Notes: generated by a model from the letters alone, not told the origin. A stretch of DNA of 63,548 nt, filler included, from Licmophora abbreviata (GCA_900291995.1; 13 parts of 13 records of this genome joined end to end with filler, not necessarily neighbours in it), one strand, 5' to 3'; positions 1 through 63,548 are shown, counted from the first letter of the whole stretch. Numbers and translations are program-made.

Positions 1-1200
1 TCCTGTCGAACTGCACTTCATGCGGACCCAAGCTTTGTACTTGCTAGTATCTTTCTGCTTTCCACTTTTGGTATCACCATGGAGCGTCGAACAACAATAG
101 GAAAAGCCCTGTCGGCTCCTTTGACCACCATGGCCTTGGCCCTTACGGTAGCCAATTTAGGCATCCTTCCGTTTCATTCGCCCGTCTATTCTCTCATCAA
201 TCGCGTCTTGGTACCACTCGCCGTGCCCATGTTGCTGTTTGATAGTGACATGAATCGAGTAATGAATGATACAGGGAGTCTGCTTCTTGCATTCTTTGTG
301 GGTGCCATTGCCACGATTGTGGGGACACTCGTGGCGTACCCGTTGCTGCCACTGACATCACTGGGGGAAGGCATTGGATGGCGAGTGGCATGCGCACTGG
401 CGGCGCGACACATTGGCGGAGCCATCAACTTTGTGGCTGTCGCAGACACGTTGAACGTTCCGGGAACGGCTGTGTCGGCAGCCATTGCCGCAGACAATCT
501 AGTTGTGGCCTTGTATTTTGCATTCCTGTTTGGGATTTCGAAACCTGGAGAGCCGGAGAGTGAAGATCGAAACACACAAGACAAGAAACAGCAAGTCAAT
601 GTGGTTGACCCAGAAGATGTCGCCTCCAGTGAAAATTCGCTAGAGCATAGTGCCATTACGCTCTCGTCTTTGGGGGCAGCATTGTCTGTTGCATCCTGCT
701 TGGTGACAGGAGGCGGAATGCTGACGCGCGCGATTCTTCCGCCAGGTACATCGTCGTTGCCTCTGACATCCATTCTGACAGTCACCATGGCTACGCTGTT
801 TCCAACATTTTTTTCGCGTATCCGCGCTGCTGGTACGGCGGTTGGCATTACTTTTATCCAAATGTTCTTCGCTGCGTCCGGTGCAGCTGGCTCGATTGCG
901 TTAGTGTTACGGTCGGCGCCTTCGCTGTTTGCCTTCTCGACACTGCAGATTGGTGTGCACTTTGGTACTCTCATGGCGCTGGGACGAGGCATTCTTCGAT
1001 TGCCGCCGCGAGAGTTATATCTCGCGTCGAATGCCAATGTCGGTGGACCGACGACAGCGGCTGCCATGGCGCAAGCCAAAGAGTGGACCCGGTTGGTGCT
1101 GCCAGCTCTTTTGATCGGCATCTTGGGATATGCGAGTGCGACAGCGATTGCCCTGGCTCTTGGCCCAGTTCTACTTCGACTCCCGATAGTTGGTCGATAA
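1..1200 (+). CDS. DUF819-family multi-pass membrane protein (5' truncated by window edge)
   Basis: Frame is open from base 1. Many hydrophobic segments, with motifs ARHIGGAINFVAV, AIAADNL and ASNANVGGPTTAAAMA typical of DUF819 proteins. Confidence 0.8.
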   Translation, partial: SCRTALHADPSFVLASIFLLSTFGITMERRTTIGKALSAPLTTMALALTVANLGILPFHSPVYSLINRVLVPLAVPMLLFDSDMNRVMNDTGSLLLAFFVGAIATIVGTLVAYPLLPLTSLGEGIGWRVACALAARHIGGAINFVAVADTLNVPGTAVSAAIAADNLVVALYFAFLFGISKPGEPESEDRNTQDKKQQVNVVDPEDVASSENSLEHSAITLSSLGAALSVASCLVTGGGMLTRAILPPGTSSLPLTSILTVTMATLFPTFFSRIRAAGTAVGITFIQMFFAASGAAGSIALVLRSAPSLFAFSTLQIGVHFGTLMALGRGILRLPPRELYLASNANVGGPTTAAAMAQAKEWTRLVLPALLIGILGYASATAIALALGPVLLRLPIVGR

Positions 1201-1256
1201 TAGTACAAAAGCTATATTGATTCTTGTTGGTGGCTAAGTCCGCTGGCGCTTCTATA

Positions 1257-2345
1257 TCAGACTGCAAAACTCTTGTCGATACATGCCTCCGAGTATTCCC
1301 ACAGCTTCTTTGCCATCTTCTTATCGTTTCCATTTCCTTTCACTTTTACTTTCATGGGCGGGCCTTCTAGTTCGCCTCGTCCGCTGGGACCTAGATAGTC
1401 CCCATTCTGTACGTCAGGGGATACTACAGCCATGAGCAACGGCAAGCTTCCGTCTGCTGCGCTCTGTCCATAATCTCTACTCTTCTTCTGCCAATCCTTC
1501 ATGGCGTGTGATGCGCCATAATGCAGCGGCGTGGAGGCCCAGCCTGGGTGACAGGCTACAGCGATGATCCTGCTCGACGAGTACCCGTTCGCGTCGATCC
1601 TACGTTGAAGCTCCCGCATCATCAATATGTTACACAGCTTGGATACTCCATACCGTAGCCACTGATCTGTCTCGAGAAACCCCATTGCGGGAAAGGCTAG
1701 ATACTTGATCAAAATGTTGATACCGAACCATCCGGAGCTATACGTCGGATGGTCCATGCGGTTTTGATCAAATACTGGACTGCCAAAGTGATGTGCAAGG
1801 GACGACTGATTCACGACACGACCCTGTCCAGGTGACGAAACCAGCCTTTCCCACAGAAGATTTGTTAAAAGAAAGTGCGCCAAGTGGTTAGTCTGGAATT
1901 GAATATCAAAGCCATCCTTGGACTTGATCAGAGGTTTGGCCATGACACCGGCGTTGTTTAGAAGATAGTCGAGCCTGTCGTACTTGCCAAGAAAGCTTTT
2001 GGCGAATACGTCGACTGACGAAAGATCCATGTTCTCCATTTGAAGTACCTCCACCTTGGCTATGGGATGAGAAGCGAGGATCTTGTTTCTCGCTTCGACC
2101 CCTTCTTTCATATATCGACTCGCAAGGACGACGGTACAACTCTTTCGCGCCAACGCACTTGCTGCGAAGAAGCCGATTCCGCTGTCACCACCGGTGATAA
2201 TCGCAACCTTCCCAGAAAGGTCTGGTATATTCTTCTCGATCCATTCATCGTACCACTGGTTGTCAATCTGAACAACCTCGTCGTGCTTTATAGGGTGAAC
2301 GCGACGTGCCCCGCTCGCTTTCGGCAGGAGAGCGTGCTCTGTCAT
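1257..2345 (-). CDS. Short-chain dehydrogenase/reductase, retinol dehydrogenase/WWOX-like
   Basis: TGGDSGIG Rossmann motif, LLNNAGVM, QTNHLAHFLLT, catalytic YGVSK, CHPG. Confidence 0.9.
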   Translation of the reverse strand: MTEHALLPKASGARRVHPIKHDEVVQIDNQWYDEWIEKNIPDLSGKVAIITGGDSGIGFFAASALARKSCTVVLASRYMKEGVEARNKILASHPIAKVEVLQMENMDLSSVDVFAKSFLGKYDRLDYLLNNAGVMAKPLIKSKDGFDIQFQTNHLAHFLLTNLLWERLVSSPGQGRVVNQSSLAHHFGSPVFDQNRMDHPTYSSGWFGINILIKYLAFPAMGFLETDQWLRYGVSKLCNILMMRELQRRIDANGYSSSRIIAVACHPGWASTPLHYGASHAMKDWQKKSRDYGQSAADGSLPLLMAVVSPDVQNGDYLGPSGRGELEGPPMKVKVKGNGNDKKMAKKLWEYSEACIDKSFAV

Positions 2346-2852
2346 GTTGTGAGACGAGAAGGGTTCAGATGAAGATCATGGACTTGTAGAGCTCATACAA
2401 CCCCGAAGCGGGGGTTTCTTCAGAATGACTTACCGAGGAGCCGAAGTAGCCCGTATCCTATGCAGCACATGACCAAGGCCGCCATGACAGCCCGAGCCAC
2501 CGCCCCGTTCGCGCTATCGGTCGAAGGAAGCAGATCTCCCACACATGCCCTCCAACCTTCCGTAAGTAGCTCTGTACTCAGCTCCTTCATTGCTCTGCTG
2601 TACGTGATAGTCGTGGCTAACTTAATGAATTCTCCGACGATTAAAGTGTCAAAGACGAGTTCTCATCTCACATCAATTTGTGAGCAAAGGAGCCTCACTT
2701 CACAGACATCTCGACTGTCGCAAAGACGTCGCTTGCGACATCAATTGACATTCTCTGCCACTCCAGAATAGCGACGATCCCCGTGCATTCAAACTTCCTC
2801 TCCCGCCCATGGGACACCGTGCAGAATAATAGCTCAAGGTAAACTCACTCAA

Positions 2853-4491
2853 CTATACGCTGGCAGTGATCCGTCGTCGCATTGCTCTAAGACTACGAGT
2901 CCCCATCATTTCCGCGGCTCTCTTTCTTGCATACGGATAACTGGCTCGAAAGATATCAAAACTCGGATCGCTGCTCAAGGCGATGCCTTCCAACAAACCC
3001 AGCCCACGAGTCACAAGTGCAAAGAACGGAGGCACCGAGAATGGGTATCGAAAGAACACTTCGTTGAGCTCGTCCGATATATCCATGAGCTTGCGTTTGC
3101 GGTCTTGCAGGTTGGACCCTGATTCCAACAAGCCTTGCGTGAGAATCTTTGTCAGGATTGGTTTGATGTCACTCACGTCCATGTCATCCGGAAGGAAACC
3201 AAGCTCTTTCGCGTCCTCTTCTACCAACGAATCAAAATCTCCCAACAACAGATGGACAATGGCTTTTGTCATGGCACGCCGTTCCTTTTCATCCACTTCG
3301 GCACAAAGACCAAAGTCCAAGAGGCAGAGAGTGTTGTCTTGCGTTAAAATCAAGTTTCCAACGTGAGGGTCAGCGTGAAAGGCTCCAATATCCAAGAGCT
3401 GTGTCAGAAAGAGTTCCACTCCGACCGGAATGAGCTTTCGAATTTGCTCTTGGGGTGCGTCGGAAAATTTTACCCCTTCGATCCATTCGGTTGTTATGAC
3501 ACGTTGCGTCGTGAACTGGTCATGAACAGATGGAATTTTGACTTTGCAATGACGCTTGGAAAGCTCACGTTGGAATCTAAGCTGATTGGCTGCCTCATTC
3601 TCATAATCCAGTTCCTACATGATATTTCAGGCGACGTGAAACGTGGACATTGGTAAGATATCGGTGGTGACCACATCTGCAAGGCACGCAACTCTATACT
3701 TACCGAGTACGAGCCGTGTGAGAAAGTATCGAATAGATCCTGGTGGTACGGTGCCTGGTGTGTAACGGTTGTCACAAAGGCATCCAATACAATCCCCACC
3801 TGTTGCAGAAGGTACAAGTCTAGACTGAAATTCCGTAGCATGTTGGGCCTCTGAATTTTGATGGCCACCTCCTCGCCTGTATCTCGTCGTGTTGCCTTGT
3901 ATACTTGTCCCAGACTTGCCGACGCGACCAAGTGAATGTTACCAAAGAGTTTGGAAAGATCTTCGCATTGTAGTTCTTGTCTTAGCACATTCAGAGCAAT
4001 CTCATCCGACACGGGTTCCACGGCATCGCACAACTTTTGCAGTTCCTGCAAAACACGCGGTGGCACCAAGTCGGGTCGGATACTGAGCTGCTGTCCCGCC
4101 TTGACAAAGGCAGGTCCCAATTCCGTGAGTGCCTTGCGCAACTCGAGCGCATGTTCACTCTGTAGAGCCTCTTTCTCCGTGGAATCTTCAGATCATCACG
4201 GAATAGAACAAAATCCCGTACATAGGCACCCGCTCGAGGCCCTAAAGCTGCCGCGACTTGGAACAATCGCTGCACTGCCGTGACAGGACGACCACTCCAG
4301 TACCGATGGAGGGCGTCGCGCTGATACTGTCGAGGCAGCTCGGAGTCTTTTGACTTGGAACAATGAATGTGTTCTGTGTAATGTTCGGTGGCATACGCGA
4401 GAGAGGTCGTGCCCGCGAGCGTTGCGGCGCCGACGGACATCCAGGGGCGTTTCCGCAGGAAAACCCTGATCGCCGCAGACTGAGCCGACAT
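2853..4491 (-). CDS. ABC1/UbiB (ABC1K) atypical kinase; one intron (~3615-3703) and an apparent 1-nt frameshift near 4190
   Basis: LGPAFVKAGQQLSIRPDL, ASASLGQVYKA, VAIKIQRP, ELDYENEAANQ (after splicing), FHADPHVGN, LLDFGL. Confidence 0.85.
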
Positions 4492-5016
4492 GGTTGACAC
4501 GGGACGAGTGATGAGGGTGTGTAGACTACGACTTCTGATGACTGCGACCACTCATCACGTTGTTCCGATTCATCACGAGAGGTAAACGAGTTCTGTATCA
4601 TAGCACACACGCAACGTGGTCTTTTCAGGACCACAGCGTCATTGGAGGGAGTTCTGAGTCATACATATGACCCGCTCGACTCGAAGCGTTTGGCGCCTCG
4701 CGGATATGATACGACACGTGACAGGCCGATTCATTCAACTCGATTGCATGTAGTACGATAGCATGGGATCCGCCGATGCCATATTTCCATGCCATCGAAG
4801 CGCAACACTCTAGTTATCCTTTTGTAAGGCAATGGTTTCATCTATTATCTAAGGCAATCATTGTAAAAAAAGTATCCAAATTGTCAAGCGAGCATCGACT
4901 TGCACACCCGACTCTAAAATCCTCGCGTTGTGAGGTATGTCTATCATAAAATGTCCCTGAGAGAGTGTCATGTTGTGAAGCGAGAGCAATTTGTCGTCAC
5001 TTGCCCCTCTTCATGA

Positions 5017-6408
5017 CTACTGCTGTTGTTGAGAAAGTTCCGAAAATAAGATTTGATCTCGATTCGCCGGAAGCATGGCATCGAGAATCTCCTTGAGGTC
5101 GTCAGCAATGTCGTCTTCTTCGAACTCATCTTGTTCGTCATCTTGGTAGAGACACGTGTTGATACCATGACGTGCTGTGTAGAGTTCTTCCAACAAGGCC
5201 CCATCGCCCGCGTTGACAATGTGAGCACGCTTGACTCCTTGTTCCAGCGCATACGACGACCATCCGAGATGAAGTAGCATCTCGACGGCACTCGGATCCA
5301 AGTTGCGACTGGCATGCTCAAAGTTAGCAAAGCCGGCGCGATGAACCTGAACCTGATGATGATCTAGAAAATCCTTTACAAAGCTGACGGGAATGTCTTG
5401 TAATGTCTTGGAGTCGCGCGTCTTGCGCAGAACAGCGCCATGCCCGGTAAAGTATACCAGCTTGTGGGCATCCAACGCGGATGCCACGGATGCAGCCAAG
5501 TGGTTGCCATTGACGTTGACACAGTCACCAAGTCGACTTGTCCCAACGGTAGTGAGAAGGACAACATCATTGTTGTCCAGAGCTCGTTGGATCTTTCCGA
5601 CGTGGACAGTAGACGGATATCCCGTATTCTGAAAGTCCGTATTGTGAACCGTACCGAACGGTTTGGCGGAGTAAAAGTTCCCACCCACCACGTTGCCATC
5701 AGGGACTGGATTGTGTTCGTTGGAAGGACTCAAGCCTCCTTGTAGTCGTAAACACCGATTTAAGTTTCGTTCGACTTCAAATCGAACATATCCTGCCTCC
5801 TCTTCTATATCCCGGAGCAACTTGTCGTCTGTAACGCGCAGGGAGTTCTGACATTCCGGTCCCGTGGTGAGACCCTCTGAACAGCACTCTACATCATAAC
5901 GGCATCCCACGACAATTACAATCTTGAGTCCCAGCAACCAGCTTAACGCAATGTCGTCCATGAGTTTGTCAAAGTGCTTATTGTCCAAGAGTTCGCCAGG
6001 GATGTGAAAGACTGCAGTTTGATCTCGATGTTCCGCAATGTACCTAGCAGACCCCCGAAGCATGTTGACAAAAGGGTACATGCAGGCACCAGGATCATCG
6101 GGGTGACAGTCGAACATGCTTTTGTTCTCGTCGTCTCGCTTTGCGTCCTTTGCGGAGATAAACTCAATGTGAGACGGGTCGGCAAAGGCGTGATGCTGAT
6201 GTGTCGTGCTGCTGAGAATATCAAAACCCATGCCGGTTGTGTTTCGAGACCTAGCGGGGGCAGTCAGAGTGGCTGCTCTGAGCGAAAGGGAGGAAGCGTG
6301 GGGAGCGATCCAGCCATGTGAAGGAAGAAAGGCGTCGGTGATCGCCGAAAGTGCAAAGTACATCAGCAAAATGAGAACGCCAGCGGCAGTGTGTATTCGC
6401 AATTTCAT
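5017..6408 (-). CDS. N-acetylglutamate synthase-like protein with the amino-acid-kinase (AAK) domain only; predicted plastid presequence
   Basis: FVNMLRGSARYIAEHR, EEAGYVRFEVER, GNVVGGNFYSAKPFG, LEQGVKRAHIV and LLEELYT align by eye with the NAGS at 16854-18713. Ends in an acidic tail with no GNAT domain. Signal peptide ends ITDA-FLP. Confidence 0.8.
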   Translation of the reverse strand: MKLRIHTAAGVLILLMYFALSAITDAFLPSHGWIAPHASSLSLRAATLTAPARSRNTTGMGFDILSSTTHQHHAFADPSHIEFISAKDAKRDDENKSMFDCHPDDPGACMYPFVNMLRGSARYIAEHRDQTAVFHIPGELLDNKHFDKLMDDIALSWLLGLKIVIVVGCRYDVECCSEGLTTGPECQNSLRVTDDKLLRDIEEEAGYVRFEVERNLNRCLRLQGGLSPSNEHNPVPDGNVVGGNFYSAKPFGTVHNTDFQNTGYPSTVHVGKIQRALDNNDVVLLTTVGTSRLGDCVNVNGNHLAASVASALDAHKLVYFTGHGAVLRKTRDSKTLQDIPVSFVKDFLDHHQVQVHRAGFANFEHASRNLDPSAVEMLLHLGWSSYALEQGVKRAHIVNAGDGALLEELYTARHGINTCLYQDDEQDEFEEDDIADDLKEILDAMLPANRDQILFSELSQQQQ

Positions 6409-6588
6409 TTTTGAAACGTGTAGCCTTGGTGGCAGGTTATCGGTGGCGATAAAGTAGATTGGAGTCTATATAGTAGTGGAGAAGACCTCTGTCGTTGCCA
6501 GTAGCGTGTGGTTGTAAGAAGAGACAGTGGGACGATCTGGTCCGTTGGGGCCTGAAAGAAGGATTCTATTTTATGTGGTTGGCTCTTG

Positions 6589-6688
6589 NNNNNNNNNNNN
6601 NNNNNNNNNNNNNNNNNNNNNNNNNNNNNNNNTTAATTAATTAANNNNNNNNNNNNNNNNNNNNNNNNNNNNNNNNNNNNNNNNNNNN
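6589..6688. other. Artificial assembly gap linker N44-TTAATTAATTAA-N44; identical copies start at 14515, 20675, 23230, 32517, 34499, 43290, 46092, 50524, 53891, 55111, 62179
   Basis: Exactly 100 bp each time, with a core that places stop codons in all six frames. Confidence 0.97.
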
Positions 6689-6689
6689 C

Positions 6690-9257
6690 GAAGGACGACA
6701 CCAGGATAAGGCACTGCTGCATGGCTATTTGCACATCCAGATTTTGAACGCCAAGAATCTACGGAATCGCGATTGCAGCTGTCTATTTTCACTGAAAACA
6801 TGTCGTATTACGAGAGATCTTTCGGATCCGTACGTGACGGTGCATGCAGGAAAGCATCGCTTGCTTAAGACCCGATGGATTTCAGACGACTTGAATCCCA
6901 CTTGGAACGAAGACTTTTATATTCCTGTGGCACATCATGTAGAGGGACTCCGATTTAAGGTCAAGGATCAGGACTTTAAGCTGTATGCGCAAATGCTGGG
7001 GGAAGTCTTTTTGCCAGTGGAGGAGCTCTTGCAGTACAACGATGAGGATGGGAGACCGTTGCGGGTTGGCACCCACAAGGTGGCATGGTTGGACAAAAAA
7101 GCACATCATGGGTCGTTGGAATTCTTCATAGACTACGTCCCTGTGGAGATTCTGAATGAGTTACCTATGGAAGTTCCTGGGGTGTACTTTGGGCCGACGT
7201 CTGGAAATCAAGTAAAATTCTACGTCAACGCAGAAGACGGATCGCAGTACGGAGCCCCAGCCGTGCACTATGGCGGCGAAGATGATCATCAGCACACCTG
7301 GAAACCCCAACGCTTATGGAGGGATACCTACGACGCTATCTGTCAGGCCAAACATGTGATTTATATTACAGGATGGTCTGTCGACGTAACTCAGTCGCTC
7401 CTGCGCGGCACCGATAAGGAGGAGGCTATCAAGTCAGGCAAATACAGTCCTTTCATTGGGGAGTTGTTGAAACAGAAAGCAGAAGAGGGTCTTGATGTGC
7501 TCATGCTGATTTGGGACGATGCCACGTCGAACTCGGTCTTAGTCGGCATGATGGGAACTCATGACGAAGAGGCAAAACTGTTCTTTCGCAACACGAAAGT
7601 CAAATTTCGACTCTGTCCTATGTCGGGAGACAAGCACAACGCTATCCACGAGAAGGCCGGAAAGTGGGTAATGTTTACGCATCATCAGAAAACTGTCGTT
7701 GTGGACATGCCGCGACAAGGCAGGTTGCTCGGGGGAAGAGAGCTGGGGGCGTTTATCGGCGGAATCGATCTGACAAATGGCCGATGGGACACGCGAGCAC
7801 ATTCTTTGTTTCGGTCCTTGACTGCTGATCACAAAGACGATTGTCATAACGCTTGCTTTGGCGTGGATGCTTCAAGCGTGGGTCCTCGAGAACCTTGGCA
7901 CGACATACACTGTAGTGTTCGAGGACCGGCGACTATGGAGATCGTTCAGAATTTCACTGAACGATGGAATATGCAGAATGCCACTGCATCAGAAGACTTG
8001 GTGGATCTTGGCGAGTTGGGTCTCGAAAATCCGCCGCAGCACAACGATGCTGACGCATGGAGCACTCAGCTTTTTCGGTCTATCGATGAGCGAACTGCGC
8101 AATTTGACGATGACAGAATTGCTCAGTTTGAATCGATTGACGATGGTGGCTTCAGGGCTGCATTGAAAAACGAGAGTAGGGCTCGAAGAAGACGAAAGTT
8201 CTTGAGCGGTGGAACGCCCGCGGAGACAACAAGCACAATGAAAGCCTCCGATGCTTCCGATTTTTATTTTAATCGATGTCTGAGCCTAAAGAAGGGCCGC
8301 AGAGTTGACGATGGCGTTCACAAGGCAATGTTGCATCATATTCGCCGCGCGGAGCACATGGTATATATCGAGAGCCAATACTTTTTGAGCAGCTCACATC
8401 TTTGGCCCACAAGTAAAACGACAAAATGTGGGAACCTCATCGCGGCTGAGTTGACGCTTAAAATTTGTCAAAAGATTGAAGCTGGCGAACGGTTTTGTGC
8501 TTATGTGTTGGTTCCTATGTGGCCCGAGGGACTAGCAGACTCTCAAGCAGTCCAGGCCATCCTTAAGTTTCAGACCCTTAGCATGGAAGGAATGTACCTG
8601 AGAATTGCTTCAGCGCTGGAGCGACGAAGGGCGACTCTGAAAGCTGATGGGGTCAAGCACGACAAGACAAGTCCGAGAGACTACCTAAGCTTCTACTGCC
8701 TCGCAGCGCGTGAATCACCAGAGGGGGGTGCATCGTTCCGGGAACCAAATCCGAAAACGGACGAAGGGCTGCTTGCCAAGACTCGTCGGCATCAGATCTA
8801 CATTCATTCGAAGATGGTTATTGTGGACGACGCAATTGCCTTGATTGGGTCCGCCAACATCAATCAACGGTCGCTAGACGGCGCCCGTGACAGTGAAATC
8901 GTCCTCGGATCATGGCAGCCAGCTCACGCGGCGAACAAAGAGTCCATTCCAAAGGGAGACGTTCATGGCTTTCGCCTACACTGTTGGTCGACCATTACGG
9001 GTCGCATGGAAGATATATTTCGCGACCCGTCTAGCCTAGCGTGTGTTCGTAGGATGAATACGATCGCTGAGGAAAACTGGGAGAAATACACCAGTAGCGT
9101 AGTACAAGACATGACGTCTCACTTGATCCCATATCCAGTCGCAGTGTGCGAGGATGGTTCGGTGGTGCCACGAACAACGGATGAGTTTTTCCCAGACACA
9201 CGAGGGATGATAACGGGGAAGGCATCGGGTGTCCTTCCAGAGTTTTTGACGACCTAA
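6690..9257 (+). CDS. PLD: C2-domain phospholipase D (plant PLD alpha/delta-like), 5' end lost in gap
   Basis: Frame is open back to the gap (LLHGYLHIQI). C2 domain with SDPYVTV, two HKD motifs (HHQKTVVVD, IHSKMVIVDD), IGSANINQRSLDGARDSEI, PREPWHDIH, and C-terminus LPEFLTT. Confidence 0.92.
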   Translation, partial: EGRHQDKALLHGYLHIQILNAKNLRNRDCSCLFSLKTCRITRDLSDPYVTVHAGKHRLLKTRWISDDLNPTWNEDFYIPVAHHVEGLRFKVKDQDFKLYAQMLGEVFLPVEELLQYNDEDGRPLRVGTHKVAWLDKKAHHGSLEFFIDYVPVEILNELPMEVPGVYFGPTSGNQVKFYVNAEDGSQYGAPAVHYGGEDDHQHTWKPQRLWRDTYDAICQAKHVIYITGWSVDVTQSLLRGTDKEEAIKSGKYSPFIGELLKQKAEEGLDVLMLIWDDATSNSVLVGMMGTHDEEAKLFFRNTKVKFRLCPMSGDKHNAIHEKAGKWVMFTHHQKTVVVDMPRQGRLLGGRELGAFIGGIDLTNGRWDTRAHSLFRSLTADHKDDCHNACFGVDASSVGPREPWHDIHCSVRGPATMEIVQNFTERWNMQNATASEDLVDLGELGLENPPQHNDADAWSTQLFRSIDERTAQFDDDRIAQFESIDDGGFRAALKNESRARRRRKFLSGGTPAETTSTMKASDASDFYFNRCLSLKKGRRVDDGVHKAMLHHIRRAEHMVYIESQYFLSSSHLWPTSKTTKCGNLIAAELTLKICQKIEAGERFCAYVLVPMWPEGLADSQAVQAILKFQTLSMEGMYLRIASALERRRATLKADGVKHDKTSPRDYLSFYCLAARESPEGGASFREPNPKTDEGLLAKTRRHQIYIHSKMVIVDDAIALIGSANINQRSLDGARDSEIVLGSWQPAHAANKESIPKGDVHGFRLHCWSTITGRMEDIFRDPSSLACVRRMNTIAEENWEKYTSSVVQDMTSHLIPYPVAVCEDGSVVPRTTDEFFPDTRGMITGKASGVLPEFLTT

Positions 9258-9764
9258 AGGGGAAAGGGTCGGAAATTCGCGCGTAAAACGTTGCGGTAGA
9301 TCCGTAGGGTGCTTTACAACAGATGTAGGGCAAAAGAATACGCAAGGACGTTATAGGGGCAGTCTTTCTATGAATGCGGGGGTGACGGGAAATCACTCGC
9401 TGATGGTGTAGCTAGAAGCTACATGGGCCCTTGCTAAACCGGTATGTAATAGACAGCCCTGGGCACATGCATACTGCTGGGCGGGGGCGGAGGGCGTAGT
9501 AGACGACCGGCAAACCGATACTTTGCCCTCGGGACTACTGTAACCGAACAGTCCGACTCACGAGGCCTAGTAAGCGTTCCTGTTCAGGTTACTCGAAGGC
9601 CAGCTTTCTCGTAACTTTCGTAGCGCACAAAAAAACTCGTCAAAGGACGCGCAACGACGCCTTCGACGCCGGGGAGACGCGTAGTTTCGACACGGTACGA
9701 CCGGAACCATCAACAAACTTCGCCGTCACTCTGTTGCTCTCTATAGACATTCGTTCTGTATGCT

Positions 9765-10089
9765 ATGATTGAGGTAGTATTGAATGATCGACTGGGAAAG
9801 AAGGTCCGCGTAAAATGTAACGAGGACGACACAATAGGAGATTTGAAAAAACTTGCTGCTGCTCAGCTTGGCACTCGACCAGAGAAGCTGAAGATTCAGA
9901 AGTGGTACACTATCTACAAGGACCACATTACTCTGGAAGACTATGAAATCCATGATGGAATGGGGCTTGAGCTGTAAGTGTTTGCTCGGCTGCATGTGAT
10001 TGATGGCTGCGAATGGAAGTCTGGCGGTGGACCGCACTCACTCTCGCCGGATTCGGACGATCCCTTCTTTTCACAGATACTACCAATAG
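9765..10089 (+). CDS. UBL5: Ubiquitin-like protein 5 / Hub1, 73 aa; intron 9974-10076
   Basis: [18 protein letters not shown]...[11 protein letters not shown]. Splicing GTAAGT...CAG restores the conserved di-tyrosine C-terminus LYYQ*. Confidence 0.96.
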
Positions 10090-10311
10090 AAAAAGAGACT
10101 CCAATAAAAAATTGTGGAGATGCAATGTATTTCTCTCTGTGTTACGGAGATGACGGGAATTACCAAAGGTGTCACGCGGGTGCAAGGCTTTATGATCTGA
10201 GCCACGGGGTATTCTATGCTGTAGCTTGCACTGTAAACCTGAAGCTATCTTGTAGAGATAGGTATGACTTGCTCAACGTATTGGTTATAATGACACTCGT
10301 ACATCGATCGA

Positions 10312-11547
10312 TTAAGTTGGCTCAGCCTCTTTCGAGGCAGCCTTGAGATCCGAAGTCGCGTTGCTTTGTCGCTCTGCCACGAGCACGTTCAATAAATTAT
10401 TGACGCATTCCTCCATTCGCCGTGGTTGACCCCTAATCCATGCTCGATACTCGTCAAAATCACTGGTCCGTTCCTCGAAATTATCCTTTAAATCCACCAA
10501 AAGCTTGTGAACTCGGTCTGCATCGAAGTCTTGCACCTTGTACTTGGAAGGCAACGGCACATCCTCCTCGTACTTTGCCGCCCCCTGTCGGTTCGTCACA
10601 ACCGCGCACCCTGCCAAGGCCGCTTCGCGGGGCAACCGATCCATGCCTGGATGGGGACCAAAGTCTATGTAAATTTTGGCCGTTCGCAGTAGCTTCCGCA
10701 CCTCCTCAGGTGTGAGTCGCTCCCGTCCATCGGGACCTCCGCCGATCGGCCGAAACTGCAACAGATGGCCACTTCGTTTGCGAATCGCATCGGTGTAGTG
10801 AATGCCCTTGAGTGGATTGTACAAGACATCCACCGTTCGCTCTTGTAGTGTACTACTAGTAGTACTGATGCTATCAGGCGGATTCGAAATATACTCAGTC
10901 ATTGCCAAACAGTGCTTGGCGCCATGGTGCTGTTGCAGATAATGACGCGCGTATTCGCTTTGAAAGAGATGCAAAATATCATTTCGTTGCCACTCTTGGA
11001 ACTTGTTCGTATTGTTGTCGACGCTGAGCCACCAGATGGCACAGGGAGATGGCGATGGCCCGAAATTAAGGTAATCTAACATTTCGGCAGTCCAACATTC
11101 GGGCCATACAAAGAGGACACCGTCGGATTGTTGACTTTTGGAGGAGTGAAGGGGATTCGTCGTCGCGACAGGAGCATCGTACAAGTCCTTGTAGGCAATC
11201 GGTTTCCGAGCACGTGGGACATGAGATACGAATCGTCCATTGGAGCGGACATAGATCATGCTTGCTTTCACGGAAGAGGAGAGATGCCGATTCAGTTTAT
11301 CACAGAGTTGATGCAGCGCTTCTGGACCTCCCGTCTGCACTTCTGCGGGGCAAACACAGAAGACTTTCCGAATGGGAGGAAGGGAAGCAAAGTCAGGAAG
11401 CTCGTTTCGGGGCCGTTTGCGAGACTGTTCCTCAGTTTGTGACGAAGATCGACAGACCGACTCTGCTACTCTTTTGTTTGGCGTCGACGAGGTCCACTGC
11501 TTGGCATCGTTCTGAAACTGATTCAACAGGGACCCAAAGTCGCTCAT
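10312..11547 (-). CDS. Putative GT-B glycosyltransferase-like protein, bacterial-type
   Basis: TGGPEALHQL, WWLSVDN, QSEYA, YNPLKG and IYIDFGPHPGMDRLPREAALAGC resemble uncharacterised bacterial polysaccharide-locus glycosyltransferases. No introns. Confidence 0.6.
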   Translation of the reverse strand: MSDFGSLLNQFQNDAKQWTSSTPNKRVAESVCRSSSQTEEQSRKRPRNELPDFASLPPIRKVFCVCPAEVQTGGPEALHQLCDKLNRHLSSSVKASMIYVRSNGRFVSHVPRARKPIAYKDLYDAPVATTNPLHSSKSQQSDGVLFVWPECWTAEMLDYLNFGPSPSPCAIWWLSVDNNTNKFQEWQRNDILHLFQSEYARHYLQQHHGAKHCLAMTEYISNPPDSISTTSSTLQERTVDVLYNPLKGIHYTDAIRKRSGHLLQFRPIGGGPDGRERLTPEEVRKLLRTAKIYIDFGPHPGMDRLPREAALAGCAVVTNRQGAAKYEEDVPLPSKYKVQDFDADRVHKLLVDLKDNFEERTSDFDEYRAWIRGQPRRMEECVNNLLNVLVAERQSNATSDLKAASKEAEPT

Positions 11548-12354
11548 TCCTTGATAAAGGTACGAAAGCAGCGCTGAAGAAAAAGAAAGCACAAAGGCAC
11601 AGGGCAAGCAGGGGTGCTACAGACGGCAGATATAGAATGCAGTATCCAAGATAGAGTCGAGTCTCGTGGGTTGTGAGCCGTGTGTGGCCGCTGGCAGCGC
11701 GGTGTCCTCCATCTTTTTCCCCATTGTCATCCGTGACACACCCGTCCGTCGTCCGCCGAGTCGTGGCAAGATTGTAATATAATAATCACTTGTGAAGTTT
11801 GGAAATGTTCAGTTTTGGGATAGTGACTCCCTCTTAAATAAATAAACCGGTCACCGTTGAATCTCACAAAGATGCGATTGTATTAGCTCCCCCTCGTATA
11901 CAAAATTCAGAGTGATTTGTTTGATTCTTGTTTGAATTCAAATTCTAATTACCACACGTAGATGCAGTACTGAGAACCTACGTGTGGCCTTGTGAAGTGA
12001 CGTGCCTGCGTTCACTTTCAGAAATCCCATGAAGGGAAAAAGTGGCGAGCACGTCCTACCGCTTTCTATTGCTCCTTTCGTGGCTCTGTCATTGCTTATC
12101 TTGCTTGTGGCGACAGCACATTGGGGTACTACTATCGGAAACGACGGGACGAGATTTTCGATCGAACAGTCCCTCTGCAAAGAAAGAAATTGGAGCGTGT
12201 AACACCGAGCTTGATTTTCCCTTTCCGCCTCATAAAAGCGTAATCTACGTATCCCTGGTACTAGGTTCACGTAGAAGCTGGCTCCGGTTCATCTCCCAAA
12301 CTTTTTTGCCCGCGCGGGTGGACACCGAAAGACGCACACAAGGTGGTTGTCAGG

Positions 12355-15300
12355 ATGGAAGAGCGTGCTTTCTCTCCACAGTCCAGCATGACGCTGTCGG
12401 TCACCCCTCGTGACGCAAAGCGCATTCTGGAAGCCAGTCGAGCGATCAATGAGCGACTGCGACAGCTTCGTCAGGACTCTTTGTCAGCACCGGCCTCCAC
12501 CACTCAGCTGCTGCCCACTCTGTCGGATGGCGGCAGTCACGACGACGACGACCCTACCGTCCCCAAACGCGTTGTATCGACTTCGGATCATGGTTCTGTA
12601 GCGTCGGAAGATACTACGTGTGCGACAAACAGCGCCAGTAGCATCTTGCAGCCGGAGATGATCGTCCAGGCTGCCGAGAGCTGTGGGGAGCCTCTCATGG
12701 AGGCCTTTCTGCGTGAACTGCAGTCTCGGGGCGCTCCCGAACGCGAGATTCAGACGAGTCTGCTTCTATTTGTTCAGACTAGCAAGAGTTCGAAACTGCG
12801 AACTGCCTTTCAGACACTCGGCGATCATGTCGGCGAAACCCAGCCGGACACGGCGCATCACCAGACGATCCAATACGACGGCGCCATGTCCCTCTTCAAG
12901 TGCATTCTTACAGCCATTGCCACGTTTCTTCAGTTCAAGAAGGAAGAAGATAGTGCAGATACATCGGCTTCACTAGAGCCACCGACGAAAGTTCTCAAGG
13001 AAGACGATCAGTCTTCGCCCAACTCTGTATTGGGCGGACAGGCAAGCGAACCGAACGCTTCGCATCTCCCCACGGGCGACATGGTGGGCATGCCGCGAGC
13101 ATCGCCATCGTTTGACTCTTCCATGGAGACGAAAGACAAGGCTAGCGACGATTCAAACAAGCATATTCTAAGCGAAGCCACACAAAATGAGATCAACGAG
13201 GTCGCTGCCTTCGCGTCGGAACGTCTCATGGACCACGTGCAGAAAGCCAACAGCAGTACAGACGACGCGCGCAAGAATCTGGTTTCGTACGAGGCGTTTG
13301 GCGAGTGGTACAACTCGGGAGGATTTGAAATTGTGCCATGGCTGGAACTTCTTGACTTGTCGAAGTGGGAGAATGCTATCAAGCCTGCATCGGCGACGGC
13401 GATTCCGGAAGGCCTCGGAGATGTCAGTATCGAATCGTCGCCGACTAGCAATCCTGCCCCAGGTCATCCGACAGGATTGACCCCTCTGCAAACCTTTTCA
13501 GCAGATCCGGCGGGTTGCGTATTGATTTCCTTTGACTTCACAGAAGCCATTGGCAACGACCACTCGTCAGGGATTGTTGATCCTTCCCTCTTTTGTATTG
13601 ACATTACGGACGAGAACTTGCACGTGCTCGAGAATTTCGTGCACCTAACGGGACTGGCATCACGCGCACCGAGCGATGTTTGTAAGATTCTGATGCGACA
13701 TGCTGTGCCCCGAAAGCACGACGGTATCTTGGTGCTAGGCCGTGACTCTTTCAAGCAGTGTGTTCGAGAGTTGCTTCCGAAAGGCATGCGTGGTATCTCT
13801 GATACGGAGTTGGAGCACTTTTCAATGCATCTCGAGACTTTTTACAGCTGTTTTGACGGAGGATCTGGAGCGAATTTCAAGGAAATCGCTGTAGCGTTCT
13901 CTTTCCTTTGCGCCGGGAATAAGAGTGCCAAGCTGTCAATCGGCTTTGAACTAATGGACGAAGAGAAGTCCGGTCACCTGACACGGGAACAACTGAAACA
14001 GTACCTTCGCTCGTATCTTACTATGCTTGCCGCCATCTCTTTGTTGTCGGCGAAAGCCGATTCCAATGGAAACGGTCTGTCAGAGGAACGGCGCAATGGG
14101 CTGGTCGTTGCTGTCAGCGAAGGAGCTGACTGGACTCTAAGGCATTTGATGAAACATATCGCAAGGCCAAAAGACTTCAAAAGCGATGCTGTCACGTTTG
14201 AGACCTTTGCTGGATGGTACACGGCTGGTGGCTACAGTGTTGCTCCTTGGTTAGAACTGCTGGATCTCTCGAAGCTCTTGGGCCTTCTCCACGACATCGA
14301 ACAGCGCCGTAAACGCCAGGCACTCGCGAGCCAACTGCCGCAGGTGTTTCCCTCACCTGGGAGACGAGTGGAATCTCCGAATGTACCCTCTGCAGATGTG
14401 CTTTTTACGTTTCCACTCGCGAACCGACGCTCGCTCGTCGTGCTTCGAGAAGATGCGATATACGTCCGTTCTGTCGTCGAAAAGCTGGGACTCACCTGAG
14501 ACGCCAAGGCACACNNNNNNNNNNNNNNNNNNNNNNNNNNNNNNNNNNNNNNNNNNNNTTAATTAATTAANNNNNNNNNNNNNNNNNNNNNNNNNNNNNN
14601 NNNNNNNNNNNNNNCGTCGAAAAGCTGGGACTCGCTTCGACGACTCCAGAGGACGCGTGGTCGTCGTTGTTTTCTAGCGCAAAGAGGAACCCGTCGCTAC
14701 CGGCAAGAGCGTCAGAAAAGCCTCGTAAACGCAAAGCTGGATCCGGCAAGAGCATGGACGTGGACCAGGCCGTGTTTGTGGAATGCATGGAAGGTGTTGT
14801 GGATGCTGCGTTGAATGGCAGGAAGCGCCCCCTCAAGGGAAAGGCCAATACGTCGAAGTCAGTCCGGGAGACGCTTGCAAACTTCTTTCAGAGCTTTGAC
14901 CTTGATCAAATTGACCGAGTGGCGCTGAACCAGCTCATGGGTGGGCTTAGCCTTTTGTGCGACGGTAAGAAGAGCACGAAGCTCGCTTTTGCCTTTGGGT
15001 TGTTTGACAGTAGCACCAGTAGACCGAAGTTGAAAAAGAAGAACGCCGGCATGCCCTCTCTAAGTGGAGAGGAGCTCTTTCTGTTCCTTCGCTCTTTCTT
15101 GGTCGTGACATTCTCGTGCTGTCGCCAGAGTATGGATCTCAGTGCCGAGGCCGTCGGTCGCTACATCTCGGATACGGCTCACATGGTCGCGGAGGACGTC
15201 ATGAGGTATCAGTGGCAGTCACATAAGCGTGATCGTGTCAACTTTGACGAGTTTGGAGAGTGGTACAATGAAGGCGGTTTCGAAACAGCTCCCTGGTTGG

Positions 15301-16424
15301 AACTTCTTGACTTGAAGAAGTGGGTTCTGGTCGACGACCTCGACTCCATACAGCAACACCGATCGGCGTCCATACATAATCGCAGTCCTCATGCTTCGCC
15401 GTCCGGTGACTTTGACTGTCCGCCTGCTCCCCCCGACGATGTCATGGATCCATCGTTCTTTGCGGATGACGATCATCCGATCATGCCAATGGACAGTATC
15501 GATGAGATGGACTTGCTTCTTCTTCAGCAACCTACGAACGACAAGGAGAGCGAGGGCATTCACACTAACCGCACACTGAGTGCTCTACTACCTTCACCGA
15601 AGAGACCAACGCTGGAGAGGCGCTCGCAACAGCCTACAAGCTCGCTAAAGTTCCATCTTGTTTCCAGTGAGAAGCACGGTGGCTACATGTTGTCGGTGAG
15701 TCGTCGACGCGTGTCGCACCTACGGCACATTCTTATCGACAGCGGGCTCTGTCAGGTCGACACCGAAGATGCCGTCCGTGAGATTCTTCGAAAGGCGTTA
15801 CCGTCGAGCACGAAGAACGGCCCTGGCCGACTGAATTTGACTAAGGACAACTTCGACTCTGCTATGCGTAGCATCATGTCGAGAACGCAGGGCAAAGACA
15901 GCCTCGGCGTGGAGACTCAGCGAGTTTTGTCGGACTTGCTCGCCTCCCTGTTCCAAGCTTTTGAACGCTCACAGCCCGGAAGTACCAACGCCCGCGAAGT
16001 GGCTTGTGGCTTCACCATTCTTTGCCGAGGAAAGAAGAGCGACAAGCTGGAGTACGCCTTCGAGCTTCTCGAGGAGAGTCGAAGCGGCCACATGACAAGA
16101 GAGAATGTCAACCGGTATTTGAAGTCGTTCCTATCAGCGCTACTTAGTGTCGCCACGGCCTCCTGCTTGGAGTCAGACGGCAGCAGCGAGGACTCGTTGA
16201 CTCTAATGAATGGAGAGCAGTGCGACCGTAGTATGTTGGGACCGGCGGTGGACGCCGGTGCCGAATGGGCGACGGACCAAGCCTTTCACTCTCGTTTCAA
16301 GTCCAAGAAGCCGACGGACTCGCTAACCTTTGATGAGTTTGCAGAATGGTATACGACTGAGGGCTTCAGTAGCATTCCATGGCTAGAGCTGTTGGACCTT
16401 CGAAAATGGGTGCTCGCGACGTAG
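12355..16424 (+). CDS. Large (~1,300 aa) protein with four EF-hand/neuronal-calcium-sensor-like modules, split by the gap at 14515-14614
   Basis: Gap flanks share CGTCGAAAAGCTGGGACTC and join in frame (VEKLGL-ASTTPEDAW). Repeated LC.GxKSxKL..xF.L.D and WY..GG...PWLELLDL motifs. Confidence 0.8.
14496..14514 (+). other. 454/Roche adaptor-B-like remnant at contig end
   Basis: CTGAGACGCCAAGGCACAC matches CTGAGACTGCCAAGGCACAC (recalled 454 B adaptor) minus one T. It begins 2 nt after the left flank diverges from the overlapping right flank and supplies the false stop at 14497-14499. Confidence 0.75.
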
Positions 16425-16853
16425 AGAGAACAAGGACATGAAGGTTAAACTATTGTCATGTGATCGAATGTTTTGCCTTGTGTTCTAAAGTGCCTTCGAT
16501 ATTACCGCAACATAAATGTTAGATTCTAACCCTAACTGTACTTCGAATGGATCTTGTTGAAGCCCATTAGAGCATTCGTTGGGGATGTGCTATCGTATTA
16601 CTTGTAGCAGGGAGGTAGTCGTTGAAATGAGATTGGCTAGGTTGTTACGTGAGAGGTGAGCGCGAGAGTACCATCAGGTACACGTCCTCTAGGATTCCTG
16701 ATGCCATGTCAAGAGTACAAGATTTCATTTCGCGTCGCGATGAACTTTCACTTCAGCACTGTACTTTGCAATGGCGACCCTATCGCCGCCTTCGACCTGC
16801 GTTGTGATCTTTGCTGCGAGCGACGGTTGTTGAAGCTCTATTGGTTGAAGAGC

Positions 16854-18713
16854 ATGAGGTCGATACTGGTCGCCTTGACGGCGCCTCTCGTAATTTCGTC
16901 CGCCTTTTTGACGCCGCCGAAAGTAATACCGATACCGCGACACCAAAAATTCGTTGCCATCACGAACAGCCGCCTTCCAAGATCTCCTGTGTCGTCGTTT
17001 GCGTTCCCGGATGAACAGTCGAGCCTGGATATGTCAACAACGAACGGATCCTCGAATTTCACCGAGTTGACGACGACGGCTGCTGCCCTTGATGCCATTC
17101 CGACCCACAATGGTGCTCCTCCCTCTCTCCCAAATGGCACGGACGAGACCTCCTCTGATGACAACGAAACGTCAGATCAGAATCAACAGCTCATGGAGCC
17201 TGTGGATGCTACAGAAATTCTTGCGATTGATCCGAAATGTATCGACATTGTGAACCTCGACAAGTCCGACGCTACGGAAGCCGAGGCAGGCAAGGCCTTT
17301 GTAAATATGTTTCGAGGTTCCGCCAACTACATTGCCAACCATCGGAACACACTGGCAGTATACCACGTGCCGGGAGGCTTACTGGATGCGGATGGTTCAC
17401 AAACAATGTGTCGTGATCTGATGAATGATATCGCCTTGACATGGCTGCTTGGAATGAAGATTGTGATTGTCGTAGGGTGTCGCAATCAAATTGACAAGCG
17501 ATTGCCGGACCGTGAATATCAGAATGGACTCGGCATAACAAACGAAGCAGCGATTCGTGTTGTCAAGGAAGAAGCTGGATACGTGCGATTCGAGGTAGAG
17601 CGTCAACTGGCTCGAGCGTTACGGCTTCATGGAGGACAGCACTCCCACGACCATCACTCTGACGGCAACGTTGTATCGGGTAATTTCTTCAGTGCTCAGC
17701 CATTCGGAATTCTCAATGGCGTTGATTACAAGTACACGGGATTTGTTCGGCGCGTCGAAGTCGAGAAGATTCGACAAGTTCACGACAATCGGGATATTTG
17801 TCTTTTGACGACGCTCGGAGTGAGTCCTTCTGGAGAGGTGTTCAATGTCAACTCGGAGAGTCTTGCCGCCAAGGTCGCATCGTCGATGCAAGCGAGCAAA
17901 ATCATCTTCTTTACGGAAAACCAGATGGTGCTTAAGCATCACTCACATGGTGGTGAGGTTCCACATCTGCGTGTGTCGGATGCCAAGAATTTTCTAGCAC
18001 ATCGCCAAGTTAACATCCATGGAAAGGGAATGATCACATTGGGCGACGATATCTCCCAAGAAAATCCATACACCAAGGATTTTCTTCTCAAGATTGCATG
18101 GGGCGTCGTGGCTCTGGAACAAGGTGTCAAACGTGCTCACATTGTGGCTCCGACACAAGGTGCCTTGTTGCAAGAGCTCTATACGCGTGACGGCGGCCGT
18201 GCTACTATGATATCGCGTGACTTGTACGACGGCATTCGTCGAGCGAGTGTCAACGACGTTGCTGGCATTTACGATCTGATATTGCCCTTGATTACTGCGG
18301 GCACGCTCGTAGATCGACCAAAGAGTGCTCTCGAGAAAGATATTGGAAACTACTATGTCTACACTCGAGATAATCTCATTTTGGCATGCGGTCAGTTAAA
18401 GAAGTTTGAAGATGGCTTTGCGGAGATTGGCTGCTTGGTTGTGAACTCGCAATATCGAGCTCAGGGCCGCGGAGACGCCATGCTTGGATATCTGGAGCGC
18501 ATGTGCGTATTGGCGGGTTGTCAGTCTATCTTCGTGTTGAGTACCCAAACAATGGAGTGGTTCGTGGAGAGAGGATTTGAGTCTGTTGGTGTCAACAAAC
18601 TTCCGCCGAGCCGACAGGAAACATACAACTGGGAACGGGCAAGCAAAATTTACATAAAGAAGATCAAAGATAACCGAGACCTAGATGCTGCCGAGCTGTG
18701 GTGGAATCGGTAG
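16854..18713 (+). CDS. argA: N-acetylglutamate synthase (ArgA-type, AAK + GNAT), plastid-targeted
   Basis: Presequence MRSILVAL...ISSA-FLTPP. AAK domain, then GNAT with AEIGCLVV...YRAQGRGDAML, FVLSTQTMEWFVERGF, LPPSRQETYNWERASKIY. Confidence 0.92.
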   Translation: MRSILVALTAPLVISSAFLTPPKVIPIPRHQKFVAITNSRLPRSPVSSFAFPDEQSSLDMSTTNGSSNFTELTTTAAALDAIPTHNGAPPSLPNGTDETSSDDNETSDQNQQLMEPVDATEILAIDPKCIDIVNLDKSDATEAEAGKAFVNMFRGSANYIANHRNTLAVYHVPGGLLDADGSQTMCRDLMNDIALTWLLGMKIVIVVGCRNQIDKRLPDREYQNGLGITNEAAIRVVKEEAGYVRFEVERQLARALRLHGGQHSHDHHSDGNVVSGNFFSAQPFGILNGVDYKYTGFVRRVEVEKIRQVHDNRDICLLTTLGVSPSGEVFNVNSESLAAKVASSMQASKIIFFTENQMVLKHHSHGGEVPHLRVSDAKNFLAHRQVNIHGKGMITLGDDISQENPYTKDFLLKIAWGVVALEQGVKRAHIVAPTQGALLQELYTRDGGRATMISRDLYDGIRRASVNDVAGIYDLILPLITAGTLVDRPKSALEKDIGNYYVYTRDNLILACGQLKKFEDGFAEIGCLVVNSQYRAQGRGDAMLGYLERMCVLAGCQSIFVLSTQTMEWFVERGFESVGVNKLPPSRQETYNWERASKIYIKKIKDNRDLDAAELWWNR

Positions 18714-18869
18714 GTGCTGCCCATTTTCGGCATACCGGCTTTGACTGGTGGATGGTGCCCCCTTTCCTTTGGTCAAGTCCGATAGAACGTAATAATTTCC
18801 ATAGTAAGCAAGCTTGATTTTTGAGTCTACGTGGAGCCTTTCTAATACTTTCTAAAATTTTCACTTTCG

Positions 18870-20393
18870 CTACACCAGCGGGCGTCCATGTGAGTCGTAG
18901 AAACCTTGCAGAGGGTGTGGACTATTTGCAAACGCCTCCATGCGATCGGCAAACAAGGCTATTTCCTCGTCCGTCGAGGTGGCGAGATGCTTGACCTGCT
19001 GTCGTATTTGATCAGGACTGGTCAATCTGATCTGTCTAGCCATGATACGCATCTGCTCACGCTTCGCCTGTTCCATTTCGGTTATTCGACGGTTCTGCTC
19101 CATTACTTCCTGTCGGTATTCGGCCGCGTCGGCGTCTTTAGATCTCGCATCTCTCATGGCTTGTAGCTGTTCTTTGGAACATGGCGGCTCGCCGTCCTGA
19201 CCAAATTGATCAATGTATACATCATACAAGGACGTTCCGTAATACGTCCAGCCGTCAAAGGCACATGTGGTCCCCTCCTTGGTCTGGGGACGTGTCCCTC
19301 GTCCACCACCAATATGATAAAACGCAGCAGTACATGGCATCTTGCTAACATCGCGACAATTCCCTAGTCCGATTGCCATGTGACAGAAGTGTTGAGCGAC
19401 ACGATACGCATAATTGACCTCCACATAGCGATCATGAAAGGCGTCTCCTGGCTCGCCGTACATGCGACCAACTTGTTCCATCAGAGCACTTCGCTTGTAC
19501 AAGCCAGCTCCATTCGTGTAGGAGCCCCAGATATAGGAAGTTGTCTGCATCGAAGTGTCGGCGCAAAACACTTGATAGTCAATATTCACTGTGGAGGGCA
19601 ACGGGACTTCATCTGTACATGTCGTATCGCGTTCGTCTTGGTGTTCGCCATCGCAGCTACCGCTCGTAGCATCGGAAACAGTACCACCCGCAGGTAGACT
19701 GACTTGTGCGTGCGCCCATTCGTGCATGTATGGCGCTTTCATGAAGCTGGGATAGGTTTCGGGTCTCAGAAATACCCCAATGACTTGTCTTCCATCAAAG
19801 CTAGTCACGTTGCTATTGGTCAGAGCGATCGCCGTCGCAATTGCTTGCTTTCTTTGACTCGTCTGTTCCGCCACGAGACCATCCAAGTAGAGCCAGTCTT
19901 CTTCGAGCAATAGAATGTAGGGTGCTCGACAAAGATTGAAGATAAGTAGATTCATGCCGTATGCCAGTCCGCCGTTCTGCTCGAGCGTTAGCGTATGTTC
20001 GATCTGATACGAGTCTTCCAAGACACTCGTTAGGTCCGATCCCGAACCATTGTCGACCCAGGCGATTTCGTATCGAAGCCAGGAAGGCTCATCTTCTTCC
20101 ATGTGTCGAATCGCGGCAGCGAGTGTATGATTTAAGAGGTCCGTTCGCCCACAGCAGCTGAGAAAGGCAAGGCAAACATCAGGAGAGGATTCTGGGTAGG
20201 AGCGCCGCTCTACGAGAGGATCGGTCGGTTCGGAGATGCGAGCCAATTGGGACGCCATGGCACGCGAAAAGGAGGAGTGCGCATCATTTTCAGCATATTC
20301 GTCTGCGGCAGACTCAATTTCTCTAAATGGGAGGATAAGCAGGGACAGGAAGGCTCCCAACAAGCACAATCGAGACGGTACTTTGTCCACCAT
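18870..20393 (-). CDS. Secreted or type II membrane GT2/GT-A glycosyltransferase-like protein
   Basis: N-terminal hydrophobic segment, VCLAFLSCCGRTDLL, EIAWVDNGS, NGGLAYGMN, YILLLEEDW (DxD-like), FYHIGGGR. Confidence 0.65.
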   Translation of the reverse strand: MVDKVPSRLCLLGAFLSLLILPFREIESAADEYAENDAHSSFSRAMASQLARISEPTDPLVERRSYPESSPDVCLAFLSCCGRTDLLNHTLAAAIRHMEEDEPSWLRYEIAWVDNGSGSDLTSVLEDSYQIEHTLTLEQNGGLAYGMNLLIFNLCRAPYILLLEEDWLYLDGLVAEQTSQRKQAIATAIALTNSNVTSFDGRQVIGVFLRPETYPSFMKAPYMHEWAHAQVSLPAGGTVSDATSGSCDGEHQDERDTTCTDEVPLPSTVNIDYQVFCADTSMQTTSYIWGSYTNGAGLYKRSALMEQVGRMYGEPGDAFHDRYVEVNYAYRVAQHFCHMAIGLGNCRDVSKMPCTAAFYHIGGGRGTRPQTKEGTTCAFDGWTYYGTSLYDVYIDQFGQDGEPPCSKEQLQAMRDARSKDADAAEYRQEVMEQNRRITEMEQAKREQMRIMARQIRLTSPDQIRQQVKHLATSTDEEIALFADRMEAFANSPHPLQGFYDSHGRPLV

Positions 20394-21146
20394 GGTCGCG
20401 TCTTGAATGAGACAAATAGTCAAGTCGAGGAGGTCGGGTGCTACGGACGTCGTACAGTCGAACCAAGTCCGCGCGCCGGCGGAGGCCCGCTTGATGAGAA
20501 GAGCCGGCGCGCCGACCATGGCACATTGTCTCACTGTGGCGCCGTATCATGGAGCAACAGCACTACGAGTAGAGGGAAACTGCGTGCTAAATCGTTGATT
20601 GGTGTATCCCTGATCCACCATGGCAAGTAAGCAGAAGAATGACTCAAAGAGGCTCGAAGCCTTGCGGGTAGCCCNNNNNNNNNNNNNNNNNNNNNNNNNN
20701 NNNNNNNNNNNNNNNNNNTTAATTAATTAANNNNNNNNNNNNNNNNNNNNNNNNNNNNNNNNNNNNNNNNNNNNCACGCCGAGCTCTCGACCGGAGATAC
20801 CACAGGCGACGTCTACACGCAATCGTCGACCGGCTCGGTCCTGTTTCTCACGGATCGGAAGGTCGCCCAAGATAAAGTTGCGGCGCAAATAAAAGAACTT
20901 GTCGACAAGGAGGCGCCCTTTCCTTTGGAGAAATAAAATTGACCAGCAGCATTCGTTCTCTCATCACGACGCACAACGCCTTCGTCGCCGACGTTCTGCG
21001 TGACGTTCCTGTCGAAGCTCTGCCTAAAGTATAGATATGTAGTATATTGTACACAAAACCGACATTTCAGTGCAGCTGGGTGTGTACGTAGCTGTTTTGT
21101 TTAGACAAGACGAGACACAGTCATATACACCCTCCTGTACTTTTTT

Positions 21147-22654
21147 CTAGATAATGCCGCCGCCGTAACCGCGCTCCGGCGCGTACATGTCTGGGTAGTC
21201 ACGAGCACTGGCGTGCCTCCTCTTGATGAGCGATGGTCCTTCTCGCTTCAGATCTGCCACTGTTCCGGTACCTAGCAGACCCATAGCACGGTCCAGTTCC
21301 ACCTTGAGGATGTCGTACGCCTTGATGACACCTTCCGTGCCACCAGCAGCAAGTCCGTAGAGATACGGTTTACCTACGCCGACTGAGTCGGCGCCGAGAG
21401 CCAGAGCCTTGCAAATGTCTGTTCCACGTTGGACACCTCCATCCATGATGATCTCCACGTCTGGTCCCACAGCCTCTCGGATGGAAGGAAGCACATCAAT
21501 GGTGGCAGGCGACGTCTCGAGCTGACGCGCCCCATGATTTGACACCCAGATACTAGAAAAGCCAATCTCAATCGCCTTCTTGGCGTCCTCCGGACGTACC
21601 ACACCCTTGGGAGCAGCAGGGCCATTCCACTCTCCGAGAAGCCACTCCGCATCTTTCCAACTAAACTCAGGCGAAAGCTGGCTGTTGACAAAGGCAGCTA
21701 GCGAGTCGGCGGGTACGTCGGTATTGATGCAGGCGTACGTGTAGGGCTCGTGAGAGAGAAAATCGTAGGTCCACGCTGGCTTGCGGATGGCTTCGACCAT
21801 CTGTGCAATAGAGTACTTGGGAGGGATGGAGAAGTCGTTGCGAATGTCCCGCTCGCGGTTGCCGTACCACGTAAAGTCAACGGTTAGAGCGAGAGCGTTG
21901 AAGCCGCCCTCCTTGGCCTTGGCCAGGACTTCCTTTACGAGTTCTCGATCCTTCCAAACATAAAGCTGAAAGACCTTCGGTCCCTTGTGCAATTTTCCGA
22001 TTTCCTTGATACCAGTGGTCGCCAATGAGGAGAGACCGTACAAGGTACCATGGTGATCAGCAGCTTTGGCAGCGGCAGTCTCGCCTTCCCAGTGGAACAT
22101 TCGGTTCCCGGCCGTGGGACAGCCAAAGAAGGGAAGATTCACGTCGCAGCCGAAAATTTTGGTGCTCATGTCAAGAGGGGGCTTGATACCGGCCAAGATT
22201 TTGTAGTGCATCTCCAGTTCGGAGTATGCGTCCTTTCCACGCCGGAGCGAAATCTCATCGTCTGCACCAGCGTCAAGGTAGTCAAAAACCATCTGCGAGT
22301 GAAGAAAACGAAATTGGGGACGACAGGGGAAAGATTGAGCAAGCGGACACGAGAACGGAACCGGCTGAAATCTCATCGTCGGATGGCTCGTCTAAGCCAG
22401 CCGGCACAAAGTCTTCGCGCTTCTCCGCAGCGACACGTCCAGATTGGAACTGTACCATGTCGCTGTCCCCTACATTCTTCTAGCAATCTTCCACTGCGAC
22501 GTACCTTATGGGCACGGGACTTGGCAATCAACCGAAGGTCGGCAATGTTGACAGCCTTCGCGAGCCGCCTCTTGTATGGCGCATCAAAGACTGCATTCAG
22601 TGGAACATACTGAAGCACCTTGTGAACTCCCAGCTTGTGAGGATTGATCACCAT
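21147..22654 (-). CDS. FMN-dependent alpha-hydroxy acid oxidase/dehydrogenase (glycolate oxidase / L-lactate dehydrogenase family); intron 22293-22504
   Basis: FDYLDAGADDE, FQLYVWKDRE, ALTVD...GNRERD, SNHGARQLE, DGGVQRGTDICKALALGA. No PTS1 (ends GGII). Confidence 0.93.
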
Positions 22655-23146
22655 GACTTGGAGATATGAACAGATCCAGGTAAGGACGCTTTGACTTCGA
22701 CAACAACAAGTCCAAAAGGCCGAGGAATCTGATCACCAGGCCGTGTGTGCGATGACGAAGATGTTGTCCGCCTCTCGGCGGGTACGTACGCGACGACGTT
22801 TATTGGCGCGCGAAAGCAATGCGACGGTTCAAAGTGAGCTACGGAGAATCATACTGGCGATCTCGTAGAAAGGAGACTTCAACTTGAGATTGTCAGCAAG
22901 TTGAAGGTTTTCGGCGCACTTCAACCCAACACTGCGTCAGCATTGGCCTGTGTCGAAGTTCGACCGTGTCGAGCAAACAGATTTGGGCGTGGGCTAGACT
23001 GGTATGGTCCTACACTGATACTAGCTCGATTGCGATCCTATCAACGATGTATGTTGCGATTGGACTCCAGTAGAACTTCAAGCTTCATGGGCAGCTTCCG
23101 ACCAGGGACTTGTATTGTTGAGCCCGGGCTAGCTATCGATACTACA

Positions 23147-24779
23147 CTACCATTGTTCACCTACGTCTGTGCCTTGCCGTTTCCTTCCTCGGCCGCCTCG
23201 GCCAGTCGTCGTTGTAAACCTAGCTGGGTNNNNNNNNNNNNNNNNNNNNNNNNNNNNNNNNNNNNNNNNNNNNTTAATTAATTAANNNNNNNNNNNNNNN
23301 NNNNNNNNNNNNNNNNNNNNNNNNNNNNNAGCTGGGTCGAAGGGTTTTAAATTGACGCTCTTGCTTTCACCGTCCAGCACGAGTTCGGAGATCGCCTTTC
23401 CACAAGCCGGGGCCCACGCAATGCCCCTATTACAAAGGAAGAAGCAGAAGCAAAAAGTCTTGCGCGCGTAAGAGATGTGATGCGGTAATGATACTGCTGT
23501 GCATTGATATAACAAGAACTCACCAGCAGTTGTGTCCTGCATTCATGTAAGCTCCTTCATAACCGGGTACACGTCCCATGTACGGCATGGCATCGGGCGG
23601 ACATGGCCGCATGCACGCTTGGACACGGTCCAGTTCGCCGACAGACTGGTACAGTTTCGACATTTCCTGAAAGGAACTCTGTGCGGCTTCGACTCTTGAC
23701 TCCTTGGCATCACAGTCTTCCCGAAACGCACCAGCCTGCAAGTCTTCTTTGGAAATATAGTCGGAGCCACCGATGCCGCAAATGTAAATCGTACCATCTG
23801 GACGAGGATATACTTCCACTAACGAGAGAAAGAAGAGAGGAGGAGGAAGATATGAGACCATGAGTTATAGCAATCAGTAAAATGGACCGCCACAAATTCA
23901 CTTACAATGCGTCCCGAACCGGTTGTCCTCACCACAGAACAAGGCCGTCGCGTCGACAGTATCCATTGTATCCGGTTTTTTCCAAACTATACTGGTACTC
24001 TTGATGCCCTCCATGGGCAGCTCCACAGCACCCTGAAACCACTCCTCCGCCGCACATGACCAGGGTCCCGCCGACACAATCATGGTATCCGCTGGGAGCA
24101 GAATAGGCTCATCATCACTACTACTATTGCTAGCATCACCACGGGGAGTGTACTTGACTCCCGTAATTTTGCGACTCCCCCGTTCGGATCCTTGATCTGT
24201 ATCTACTCCCACACATGTACCGAGCACCACTTGAATACCACTGTGGGACAGCATCTTCTCGACGACTTGATTGGGGGTGATTTGCGCCGTGTCGTCACCG
24301 AGCCCGAGCGGCGAGATTCGTCCCGCAACGCCGTCCAACCATTCAGGCATGATGTTCTTTAGCACTCGATCTCGACGAGCCTGTTTGATACCATCGTAAC
24401 CAGGCGAGACGGAGAGTACGGGCAGTTTCCGATAGGATTGAATGTCGAGCTCCGTCGCCAGTTCTTCGTACATGTCGAAGGCGAGTTCGTGTAGTTTTTG
24501 CGTCGGGGATCCATCGCCCCAGCTGCGTGCCATGAAGCCGCCACCTTTTCCACTTGCGGCTGATGCAGGTGCCTTAGACTCCAGAATAGTGATGCTCAGA
24601 CTTGGATCCCTCTTGAAGAGCTGGTAGGCCACCGATGTGCCTTGAATGCCACCGCCGACTACGACAATGTTCTTGGGTGTCGACGACGAGGAAGCCATGG
24701 AACGAGTTAGCGTTGGAATTAAGGATATGAGCAAGAGAGAAATAGGAGTCACACGTCGACTGGAAGCAAGAAAGCTCAT
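23147..24779 (-). CDS. FAD-dependent oxidoreductase, DAO/glycine oxidase family (Tda3-like); introns 23819-23905 and 23427-23523; last exon spans gap 23230
   Basis: IVVVGGGIQG, ASGKGGGF, SAGPWS, EVYPRPDG, QACMRP..PDAMPYMG, AGHNCWGIAWAPACG. Gap flanks overlap (AGCTGGGT) and give the C-terminus FDPARF...GEQW*. Confidence 0.85.
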
Positions 24780-25065
24780 TCTGCAAGGCGAGGTAGGACG
24801 GAGATCGACACGGCGACGGCCTTGCCATGTCGAAATTGCCATGAAAGTTTACAAAAGCGCGGCGTATCCACAACACAGGATCGCGCGCGCGATTTTTCCG
24901 AGAAGAACGTCCGTCCGGTGCCCGCTCACAGAAAAGTGCGAGGTTTTCTGGATGCGAAGAAGATCTTTCGGTTCCAATTTTGATGGAGGCTTCGTCGACA
25001 TTACATCAACGAAAAGGGTTGCCCAATCTCAGAAGCTCAACAGCAAATTGCTATTGTAGACTGTC

Positions 25066-26946
25066 ATGATGAGAGGATGTATACTTGTAGTGGTCTTGAG
25101 TCTGCTATGTAGCTCTGTGGGTGGCGCTGCGGCGGAGTCAGCCTTGGCCAACGAAGCACTTTCCAAGCGTGAGTTTGTGTAATTAGTTGTGTATTTTCAT
25201 TGAACACACAGCAAGAAACGCTTTCATTCACTCTCATGCACTCTCTTCGATTCCGATTCTATCTCCAGCTTCCTTGGAAAGTCTCTCAGAATCTCATTTG
25301 CCTCAGTACCGCTTGACGGAAGAAACCATGTCCCCGCGTTTGAAACATATGGAGTACGCTGTTCGTGGCAAGGTGGTGATTGCCGCCGATGAGCTCAACA
25401 AGGAAGTCTCACATGGTAACCCCAACCACCGGCCCTTCGATCACATTGTCTATACCAACATCGGAAATCCTCATAGCGTTGGGCAGGATCCTCTGACATG
25501 GCCTCGACAGGTGTCGGCACTGGTTGACCTGCCCGAAGCGGTCGGGGTCGATCATCCCAATGTGCTACACTTGTTTCCCGAGGATGTCGTAGCACGCGCC
25601 CGGGAAATCAAGAGAGGACTTTCAGGTATGGGAACTGGGGCATATACGCACAGTAAGGGTGCGAAGTACTTCCGAGATGACATTGCACGCTTCATTGCCA
25701 AACGAGATGGCGGCGTTCCGTCTGACCCCGAACAGTTGTTCATGACGAATGGAGCGAGTGCGGGTATCGGCATGATACTGACGGCCCTAGTGGCCGATGA
25801 CACATGGTGAGTGATGCCGAGTGTGTACAGTCGTGTGCTCTTTATGGTTTCGAAATGAAGCGTACTAAACTGTGTCTCCTGCGTCGTACATATGCTGTAG
25901 CGGTGTTATGATTCCAATTCCACAGTATCCTATTTACTCGGCAACAATCGATTTGCTCGGAGGACACAAGGTGGGCTACTTTCTGGACGAAAAGAATGGA
26001 TGGGATCTCAACATGGCAGAACTCGAGCGATCCTTACGTCATGCCAGGGAGGAAGGCATCAACGTGAGTGCGTTCGTCTTGATCAACCCTGGGAATCCGA
26101 CAGGACAGGTTCTGTCGCGCAAAGCTGTGCAGGATGTGTGCAAGTTTTGCGCAAAGCACAAGTTGGTCTTGATGGCGGATGAAGTGTACCAGGAGAATAT
26201 TTATGACAAGGATCACGAGTTTGTGAGTTGCAAACGTGCAGCGTACGAAACGGGATTATTGGAAGAAGGTGGACTCGAGCTTGTGTCGTTTCATTCCACT
26301 AGCAAGGGACTGTTTGGGGAATGCGGTCGTCGCGGTGGATACATGGAGCTGGTCGGATTTGATCCCAAAGTGATGGAACACATCTACAAGCTGGCGTCTT
26401 CGAATCTTTGCTCGACCGTAGCGGGACAAGTCATGATGAGTCTCATGGTGAGGGGCCCTGAACCCGGGGAGGAATCGTACAACCTTCACGAATCCGAGAA
26501 GCGAGCAATATTTGAGGGCTTAATGGAGCGATCCAAAATTGTCAGTGAAGGGCTCGACTCAATCCCAGGATTCTCTTGTCAGCCAGCAATGGGATCTATG
26601 TATTGCTTTCCCTCCGCAAAACTCCCAGCTCGGGCCATCGAGGCTGCTGAAATGGAAGGAATATCGCCAGATACTTTGTATGCGCTTTCCCTTCTGGAAG
26701 CAACGGGCATATGCGTAGTACCGGCGAGTGGGTTTGGACAAGAAAAGGGAAGATATGGATTCCGGTAAGTTTCATGACAAACGAACACAAGAGCATGTGC
26801 GGTGGCATTGTATTAGTCTCACACGCGCCGCGTTCTACCTCACTATGTGCAGAACGACGTTCCTGCCACCGATGCATGAAATGGAGAAAGCTGTCGAGTC
26901 AATCCGCCGTCATTACGAAGATTTCTGCAAGGAATACGGACATTGA
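25066..26946 (+). CDS. Alanine (glutamate:glyoxylate-type) aminotransferase with N-terminal signal peptide; introns 25169-25268, ~25807-25900, ~26765-26851
   Basis: EYAVRG, NIGNPH, GAYTHSKG, PIPQYPIYSA, INPGNPTGQ, DEVYQENIY, SFHSTSKG...GECGRRGG, VPASGFGQ...FRTTFLP. Exon 1 encodes MMRGCILVVVLSLLCSSVGGAAAES. Confidence 0.92.
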
Positions 26947-27141
26947 ATATCCCCCGGGCATGCCTCTCTTCGAGTTATCGCGCAGCTTGTACGAATATGA
27001 AGAAACGCCGCTGCTAACATAGTCAAGACTATTTTCCTAACCGCTTAGAAAAATATCGAGTCCCACGTTCGCTCCCAGCATCGACGCCGTTCACCACATA
27101 TAAGTCACAAGACACGCACATAAAGGATAGCACTCTCGAAT

Positions 27142-28261
27142 TTACTTTCGCTTTCGTAGCCCGTCCTCCTTTGTCTTTGCACCGTCGCCATTAGCCGTTA
27201 TCTCTTCTAAGATCTTGGCAACTTCGTCATTCCCTTCAGCTCGCGCCTGATCTAGAGGTGACTTTCCTTCCTTATCCTTGGCAGCAGCCAAACTACTTGC
27301 CTCGTTTCGCAATACCCTTGCAGCGTCGACACTTCCATGGAAGCCAGCCCAGTGCATCGCATTCCACCCTTCCTGGTCCGTAATGGCAGGATTCCCACCC
27401 ATCTCCAGTACTTGTCGAATGGCACTGCCGGAACCCTTTGCATTCAATCCTGACAGAATCATCACAGGAGTCCAACCGGCTTCCTTGGTCACGTGATTGC
27501 AGTTCTTCTTGTTCAAGACATTCATGAGCGGTCCAAGATCGGCCTTGGAACCTGCATCCCACGTATCCAACATGACATTTTCAACCGAAGCACTCTCCTT
27601 GATGCGACCTGCTGCTGCTGTCGCACGAACGACCACCGGATTACCGGACTCGTCTACAATTTCATCGTCGTCGGTCAGTTCTCCGCCATTTTGGCTTCAA
27701 ACACGTCCTTGTCAATGGGCTTGCCGTTTAGGTAGGCCATGACAAGTTTGTTCTCAAGCATATTGAAGGGTGCCATGATGCTCTGAATGGCCAGACCGAT
27801 CACCATGCCCTTGTAAAAGTGTAACCCAGTCGTCAAGCAAATTCCAAAGAGAGTGCTGAACAACAAGGAGCGAGCTTGTGAAACCACGTGCTTTCCAAAG
27901 ACCGCCTGCGTGTACTTTTTCTTGGCATCGGGGTCTGCGAATGGCTGTAGTACGCAATGAAAGATACGTAAGACATGCATGGGAAGTAAGATAAGGATGC
28001 GAGTTTGTCCAACGGAAAAGCATCGGACATCGTCGTGGACACACAAGAACGCACCGTTGCAGGAGGAGGAACGTAAATCAGGTCGGTCTTGTCCTTGACG
28101 AGGCCTGCTTGGACGTACGTGTACGCCACTAGCATGACGATGAGACACTGAACACTGAAGTACGCCACCCTTAACCAGTAAATGATATTCGGGTCTTCTC
28201 CGTCGATCTTGCGAGCCGCCAGCATGACGGGGATCATGACGAACATCTTGTTGAACGCCAT
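27142..28261 (-). CDS. Pho88/SND3-like membrane protein fused to C-terminal ankyrin repeats; one intron (~27946-28054) and an apparent frameshift near 27682
   Basis: N-terminus ARKIDGEDPNIIYWLRVAY...LHFYKG...LAIQSIMAPFNMLEN (Pho88-like). A shifted frame continues ELTDDDEIVDESGNP into ankyrin motifs GWTPVM, GWNAMHWA, GKSPLDQA. Confidence 0.7.
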
Positions 28262-28755
28262 GGTGGTGCTTGAATACACTGAATTTTGTTTTATTTTTTG
28301 GACGTCGTCTCTTCAAATTTCGGGAATCTCACAAGACCGCTCGATACTCCAATGATCAAGGCGGGTCTAGAAAGGTATCTGCAGGAGCCTTGAACGCTTG
28401 TATCACACAATAAGGCGCCCAACAAAAGGACACTGCGCTGTGGTCGACTGTCTTCTTTTTGTGTCGGCAGCGCGGGGTTTGGTTTCTGATCACGAGCGGT
28501 CTACGTGGACGCGTAGAACTCAGTAGTCATGCAACGACAAACTTTCACGGGACTCACTCGACTAGTACCACGTGGAAGATGACCGAATTGCGGAGATGCA
28601 TTTGAGTCCGCGATAGAATGTTTCAAATTTCAAATTGGGGTGCAAGACGATGACGATGACATAGCAACAATGTTGGAGTACTATCAGGAAAAATGGACAT
28701 AACACGCCAAAGTAGCTACACAGCTTCCTGAACTACCGTATGCTCCTGCTATACT

Positions 28756-30216
28756 TTACGTTATGGTCGCCGACGCGTTCTGCAACGTCAACTCTTGATC
28801 GCCTCCTCGATCACCATTGTTACTAGTAGAAGTACCACTCGCATCATTGCCCACGATCACGGCCCCACCTTGCTCCAAGTCTGATATTTCATTTCGAATT
28901 CGTTCTGTTGCTTCCTCTTCTGCTTCTTGTAAGAGTCTATGAAATTGCCATGCCCGAATACAGCACAAGAACCACACCAACGCGGGCAGCATCATTGCAA
29001 ACAATGCTTGCACATAGAAATCAGAATCATCCATCGGAGGATACTCCTCTTCATCGTCGTTGCCATTGTTGTGATTGCGTTCGACGCGGTGTTCGTCCGC
29101 ACGCCGCTCTGCTTGAACATTCATGAAGTAATAAAACACGTTCCAACAAATGCCCGTCACGACAATGCCAACGAGGTAGCGTCTTGCCAGTCGCAGTGTA
29201 TTTTCCGTCGTGGCCTTGATGCCCAACGTCGCAACGTAGAACCCCAAAGTACTAATAACTAGATCGAACGAATCGGTCATTCTCCAAGGGCGCATTGTCA
29301 CTACTGCTTCTTGACTGGCATCGGAAGGACTAAAGAAATCGTCGCCGTAATCATACGAATCCGGGGTCGATGAATGATTGGAAGGAGGTTGAGTCGAGTT
29401 TCCACCTCCGCCCGGATAGCCATCCTCTTCCGGAACGCCGAGCATAACAGTCAAGAGCGCCAGTAGCTCCATGGAACAGATGATCAACAGGAGCAGCGAC
29501 AAAAGTTTGACGTTGTTTTGCGCCTCCAAGACTTCGTCGCTGCCAAGTACCAAAATACTGGCTCGCTGCTCGGCTTCGTCGGGATCCAGAATAATCTGAG
29601 GAACATGCGCGCCACCCGTCACCGTATCGTCGTCGTCGTCGCCACCTTCATTACCAGCACCATGAGATGCCGAGGATCTTGTGTCGACAACAGACGAGGA
29701 CGACTGCACGACGACCCTAGGTTTTGGAAACAAGTGCAAGATGGTCTCAGGGTCTGTAATTCCAATTTCACTCAGCCTATCGTTATCATCGAGCAGCTTG
29801 CCTCGGTAGATAAGACGCTGTGATTTCTTGGGGACCTTGTGCACCTTACTTCCGGCCTGTTTCAGGTCTGCCACTGTGGCAGTAGTCTTGTGCACTCGTA
29901 CTGTGAACCGATTGTGCGCGGGATCCAAAATGACCAATGGGAGTGCATCCTTGTCGTCTTCGTCGAGGGTCAGACTCGCATCATGTGCATCATCATCAAT
30001 ATCATCACGGTCCTGTAGTAGGGCCGTGGAATCAGCGGGGAGACTGTTTCTACTAGTAGCAGCCCGACTCGGTGTCACTACGGATGAATCTTGCTGTTCT
30101 TCGGCTGTTGATGCGTCTTCTTCATCTGCTTGCTGTTGCACACGATTGTAGGCAGGACGGCGACGTCGTCCCGCTGCTGCAGCTCGGAGGGATGACGAGG
30201 ATGATGCTCTTGGCAT
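28756..30216 (-). CDS. Ubiquitin-like-domain multi-pass membrane protein
   Basis: ATVADLK...VPKKSQRLIYRGKLLDDNDRLSEIGI...ILHL (Ubl) followed by about 4 transmembrane segments. Confidence 0.75.
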   Translation of the reverse strand: MPRASSSSSLRAAAAGRRRRPAYNRVQQQADEEDASTAEEQQDSSVVTPSRAATSRNSLPADSTALLQDRDDIDDDAHDASLTLDEDDKDALPLVILDPAHNRFTVRVHKTTATVADLKQAGSKVHKVPKKSQRLIYRGKLLDDNDRLSEIGITDPETILHLFPKPRVVVQSSSSVVDTRSSASHGAGNEGGDDDDDTVTGGAHVPQIILDPDEAEQRASILVLGSDEVLEAQNNVKLLSLLLLIICSMELLALLTVMLGVPEEDGYPGGGGNSTQPPSNHSSTPDSYDYGDDFFSPSDASQEAVVTMRPWRMTDSFDLVISTLGFYVATLGIKATTENTLRLARRYLVGIVVTGICWNVFYYFMNVQAERRADEHRVERNHNNGNDDEEEYPPMDDSDFYVQALFAMMLPALVWFLCCIRAWQFHRLLQEAEEEATERIRNEISDLEQGGAVIVGNDASGTSTSNNGDRGGDQELTLQNASATIT

Positions 30217-31327
30217 AGTAGTAAAGGAGACAATCCACAAATATAGAGTGGTCTTGTAAGATTCGAGAACAGTAACAGCGAAGTAGTCTATGCGACCTCA
30301 CACTCGCCGTGCTCAACATTTGAAACGTGAAGTCATCAAACTTCTTTAGCCTCTGTTGGTGAGGGACAGACGGACCAAATTTATATGGCATCCGGCAACT
30401 AGGATGCTTAAACCCCCCCCCTGCAACGGATAAAGATCATATTTTTGTGTTTTGCCAGTAATACTTATATTTAAAACCTCGCGTATTCTTCAAAATGATA
30501 ATTTTTAAATTATGTTTTTTCCATTGATATCGGACCACAGCCGCCGAGGAGTGTCCGAAACTCAAACAGGCGCGCCAAAAATATCTCGGTCATTCGCGAC
30601 GTCTGCACGAGAATTCTGGCCTCACTCTTTCTGCCAGAACATTGAAAGCCTTCCGTTGTGCTTGCGCTCATTTGGAGAGATCCACAGCCTGTGGAACATC
30701 TCCTGCCGTCAGTTTAGCCTCTTGTAAGACTAGTGAGTTGCTTCGATTCTGAAATTGGTGCAAGAAAAAGTGACAGAACAAAAATCACAGTCCCTCGTCA
30801 TTGTCTCGGAACAAGCCCTGTCACGTCCGTTTCGACTCGAAAGTCAAGTTTAACCTCGACTTTTCCGGCCAAACTCACTTCGCTGTATACATCTACACGT
30901 ACGCTACAAGGAATTCTCGAATTCTGCGTCCAATGTAAGTGTTTTGGCCCATTCGTGGACCATTTTCTCATGGCTTGGGGTGTCGTGCTGTTCTTGTTCT
31001 TCCGTTCGAGAATTTCTTGGGAGTATTGTTGTTATATCCTGATGACGTCGTATACTGTGAATTCCGTAGATCCTACGACAGAGTCACCATTTGACACCAA
31101 AGATTGCCCTTTAGAAAGCTACGTGATGTTTCTACTAGAATTGAAGTGTCAATGATGGGACTTGAGACTTTGTTCTGTGCGAGAAAAAAGATGGAGTGTG
31201 CTGTTGCTTTTGTTCTTTTGAAAAATGGATGTAGGAGACGAGCCTGATAAATAGATCACTAAACACTTCCCTGCTTGATCATCCTCATCATCACCAGCAA
31301 AGAAGGCAGAGCACACCACTCAGTACA

Positions 31328-32844
31328 ATGGAGGGTCCAGGAGGAGCGGATACGAGTCTCCTTCAGAGGCGTTCTTCGTTGCCGCCGCGCTTGCATGCGA
31401 CTTTGACGCGACGCATACAGCGCCACTCTTCCTTGAGAAAGACTCCCGTCGCCTCTTCGTCGTCGATTCGGTTGAACAAGTCCAATCCATACGTTGGGTC
31501 CTTTCGTCATGCGCCGCCTACTATTGTCAATCGAAACAAGAATAGTGTGACAAGTCGGCCCATGTCTCTTCTGGAAACCTACCGCATGAACGCTCGAGGC
31601 TCCCTCTTCCTCGCCTCCTCCTCGCTGCACAAGCTCAAAAGCTCCCCCTACATTGGATGGTTCCGTCATTCTCCTCCGTCTCGTCTCGACATGTGTCATG
31701 AACATCACTTCGAGGAGGAACTCTCCCTCATGTTGGAGACAGTCAAACAGTCGGCAAGTCAGTGGACACTCTCCAAGAAGTCGAACATTTGGGTCAGCGG
31801 CCATCTCCGTGGTGGTGCACCCGAGTTCCGTCCCTTTCGGACGCATCACAATCTGTACGACTCTTCCACTTCAGGTCGCTCGGGTACCAGTCAGATTCTG
31901 TCCAGGGTCGCATCGTGGGTGCTTTCGACACTGTCCCCCGACGGCGACGACTGCGAAAAGTACAAGCACGACACGGACATGACAGAACTCTTTCCCAACC
32001 TTTATCCTCCCCTCAAGACCATCAAGGAACAGGACGACAGCGGAGATGACCAAGACTCGGGCGAATCGAGTGTGGGTACGAACGACGACGACGACTATAC
32101 CGAAGACGATGTCGATATTTCCATATCGTCCATGGCCGAAGCGTATTATACTCATCATGCGACCAAAGCATTGGACGATACTACACACACCAACGTGGAG
32201 GATGGCGGTCATAGACTGGACTATGTCATTACGCAAATGGACATTGCGCGTATGGCTCGTAATGCGTCTAGGCATTTGGATGTGGCGAGCATTCTGAGTC
32301 TACCGACCATTACGTACCGATCCGATGGTCATGACGAATCACGAGACCAACTAGAAGACAATGATGAAGATGAGAAACAGCAAGGTGCAGAGTGGAGCTG
32401 GATGATTGTGCCGCCGAACCCACTCCCGGCGTCTACTGATGGCAAGCATGCCTTGAACGAGGAGAGTCATGTTTGCGTCATTTGCTTGGAACAGTTTGTC
32501 GATGGAGATCGCCTTCNNNNNNNNNNNNNNNNNNNNNNNNNNNNNNNNNNNNNNNNNNNNTTAATTAATTAANNNNNNNNNNNNNNNNNNNNNNNNNNNN
32601 NNNNNNNNNNNNNNNNCGCCTTCGTTTGCTACCGTGTAACCATTCCTTTCATGTCGGTTGTATAGACCGGTGGTTATCGGGGTCGCACTCCTTTGATGAC
32701 TGCTACACGAGTGGATGTCCGACTTGCGAGAAACGGCCCGAGATTCGAGGGCCTCCGGCATCACAGTCGGACGGCTCTGTTCCATCTTGGGCATTTGCCC
32801 GCATCGGCGATGCTCTTGCCAAGGATTCTGTCACATCCGAGTAA
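31328..32844 (+). CDS. RING-H2 E3 ubiquitin ligase, split by gap 32517-32616
   Basis: Flanks overlap (CGCCTTC) and join to [32 protein letters not shown]...CPTC. Confidence 0.88.
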
Positions 32845-33218
32845 TAGGAAACGCGAGAGAGACTAGTCGGCAACACTGGGCTGTGTGCCATGCATAATAT
32901 CAAGAAGAGAGGAATGAAACTCTTTTGCGTGTGACCCCAAGAACCACATCATTATCATCTGTGTGTGGTATCTCAAAGTAAAGTGTAATAAGAACTGTAA
33001 GAATGAAATACTTTGTAGTAAACTGTAGGTGTCGCTAGGTCTTCGCGAGGCTTGGCTTTCTCTTCCTCTCGCACCCTACCTAACTCGGTGTTCGTCATAA
33101 TGACATGGATGGCGTTCTCGCCATCAGAATCATCACAGGAAAAGCTCGAAACCCGAACTTTTGCATTTAAGTTTTACGCCGCGGCCATGACGATGATTTT
33201 TTCGGCGACCATCTCACT

Positions 33219-34498
33219 ATGAGACATCGAGCCGTGTCCCGTCTTCTTACTCGGCAAGCATCGTTCCTGGGGGTCAAACGGCGATGTGGACTACAGAAGA
33301 TTGCGTCGTTCTGGGCTGTGGCGTCGCATGGCCCCATGGCGTCGGCACTTGACTGGCGGAAGTCACCGCCGGTGATGCCTCCACGACGCTGTACGCACAG
33401 CCCATTCGATGGTGGAGCAAATCGCGTTCTGGGCGTTCTACAAGAGTTTCTGTCCCGTCTAGAAGAGCTTGGAGTAGAGCGACCGGAAGCGCGAAAAGTC
33501 GATCGCTTATCACATTCATCCTTCCATGACTTGGCCTCCGAGCTGGCGTCGGGCTATCTTAAGCTGGATAGAATAGTCTCTACAGCGACAATAGACGAAC
33601 AGCACCAGTCTGACCGAGTATCGATTTTGCGGGTGTTGGCCACACAATGCAATCCTCTTCAAGAAAGTATAAATGAGGCTATCCAGAAATACCAGAAACA
33701 GACTCGAGACGTCAGGTCTCATCTCAACATGTCTCAGCTCACGGCGAAACTACGGCACGCTTGTGCTCCTAAATACGAACAGCTGTTTCAGCATGTCATG
33801 GAGGAGAATCCAGCCAAGGGGCTCGTATTTTTAGTGTCACTTCGAGAGGATCTCTTGTCTGTTAGACAGTCTGGGATCTTTGCAGCTGACGACGAAGTTG
33901 AACAGATGAAGCAACTGGATAACTACCTTCGAGCGCTTTTGTCCACTTGGTTTAGCCCAGGGATGCTTGGTGAGTATCAACGAGAAGTTTTGTGTTGTTC
34001 TATTCCTTTGTGACCTCGTTCTCTCATCCTTTGTCTTTCTCATTCAGAAATACGACGAATTACGTACGAGGGTACGTCAGCCTCAGTCATAGAGACGATT
34101 GCTACCAAGGAAGCTGTACACCCGCTCAAGAGTCTAGAGGACTTAAGATCACGATTGGGAAACGATCGCCGCGTTTTTGCGGCATTCCATCCACTGCTTC
34201 CGAATGTGCCCTTAGTCTTTTGTCATGTCGCGCTTCGATCCTTCGTCCCATCGACCATGAGTGATGTGCTGGAGGCTGAGACAGAAAACATCGACTTTCG
34301 CGTTGCCGCATTTTATTCCATCAGCTCGACGCAATCGGGGTTGAGTGGGATCGATCTGGGCCAGTTCTTAATCAAGCAAGCAGTGCGCTTACTCCGCAGT
34401 GAGTTCGTGACCCTTGAAACCTTTGTCACCTTATCGCCGATACCGCGCTTTCGACTGTGGCTCAAAGACAAGCTCCTGCTTAACCAAGACGGAGGGAC
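33219..34498 (+). CDS. MLYCD: Malonyl-CoA decarboxylase, probably mitochondrial; intron 33970-34047; interrupted by gap (possible end CEDVSRWLA* at ~34630)
   Basis: LSTWFSPGMLEIRRITY, KEAVHP, RRVFAAFHP..PNVPLVFCHVAL, FYSISSTQSGLSGIDLGQFLIK, TFVTLSPIPRFR. Confidence 0.9.
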
Positions 34499-34873
34499 NN
34501 NNNNNNNNNNNNNNNNNNNNNNNNNNNNNNNNNNNNNNNNNNTTAATTAATTAANNNNNNNNNNNNNNNNNNNNNNNNNNNNNNNNNNNNNNNNNNNNTT
34601 TGCGAAGATGTTTCGCGGTGGCTAGCATAATGAGGCTTAGAACTTAGAGATGTGTGTTTGTGTACCGTGTTCGTTTGATAGCTTTGTCGCCTCTTGTAAC
34701 GGTACCGTGCCGGGACGCGCGGCACAGGTGCGCGATACTCTGCCATTTTCGTCGCCATCGATCTGAGCCGACCAAACATTGAACATGACACCACAACGTC
34801 AAGACTACCTTTCTGTTTTGCGGTCACCTTTGTCGACATCTGTCTTTTTTCAAAGCTAGTCAGCATTGAAGCT

Positions 34874-36125
34874 ATGTCGCCTTGTCCTCCTCTGCCCCAG
34901 CTGACTTTGGAGGACGTGATGCAGTGTCAGTTCTCCAAGTGGTACGATACATTTCGAACTCTAGACAACACCAGCACGAGCAACGGTACAATTGCTGCTT
35001 ATACCGTCGAAGGCGAAATGACACGCCCACGAAGGAGACGAACCAATGTGACCATCGACTCGATAATAATACCGCTTCCAAAGCAATTTATCAGCTATCT
35101 CTTGAGCGACGGTGTCCGACTGCCGGAGGGTGCAACCCGTCTTTCGTCGTTTGTTCCAAACGAAAGAGCTGACGTCGATGAATGGAGCGACGACGAACCG
35201 GAAGAAGCCAGCCCTTGTGGACGAACTGAGGATGACCATAACAAGGACGAAGAGGGTGACGAAGAGTACTTGCGGCAGTTCAAATTTCCAGAGTTAAACC
35301 GGCAGGTTGAAGATGCCATTTCTCGTCTCGGCGGCTCGGTCGTTCCGAAAATGAACTGGTCATGTCCCAAGGATGCAACGTGGGTCAATAACGGGACTCT
35401 GCAGTGCCGGACAGTAGGCGATGTTTATTTGCTGTTAAAGAGCAGTGACTTTGTCTTGCACGATGTCTTGCACGCGTTTGACGATACACTTGAAGAAGGT
35501 GAGGCCTCCGAGATCGTCTCGTACGAACTTATCTTGCGCAAGTGGTGCAATCTGCACCCCAGCATGGAGTTCCGTTGCTTTGTATGGAACCGGAAATTGC
35601 GTAAGTCTATGGATGGCTGTATGGAGTATATGGTGAACTAGATTATCGCGCATTGCTTACCTGCTGAGCCGTTGTGCAGTTGCCGTTTCACAGCGGAACC
35701 ATACGCAACACTTTTCTCACGTGGTAAGAGAGCAGCACGGGATCAGGGCGCAGCTTGAGGACTTCTTTGAAGACGTGGTACGAGATCGGTTTGCACTACC
35801 AAACTACTCTTTCGATTGCTACATTGACAAACAGGATCGAGTGTGGCTCTTGGATTTCAATGTATGGGACCGTCGCACAGACTCCTTGCTGTACACGTGG
35901 GAAGAGCTCATGACTATGACAACAGTCTCATCCGAGAGAAGCGCAACACCTACTATTGCTACAAATAAGTCGACGATTCGTGTCGTGGAGACGGAACTCG
36001 AAGTGCAGCAAGATCCTCTGGCATCGTATCGAGCACCGATTGATACCATTGACCTGGCATCGTCAAAGAATTTCGAGGAGTTCATGAAGCTTTGCAAAAA
36101 GCCATCAGACCATGATTGTCTTTAA
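34874..36125 (+). CDS. CDC123: Cell division cycle protein 123 (D123 ATP-grasp); intron 35601-35679
   Basis: CQFSKWY, YLLSDG, LGGSVVPKMNWSCPKDATW, LLLKSSDFVLHD, LILRKW, EFRCFV, AVSQR, WLLDFN. Confidence 0.92.
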
Positions 36126-36554
36126 GGATTTTGTCGACCAAAAGCCGCCTAGCCTTCGTCTGTCGCCGCGCGCGCTATAGTGGGAAGATACGTATTGCTT
36201 TGTCCTAGGCTAGAAGACAGCCGGAAGTTTGTAATGAGGAAGTCCCATGGCAAGGTCTCGAGTGACCCAGTCCTATGCTTTGTGTCGATAAGCGGATGCT
36301 GACGACTGGCTCTTGGATACCTACTAAATAGAGAGACGAGGCACTGATGCGGGTTCCAAATACCAACGTCTAGAGCGAAAAATGAAAAATGCACGCCATC
36401 ACATCTTGGGTCACGTAGACTTTTACGCGCGCATACACATTAATCGAAACGAGCCAATCAGATCGCTCCGTTTCATGACTGCCTCACATTTTTCCAGGAA
36501 AAGAGAGAGACGCTTTCAATTTCAACATTACCCGGTAGCTGGGACCATTGGACC

Positions 36555-38949
36555 ATGGTGGAGGTAGAAGAGGCGACGTCCGTCGAGAGGTCCTCGGGTC
36601 CTTCTAGGGAACCCGCAGAGATGTTTTACGGGGATTCTCCATGCGAGAACAATTTTGATGAGGGGAATACTAGCCTTCGCGTTGAGACTATTGCGCCGGC
36701 TACTCGCTCGCTGGAGGCTGTTAGCCGTGACGCAGAAGAGGCGACTGCGAGGGCGCAGCAGCCTCTATGCAAGCGCAAATATGTGATCCTATTGAGCTTG
36801 GTATTCTTTGCATGTGTCATCGCCGTCGGAGTAGGAGTGGGAGTTTCATTGTCGAAGCAGTCGGATGACACGGCGTCTCAAGAGCCTACTGAGCCGCCGA
36901 TGGTCCCTCGAGATCCTGCACTTCTCCTCGAGATTCGTATTGCCTTTCAGCAAGAAGAATGGTCCACTGTCACAACATGGCTAGACCCTACCTCGCCGCA
37001 GTCGAAGGCTCTAGACCTAGTCACTCAGGAGTACTACGATCTCTACGAGAATCGCTATGGCTCCGATCCATCTGCTCCTAACGCTACGGCTATCCTTGCT
37101 TCGATGCTTCTGAGTACCGATCCAAACAGGTGGCAACAACGATATGGATTGTGGGTCTTTGTTTTCACCACAGGTCTTCCGGAAGACAGTATGCCTTCGG
37201 AGGAGTGCTCATGGGCGGGGCATATTCAGTGTAGTGATGATGGTGTTGCGATCCGATCCGTGATCTTTGATAACCTAGGCTTGAAAGGCACCTTACCAGA
37301 GGAAGTGAGACTTTGGAGCAAACTTGGTAGGTGCCTATTACGCAAAGAGTTCTTGCTTTCTTGCTTGCATCTAGCTCACTGTGCATTCATATTTCTGCGT
37401 TTTACTTCTTTGCTTCCGGAATCACAGAATCCTTTCGTGCCCAGCGCAACTTGCTAGTCGGAGCGCTACCTCTTTCCATATATAACATGCCATACTTGCG
37501 TGAGTATTGCGAATTCATTTTTATGCCGTGTCGACATTCATTCAAAGAGTGCTTACCTTGTGGATCCACCGTCTTGATGCTCGCTATATTTCAGGCGTCT
37601 TGGATTTCGAGAACAACGCGTTGTCTTTTTCTCTACCGAGCGACATCGGCCTGATGAGCAGTCTCGGTACGTTGTCAAGAAGTTGCAAGTGTGGCCTTGT
37701 GCGTGTCGACTCCTATATTAGCTAATCCATGATGATTGATGTACCGAAAGAACGCCTGAACTTAGACTTCACTGATGTTTTTGGGGATTTGCCGTTGACC
37801 ATGAAGAATCTTACTCAACTCAGTGCGTATGCAGCTCTATTAACAACGTGTGAACTATATTGGCTATTGTCGCTCACATCGCTCCGTTCCTTGCGGCAAG
37901 CTAGAGGAAATTCGTCTTCAGGGTGTCCAGGATGTATCCGGGCCTTTGTTCCAGTTGATGATGGCATGGCCGGACATTGGTGAGTTGCATACGCTCTCTG
38001 GTGCGAATGTTTGTCGCTCACGTCGTAGTTGCTCATCAATAGTTCCTGATGTTTCATCTTCGACTGTGTGGGCCCTTCCTCAGAGAGCGTTTTCATTGGT
38101 GGAATCCTGACAGACTCCACCTTGACAGGCACCATACCGAACGACCTATCGAGGCTAAGTCGTCTCCGTAAGTACTTTGTGGGTATTTGATTCGTACTGT
38201 GGAAACGCCCTGCCTATACCTCATATATAAGCTAACCATCCCAAATTACATCCTCGACTGTAGGTCTGTTCGATGTCCTTGATTCGGCCTTTCACGGCAC
38301 CATACCGACTCAACTCGGGACCATGAGCCAGCTCGGTACGAAATTTTTCAGTCTCAGTAATTGGACATGGTAATGGCTCGTTTCTCATCGCTGAATCCTT
38401 TATCTTCTGTTTCAGAGAGATTCAACATTGGAAGTGGTGCTCGAAGACAGCAGAAACTGTCGGGCCCGGTCCCATCGCAGATTGGCGACAACTGTCAGAA
38501 TCTAGGTACGATTCTTGCGCTGAGCACCCAAAAGCTCGTTACTATCATCGCAATGATGTTACATTCGTCCTCGTGCTCACATTATGTATTGTTCCACTGT
38601 TTAAAGTTTCTCTGGTGATTACCTCCAACGACATTTCTGGCACCTTGCCACCGTCGTTGGGCAATTGTACCAACCTAGGTTTGTTTGGCGTGTTTGACAG
38701 CAAAGTGAATGGCACCATCCCTGAGTCATATCTTGCCCTAAGAAAGTAGAGGACATCTATCTCGACAAGAACAATCTCTCCGGAAACATACCCTCAGAGT
38801 TTGGAGCGCTTGAAAAGTTGACTACTCTCGCTTTGAATGGAAATGATTTTGAAAATGACGAGATACCACCGGAGCTGTGCAGTATCCGATTTTTGTACTA
38901 TGACTGCGACATGTCGTGCTCTTGCTGTCAAGAATCGTGCACGGCATGA
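36555..38949 (+). CDS. Type II membrane LRR receptor-like protein, 9 exons; apparent frameshift near 38740
   Basis: N-terminal TM (VILLSLVFFACVIAVGVGVGVSL), diatom-like SPQSKAL...QRY..., ECSW..IQC cap, then plant-type LRRs (L.GTIP..LG.L..L) on separate exons and a Cys-rich end DCDMSCSCC. Confidence 0.82.
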
Positions 38950-38989
38950 GGCTTTGGTGACTTGAATTGTCAACGCCGTGTAGGAACTA

Positions 38990-39320
38990 TGGGGGCTATA
39001 CTGCAGTTGCAATCGAAAGCATACGGAGTACATCAAGAATATAGTGCGGCTGGGGATGCCGCTGTGATTTGTTTTGAGGAACAAGGGGGCTACTGCAGTT
39101 GCAATTGAACGCATATGGAGTATATGCATCAAGAAAATAGTGCGGCCGGGGATACCGCAGTGATTTTTACGGGACAGGGGGCTACTGCAGCTGCAATTGA
39201 ACGCATATGGAGTACATATACAAAGGGCATAGTGCGGCCGGTTTTGCGCGACAGGGGGGGGGGATACTACAAGTATATACACAAAGAGCATAGTGCGACC
39301 GGAGATGCCGCAATTAGGTT
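38990..39320. repeat. Degenerate ~92-bp tandem repeat, about 3.5 copies
   Basis: GGGGGC-TACTGCAG(T/C)TGCAAT...GCATA(C/T)GGAGTA...ATAGTGCGGC recurs at ~38999, 39091 and 39183, with a partial copy at ~39265. Confidence 0.85.
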
Positions 39321-39363
39321 CTAGTAATCATCGTTAGAGACGTCACATTCGAAGACTACTTTA

Positions 39364-40738
39364 TTAAAAATCCGGATCTGTCTGGAAAATCATCGGTGCT
39401 CCCACTGTTGGGTGCCGAATACAGAGCTGTCGTGCATGCAGACACAACATTCGATCTAGGTTGGCAATGTCCCGTTGTACATTCTGAGGCCACAGCCCCG
39501 AAGGTCGCTCGGCACAGCCCTTCTCCAACTCCCCCATACGGCGATCCCTCTCCTCCATATCCATAAATATCGTCTCCGACAATGGCATGTCCCATGGCTG
39601 CGCAATGCACGCGAAGCTGATGCGTTCGGCCTGTACGAGGGGTCAACTCAAGTCGAGTGACAGGCGAGCCGTCGGCCAAGTGCTCATACGACAAGATACG
39701 AAAGTGTGTTTCGCTCGGTTTTGGTGCCTGCTTCAAAAACTTGGCATTTCCCGGAGAAACAAGCACGGAATCGGAGCATCCGTCGACGTGTCCACGAAGT
39801 TCGTTGAAATTTCCACTGCCGCGTAACGAGACTCGCATAAAGGGCGGACGATTCGGATCACGCTCGAGTGGAAGGTGTATTTCACCTTCCAGTACACCCC
39901 CATTCCGCAAATGCCCACATACAAGTGCCTCGTATGTTTTCTGCACTCGCCGTTGACGAAAGTCCTCGTGCAGTGTTGACAGTGCTTCTTCCTGGAGTGC
40001 ATATACCACGACACCGGACGTGTCCATATCGAGTCGATGGACAATCATCTTGTCGACATGCATGGGGACATGGAATGTGCTGTGCACCAAATTAGCCAAG
40101 GAAGGGTTCCGACGAGGTCCTGGCACACACAAGACTCCCGATGGCTTGTGCACGACACAGATCGCGGAGTCCTTGTACAGCACGTGCAAGTGTTCCTGAG
40201 GCGTTAGGGACTGGCTTGCGCGGGCCTCGGCTTGGATCTTTTGTTGCAGTCGAGATCGTTCATGTGTGGACATTGACTCATAGTGCTCAGACTGTATTCG
40301 GGAAGATGCACTCAGAGAAAGAGGGTCGATCGAGATGAGAGAGTGCAGCTGTCGTCGATCGTGGCCTGGACTGGCACCAATGGCACGGCCGTGGTATATT
40401 TGCAAAGGCAGCATTCCTTTCGAGCCGCACCAGTCCACAGATCGAATCGACACAGATCGCGTAGTAGTCCAGGGGGCTTGTCGAGGACTCTTGAGCGCAT
40501 CGTTAGACGTGGACGGAGGATGTGTTGGCGCTGCCGATGGCTTATAGTGCTGTGTCAGTGCATGCGCCGGTGTGCAGACTGGAAGTCCCGCTAGAAGCAA
40601 AAAGGAACCTCCCACACGGACCAAATTGACCTTCCTTGGTTCAAATCGGGTGCGTTTCCGACTGTCGCGGTGTCGAGGACCCATCGTTCTCGACTCAAGA
40701 CGCAGCCCACGGTCTCGTTGTCGACGCTGTCGGCCCAT
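39364..40738 (-). CDS. RluA-family RNA pseudouridine synthase; apparent frameshift around 39480-39540
   Basis: [42 protein letters not shown]. The conserved LHARQL..HP..G.PM.F C-terminus lies in another frame (ORF 39364-39588). Confidence 0.88.
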
Positions 40739-41003
40739 TGTGTTCCATGCAATGTTGAATGTGTTGATGGCTGATGGCTGATGTTTTGTGTTTTGGCGCG
40801 AAACTCTTCCAATTCCAGATTCCATGTGACGTCAGTATCGACGGTTGCGATCATGTGTTCTGGGTTGCGACGATGCTTTCTCCTCCAAATCGATTGATTC
40901 ATTCCATTCTTTCGAAGCTCGACAATGGCGCACAGCTTTTGTCTGCACTCGTTGTTGTGAGAAATCCATCTTGACTGCGACGCCTCACTCTGGAAATAGG
41001 AGA

Positions 41004-42472
41004 ATGCCTCGAGCGTTCGTTGTGTGTTTCAGTTTGCTGACTGCTGCTTCCGGAACACGAGCTTGGACGACCGACGCACCATTCTATAATAGGCGAAACG
41101 CTCCCGGTCCACACGGACACGCTGCCAGAAGATCTGTTGCCTACACGACCATGTCCTCCACTGCTACGAATCCTATGCCCAAATTGCCACTGCCCGAGCC
41201 CATCTGCTCGGCGACTCCGAACACTTGGGCCTACGATACAATGTCGAGACGTGTCGATAAAGAAATCCTGCAACGTACCTTTGAAGAAAATCAAGAGGAA
41301 TTTGAAAGTAGCAAGTTTAGTAGTGTATTAGAGAGATTCCAGCAGTTGCGAAAAGATCTTCAGTCGGCGTCGACCACGAAACTGACGTACTTGGAAGACC
41401 TTCCTGACGATGCATCTATGGAACGAGTCCGAGAATACAACGAATGGAACGACTGTTGAAACCCTTTGTTGATGCTGGAGATACGTGGTTGACGGCACCG
41501 TGGATGGTGACGGAGTTCTATGTCTATCGTAGACTTATGCAGGTTTTGGGCTACTGGGATAAGGACAGTGCTGGGTATCAATACGACCCTTTTGCGAAAC
41601 AGAAGCGCGCCGGACTCACAAGTTCCGTCGCATCGGCTGAAGCCATGCTGGCCAAGATACCGACACTCCCCAAAACGGCAGAAGGTATTGAACTTGCAGC
41701 GTTCTTCTCATTGTGGGGCAACAAGATGGACTTGAGTCTGTGGCCGGCCGATGCGGCCAATACAAATGTCGATGTTTTCTCGAACATTTTGGTTAGTGCC
41801 AGCGAGAACTTATTGCACGATGATTCGGTGTTGCTCGCACAACACTGCGACACGTTGCGACAAGAGGGAGGCGGTAACGTTGATATTATTGTTGACAATG
41901 CTGGATTTGAGCTCGTGACAGACTTGGCGCTGGCGCAGCATCTTGTAGAGAGTGGCGTTGCCAAATGCGTTACGTTCCAACTCAAGTCGCACCCCACCTT
42001 TGTCTCGGATGCGCTTGAGAAGGATCTTCTCGAAACCGTAGATCATTACGCCATCAAAGATGAGTCAAAGTTTCCGTGTTCGCAAAAGGCGGGTTTGGTT
42101 TGGAAGCAATTCCTCAAGAATGGGCAATGGAAGTGTCACGAAGACAACTTCTGGGTCCAGCCCTATGCCATGTGGTCCATCCCTGAGCCACTTCGCACGG
42201 ATCTTAAAGAGCGATGCGACTTGGCGTTTGTAAAGGGTGACGCCAACTACCGACGTCTGTTAGGTGATCGCATGTGGGACTATACGGCTCCCTTTGCCGA
42301 CGTGGTCGGCGCGTACTTTCCCTGTCCAGTGTGTGCATTGCGAACACTCAAAGCTGAATTAGGATGCGGTATGGATGCCGATCAGGTGGAGCGAGCGAAG
42401 TCACTTGACGATCAGTGGTTGGTGAATGGAAGATTTGGAGTCGTTCAGTTTGGTGCTGGTGCTCCCAGATAG
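41004..42472 (+). CDS. ARMT1/DUF89 damage-control phosphatase, predicted plastid presequence; apparent frameshift near 41453
   Basis: TWLTAPWMVTEFYVYRR, YDPFAKQK, SLWGNKMDLS, DNAGFELVTD, PTFVSD, KGDANYRRL, LRTLKAE. Signal peptide ends TRA-W. Confidence 0.88.
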
Positions 42473-42562
42473 ACTTTGAAACTGGTAAAGAAAGACGAGC
42501 TGTTCCAATGATCACTCTAGAATGGGATAGTCTCCGCACAAAATACATGCCTAGAGCTTTCT

Positions 42563-43692
42563 CTAGATCTTATTCCGTTTGTTGTGGCATTCGCCCCACG
42601 CGCAAACAGACTTGCAGTGTAAAATATCAGAAAAGGCGTCCACGTCTACGGTATCCATGTAGCTTCCGTCCCACTGGACCAGATCTCTAGGAGTCCCACA
42701 TTGGTATTGTTGTGTTGGATATTTCGTTGCAGACTCGATGACCTGTGCCGCAGGAACCAACTGACAGGTGTCTTGTAGGTATCCAACCATGTCGATTACG
42801 TTTCGGACACGGACATCAGAGCCTGTCTCCTGCCTCATGGCTTCAAACAAGATCTGTACTCGATCGGGCACGCTGCTGTGTAGCGCCAAGGAGAGCGCTG
42901 CCAAGAAAAAGACAAGCGAAACGTCATCCTTTTCTGATTTCCCACGCTTCCACAATGCCTCCAGGACAACACGATCCATCAAGTGCCCCAGCTCAATCGT
43001 AAATGCATCTCCCTTGAGTTCCCTCATGGTGCCTCGCACGCAACGCACAAATGCTGTATATGTTGCACGTCCCTCCGGAAAGGCGCTGTCCAAATCCTTC
43101 CTGATGGCTCGAAAGACCTGCGGTGTCAGTTCCGAGTTGGCCACGCGCAGGTCGTCAATCTCGAGGGGATCGAGCGCCGCTCTTTCTTCGAGGTCGTCGC
43201 GCACCTTATTTCGATTGCTCGTTCCGTAGGATGACCTCACGAGCGTCGCAATCACCATGCCAATGGCCCCCAGGAAGATCTTTCCCAAANNNNNNNNNNN
43301 NNNNNNNNNNNNNNNNNNNNNNNNNNNNNNNNNTTAATTAATTAANNNNNNNNNNNNNNNNNNNNNNNNNNNNNNNNNNNNNNNNNNNNCCCCAGGAAGA
43401 TCTTTCCCAAATTGTCTAGAAATATATTGCTATCATCCTTCTTTCCATCTTTAGTGTTCTTGTCAGTGGAGTCGTTGGTCGAGGACGAGGAGGATTCGGG
43501 TGGCGGTGGTGTCACGGTGGCAGCAGAGGAAAAGCAAAGCTGATGCTGCAAAGTATAAGGAGCTATGGCCCGTTTCTCAGCGAGTTTCTTTTGACCTGTC
43601 CCTCTCCCTCCCAAATTACGTATGTCTAGAGCAACGGTGCGCTTGAGATGAGTGAAACGTCGCAGCAACGGAGCAGAAAGTGGCCGTAACAT
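42563..43692 (-). CDS. Uncharacterised protein with mitochondrial-type presequence and one TM segment, split by gap 43290
   Basis: A 22-bp flank overlap (CCCCAGGAAGATCTTTCCCAAA) joins the two ORFs. Arg-rich N-terminus MLRPLSAPLLRRF, degenerate EF-hand-like region, C-terminal VCAWGEC. Confidence 0.65.
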
Positions 43693-44215
43693 GATGGACA
43701 GGCATACAACCTCATCGCGTTCTCTTGGAAGTGCGTCAAGCGCCAAACGAGCGAGTGGGAAGTATTGCTCTTGGTACAACAATCACGTGTCTTTCTACAA
43801 AAGAGTGTTGAGTCGAACTAGTCAATCGTTTGTGCGCATGAACTGACAGAGGTACACCAAACATCATTTGTCTGTCTTCAGCCTTGAGGACGGGAATTGA
43901 ATTATTCGCCTTAATCAATCTTGCCAATACTTACGGAATGAGCAGTATGGGCCTGTGGAAGCACAAGCGAACGAATTCCCTCCCTAAGTAATATTGTTGA
44001 AGACTCCGAGGTTGCAATAACTACTGGGTCGGAGAGGCCGCTCGTTGTCAAGATTCAACGGCAATACCACGAAAACACCAAGCGCGAATTCGCAGTGATC
44101 AGAGCACACTCTGTGCGTTCCCAAAGAGCCCAAGGAGCCACTACAGATTTGTGAAACCAGTTCACAAGCAATCTGTGCACCTCTGTTTACTCTTCCACCC
44201 TCTTGTTTAGATAGA

Positions 44216-44985
44216 ATGATGGAAACGCCTTCCTTCTGGACCGAGCAGCAATCGCCATTCGAAGCCGATTGCTGTTCGGCCGAGACTCGTGAACCGGCGG
44301 TCGCGATGGATCCGGTCGCTGATCTGTTGTCAGTCTTCTTTGCGGCCTCCTTTCGATCTGCCGTTCAGACACCGTTGCCCGAACCAAAAGTAAGTCAACA
44401 CGTTTGTCGCAAGCCTCGTGGGGTCGAGCACAGGGCCCAATACACTTCTTTTGTTGCTTCGTCCATACACGTTCGACTTGGCATGACACGTGACTCACAG
44501 CTGTGGAACTTCATTTCTGTGCTCTACTACAGACCCCTCACAAACATGCGCACAGCGATAGTAGCATTGTCTCTTCTTTTGAACAAATGTTGTCATCTTG
44601 TTACGAACAATATCATGCGGTCACTGGCCGTCCATCCTCCTCTGCTTCCGAATCCAGCGAACGGAATACTTCAACATCACACGCTGACACGACGTCCAAG
44701 GTGAACGAACCGTTCCAGCCAGACCAACAGCACTCCACTTTTATTTCACATTCCGCCACAAGTCGATCGCGTAACTCGGGAGACTCTCGACGACGACCCG
44801 TGGCTGTAGCTGTTTTGGATACACTCCGCGATCCACAAGGCCGTCAAGTTCTCATTACACCCTGCCGAGCCAGACGCCGACGACTGAATTCGCACGGAGA
44901 CGAGAGAGTAATGCGTTCTTCCCTTGATAAAGGAGGGGATGAGGACGACGGCCAGGGCTCATTGACCTACTCGTGGACCGACTGA
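44216..44985 (+). CDS. Possible small hypothetical gene (structure uncertain)
   Basis: ATG ORF with a GTAAGT...CACAG candidate intron (44390-44500) and an overlapping Ser-rich ORF. No recognisable domain. Confidence 0.3.
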
Positions 44986-45706
44986 GCCAACCGATTCCTA
45001 CATTCAGATTCACTTCCTCGACACAACCACCTATATATTTCAGCGGTGGCGTTCTCCATGATGCGTAACGAGTCATTCACAACATGAAATTTTATACTAA
45101 GTAGTTTTTAGGTTGCTTTGAAAAGCTTTCTGTAGGGCTAGAGTAGACATTTTAATTCTGGTCGCGCTAGCCAGATTTGCACCACTGTCGCGTGTCTTAA
45201 GCGCCATCATTCAAGCCCATTAGCCATTCTAGCTTGTTACACAAAGAAGTAAAGTGCGTGTAAAACATCCGTCTAAAGCTAGGCATTGAAAGATCTCTTG
45301 TCGGCTAAGTAAGCGTTCTCCGAACCATCGAATAATCAACATCCCCTTTCATATGTCCGAACGGCCCCGAGTCTGTCATCACATCAGTCACTCACGAATT
45401 GAAAACGCGAGCTCTTGATATATTTAAAATGATATGAGAGCTCTCGTTCCTCAACCTTCCTCATGTGACGTCACACGACATCTGTTCGAGATACGATACG
45501 GCGGGGCGAAGACATCTTGCTTCTTGTTCTTCTTCCACTTCGCTTCGCGTTCTCTAGGCGGCAATGGCGATCGGCGTGAAGCTTCGCTTCGGTTGCCGCT
45601 GCTTTTAGGAATCTTCACCATGATTGCGAGCTTCCGATGGAAGCGAAAGGACCGAGAAGTGGGGCGTTCTACGAGCACCAGTAGGTCAATTTTCGAGTAT
45701 CGATGG

Positions 45707-46908
45707 ATGGGCAAGAACGCCGATGACCATCATATCTTGTTGCTGGGAACTGTGGCGGCAAAAGCCGTCGGGATTTTCCTTGGAAGTCTGTTTCGTATCA
45801 CGATGTTTCTAGCGCTTCTGTATCCTATGGTTGCGGCTCCGCCGCTGCACCTGTTCTATCCCATCGCTGCCCCCGCTGGCGAGTCGAGCGTTTACGTAGC
45901 AGGTACGAGTATCATGCATTAGGCAAACAGCCCAGCACTGTGAATGTTTTCAGTTGAGCTCACGTCAAGCGACTCTCTTTTTGATACTGTGGCCATAGGC
46001 GCTGGTTTCCCCGGATTTTGGTTTCATCTCGGATTCTTGCAGTCTCTCCCGTCGCTGCAAGAGCACGACTTTTACTGCTTCTCTTCGGGGTNNNNNNNNN
46101 NNNNNNNNNNNNNNNNNNNNNNNNNNNNNNNNNNNTTAATTAATTAANNNNNNNNNNNNNNNNNNNNNNNNNNNNNNNNNNNNNNNNNNNNGTCTCAGTA
46201 AGTTTTGTCAAGTGAAAACGAGTTGATTGGTACTTTCAAACTGATTGAGTCATCTCATTGCCACGTCTTCCGTTTCATCCTTCAGGCGTGGTCATGGCAA
46301 TGGCAAACATAACACTCGACACGGCCGTCAACATGACGTTTGACATTCAGCAACACTGGCAAGCCGGCCATCTATCTCGCTACGACATGGTGCATCGCTT
46401 CTTTGACGATATAGTATCGCACGTTCATAATAATGAGGACGATGACACAAACATTGACAGTATTGTCGAACGGATACACGTCTTGGCGACGACCGTAGAT
46501 GAGGGTGTCACGATACAAACAGCATCGACCGTCGCCGAACTACGCGATCTCCTTATCCGGACGACATGGATGTAAGTGTATATCCTAGTAGGAGGTGTGT
46601 TTCTCCTCATGTAACGAAAATCGATATCTCACGCAATTGGTGGCCTTCACCCAATTCTTTGCTCAACCAGTCCGTTTGTTACCGGTCGCTCCATGTGGCA
46701 CATGGACTCATCCGGTCGCCGACACTTGGACGGTGCCTTCTCCCGATGGCTCCATCCCAAGTGCGAATACGATTTGAGCGTGCCTCTAACGTGGGATACC
46801 GTAGCACATGCTCTGAATCCTGCGCTCGAACGTCGCCAAGTTTATCGACTGTGGGAGTCTGGACAAGGTTACAATCACTCGCTCATGACGAACGTTCGAG
46901 CAAGGTAG
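45707..46908 (+). CDS. Patatin-like phospholipase (divergent), multi-exon, spans gap 46092
   Basis: After splicing: Gly-rich GAGFPGFWFHLG, nucleophile elbow CFSSGCL, RTTWIPFVTG, and catalytic-Asp motif LDGAF. Confidence 0.65.
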
Positions 46909-47112
46909 CGAGTGGACCATCACAGAGCCGAAGCGTATCACACTAATACCATAGAATTTTTTTCACAAAGAATACCTTGTTCAGAAACCAAATTTCATTA
47001 GAGTAAAATAAGTTGCAGGAGAAATTTCCACGAGATTTTCAAAGGGCAGTACAAAACCGAAACAATTGTTCAGTAGTGATCGTGGCTTGACAATTTTACA
47101 TTCCAAGTCAAG

Positions 47113-48065
47113 TCAGATTTTGTCCACCTTGGTAAAATGCCCGCCTCCTGTAACCTTGCGCAAGTCTTCCTTTTCCTGCTCAATATTCTTCTCGCCACCA
47201 TGGTGCACAATCCCAGACATCATGCTCTTGTAGGATGTCTTCTTCTTCTTCTTTCGCTTCTTGGGTGTCTCCCCGGTCGTCGTCGTTGCTACAGTCGCAA
47301 CTTGCTTTTCCTCCGGCATAACTTCTTCTACTTCCATTGGTTGCGGCGGATCCTCTTCCACTACCGGTTCCAGAGGTTTGTTCACTGCCGCCGGAGGAGG
47401 AGGAGAAGAAGAAGTGTCCCCCTTCTTTTTCTGTAGCTCACCCCAGCACTTGGAGCAGCAGTTTCCAGTCGCACCATTTCCCTGCGATTTCATAAACGAG
47501 AGACAAGAGTAATATTTAAAATGAGCAAGTCGTCTGTGAAACGTATAGTCGGTCGAACGAAAAGAGCCAAGGAGTGTGTTCGAAACGTGACACGGAAGGC
47601 GATCAAAATTCTGCCACACGGAGGCAAGGTTGTGCGATAAATTTAGCAGTCTTTGGGTAAAACTGCTCCGCAGAAGCCCACCGAACTTTGGGTCACCCGA
47701 AAGCGACGGAGGAACATGACGCCGCAGTCGACCATGGGAAACGAAGTCAAAAGATCGATCCGTGTACAAAAGAGAGCTCTCAAAAGATTCTCCGTGTCAA
47801 ACTTGACTAGTTCGTGACGGATATCCCCTGAAAAGACCACTCCGTTCCCTCCAATCGCCATTTTGAACATCCAAGTCTCACTGCGTACGTAGAATCCCGT
47901 ATACAAAACTCCGCCAACGCCGTCAACGCCTGAAAGAACTTTTCGAGACAGCAAGATCTCCAATGGAACCACACGTCAATTCATACTTACAAAGAAGCCG
48001 CATCCCATTTTGCATAGCCGAGGCTCAGCAGAAGGGTTCGTCGTTGTTTGCGATTGATTGCTCAT
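47113..48065 (-). CDS. A20-type zinc-finger protein lacking AN1; intron 47482-47990
   Basis: Exon 1 MSNQ...PRLCKMGCGFF joins exon 2 GNGATGNCCSKCW to give the A20 C-x3-C...C-x2-C finger, followed by a basic KKRKKKKK region. Confidence 0.85.
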
Positions 48066-48605
48066 GGTCGTTCGTTCCCTTCGTTCGTGTCAAGCGACTG
48101 TCGTGTTTGTGGTGAGGCGCCGGTCGGGAAAATTGTGTGTGACCGCCAACGCGTGGGTGATTCTTGACGGAGATCGAGAGAACACCGAAGCCCGAGGTCG
48201 TGATCCATCTTTAGCGATTGTATGTATTCAGTCATAATAAATGTCGAATGATGTAGATATGTACCACGACCTACGAGAGTCACAGAAGACATGGCTTTCG
48301 ATATTTAATCTACAAAGCTGAACTTCTTTTATACATAAAAGAACTATGATGCCCTCAGATAGGCCTTTTATTATGACCTTCAGAAATGTCATGACATCCC
48401 CGAATTTTCGTGTGTGATGTGTCTGCCTGTCGGAGTGTCAGCGCGCGCTTTTTCCTGGTGTGCTCGTCCACAGGAACGAGTGAAAAACGTGGGCGATGTG
48501 TGGTTCTCGACCATCGGCAGCCGTCGGCTGCATTTGACAGAGCTAAGCACTGCCTTCATTCACACCACTGAGTTCTTCGTTTGCTAGTCCAGAGGGATAC
48601 TCTAC

Positions 48606-49805
48606 ATGCAGTCTGAAAGGATTCCCTGCTTTCTTCTTCTGCTTCTTTGGGTGACTTTCGATTCGAATTTCCCATCTATTCGCTACAAGTACTCCCCATC
48701 ATCCAAACTGCTGCCATTCGCATCCGCTGCAGTCATGCTTCGCTCCCGTCCCTCGGCGTTCGCCGTTCGGGTCGTGTCGTACAATGTCTTGTCGTCGCAT
48801 CTGGCATCACCTTCTCATTTTACTACGCTCGACCCAGCTCATTTGGAAGCCTCCAACCGACTTCCCTTGATCCTTTCCAAACTCGACCACGAAATTTCGC
48901 AGCACCCAAATACTGTGCTTTGCCTCCAAGAAGTGTCTCACGACTGGGCAGCTGAATTTCACACCTACTTTAGCAATCGAGGCTATCACTTGGTGACGGG
49001 GCTGTACGGGAAGCCCTTCAATGGGTACATGGGAGTGGCTCTGGCCTATCCGACGGAGCGATTCGAAACGCTCCATGTTGACATTTCGCGGTTGAGTGAC
49101 AAGCGTATCGGAGGATGGCCCGTTGCACCGGAGTCCAACGAGTCTTTGACAAGTATACTATGGAACAAGACCAAAAAGCTCGTCTCGTTTCCTCTCCAGA
49201 CACTGGGTCTCGCCTCACCGCCGTCGCCTCCGGATCACTGGGCCATTTCCAAGAGTCGGTTCAACATTTTGGTCACGGCGACGCTGAAAGACAAGGAGAC
49301 GGGTAGGGCCTTTTGCATTGGCAACTACCATATGCCCTGTTGTTTCTATGCTCCCATGGTTATGAGTATTCACACCGAAATGGCGGCACGACACGTCCAG
49401 TCACTCGCAGCAGCATTCGACAATCTGCCCTATGTGTTAGTTGGTGACTGGAACATTAAACCCGACTCGTCCACATACAAACTGTTGACAACGGGCACAT
49501 TGGAGTCATCCGATGAATCTTACCCAACTCCGAAATACGACATGCACTGGGCTCCTACCATTGAACCGATGCGAAGTGCCTATGCGACGGCGTCACCCCA
49601 CAGCGGCGAACCAGACTTTACCAACTACGCGCGCGTCAAGGAGGACGACCCGTTCATTGATACTCTAGATTACATTTTCCTTTCGAAAGAGTGGAGTGTG
49701 ACGGGAGTAAAAGAACTTGGGAATCGCCAAGATGCTAATGGGCCCTTTCCGAATGAGGTCGAACCCAGTGATCATATCGTGATTGCCGCGACACTGGAAC
49801 TGTAG
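48606..49805 (+). CDS. CCR4/nocturnin-like endonuclease/exonuclease/phosphatase
   Basis: VVSYNVL, LCLQEV, GDWN, FTNY, TLDYIF, PSDH. Confidence 0.9.
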   Translation: MQSERIPCFLLLLLWVTFDSNFPSIRYKYSPSSKLLPFASAAVMLRSRPSAFAVRVVSYNVLSSHLASPSHFTTLDPAHLEASNRLPLILSKLDHEISQHPNTVLCLQEVSHDWAAEFHTYFSNRGYHLVTGLYGKPFNGYMGVALAYPTERFETLHVDISRLSDKRIGGWPVAPESNESLTSILWNKTKKLVSFPLQTLGLASPPSPPDHWAISKSRFNILVTATLKDKETGRAFCIGNYHMPCCFYAPMVMSIHTEMAARHVQSLAAAFDNLPYVLVGDWNIKPDSSTYKLLTTGTLESSDESYPTPKYDMHWAPTIEPMRSAYATASPHSGEPDFTNYARVKEDDPFIDTLDYIFLSKEWSVTGVKELGNRQDANGPFPNEVEPSDHIVIAATLEL

Positions 49806-50164
49806 GACAGAGAGTCTGGGTTGTCGCTAGCTTAAATGAGAGTACAGTTAGGGTAGGTTGATGATCGGATCGAGCAGTTGACAAAGGGAAGTGTTAGAGT
49901 AGATGATGACTGCATAGTTCCCAACACTAAGTAGTGGTATGTACCATACGCCTTGCATTGGTATGTTGGAACGTTGGAGTGTGTCGATCACTTCTCGTCT
50001 TGCAGTCCCCTCACTCGCGGGATATTTCAGCCACACACACACACATCCCTTTTGCATCATCACACACACGCCACATCTCGTCTTTTGTTGTCCATGTTGT
50101 AGCTCAGCTCTCAGTGTACATCATCCAACGATACTAGCAGTAACAATCTCATTAGCACATCGCC

Positions 50165-50523
50165 ATGTCCTCACAAGAAGCTGCCAGGGCTCAGTTAGAT
50201 GCAGCCAAGAAAGAAACATGGACGTGCGAAAATGAAATCCAGCAAATCAAGGCGGCAATCAAAAAGGTCGATGCTGAAGCAACAGGCGGCGAAGAACCGA
50301 AACCCAACTCCATGGAAGTTTCCATATTGAAGGTGAGATAAGAGAAAGTGAGCGACACGGAGAAAATGTAACATATTCATTTCTAACGATCGCTTCGTGC
50401 ATTCTTGTCGTACAGGTCGAAGGACTTCCGGAATCGGGACAGCCAATCTTTTCGCTGCAGCTCTCGTCGCCAGTCGAGGAGCAAGTCTTGACCAAGCTCT
50501 TCGATCCCAATGACGAGAGTTCT
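50165..50523 (+). CDS. Hypothetical protein, 5' part only (intron ~50333-50416), truncated by gap
   Basis: MSSQEAARAQLD...SILK, then a GTGAG...CAG intron, then VEGLPESGQPIF... open to the gap. Confidence 0.55.
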
Positions 50524-50893
50524 NNNNNNNNNNNNNNNNNNNNNNNNNNNNNNNNNNNNNNNNNNNNTTAATTAATTAANNNNNNNNNNNNNNNNNNNNN
50601 NNNNNNNNNNNNNNNNNNNNNNNCTCTCGCACAAGCATAGCTATCATTTCAAGTGAAGTAGTGAACTTTCGCGTCATCGATGTTCACGTTATTCCGTTTC
50701 GTAGCGTCGTTTGTTGCTTACCATTAGAAGTCGGCTGAGTCAAGTCAGTCAGTCAGTCGCGCCTTCGTGCAACGTGACTCACTCAATTAATCGAATCGAG
50801 GCATCGGAGTCGGCCGACCGATGTATCTGCAACGCGTATTGAGTTTGGACCATTCCCGCCGTTCAGACCAGCCGCGTTGACACGACCACCACT

Positions 50894-51364
50894 ATGGGAT
50901 CTATGGAGGACAACGGGAGGCTGACCTCCGGAAAGTACGAAATATCACTGAGGAGTCGCGATGATGACGAAGAGCATGACCATTACGACTCATCGGCCGT
51001 CACGCAGAAAGCGCAAGAAACGAAAGTACCAGCCGTCGACAGCAATATTGGAGTCAGCACCTTTCGAATTGACGAGTCCATCATGGACGAGGCAAAGGCG
51101 AAAATAGAAGAGGCGGAGGCTCATCGACGGGAGTCCAAGCTACCAAAGCGAGTGATTCCAATGGTCGAGATGCTCTTGCCCAAGGATAGGAGTCTTCGAG
51201 ATTTTGAAGATGGCATGGAACGAAAAGTGGGGAATTTGAGACAGCTCTGGAAGACATGTGTGGGACCTTGCACCAGTGGCACGGCTGACGCTCGGGTGAA
51301 AGACGAAACAAGAAGGAATTCCTCGAGGAGGAGTGACCACAACACGACGGCGGCTGATGATTGA
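50894..51364 (+). CDS. Hypothetical 156-aa protein
   Basis: ATG-initiated charged ORF filling the intergenic space. No domain recognised. Confidence 0.45.
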   Translation: MGSMEDNGRLTSGKYEISLRSRDDDEEHDHYDSSAVTQKAQETKVPAVDSNIGVSTFRIDESIMDEAKAKIEEAEAHRRESKLPKRVIPMVEMLLPKDRSLRDFEDGMERKVGNLRQLWKTCVGPCTSGTADARVKDETRRNSSRRSDHNTTAADD

Positions 51365-51529
51365 GCTCTCACTGGAAACGTCGATTATCTTACCAGAAGC
51401 TTATTCTAGCCTCTCCCGTTGCTCAGTGGATGTGAGCACTACCTCATTCAGTAAGTATTGTAGCAATTAGGTAAAGTAAGTGGTTGTATAATACTACCAA
51501 GCCGCTGGTCCGTTCGCAGAAAGCGCAAA

Positions 51530-53636
51530 TCAAAAGGAGTCCGTTGATTTCTTGCGACGATTCATGGCTTTGCTTGCCGCCTTCTTGACTTTGGAAACAA
51601 TCTTACGTCGGAGAATACTCTTCTCAGGAGTTCGTTCCGCTGTGCTAGGAGGATCTGCCGTCAGCAAGGCCCTCACCGAGGCCTGGTGTGACTTGCTGTA
51701 GTTCCGCCTGCCAAAGGTGACGGATTTCTTCGGACTTGACGGGCTATCAACGGTAGCTGCCTTTATTGTCTCTTTCTTCTTCTTCTTCTTCTTCTTTTGT
51801 TTCTTAGCCTTGCGCTCAGCCTTCAATCGAGCCTTTTCGGCCTTGATGGCGTCCTTTTGCTCGGCGACTGAAATGGTCAAAATCTCATCCTGATGTTCGT
51901 GCGCGCTCTCGCTCGCCGAGGCCTTTTCCACGCTGTCCTTGTCGCGCTTTCTTTTCTTCTTCTTCTTCGTCTCGGACGCTATTTCTGTAGTTGTCTGTGT
52001 TTTGACGGGGTGAGACTCCTCACTTCGCTTTCGCTTGTGCTTCTTCGTTTTGGATGTTGAATCGGCGATCAGCTCGCTGTCGTCATCATGCTCCACAAGA
52101 TCGTCAAGCCCCATGGCTCCATCCGCGACAGCCCCGTCCGAAGTTGAACTATCGGTAATGCCCTCGTCCTCGGCAAGCAAGACATCTTCTCCGACTCTCT
52201 TCAGACGCTTCATGTACTTCTTGTGCATATCATACAACGCCTTGCGGTATCGATCCTGAGTATCTAAGTCGCTGGCTAGCTCGAAGACAAAGCTAGCGAC
52301 CGTCCCGACGTGTACTTCAGTAAAGATAGGACTGGCTCCGTCCTCGTCGTCTCCCGCTCTTGCCTTCACAGCAGTTGCACTCATAAAACTGTACTGGTCC
52401 AGAAACTTGACCAAGACGTTTTCCAAGGCTCGCTCGTGCACGTGTATGTCGTCCACATTCTGCAAGACGGCAAAGTACGGATCGAGCACGTCCAGAAACA
52501 CCGGCTCCCGAAGCGGCGTTTCGACACTTGCTCTGGCAAGTTCTGGTATCACAATATCGATTAGATGGTAACGCAAGCCATTCGGCAACTGAAAGAGAAC
52601 CTCATCACGGATAATATCATTGAACAGAAAAATGATGCCGCGATTCCAGTATCTTGTCCCCATGTACTTGAATATCTGAAAGTAGAATAGAAAGACAAGG
52701 TTCAGTCTCTGGAATCAAGTCACGTGATGGACTGTAGCGCAAGTGTCAAATCCGACCAACCTGTTTCATCACAAGACGAATGAGCGTGTAGAACTTGTCA
52801 ATTCGGTGCTTGTCCATATTTCCCCACTCGCGTTGTATCGTATGAAAGAAGGTTTTGACAAATAAAGCAGCCAAGTGGGCGCCACGACAGTGTTTCGTGT
52901 TGATTTCGTCATCCTCGACTTCAACTTCCATCTCTCCGTCTCCTTCGCTAGTCGGATCGTCATCGTCGCCATCAGCCGAATCACTATCACCATTGTCCCG
53001 CTGCGCACCTCCTTGTTCTGCCTCCTCCTCTTCTCTAACATCATCCTCTTCTGTCATTTCTAAATAGACTTGCGCGGCGTATTCATCTTCTTCCTCCGTC
53101 CCAGCTACACACCAAATTAGCTCCGACAGTCGCTTGGACAGTTCCTCTTGCACCGGAACTTTGTCACACAGATAGAGGGCATGCCACAGTCCCTTCCAAA
53201 GTTTCAACAAGTCCAGCTCCGACAATCCTCCCGCTTCATTGGCAATATCACAGCGACTTTTGAGATAGGCTCGCAGCTGCGTCACCGCGGCATGCCGCGT
53301 CCGCTGTTCGGTGCCTCCCAACAAGCGACCAAAGCGCATCTCCGGCGAATGCAAGTCCAACTGAGGATCCAACCGACTGCTGTGATTCAACTTGGATTCA
53401 TCGCGCGAAAGTCCGGCGACACGCAGGTATGCTTTGGAACGAGCGAGGGGAGACTGAATCTTGGGCTGCTGAGGCCAGGTATTGGATGGATTCGGGCCTT
53501 GCTTTCGTCGCTGTCGTTTGGTGAGCTTGGTTGACTCTGTCTTTTTCTTGTTTTCGTTGGCGGACTGCATACCTGCAGCTGCGTCAGCTTCCGACGACGA
53601 CGAGGAAGAAGACATAGTGTTCTTGCTTGAGGCCAT
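51530..53636 (-). CDS. RRP1: Nop52/RRP1 nucleolar rRNA-processing protein; intron 52676-52760
   Basis: LLKLWKGLWHALYLCDKVPVQEEL, FFHTIQREWGNMDKHRIDKFYTLIR, PNGLRYHLIDI, and a Lys-rich tail with KKSVTF and PEKSILR. Confidence 0.88.
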
Positions 53637-54019
53637 GGTGGTATGATTGGACGACTGGAGTGAACGTGACAGCGAAGAGGTCGTCGAATAATATGAGTTT
53701 TGTTGACAGCATCATGAAATTTCGTGGCCCTCGTGGCATCCATAATCATACGAAGGAATCAGTCTCATTTCTACGTGGATTCATTTGCTCACATTTTGGT
53801 CTGGCCGTTACAGAACACCAAACGCGAGCGCCACCCATTTTTCGAAAACCTGGTATACACAAATCAATCACTGATTTAACAACACACGGTNNNNNNNNNN
53901 NNNNNNNNNNNNNNNNNNNNNNNNNNNNNNNNNNTTAATTAATTAANNNNNNNNNNNNNNNNNNNNNNNNNNNNNNNNNNNNNNNNNNNNGCCACAGCAG
54001 AAGAAGATCCATTAGCAAC

Positions 54020-55084
54020 ATGGCGACGGACGCTCAGACTGTCGATGTGCACCAAGATGAGCACAAGAAAAAGAAGGACAAACGCAAGAAGGACCGAAAG
54101 AAGGAAAAAGCACGAAGCAAAGACCCTGTCGTAACGACGAAAGAGTCGACCCCGAAAACCGATGCCGCAATCAGCGATACTGCAGACTCTAGTGCTTCCA
54201 AGAAACACAAGGATGGCGACAAGAAGTCTCGCAAAAGAGACCGAGAAGCTAGACGCGCTGAAAAGAAGGAACTTCTGGAGAAGATTCCCCGAACTGACGA
54301 CGATGGGATTGCGTATACGAAACTTCAAATTCGACGCATGATGAAACGGGTGAAACGCGGACTTGCGCCTGTGCCCACGGAAGAGGAAGAAAGGGAGCGA
54401 AGACGCCAAGAAGCCTTAGAGAGAAAGGAAGATGAAGCAGAATTTGCTGGCCTGATCATACGGAAAGATGATGATAGGTCTGGTGGTGATACAGAGGAGG
54501 AAAATGATCATGACGACACGGTAAACCAGGAAGGCGACACTGATCACGATGTACACCGTGCTGCAGATGATATTAGCGCACCGCCGACAAAGAAGAAGAA
54601 CAAGCGCTCCAAGCCTATTCCCAGTGACTACGTATGCTCCGCCTGTTCCAACAAGCGCCAACCGGCCCACTGGATCTATGACTGCCCTGACAAAGTCACG
54701 ATGCGAGGGACCAATCAGCTATCGAAGAAGCTCCGAGGCATTCACAATCCCGACGCCAAGAAAGTGTTCATCTCGGGACTTCCCTTTGATGTGAAACGAA
54801 AAGACGTGGAGCAAATGTTCCAGGCGTGTGGAAAGGTCGTGTCGTGTAAGCTGTTGACGTTTGAAGATACGGGAAGGTGTAAAGGACAGGCATTCATGAC
54901 ATTTGAGACCGAGGAAGGGGCCAAAGCAGCCTTGAAGCTAAGTGACACTACGATCGAGAACGCAACTAACGATGCGAAACAGAAGAAGAAGAAAAAGGAA
55001 CCCAAAGGGGAACGGAAACGACAGGAACTGAAGCTCAAGGTGACAAAGATGAAGAATCGTTCACTGACCAAGAATCACGCATAA
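54020..55084 (+). CDS. Lys-rich RNA-binding protein with zinc knuckle and RRM
   Basis: YVCSAC...HWIYDCP knuckle, RNP2 VFISGL, RNP1 KGQAFMTF. Confidence 0.85.
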   Translation: MATDAQTVDVHQDEHKKKKDKRKKDRKKEKARSKDPVVTTKESTPKTDAAISDTADSSASKKHKDGDKKSRKRDREARRAEKKELLEKIPRTDDDGIAYTKLQIRRMMKRVKRGLAPVPTEEEERERRRQEALERKEDEAEFAGLIIRKDDDRSGGDTEEENDHDDTVNQEGDTDHDVHRAADDISAPPTKKKNKRSKPIPSDYVCSACSNKRQPAHWIYDCPDKVTMRGTNQLSKKLRGIHNPDAKKVFISGLPFDVKRKDVEQMFQACGKVVSCKLLTFEDTGRCKGQAFMTFETEEGAKAALKLSDTTIENATNDAKQKKKKKEPKGERKRQELKLKVTKMKNRSLTKNHA

Positions 55085-55476
55085 CCCACTAAAATGTGCC
55101 CTGAAGTTGTNNNNNNNNNNNNNNNNNNNNNNNNNNNNNNNNNNNNNNNNNNNNTTAATTAATTAANNNNNNNNNNNNNNNNNNNNNNNNNNNNNNNNNN
55201 NNNNNNNNNNATTATCTAGACTGCTGGTTCTCTTGAGCGCACGGTATCTGTAGCCATCAAAGAAAGACCGGTCTCCTGCTGGTAAAGATAGGTCGCATGT
55301 ACCAGGTACCGAGTAAAACAGCAATAACTTTTGGTTTGATTCATTGCTATTCGTACGTCGCGAACACCTGCTGATTCAAACACTTTTTTGCGGCACTCTT
55401 GTGACATTCCTTCGTTGACGATGATTCACAATTTCTCACACTATCGCATGCGCTCACAAACGCAGCATACGCGACC

Positions 55477-57341
55477 ATGGCGACGACTTCCTCTCTCCCC
55501 GTCGTACCTGGCCTCTCCAAGGAACGCCTGGATGAAGTAGTGGCATCGATCAAGACTGCCCTTTGCGATGCAGAGCTGAGATCATTGTCGCAGCGCGCTG
55601 TACAAAGCAAAGTTTGGCACCTCGAGCCGTCATTGGCCTCGTGTATGGCCGATCTTCGTACCCAAGAGAATGCAGTCAGGGATGAAATCCTCCGTCGAAC
55701 CAGTGAATTGGTCTACAAGTTCCACGATCACACTCTGGAAACGACCCTTGCTCGAGCCGGAATCTTGGAGGACGAGCGGATTCACGCGGGCTCCTCGTTG
55801 CATCAGAAAGGCGACTTTGATTTGTTCTGTCTGGACGCCAAGGAGCGTCTTTACCTCATTCTCAAGCACTACGGCTGGATTCAAGACTTCTTTCGCAATT
55901 TTCCTGTCCACTTCTACGAAAACAGTTTTCAGTTTGTCGACAGAATTCCGTCTAAGAAGCTCAACGTGAAGGTCAAGGTGGTCGGCCTCGGCATTGGTGG
56001 AAGCATGGCTGTGAGCGGCCTAGCTCGTGCGGGCATCGATTCGGTAGTCGGCTACGAAAAGCGAGATGAACATGGTCCTCGCCGAGTCGGTAGCCGCTAC
56101 CAGAACGCTTCCTGGCGTGCCTATGACATTGCCGGGCGGCTCTTGGACGAGGAGGCCTACGAGACCCTCACGACATACCGCCAGCGCCTCAATGTCACCT
56201 ACGATGATGGCACTTCCAAGGTAGAAACGTCCGACCGTGTCCAGATTATCCTTGGTAATGCGATAGAGGCGGCACTTGCGTCGGCCAAGCGCTACGGAGC
56301 CGAGCTGGTGTTCAGTAGCGATCTGGAATCATACTACAGGGAGGACGGCGTCCAAGATCCATGCGATATCGTAGCCTTGTTTTCTGGCGCCCACACTTCT
56401 AAACTCTTCCCTGGACTCGAGAAGGAAATGGAAGTTTGCTCCTGGCCTGAAGTTAGCTCCAGCTGCAAGATGTGGCTTCGTGTAAAGGACAGCGAGCGCA
56501 ATGAAGACTACTGTGCTCGCGGAGGCGAGATTGGTGCAGAGAATTGGCATTATACTATCGAGAGTTCGCGTCGGACCAAGGAGGACGTTCTTCGCGTCCG
56601 CGACAACATTGAAAGCCAGTACAACTATGCAGTCAAGAAGTCGCCAGGGGAAGAGGAGAAGCTCAAGGTCAAGTACGACTCGCAATTTGCGCAGATCGAC
56701 AACGTGATCCAAAGTTTTGAAGACAAGGAGAATAGCGACGGCGTAGCTCGCTTTGATTACGTGAGTGTGTTGGTTTGCAGTCCTACTATGCTCGATTTGC
56801 GTGTGCTCCTGTATTCATCTTTTCACTGATGCGCTTGTATATTCCAGATCTTTACGAACGCGCCTGACAATGAGCACAACCGAGCCAAACGCGAATCGAG
56901 CCGTAAAGACGGAACTGTCGTTCTCGAAGGAGGCTATGATGTGGACGTCAAGTTTGCGTCAAAGTGCGCGTTCGGCGGCCCGAATGCGAGCCCCGCCATC
57001 GGACAGCTTCTCGACAGGTTTTCGACCAACCTCATCGTGACTGGAGGTGATGCCTGCGTGCCTCCGAACCCACTTGCGGCATACGGAGCAACTCTTGCCT
57101 GCGAGTCCGCTGACATGGTCGTTCATCTGGCCATTGCATACGGGCACTTGAACACCATCGTCCATGACATGGAGGCTTACTCCAAGGAGGGCGATGTCGA
57201 CCCCGAATGGATTGAAGAGGTCAACGCGCTTAAGAATTGTATGCCATGTTCTACGAGACTCGCAGCCGCTCTGAAAACTACTTTCAGTGGGTGCAGACTT
57301 TGATTTGTAACCTCTACTCTCTTCCTCCAATGACCGCATAA
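55477..57341 (+). CDS. FAD-dependent monooxygenase-like protein; intron 56761-56847; apparent frameshift near 57233
   Basis: Dinucleotide-binding VKVVGLGIGG...LARAG...GYEKR and a C-terminal GGDA...PNPLAAYGATLA (GD motif of flavin hydroxylases). The shifted frame gives ELYAMFY...PPMTA*. Confidence 0.65.
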
Positions 57342-57428
57342 GCAGTGAGAATGGACGACTTTCGTAGAGAAGTGGACTAGTGAGACGAACAGGTGAAATA
57401 TAGTCCAATCAGATTTTGTTGTTATTCG

Positions 57429-59285
57429 TTACGAAGTGTACCGCCAAGGGTCTTCCCAATCTTTGCCGAGAAGCATGGCAAGTCGATGGTTGTGAGGTTC
57501 GTAGAAGCGCTGAAGGTACTGCAGAGTGGCTTCTTCCATCGGTTTATAGGAGCGCCGATTTCTGACCGAGTCATCCTCGACATCATACGGTGGCAACTCT
57601 AGGTGTTGCCATACCTTGTCCATCGTTGTTCGCACTCCATCTTCGCTCTGCATGTCCTCCAACTTAAGCACCATCAGATGCTCACGAGAGAATGCATCAA
57701 ACCATGGGCGCAAGTTTAATTCGTACATGCCGCGGGAGATTGGGCTGTGTGAGCCTGTGTACAAGGGTAGATCCTTCAAGTATACGTTCCATGCTTGATT
57801 CTCGTCATGGCTTCCAACGAAGGAATCAAAGGTCGCCTGGTCAACAGTGCCATCGTCAATGTTCCAATATGGAATTAAACCACAGGACCGCAGTCGCTCC
57901 ATGTCCTGCCGGACCACTTGCTCGAGCGTTAACTCTTTCCATTCTGTGCCTCGAGTTTGAATCTGCTGTGGTGTTCCATCCAGCGATGTCACCATGGCAA
58001 AATGAGAATGCACACGCTTGACAGGATCCCGCAAGATGACAAACAGTTTGAGCGGCCAATCAAACACTCGCTTCAGTCGGGGAATGACGCGCAACGAGTC
58101 GAGCAGGTAGGACGGAGTCGAGTCACCCGTCAAGCAGGATGGGTGGCGACTCAGCTCTTCCGTGAAAAAGAACATGCGGCAAAAGGCGCGTTGTTTCTTG
58201 GTCGATGTCAATGTATCATTCCATCGCCAGTCCAAACAGTGCGTTTCCCGTCGTCGTGCCCTCACTACCAGCGGATGCTGTATCATGTACTCGTAAAGAG
58301 ATGTCGTTCCTGACTTTTGGGCTCCCAAAATCAGATAAGACGGTGTCGGTCGACGTCCCTTGTCCACAACACGATCGATACTACGTCGCGTTTGCAACAG
58401 CTGCTCACCCGGGTTCAACTGGATGCGCCGCTGTATCGTAAAGTGTTTGTCCACGTAATCCAAAATCAAGTGTACACGATGGTCATCCCCACAGTTGGAA
58501 ACCGCGTGCTTGCCTTGATTGTTAATTTCAAATACATGTCCTGGTGAACAATCAACGCGTTGCATTGCCTCGACAGTAGGGCCGCAGCGAAACAGTACTT
58601 TGGAGGGATCCGTAACAATCACTGGCACATGGACGCGATGCGTGTGTTTGACCCACTCGCCTGTATCATGATGCACTGGAATGGTGACAGCAGGCGGAAG
58701 CGCCGCCAGGAGCAGTCGCACGATTCTATCGGAAGAGATGGCAAGTTTATCCAGAATTGGCTGTACCGCAGCGCGTACATCACTCCGGCCATGCCACCAC
58801 GGAAGTTCGTAGACATCCCTTAGAAAGTCGTCGCAGAAGAGCAAAACAATCTTCTTGATTCCCCAAGCATCGTGAGACGGCCGTGTTATTCGTACATTGT
58901 TCTGCGTCGCATTTGCTTCGTCCCAGAGGTTCGTCAAGGACTCAATGGGCGACACCTTGTCAGGTAGGTTGCACGAGGGAGAAGCCGTTCTAAGGACAGC
59001 CGTATTCGGTGCCTCTTCGTTGTACCCTTCCCGGACCAAACTTTCCAAGGCCGAGACATCGACATTTCCTCTCGAAGAGACGCAAACCAGAAGTTTGTAT
59101 CCAAAAGAATCGTCCTTCTTTTCTTCCCCATTCGTCTCACTTCTTGTCCCGATCGGATGCTGCTTGCTTGACAATGGAATTTCGCCATGGTTCACCGAGT
59201 CGGCACACGACAAGCTATGCAGATTTATCAATTCCAGCGCATCCTTGTGCTGTCGAGCGATCTCATCGGGCGGGGTCGGGGACAT
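57429..59285 (-). CDS. Fusion of an Asp/Asn beta-hydroxylase-type 2OG-Fe(II) oxygenase domain and a PAPS-dependent sulfotransferase domain
   Basis: IPVHHDTG, HRVHVP, FEINNQGKHAVSN...RVHLILD, then LILGAQKSGTTSL (5'-PSB), TPSY, ILRDPVKRVHS (3'-PB), SRGMY, LQRFYEPHN. One uninterrupted ORF. Confidence 0.88.
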   Translation of the reverse strand: MSPTPPDEIARQHKDALELINLHSLSCADSVNHGEIPLSSKQHPIGTRSETNGEEKKDDSFGYKLLVCVSSRGNVDVSALESLVREGYNEEAPNTAVLRTASPSCNLPDKVSPIESLTNLWDEANATQNNVRITRPSHDAWGIKKIVLLFCDDFLRDVYELPWWHGRSDVRAAVQPILDKLAISSDRIVRLLLAALPPAVTIPVHHDTGEWVKHTHRVHVPVIVTDPSKVLFRCGPTVEAMQRVDCSPGHVFEINNQGKHAVSNCGDDHRVHLILDYVDKHFTIQRRIQLNPGEQLLQTRRSIDRVVDKGRRPTPSYLILGAQKSGTTSLYEYMIQHPLVVRARRRETHCLDWRWNDTLTSTKKQRAFCRMFFFTEELSRHPSCLTGDSTPSYLLDSLRVIPRLKRVFDWPLKLFVILRDPVKRVHSHFAMVTSLDGTPQQIQTRGTEWKELTLEQVVRQDMERLRSCGLIPYWNIDDGTVDQATFDSFVGSHDENQAWNVYLKDLPLYTGSHSPISRGMYELNLRPWFDAFSREHLMVLKLEDMQSEDGVRTTMDKVWQHLELPPYDVEDDSVRNRRSYKPMEEATLQYLQRFYEPHNHRLAMLLGKDWEDPWRYTS

Positions 59286-59731
59286 GGCGGTCTTTCGTTC
59301 TCTGTTAGATACGCTGTGACCTCTCGCCATCTACCGTCATGTTATCATGTTGTGTGTCTCGACGGCCGTGACGGTGATTCAGATTTTGAAATCTAAACTT
59401 GAGAGTTGAGTGGCCGAGATGAGTTCTTGGAAGCGAGTGGGTGGGTGTACAGACGATCCCATTTGTCGTCCGCAAAAGATCCGCGCGCGTCTTTTGGACA
59501 TCGAAATCTGCGTAGAACTCAGTACAAACCCTACGCATGATCGCCAAAGTCTTACAAATGCGGAGTTTTCCCACGGTTCACATTTTCTTTCTAGCGGAGT
59601 ATTTTGGTTGTTGTTGTTGTTGTTGTGTCCATCCATCCTTAGAGCTGTGGACGACAACGATCTTGCAAAGACGCACCCCCTGTAAAGTCGACTGAGCAAC
59701 AGACGCTACACTCCCTTCGACAGGAAACGCC

Positions 59732-60522
59732 ATGGTTCGAATGGTGCAGCACGACCATGATCTCGTAGAACAGAACATCGAAGACGATGATATCTTGCAT
59801 GATGTAGCATCGGACGATGACGATGAACCTGTCGCTATCCATGCAGGAGCAGGAGGAGGAGATGTCCACATGGAAGACGACGATTTTCCCATGGGTGACG
59901 CGGATGCACCCGCTCAGAATGGTGATCGTGATAGAAACGGTGGTGGATCGCGAAGTCGGGATGAACAGAGACGGATGGAAGACGAACCGCCTCTGGAAGG
60001 ATACCAAAGGTGAGTAGAGTGCATTCTGCGCCTTTGTAGGATCAACGGTAGGTCCATCTGCGACTGGCACACGCTTTCTCATACGCGCCTACTATAGAAC
60101 GGCACTCATTGGACAGGGCGCCTATGGTATTGTCTACAAGGGCACCAAGCAGACCACGGGAGACGTCGTGGCGATCAAGCGGATTCCCTTTGCCGACAGC
60201 ACCCCCGAGGGAGGCGTTCCTTGTAATGTTATTCGTGAAGTCTCCTTGTTGAGGGAGCTTGATCATCCTAACGTTGTTAGGCTCTTGGATATCATTCAAG
60301 CACAACCGAATGGACTCTATCTTGTGTTTGAGTATGTTACGCATGACTTGAAAACATTTATGGACCAGAGCCAAACGTCGGATGATATCAGTGAGCGTGT
60401 TGGGCTGCCGGTGGCAACAGTGCGCTCGTTTATGCGCCAAATGATAAGCGGAGTAGGTTTCTGCCACACGTATCGAGTGTTGCATCGCGACTTGAAACCT
60501 CACAATGTACGTGCCGATTGCG

Positions 60523-60559
<37 letters not shown>

Positions 60560-61088
60560 GAGCGTGTCGTCTCAACCTTACCTTTTCAACACATTTCCAC
60601 AGCTCCTCATCAGTGGCGACGGGCGTCAGCTGAAGTTGGCAGATTTCGGACTTGCGCGGCTTTCGGCCATCCCGAATGGTCCCTACACCTATGAGGTTGT
60701 GACGCTGTGGTACCGTGCCCCCGAACTCTTACTCGGCGCTAGTCGGTACTCCACGTCGGTCGACACGTGGTCGGTTGGATGCATCTTTGCGGAAATGGCT
60801 ACGGGTATGCCTCTCTTCCCAGGACGCTCCGACATTGACCAGCTCTTCAAGATCTTTCAGCGCCGCGGAACCCCCACAGGAGAAATGTGGCCAGCCGTGC
60901 CGCGGCTTCCGCATTACAATCCTGAATTTCCGCAGTGGCGAGAAAGGCCCATTACGGACTTTGTTCCGCAGGCAAACTTGGGGTCAGCGAATGGGGCCGA
61001 CCTCCTGACCAAATTGCTCCAGTACGATCCAGATCGTCGAATTGCCTGTCGGGCGGCATTGCAGCATCCCTATTTTTTGGAGCACTAG
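59732..61088 (+). CDS. Cyclin-dependent kinase (CDK1/2-like) with PCNVIRE helix and acidic N-terminal extension; introns 60010-60097 and 60507-60602
   Basis: IGQGAYGIVYK, VAIK, EGGVPCNVIREVSLLREL, HRDLKPHN-LLI, LADFGLAR, YTYEVVTLWYRAPELLLG. Confidence 0.92.
60523..60555. repeat. (GT)n microsatellite inside CDK intron 2
   Basis: GTGTATGTGTGT...GTG run of about 16 units. Confidence 0.95.
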
Positions 61089-61400
61089 CGAGGAACAAGA
61101 GCGGAAGAGAGATTCGTTGGGATATATCTTGCCAATATTAGATTGCTGCATACCGTTACATAGATACACTCGGGTTCAATTTTTACGCCCATTTCTCTTC
61201 CTTAGAAGATGTTTGGTTGGATCTTATACCATTCACCCAGCGACGTTACGCTCGCCGCCGCGAGTGCCCTTGAATTGAGCAGTATCCGAACGTTTCCTGA
61301 AACATTCTAGGAAGACCTTCGAATCAAGCTTGCTCAACTCATGACGAAATCCAACAGTAGAAATTCGTTTCTAAAATGAAGAACATGGACTACCATTGTG

Positions 61401-62178
61401 TTAGGCTACTTTTTGTCGATATCGGTTGCTCTTGTCTGTATCTTTGTTGTCGTCGTCAATCGTGATGGGCATTCCCATGGCACTCGGTGACTGTATGGAA
61501 GCGACCAATGTCAGCAAGTGAGCCACTTGCAGCAGGCGACTGCTCGCCGGCGTGGCAGGAAAGATCAAAAACGCGTACTCCATGGCTCCAATTAGTCCAA
61601 GTCGAACTAATATCGGATACGCGCCTGTTCTCCACAACAAGAATGGAACTGTGGAGCAGTACCAAGAGTAAAATTGGTAATGCAGCGTTCGGGCAAAGCA
61701 AATCCCAACAAAATTCGAAAGGAACAGGGTATAGACGACATAATCGGGTGCCAAGGGGCGGCCAAGAAATAAGTGTCTCCCTGTCAGAGTCTTGGTGGAT
61801 CGAAGCCATCGAGCCGCCAGCACTGCGAGCACCGCTAGGTGAAACGCCAAGAGAAGGACTGAGAGTGACTTGGAGACGAATGCATCCTCCGACAAGAACT
61901 GTGCATCGAATGAGAGTTGTGTGAGTCACAGCTCGTACGTATTGTCCGAAAAATACAATTACCACAAAATGACACATACCTTCCAGTTGACAGTCCACTT
62001 GTAGAAAAAGACGCGGTCAAACTCGAATGCTTTCCGTATATAGCTCTCGGGATAGGCCAACAGGAACGGCGCACCCAAGATCAATTGCACCACTCCGCAA
62101 ATGCCCAAGCACACCACACACCCCAGTGGACTTGCACTGGACTGCAACAACAGTAATAAGAGTCCAGGTGCGAATAAG
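61401..62178 (-). CDS. ALG3: Dol-P-Man:Man5GlcNAc2-PP-Dol alpha-1,3-mannosyltransferase, 3' part; intron 61899-61979
   Basis: LGAPFL, AFEFDRVFFYKWTVNWK-FLSE, SNFVGICFARTLHYQFYSWY, FPATPASS. The 5' part is lost in the gap. Confidence 0.9.
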
Positions 62179-62298
62179 NNNNNNNNNNNNNNNNNNNNNN
62201 NNNNNNNNNNNNNNNNNNNNNNTTAATTAATTAANNNNNNNNNNNNNNNNNNNNNNNNNNNNNNNNNNNNNNNNNNNNAGTTTCCAAACATCGCGACC

Positions 62299-63486
62299 AT
62301 GACAAGCAACGGCAGCAGTAGAATCGCCCAGAGCACTGCTCCCGATGACCCTTGCTCCGCCGACATTGGCAATCTCCCTCTCCCTCCTCCTACTTACAAG
62401 CGCAACGATCGAGGCGAAACCATTGTATTGGGGATTGAGGGCAGCGCCAACAAAGTAGGAGTCGGCGTATTGAAATTTGATCCTCTCGAACACACCTACA
62501 CCACCCTTGCCAATCCCCGCAAGACATTTGTGCCCGCTACGGGTCAAGGATTTCTTCCAAAGGAAACATCCCGACATCATCAACGCCATATTGTCGCCTT
62601 GGTCCGAGCGGCTCTACGAGAAGCCTTTCCAGACCATCCGTCACAGTCTGATGCTCACTCCCAACTCTCGGCAATTTGCTTTACCAAAGGTCCCGGCATG
62701 GGAGGCCCATTGACAGCGTGTGCCCTTGCAGCTCGAACGTTGAGTATCATGTGGAACATCCCTCTCGTTGGTGTCAATCACTGCGTCGGCCACATTGAAA
62801 TGGGCCGCGTCGCGACACAGGCACGCAATCCCGTCGTCCTATACGTCAGTGGCGGCAATACTCAAGTGATTGCCTACTCGGACCAACGATACAGAATATT
62901 TGGGGAAACGATTGACATTGCCATTGGAAATTGTTTGGATCGCTTTGCGCGAGCGATTGGATTGAGCAATGACCCGTCGCCCGGATATAATATTGAACAA
63001 GAAGCGAAAAAGGGCGAGAACTTTGTCGAACTTCCCTATGTCGTCAAGGGCATGGATGTGTCGTTTAGTGGAATACTCTCCTTTGTGGAACAAGAAGCCA
63101 AAACAAAATTACAGCACGGCGAAGTCTCCAAAGCAGACTTGTGTTTTTCGCTCCAGGAAACACTCTTTGCCATGTTGGTGGAAATTACCGAACGAGCCAT
63201 GGCCCACTGTGGACAGTCGCAAGTGCTGATTGTCGGTGGTGTTGGCTGCAATAAACGACTGCAGGACATGATGCGATGCATGGTAGAACAACGACCAAAT
63301 GGTGAGTTGTGTAGTATGGACCATCGATATTGTATTGATAATGGAGCCATGATTGCGCAGGCAGGCATCTTTGCACTGCAGCATGGCATTACGACGCCCC
63401 TGGAGGAAAGTTGGTGTACGCAGCGGTATCGGACAGATCAAGTAAAGGCTGTGTGGCGTGCGCCGGAAGTATGCCATCATACGTAG
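62299..63486 (+). CDS. OSGEP: tRNA N6-adenosine threonylcarbamoyltransferase (KEOPS Kae1/OSGEP)
   Basis: [65 protein letters not shown]. Confidence 0.97.
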
Positions 63487-63548
63487 TGAACTGCAAAGAC
63501 TGCACTAGTTCTTCGGCTGGTATTTGTCGACCAGGTCTACTCGGTGTG

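Follow-up and report, generated by a model that had tools for sequence, protein, structure and literature searches.

The fusion gene and its neighbors

The window, that is, the whole stretch of DNA that was analyzed, comprises 63,548 nucleotides of Licmophora abbreviata (GCA_900291995.1) in 13 parts joined end to end with filler; the source genome is eukaryotic, gene-dense and 29 Mb in size. An earlier note, made from the sequence alone, had read a single intronless open reading frame near one end of the window as an oxygenase followed by a sulfotransferase. Translation of positions 57429-59285 (minus strand) yielded 618 aa free of internal stops, and Pfam and fold comparisons agreed with both domain assignments. 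According to the alignment, the Met at 59285 is the start used by fusion orthologues; the frame stays open for 15 codons upstream, to an alternative ATG at 59330. The closest labelled matches were all from diatoms (53-58% identity), and the top identity to any match was 65%.

The Pfam scores of both domains barely exceed the cut-offs (Asp_Arg_Hydrox, PF05118, aa 178-278, 26.2 bits versus 22.6; Sulfotransfer_1, aa 317-587, 23.9 bits versus 22), and no NCBIfam family matched the protein. The AlphaFold model (pLDDT 87.6, pTM 0.84) matched 3-OST-3 with Z 21.6 (rmsd 2.5, 226 residues aligned) and human AspH (5apa) with Z 13.0 (rmsd 3.1, 158 aligned). Because these fold matches agree, the two assignments are firm despite the marginal Pfam scores. 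The pTM across both domains suggests that they pack against each other in a defined way in the model.

The features are as follows. Conservation is given for 195 distinct fusions, which are the 200 full fusions of the family census (see below) after duplicates and extra copies of the own and bacterial loci were taken out; some are near-identical and thus not independent.

55405..57303 (+): two-exon gene, tail-to-tail with the fusion gene; a Rossmann-like GxGxxG is seen by eye, possible flavoprotein
57429..59285 (-): hydroxylase-sulfotransferase fusion (P0001), single-exon ORF, 618 aa, colinear with its orthologues over the full length
58935..59285 (-): N-terminal region, aa 1-117; conserved blocks EEIxRQH, GEIPL and SRGxVD alternate with variable inserts; no hydrophobic targeting stretch
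58443..58934 (-): AspH-family (PF05118) Fe(II)/2OG dioxygenase core, aa 118-281, by Pfam and fold
58665..58673 (-): H205-x-D207 iron ligands, each residue in 195/195
58629..58637 (-): R217-x-H219 (R-x-H motif), R217 in 195/195, H219 in 194/195
58476..58508 (-): H260 (third iron ligand) to R270 (2OG C5-carboxylate Arg, in RVHL), 194/195 each
58353..58442 (-): linker, aa 282-311, with conserved Q298-T-R300-R301 (Q, first R and second R in 179, 189 and 188 of 195); insertion site in another subfamily
57450..58352 (-): PAPS-dependent sulfotransferase of the HS 3-O/N-sulfotransferase structural class, aa 312-612, by Pfam, fold and motifs
58299..58325 (-): 5'-phosphosulfate-binding (5'-PSB) loop GAQKSGTTS; K324 corresponds to 3-OST-3 Lys162, T328 stands in place of Arg166
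58230..58247 (-): E347-x-H349-x-x-D352, corresponding to the 3-OST-3 catalytic base Glu184, His186 and Asp189; 194, 193 and 195 of 195
58005..58031 (-): 3'-phosphate-binding (3'-PB) motif R419...S427, 193/195 each
57552..57560 (-): N576-x-R578, a short loop where 3-OST has a longer, Cys-containing one with Lys368/Arg370; 185 and 189 of 195; 24-residue deletion relative to 3-OST-3
59708..61088 (+): gene for a CDK-like kinase, oriented divergently from the fusion gene

The H-x-D...H triad, the arginine of RVHL and both PAPS motifs thus lie where the earlier note had seen them. The first exon of the possible flavoprotein gene had no Pfam family near the cut-off. Across 16 fusion loci, many of them short, the sole shared neighbor was the CDK, at locus L034; the L034 kinase is 76% identical to the one in the window, and it is upstream and divergent there too. 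Of three sequencing runs, one, possibly DNA, gave 4 short contigs, none spanning the domain junction; 5/6 differences in the sulfotransferase part were synonymous, a number too thin to count.

The oxygenase core is the most conserved part of the fusion, with 69% mean identity to the 120 top hits, and the N-terminal region partly packs into its fold, as structural matches to 2OG oxygenases begin at residues 22-37. H205, D207, H260 and R270 are all kept in 194/195 distinct fusions. With AspH, the proline cis-4- and 3-hydroxylases and the enzyme of entry 7v4f, the fusion has in common the fold (Z 12.3-13 for this group, Z 12-14 when AspH, proline 3-hydroxylase and related oxygenases are taken together), the R-x-H motif (found in proline cis-4-hydroxylase and the 7v4f beta-hydroxylase, and equivalent by motif to AspH Arg688/His690) and the spacing of 10 between H260 and R270, which equals that of AspH His725/Arg735. 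By profile (four bacterial rows included), the nearest solved oxygenases are proline cis-4-hydroxylase (E 3e-8) and 7v4f (5e-8), with AspH at 0.036. R190, which is invariant, is aligned to an Arg in the 7v4f enzyme. Together with R135, H138, D139, D152, D153 and W211, it belongs to a set of family-specific, near-invariant residues that, as judged from the sequence, probably line the substrate site.

The differences from AspH are substantial. AspH has only two His at its iron site, whereas the fusion has the full triad; the fusion lacks the TPR domain and the ER anchor of AspH, and the Pfam scan of the fusion found no TPR family. AspH binds its cosubstrate through Arg735 and His690 and the substrate carboxylate through Arg688 and Lys666, and its TPR domain is described as required for protein hydroxylation (PMC6817910). 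At the Lys666 position the fusion apparently has L192, by spacing only; this position, 13 before the first His, is hydrophobic in the fusion, but basic in AspH, the proline hydroxylases and 7v4f. RPxHD and FCDD motifs further set the fusion family apart from these PF05118 enzymes. The absence of a TPR domain and the apparent Leu at the Lys666 position indicate that the fusion oxygenase is not AspH, and that its target need not be Asp.

The earlier note had described the second half as being in the style of heparan sulfate 3-O/N-sulfotransferases. This holds for the fold and the PAPS motifs, but not for the sugar-binding residues and the membrane anchor, which are lost. The structural match to 3-O- and N-sulfotransferases of heparan sulfate is strong (Z 20-21.6), compared with Z 12-13 for TPST and curacin-type enzymes and about 10-11 for cytosolic SULTs. 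Like the 3-OSTs, NDST1 and bacterial 3rnl, the fusion has both PAPS motifs and equivalents of Glu184, His186 and Asp189; K324, E347, R419 and S427 are all kept in 193/195 distinct fusions. Among nine 3-OST-3 residues listed as important in PMC8341778, the four linked to chemistry are kept (Lys162 as K324, Glu184 as E347, His186 as H349, Asp189 as D352), whereas three sugar-binding residues are replaced (Arg166 by T328, Lys215 by S389, Gln255 by the near-invariant M431), and R578 may stand in for one basic residue. Retention of the chemistry residues and change of the heparan-binding ones imply that the domain should O-sulfate a hydroxyl, but not that of heparan sulfate.

In contrast to the 3-OSTs and NDST1, the fusion carries an oxygenase and no membrane anchor. 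As the earlier note had said, a signal peptide is not evident: the best 17-residue hydropathy score in the first 50 residues was 0.61 in a hydropathy scan (1.5 or more counting as hydrophobic), which is not a trained predictor. By the same measure, 1/194 fusions has a hydrophobic N-terminus, versus 6/9 stand-alone sulfotransferases of the own genome, and peroxisomal or ER-retention tails were found in 0/195 fusions. Since the fusion has lost both the membrane anchor and the heparan-binding residues of its Golgi-type paralogues, we predict that it is a cytosolic protein and not a heparan enzyme.

Conservation and spread of the family

Family profiles were run over 442 proteins and the ORFs of 108 loci. 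This census returned 200 full fusions, along with 83 sequences that had the oxygenase only and 76 that had the sulfotransferase only. The oxygenase precedes the sulfotransferase in all 200 full fusions, and both catalytic sets are intact in 192/195 distinct ones, so that the catalytic residues noted in the window are clearly conserved among orthologues. The other three have one dead active site each (P0151 in the oxygenase, P0191 and P0202 in the sulfotransferase). Many of the 83 oxygenase-only sequences look like exon or contig fragments; of 14 short ones that were read, several stop at the same point or enter intron-like sequence.

Five diatom transcripts marked as complete (P0023, P0045, P0088, P0113 and P0115) hold both domains, so that a single-transcript arrangement is seen in other diatoms. 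Four of them begin at the conserved N-terminal block, and P0113 aligns from just behind it. According to source labels, the diatom fusions come from Epithemia, Cylindrotheca (P0061 and P0070), Ditylum, Nitzschia (P0081 of N. inconspicua) and Mayamaea, and further fusions from Phytophthora, two pelagophytes, Saprolegnia and the thraustochytrid Hondaea. Partial sequences of the family were present in one chrysophyte and two brown algae. The fusion therefore spans photosynthetic and heterotrophic stramenopiles, a range that leaves out two relatives labelled dinoflagellate and chytrid, which are possible contamination.

The linker exceeds 90 residues in 33/195 fusions. A helical-insert profile, built from these long-linker members themselves, matches 32/33 of them and 0/162 short-linker members, the own gene among the latter. 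Pfam PAH_ZNF598 matched the insert above the cut-off in 2/22 proteins scanned, and below it in 3 more. The insert was modelled on P0243, a fragment whose sequence begins with the insert. For the insert part of this model, the listed matches consisted solely of four harmonin-homology domains, those of CCM2 (Z 8.8, rmsd 2.7, 81 aligned), RTEL1 (8.1), whirlin (7.7) and harmonin (7.5); a Z near 8 is modest for a helical bundle and can reflect a common arrangement. Sequence and fold signals agree in pointing to a harmonin-homology/PAH-like domain placed between both enzymes. Harmonin-homology domains are protein-binding modules. Members of the long-linker subfamily include P0148-P0182, P0243 and the thraustochytrid P0448.

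Other domain combinations were seen in single records, possibly merged gene models: the family sulfotransferase with a lysine-methyltransferase domain (P0180) or with WD40 repeats (P0269), and a TBCC domain ahead of the complete fusion (P0146).

Bacterial and viral copies and the origin of the fusion

One full fusion (L011:8001-9662) lies on a 1.95-Mb bacterial contig, in a locus of 73% GC. Its start overlaps the stop of the preceding birA-like gene, and the surroundings by eye are valS, nadC and birA. A pattern scan of 185,579 species genomes for close relatives gave this bacterial copy as the single relative. In 351 genomes of the bacterium's phylum, only L011 itself was found and no close relative among the other 350; the same search returned 6 genomes with distant PF05118-like matches (E 1e-6 to 1e-9). 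Plasmid and phage collections gave one weak oxygenase match each.

Another full fusion (L022:4824-6440) is located on a viral contig 85 kb long and with 25% GC, where genes for an A22-like resolvase and DUF5767 lie next to it; from these neighbors we infer a giant virus. PF05118 is known from giant viruses, in an account whose PF05118 passages make no mention of a sulfotransferase (PMC10598087). Both copies are intronless single ORFs with intact catalytic motifs. The fused gene, kept whole, has passed to one bacterial chromosome and to one giant-virus contig.

A quick unrooted tree of 93 domains placed every one of the 50 fusion sulfotransferase domains in a single branch (59 rows, SH-aLRT 83), separate from 7 paralogues of the own genome and 21 bacterial or viral stand-alone sulfotransferases. 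Nine sulfotransferases without oxygenase, some of them fragments, nest in this branch. The viral copy pairs with the eukaryote-like P0136 (SH-aLRT 95-99), and the bacterial copy falls among short-linker members with no firm placement. The oxygenase tree is likewise a quick one, with very long bacterial branches. The simplest history, its order presumed from the unrooted tree, is that a Golgi-type sulfotransferase lost its anchor and was then fused to the oxygenase.

Bacterial clusters of PF05118 and sulfotransferase are common (93-618 members). The bacterial PF05118 fusion L018 aligns with the family over the oxygenase only; the family sulfotransferase profile does not match it, and it matches curacin-type and not 3-OST structures (E 0.043). 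From this sample of one, the eukaryotic fusion looks independent of the bacterial fusions.

Predicted function and its alternatives

The fusion would act in two steps. Fe(IV)-oxo hydroxylation and PAPS-dependent O-sulfation are the established chemistry of the respective families. The N-terminal Fe(II)/2OG domain would hydroxylate an unactivated carbon in this way, and the C-terminal domain would O-sulfate a hydroxyl using PAPS, with E347 as base; intact sites are observed for both, and the activities are predicted from them. Both domains would act sequentially on one target, with the sulfate placed on the new hydroxyl. As the most speculative step, the target may be a conserved cytosolic protein that is modified on a side chain, and the outcome would then be a hydroxy-then-sulfate protein modification.

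That the same hydroxyl is made and then sulfated, with protein and small-molecule targets taken together, appears probable to us. It is favored by the fixed domain order (200/200) and the intact catalytic sets (192/195), and also by the single fusion branch, the anchor-less N-termini, the transfer of the gene as a whole and the pTM of 0.84. Counting against coupling, the domains can part, as in P0151, P0191 and P0202 and in the 9 nested sulfotransferases without oxygenase, and perhaps in some of the 83 oxygenase-only sequences. Both domains might instead be active on a shared target or complex with uncoupled chemistry, the sulfate going to a pre-existing hydroxyl (of Ser/Thr/Tyr or a cytosolic glycan sugar) and the oxygenase modifying another position or sensing oxygen or iron for the sulfotransferase. 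Descent of the sulfotransferase from a carbohydrate-sulfating class would fit this, as would the 3/195 members with one dead domain and the joining of the sulfotransferase branch to methyltransferase (P0180) and WD40 (P0269), if these single records are not gene-model joins. Yet site loss is rare at the same 3/195, domain order is invariant and the linker QTRR is conserved, and an acidic glycan is a poor fit as acceptor, since four of the positions or loops that bind heparan are changed; we consider uncoupled chemistry unlikely. An artefact, be it read-through of two genes, a luminal heparan-type enzyme with a missed signal exon or a domain serving as scaffold only, could account for Pfam scores so close to the cut-offs and for one relative automatically named heparan sulfate 3-O-sulfotransferase 4. 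This explanation is largely refuted by the one open frame, the five complete-marked diatom transcripts with both domains, the single-ORF bacterial and viral copies and the near-invariance of catalytic residues in both halves, and we give it hardly any weight.

Within the coupled reading, a protein is the likelier target than a small molecule, and an ancient cytosolic stramenopile enzyme that hydroxylates and then O-sulfates a protein is the interpretation that we tentatively put forward. A protein target is favored by the harmonin-homology insert in 32/33 long-linker members, by the open-cleft 3-OST fold, which takes polymers, and by a single own-genome copy (the oxygenase query gave one match) that is kept in photosynthetic and non-photosynthetic lineages and is part of no gene cluster. 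Precedents, namely the Skp1 fusions (PMC8724618) and a published prediction of hydroxylation followed by sulfation on proteins (PMC2938197), favor it as well. Against a protein, the insert is absent from the own gene and from 162/162 short-linker members, and the solved oxygenases nearest by profile act on small molecules, being hydroxylases of free proline and of a nucleoside pathway. The same coupled chemistry could thus be directed at a small cytosolic molecule, such as an amino acid, a metabolite resembling a nucleotide or a sugar, or the head or chain of a lipid, the sulfate ester serving as osmolyte, signal or activated leaving group. The alignment of R190 with the 7v4f Arg agrees with this, and the short form carries no docking domain, in particular not the TPR domain that AspH needs for protein substrates (PMC6817910); diatoms, moreover, are described as producing sulfated small molecules, sterol sulfates (PMC5670183). 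However, small-molecule sulfotransferases are distant in fold (SULTs at Z about 10-11, curacin-type at Z 13) in comparison with the polymer-acting class (Z 20-21), the diatom, bacterial and viral loci have no biosynthetic neighbors, and a harmonin-homology insert would be odd in a metabolite enzyme. We therefore regard a small-molecule target as rather unlikely. A sterol sulfotransferase role was set aside, the candidate of PMC5670183 being described as SULT-like.

The idea of hydroxylation followed by sulfation, which the earlier note had offered for the polypeptide in the window, is not new. Eukaryotic protein sulfation is known as Golgi chemistry. Iyer et al. (2010, PMC2938197) proposed, as a prediction only, that collagen-like or tail-collar proteins are first hydroxylated and then sulfated by bacterial pairs of a beta-hydroxylase and a linked sulfotransferase; these pairs combine a 2OG hydroxylase with a sulfotransferase, as the diatom fusion does. 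The fusions that the same source describes in Monosiga and stramenopiles are extracellular and of the JmjC/FIH1 type, whereas the diatom fusion is of the PF05118 type and predicted to be cytosolic. No collagen-like or tail-collar gene was found near L011 (3 neighbors scanned) or near the diatom gene, and eukaryotic genes need not cluster. What stands of the idea is that both sites are intact in one polypeptide. The proposed design, a 2OG hydroxylase fused to an anchor-less Golgi-type transferase, parallels the Skp1 pathway of protists, its best-characterised analogue, in which cytosolic Golgi-related transferases, often fused in pairs, decorate hydroxyproline, and for which a dual prolyl 4-hydroxylase/GlcNAc-transferase of a plant pathogen is cited (PMC8724618, its reference 121). 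In both cases a hydroxyl would be made in the cytosol and then decorated; the Skp1 enzymes unite a PHD-type hydroxylase with a glycosyltransferase, and the likeness is an analogy of design, with no homology claimed.

A full-text literature search, with most subscription papers outside its coverage, found no study of the fusion family, in line with the earlier note, which knew of no characterised algal enzyme of this kind; the architecture is, however, not specific to algae, as it also occurs in oomycetes, a thraustochytrid, one bacterium and one giant virus, and some database names already spell out a hydroxylase-sulfotransferase. We conclude that the fusion is a real and well-conserved bifunctional enzyme that is apparently unstudied. 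In its most specific and more doubtful form, our proposal would make it the cytosolic writer of an undescribed modification, an O-sulfated hydroxylated residue (+96 Da) whose formation needs O2, iron, 2-oxoglutarate and PAPS; the writer would have been assembled from a Golgi-type sulfotransferase after loss of its anchor, in an event separate from that of the bacterial pairs, and a giant virus would have captured it as a whole. If true, a cytosolic enzyme that makes and then sulfates a hydroxyl would represent either a novel modification or a novel metabolite route, found in a group to which oomycetes and major primary producers of the ocean belong, and would tie together oxygen, iron and sulfate status. 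Since it is one soluble protein, apparently single-copy in the own genome, and occurs in diatoms that can be cultured, the 2010 prediction can be put to a direct test with it.

When the own genome was searched with the longer fusion query, 13 further matches were obtained, all in the sulfotransferase half or its linker. At least nine stand-alone sulfotransferases of the 3-OST class are present in this genome (L002-L010), most of them N-terminally anchored, and these are candidates for diatom polysaccharide sulfation.
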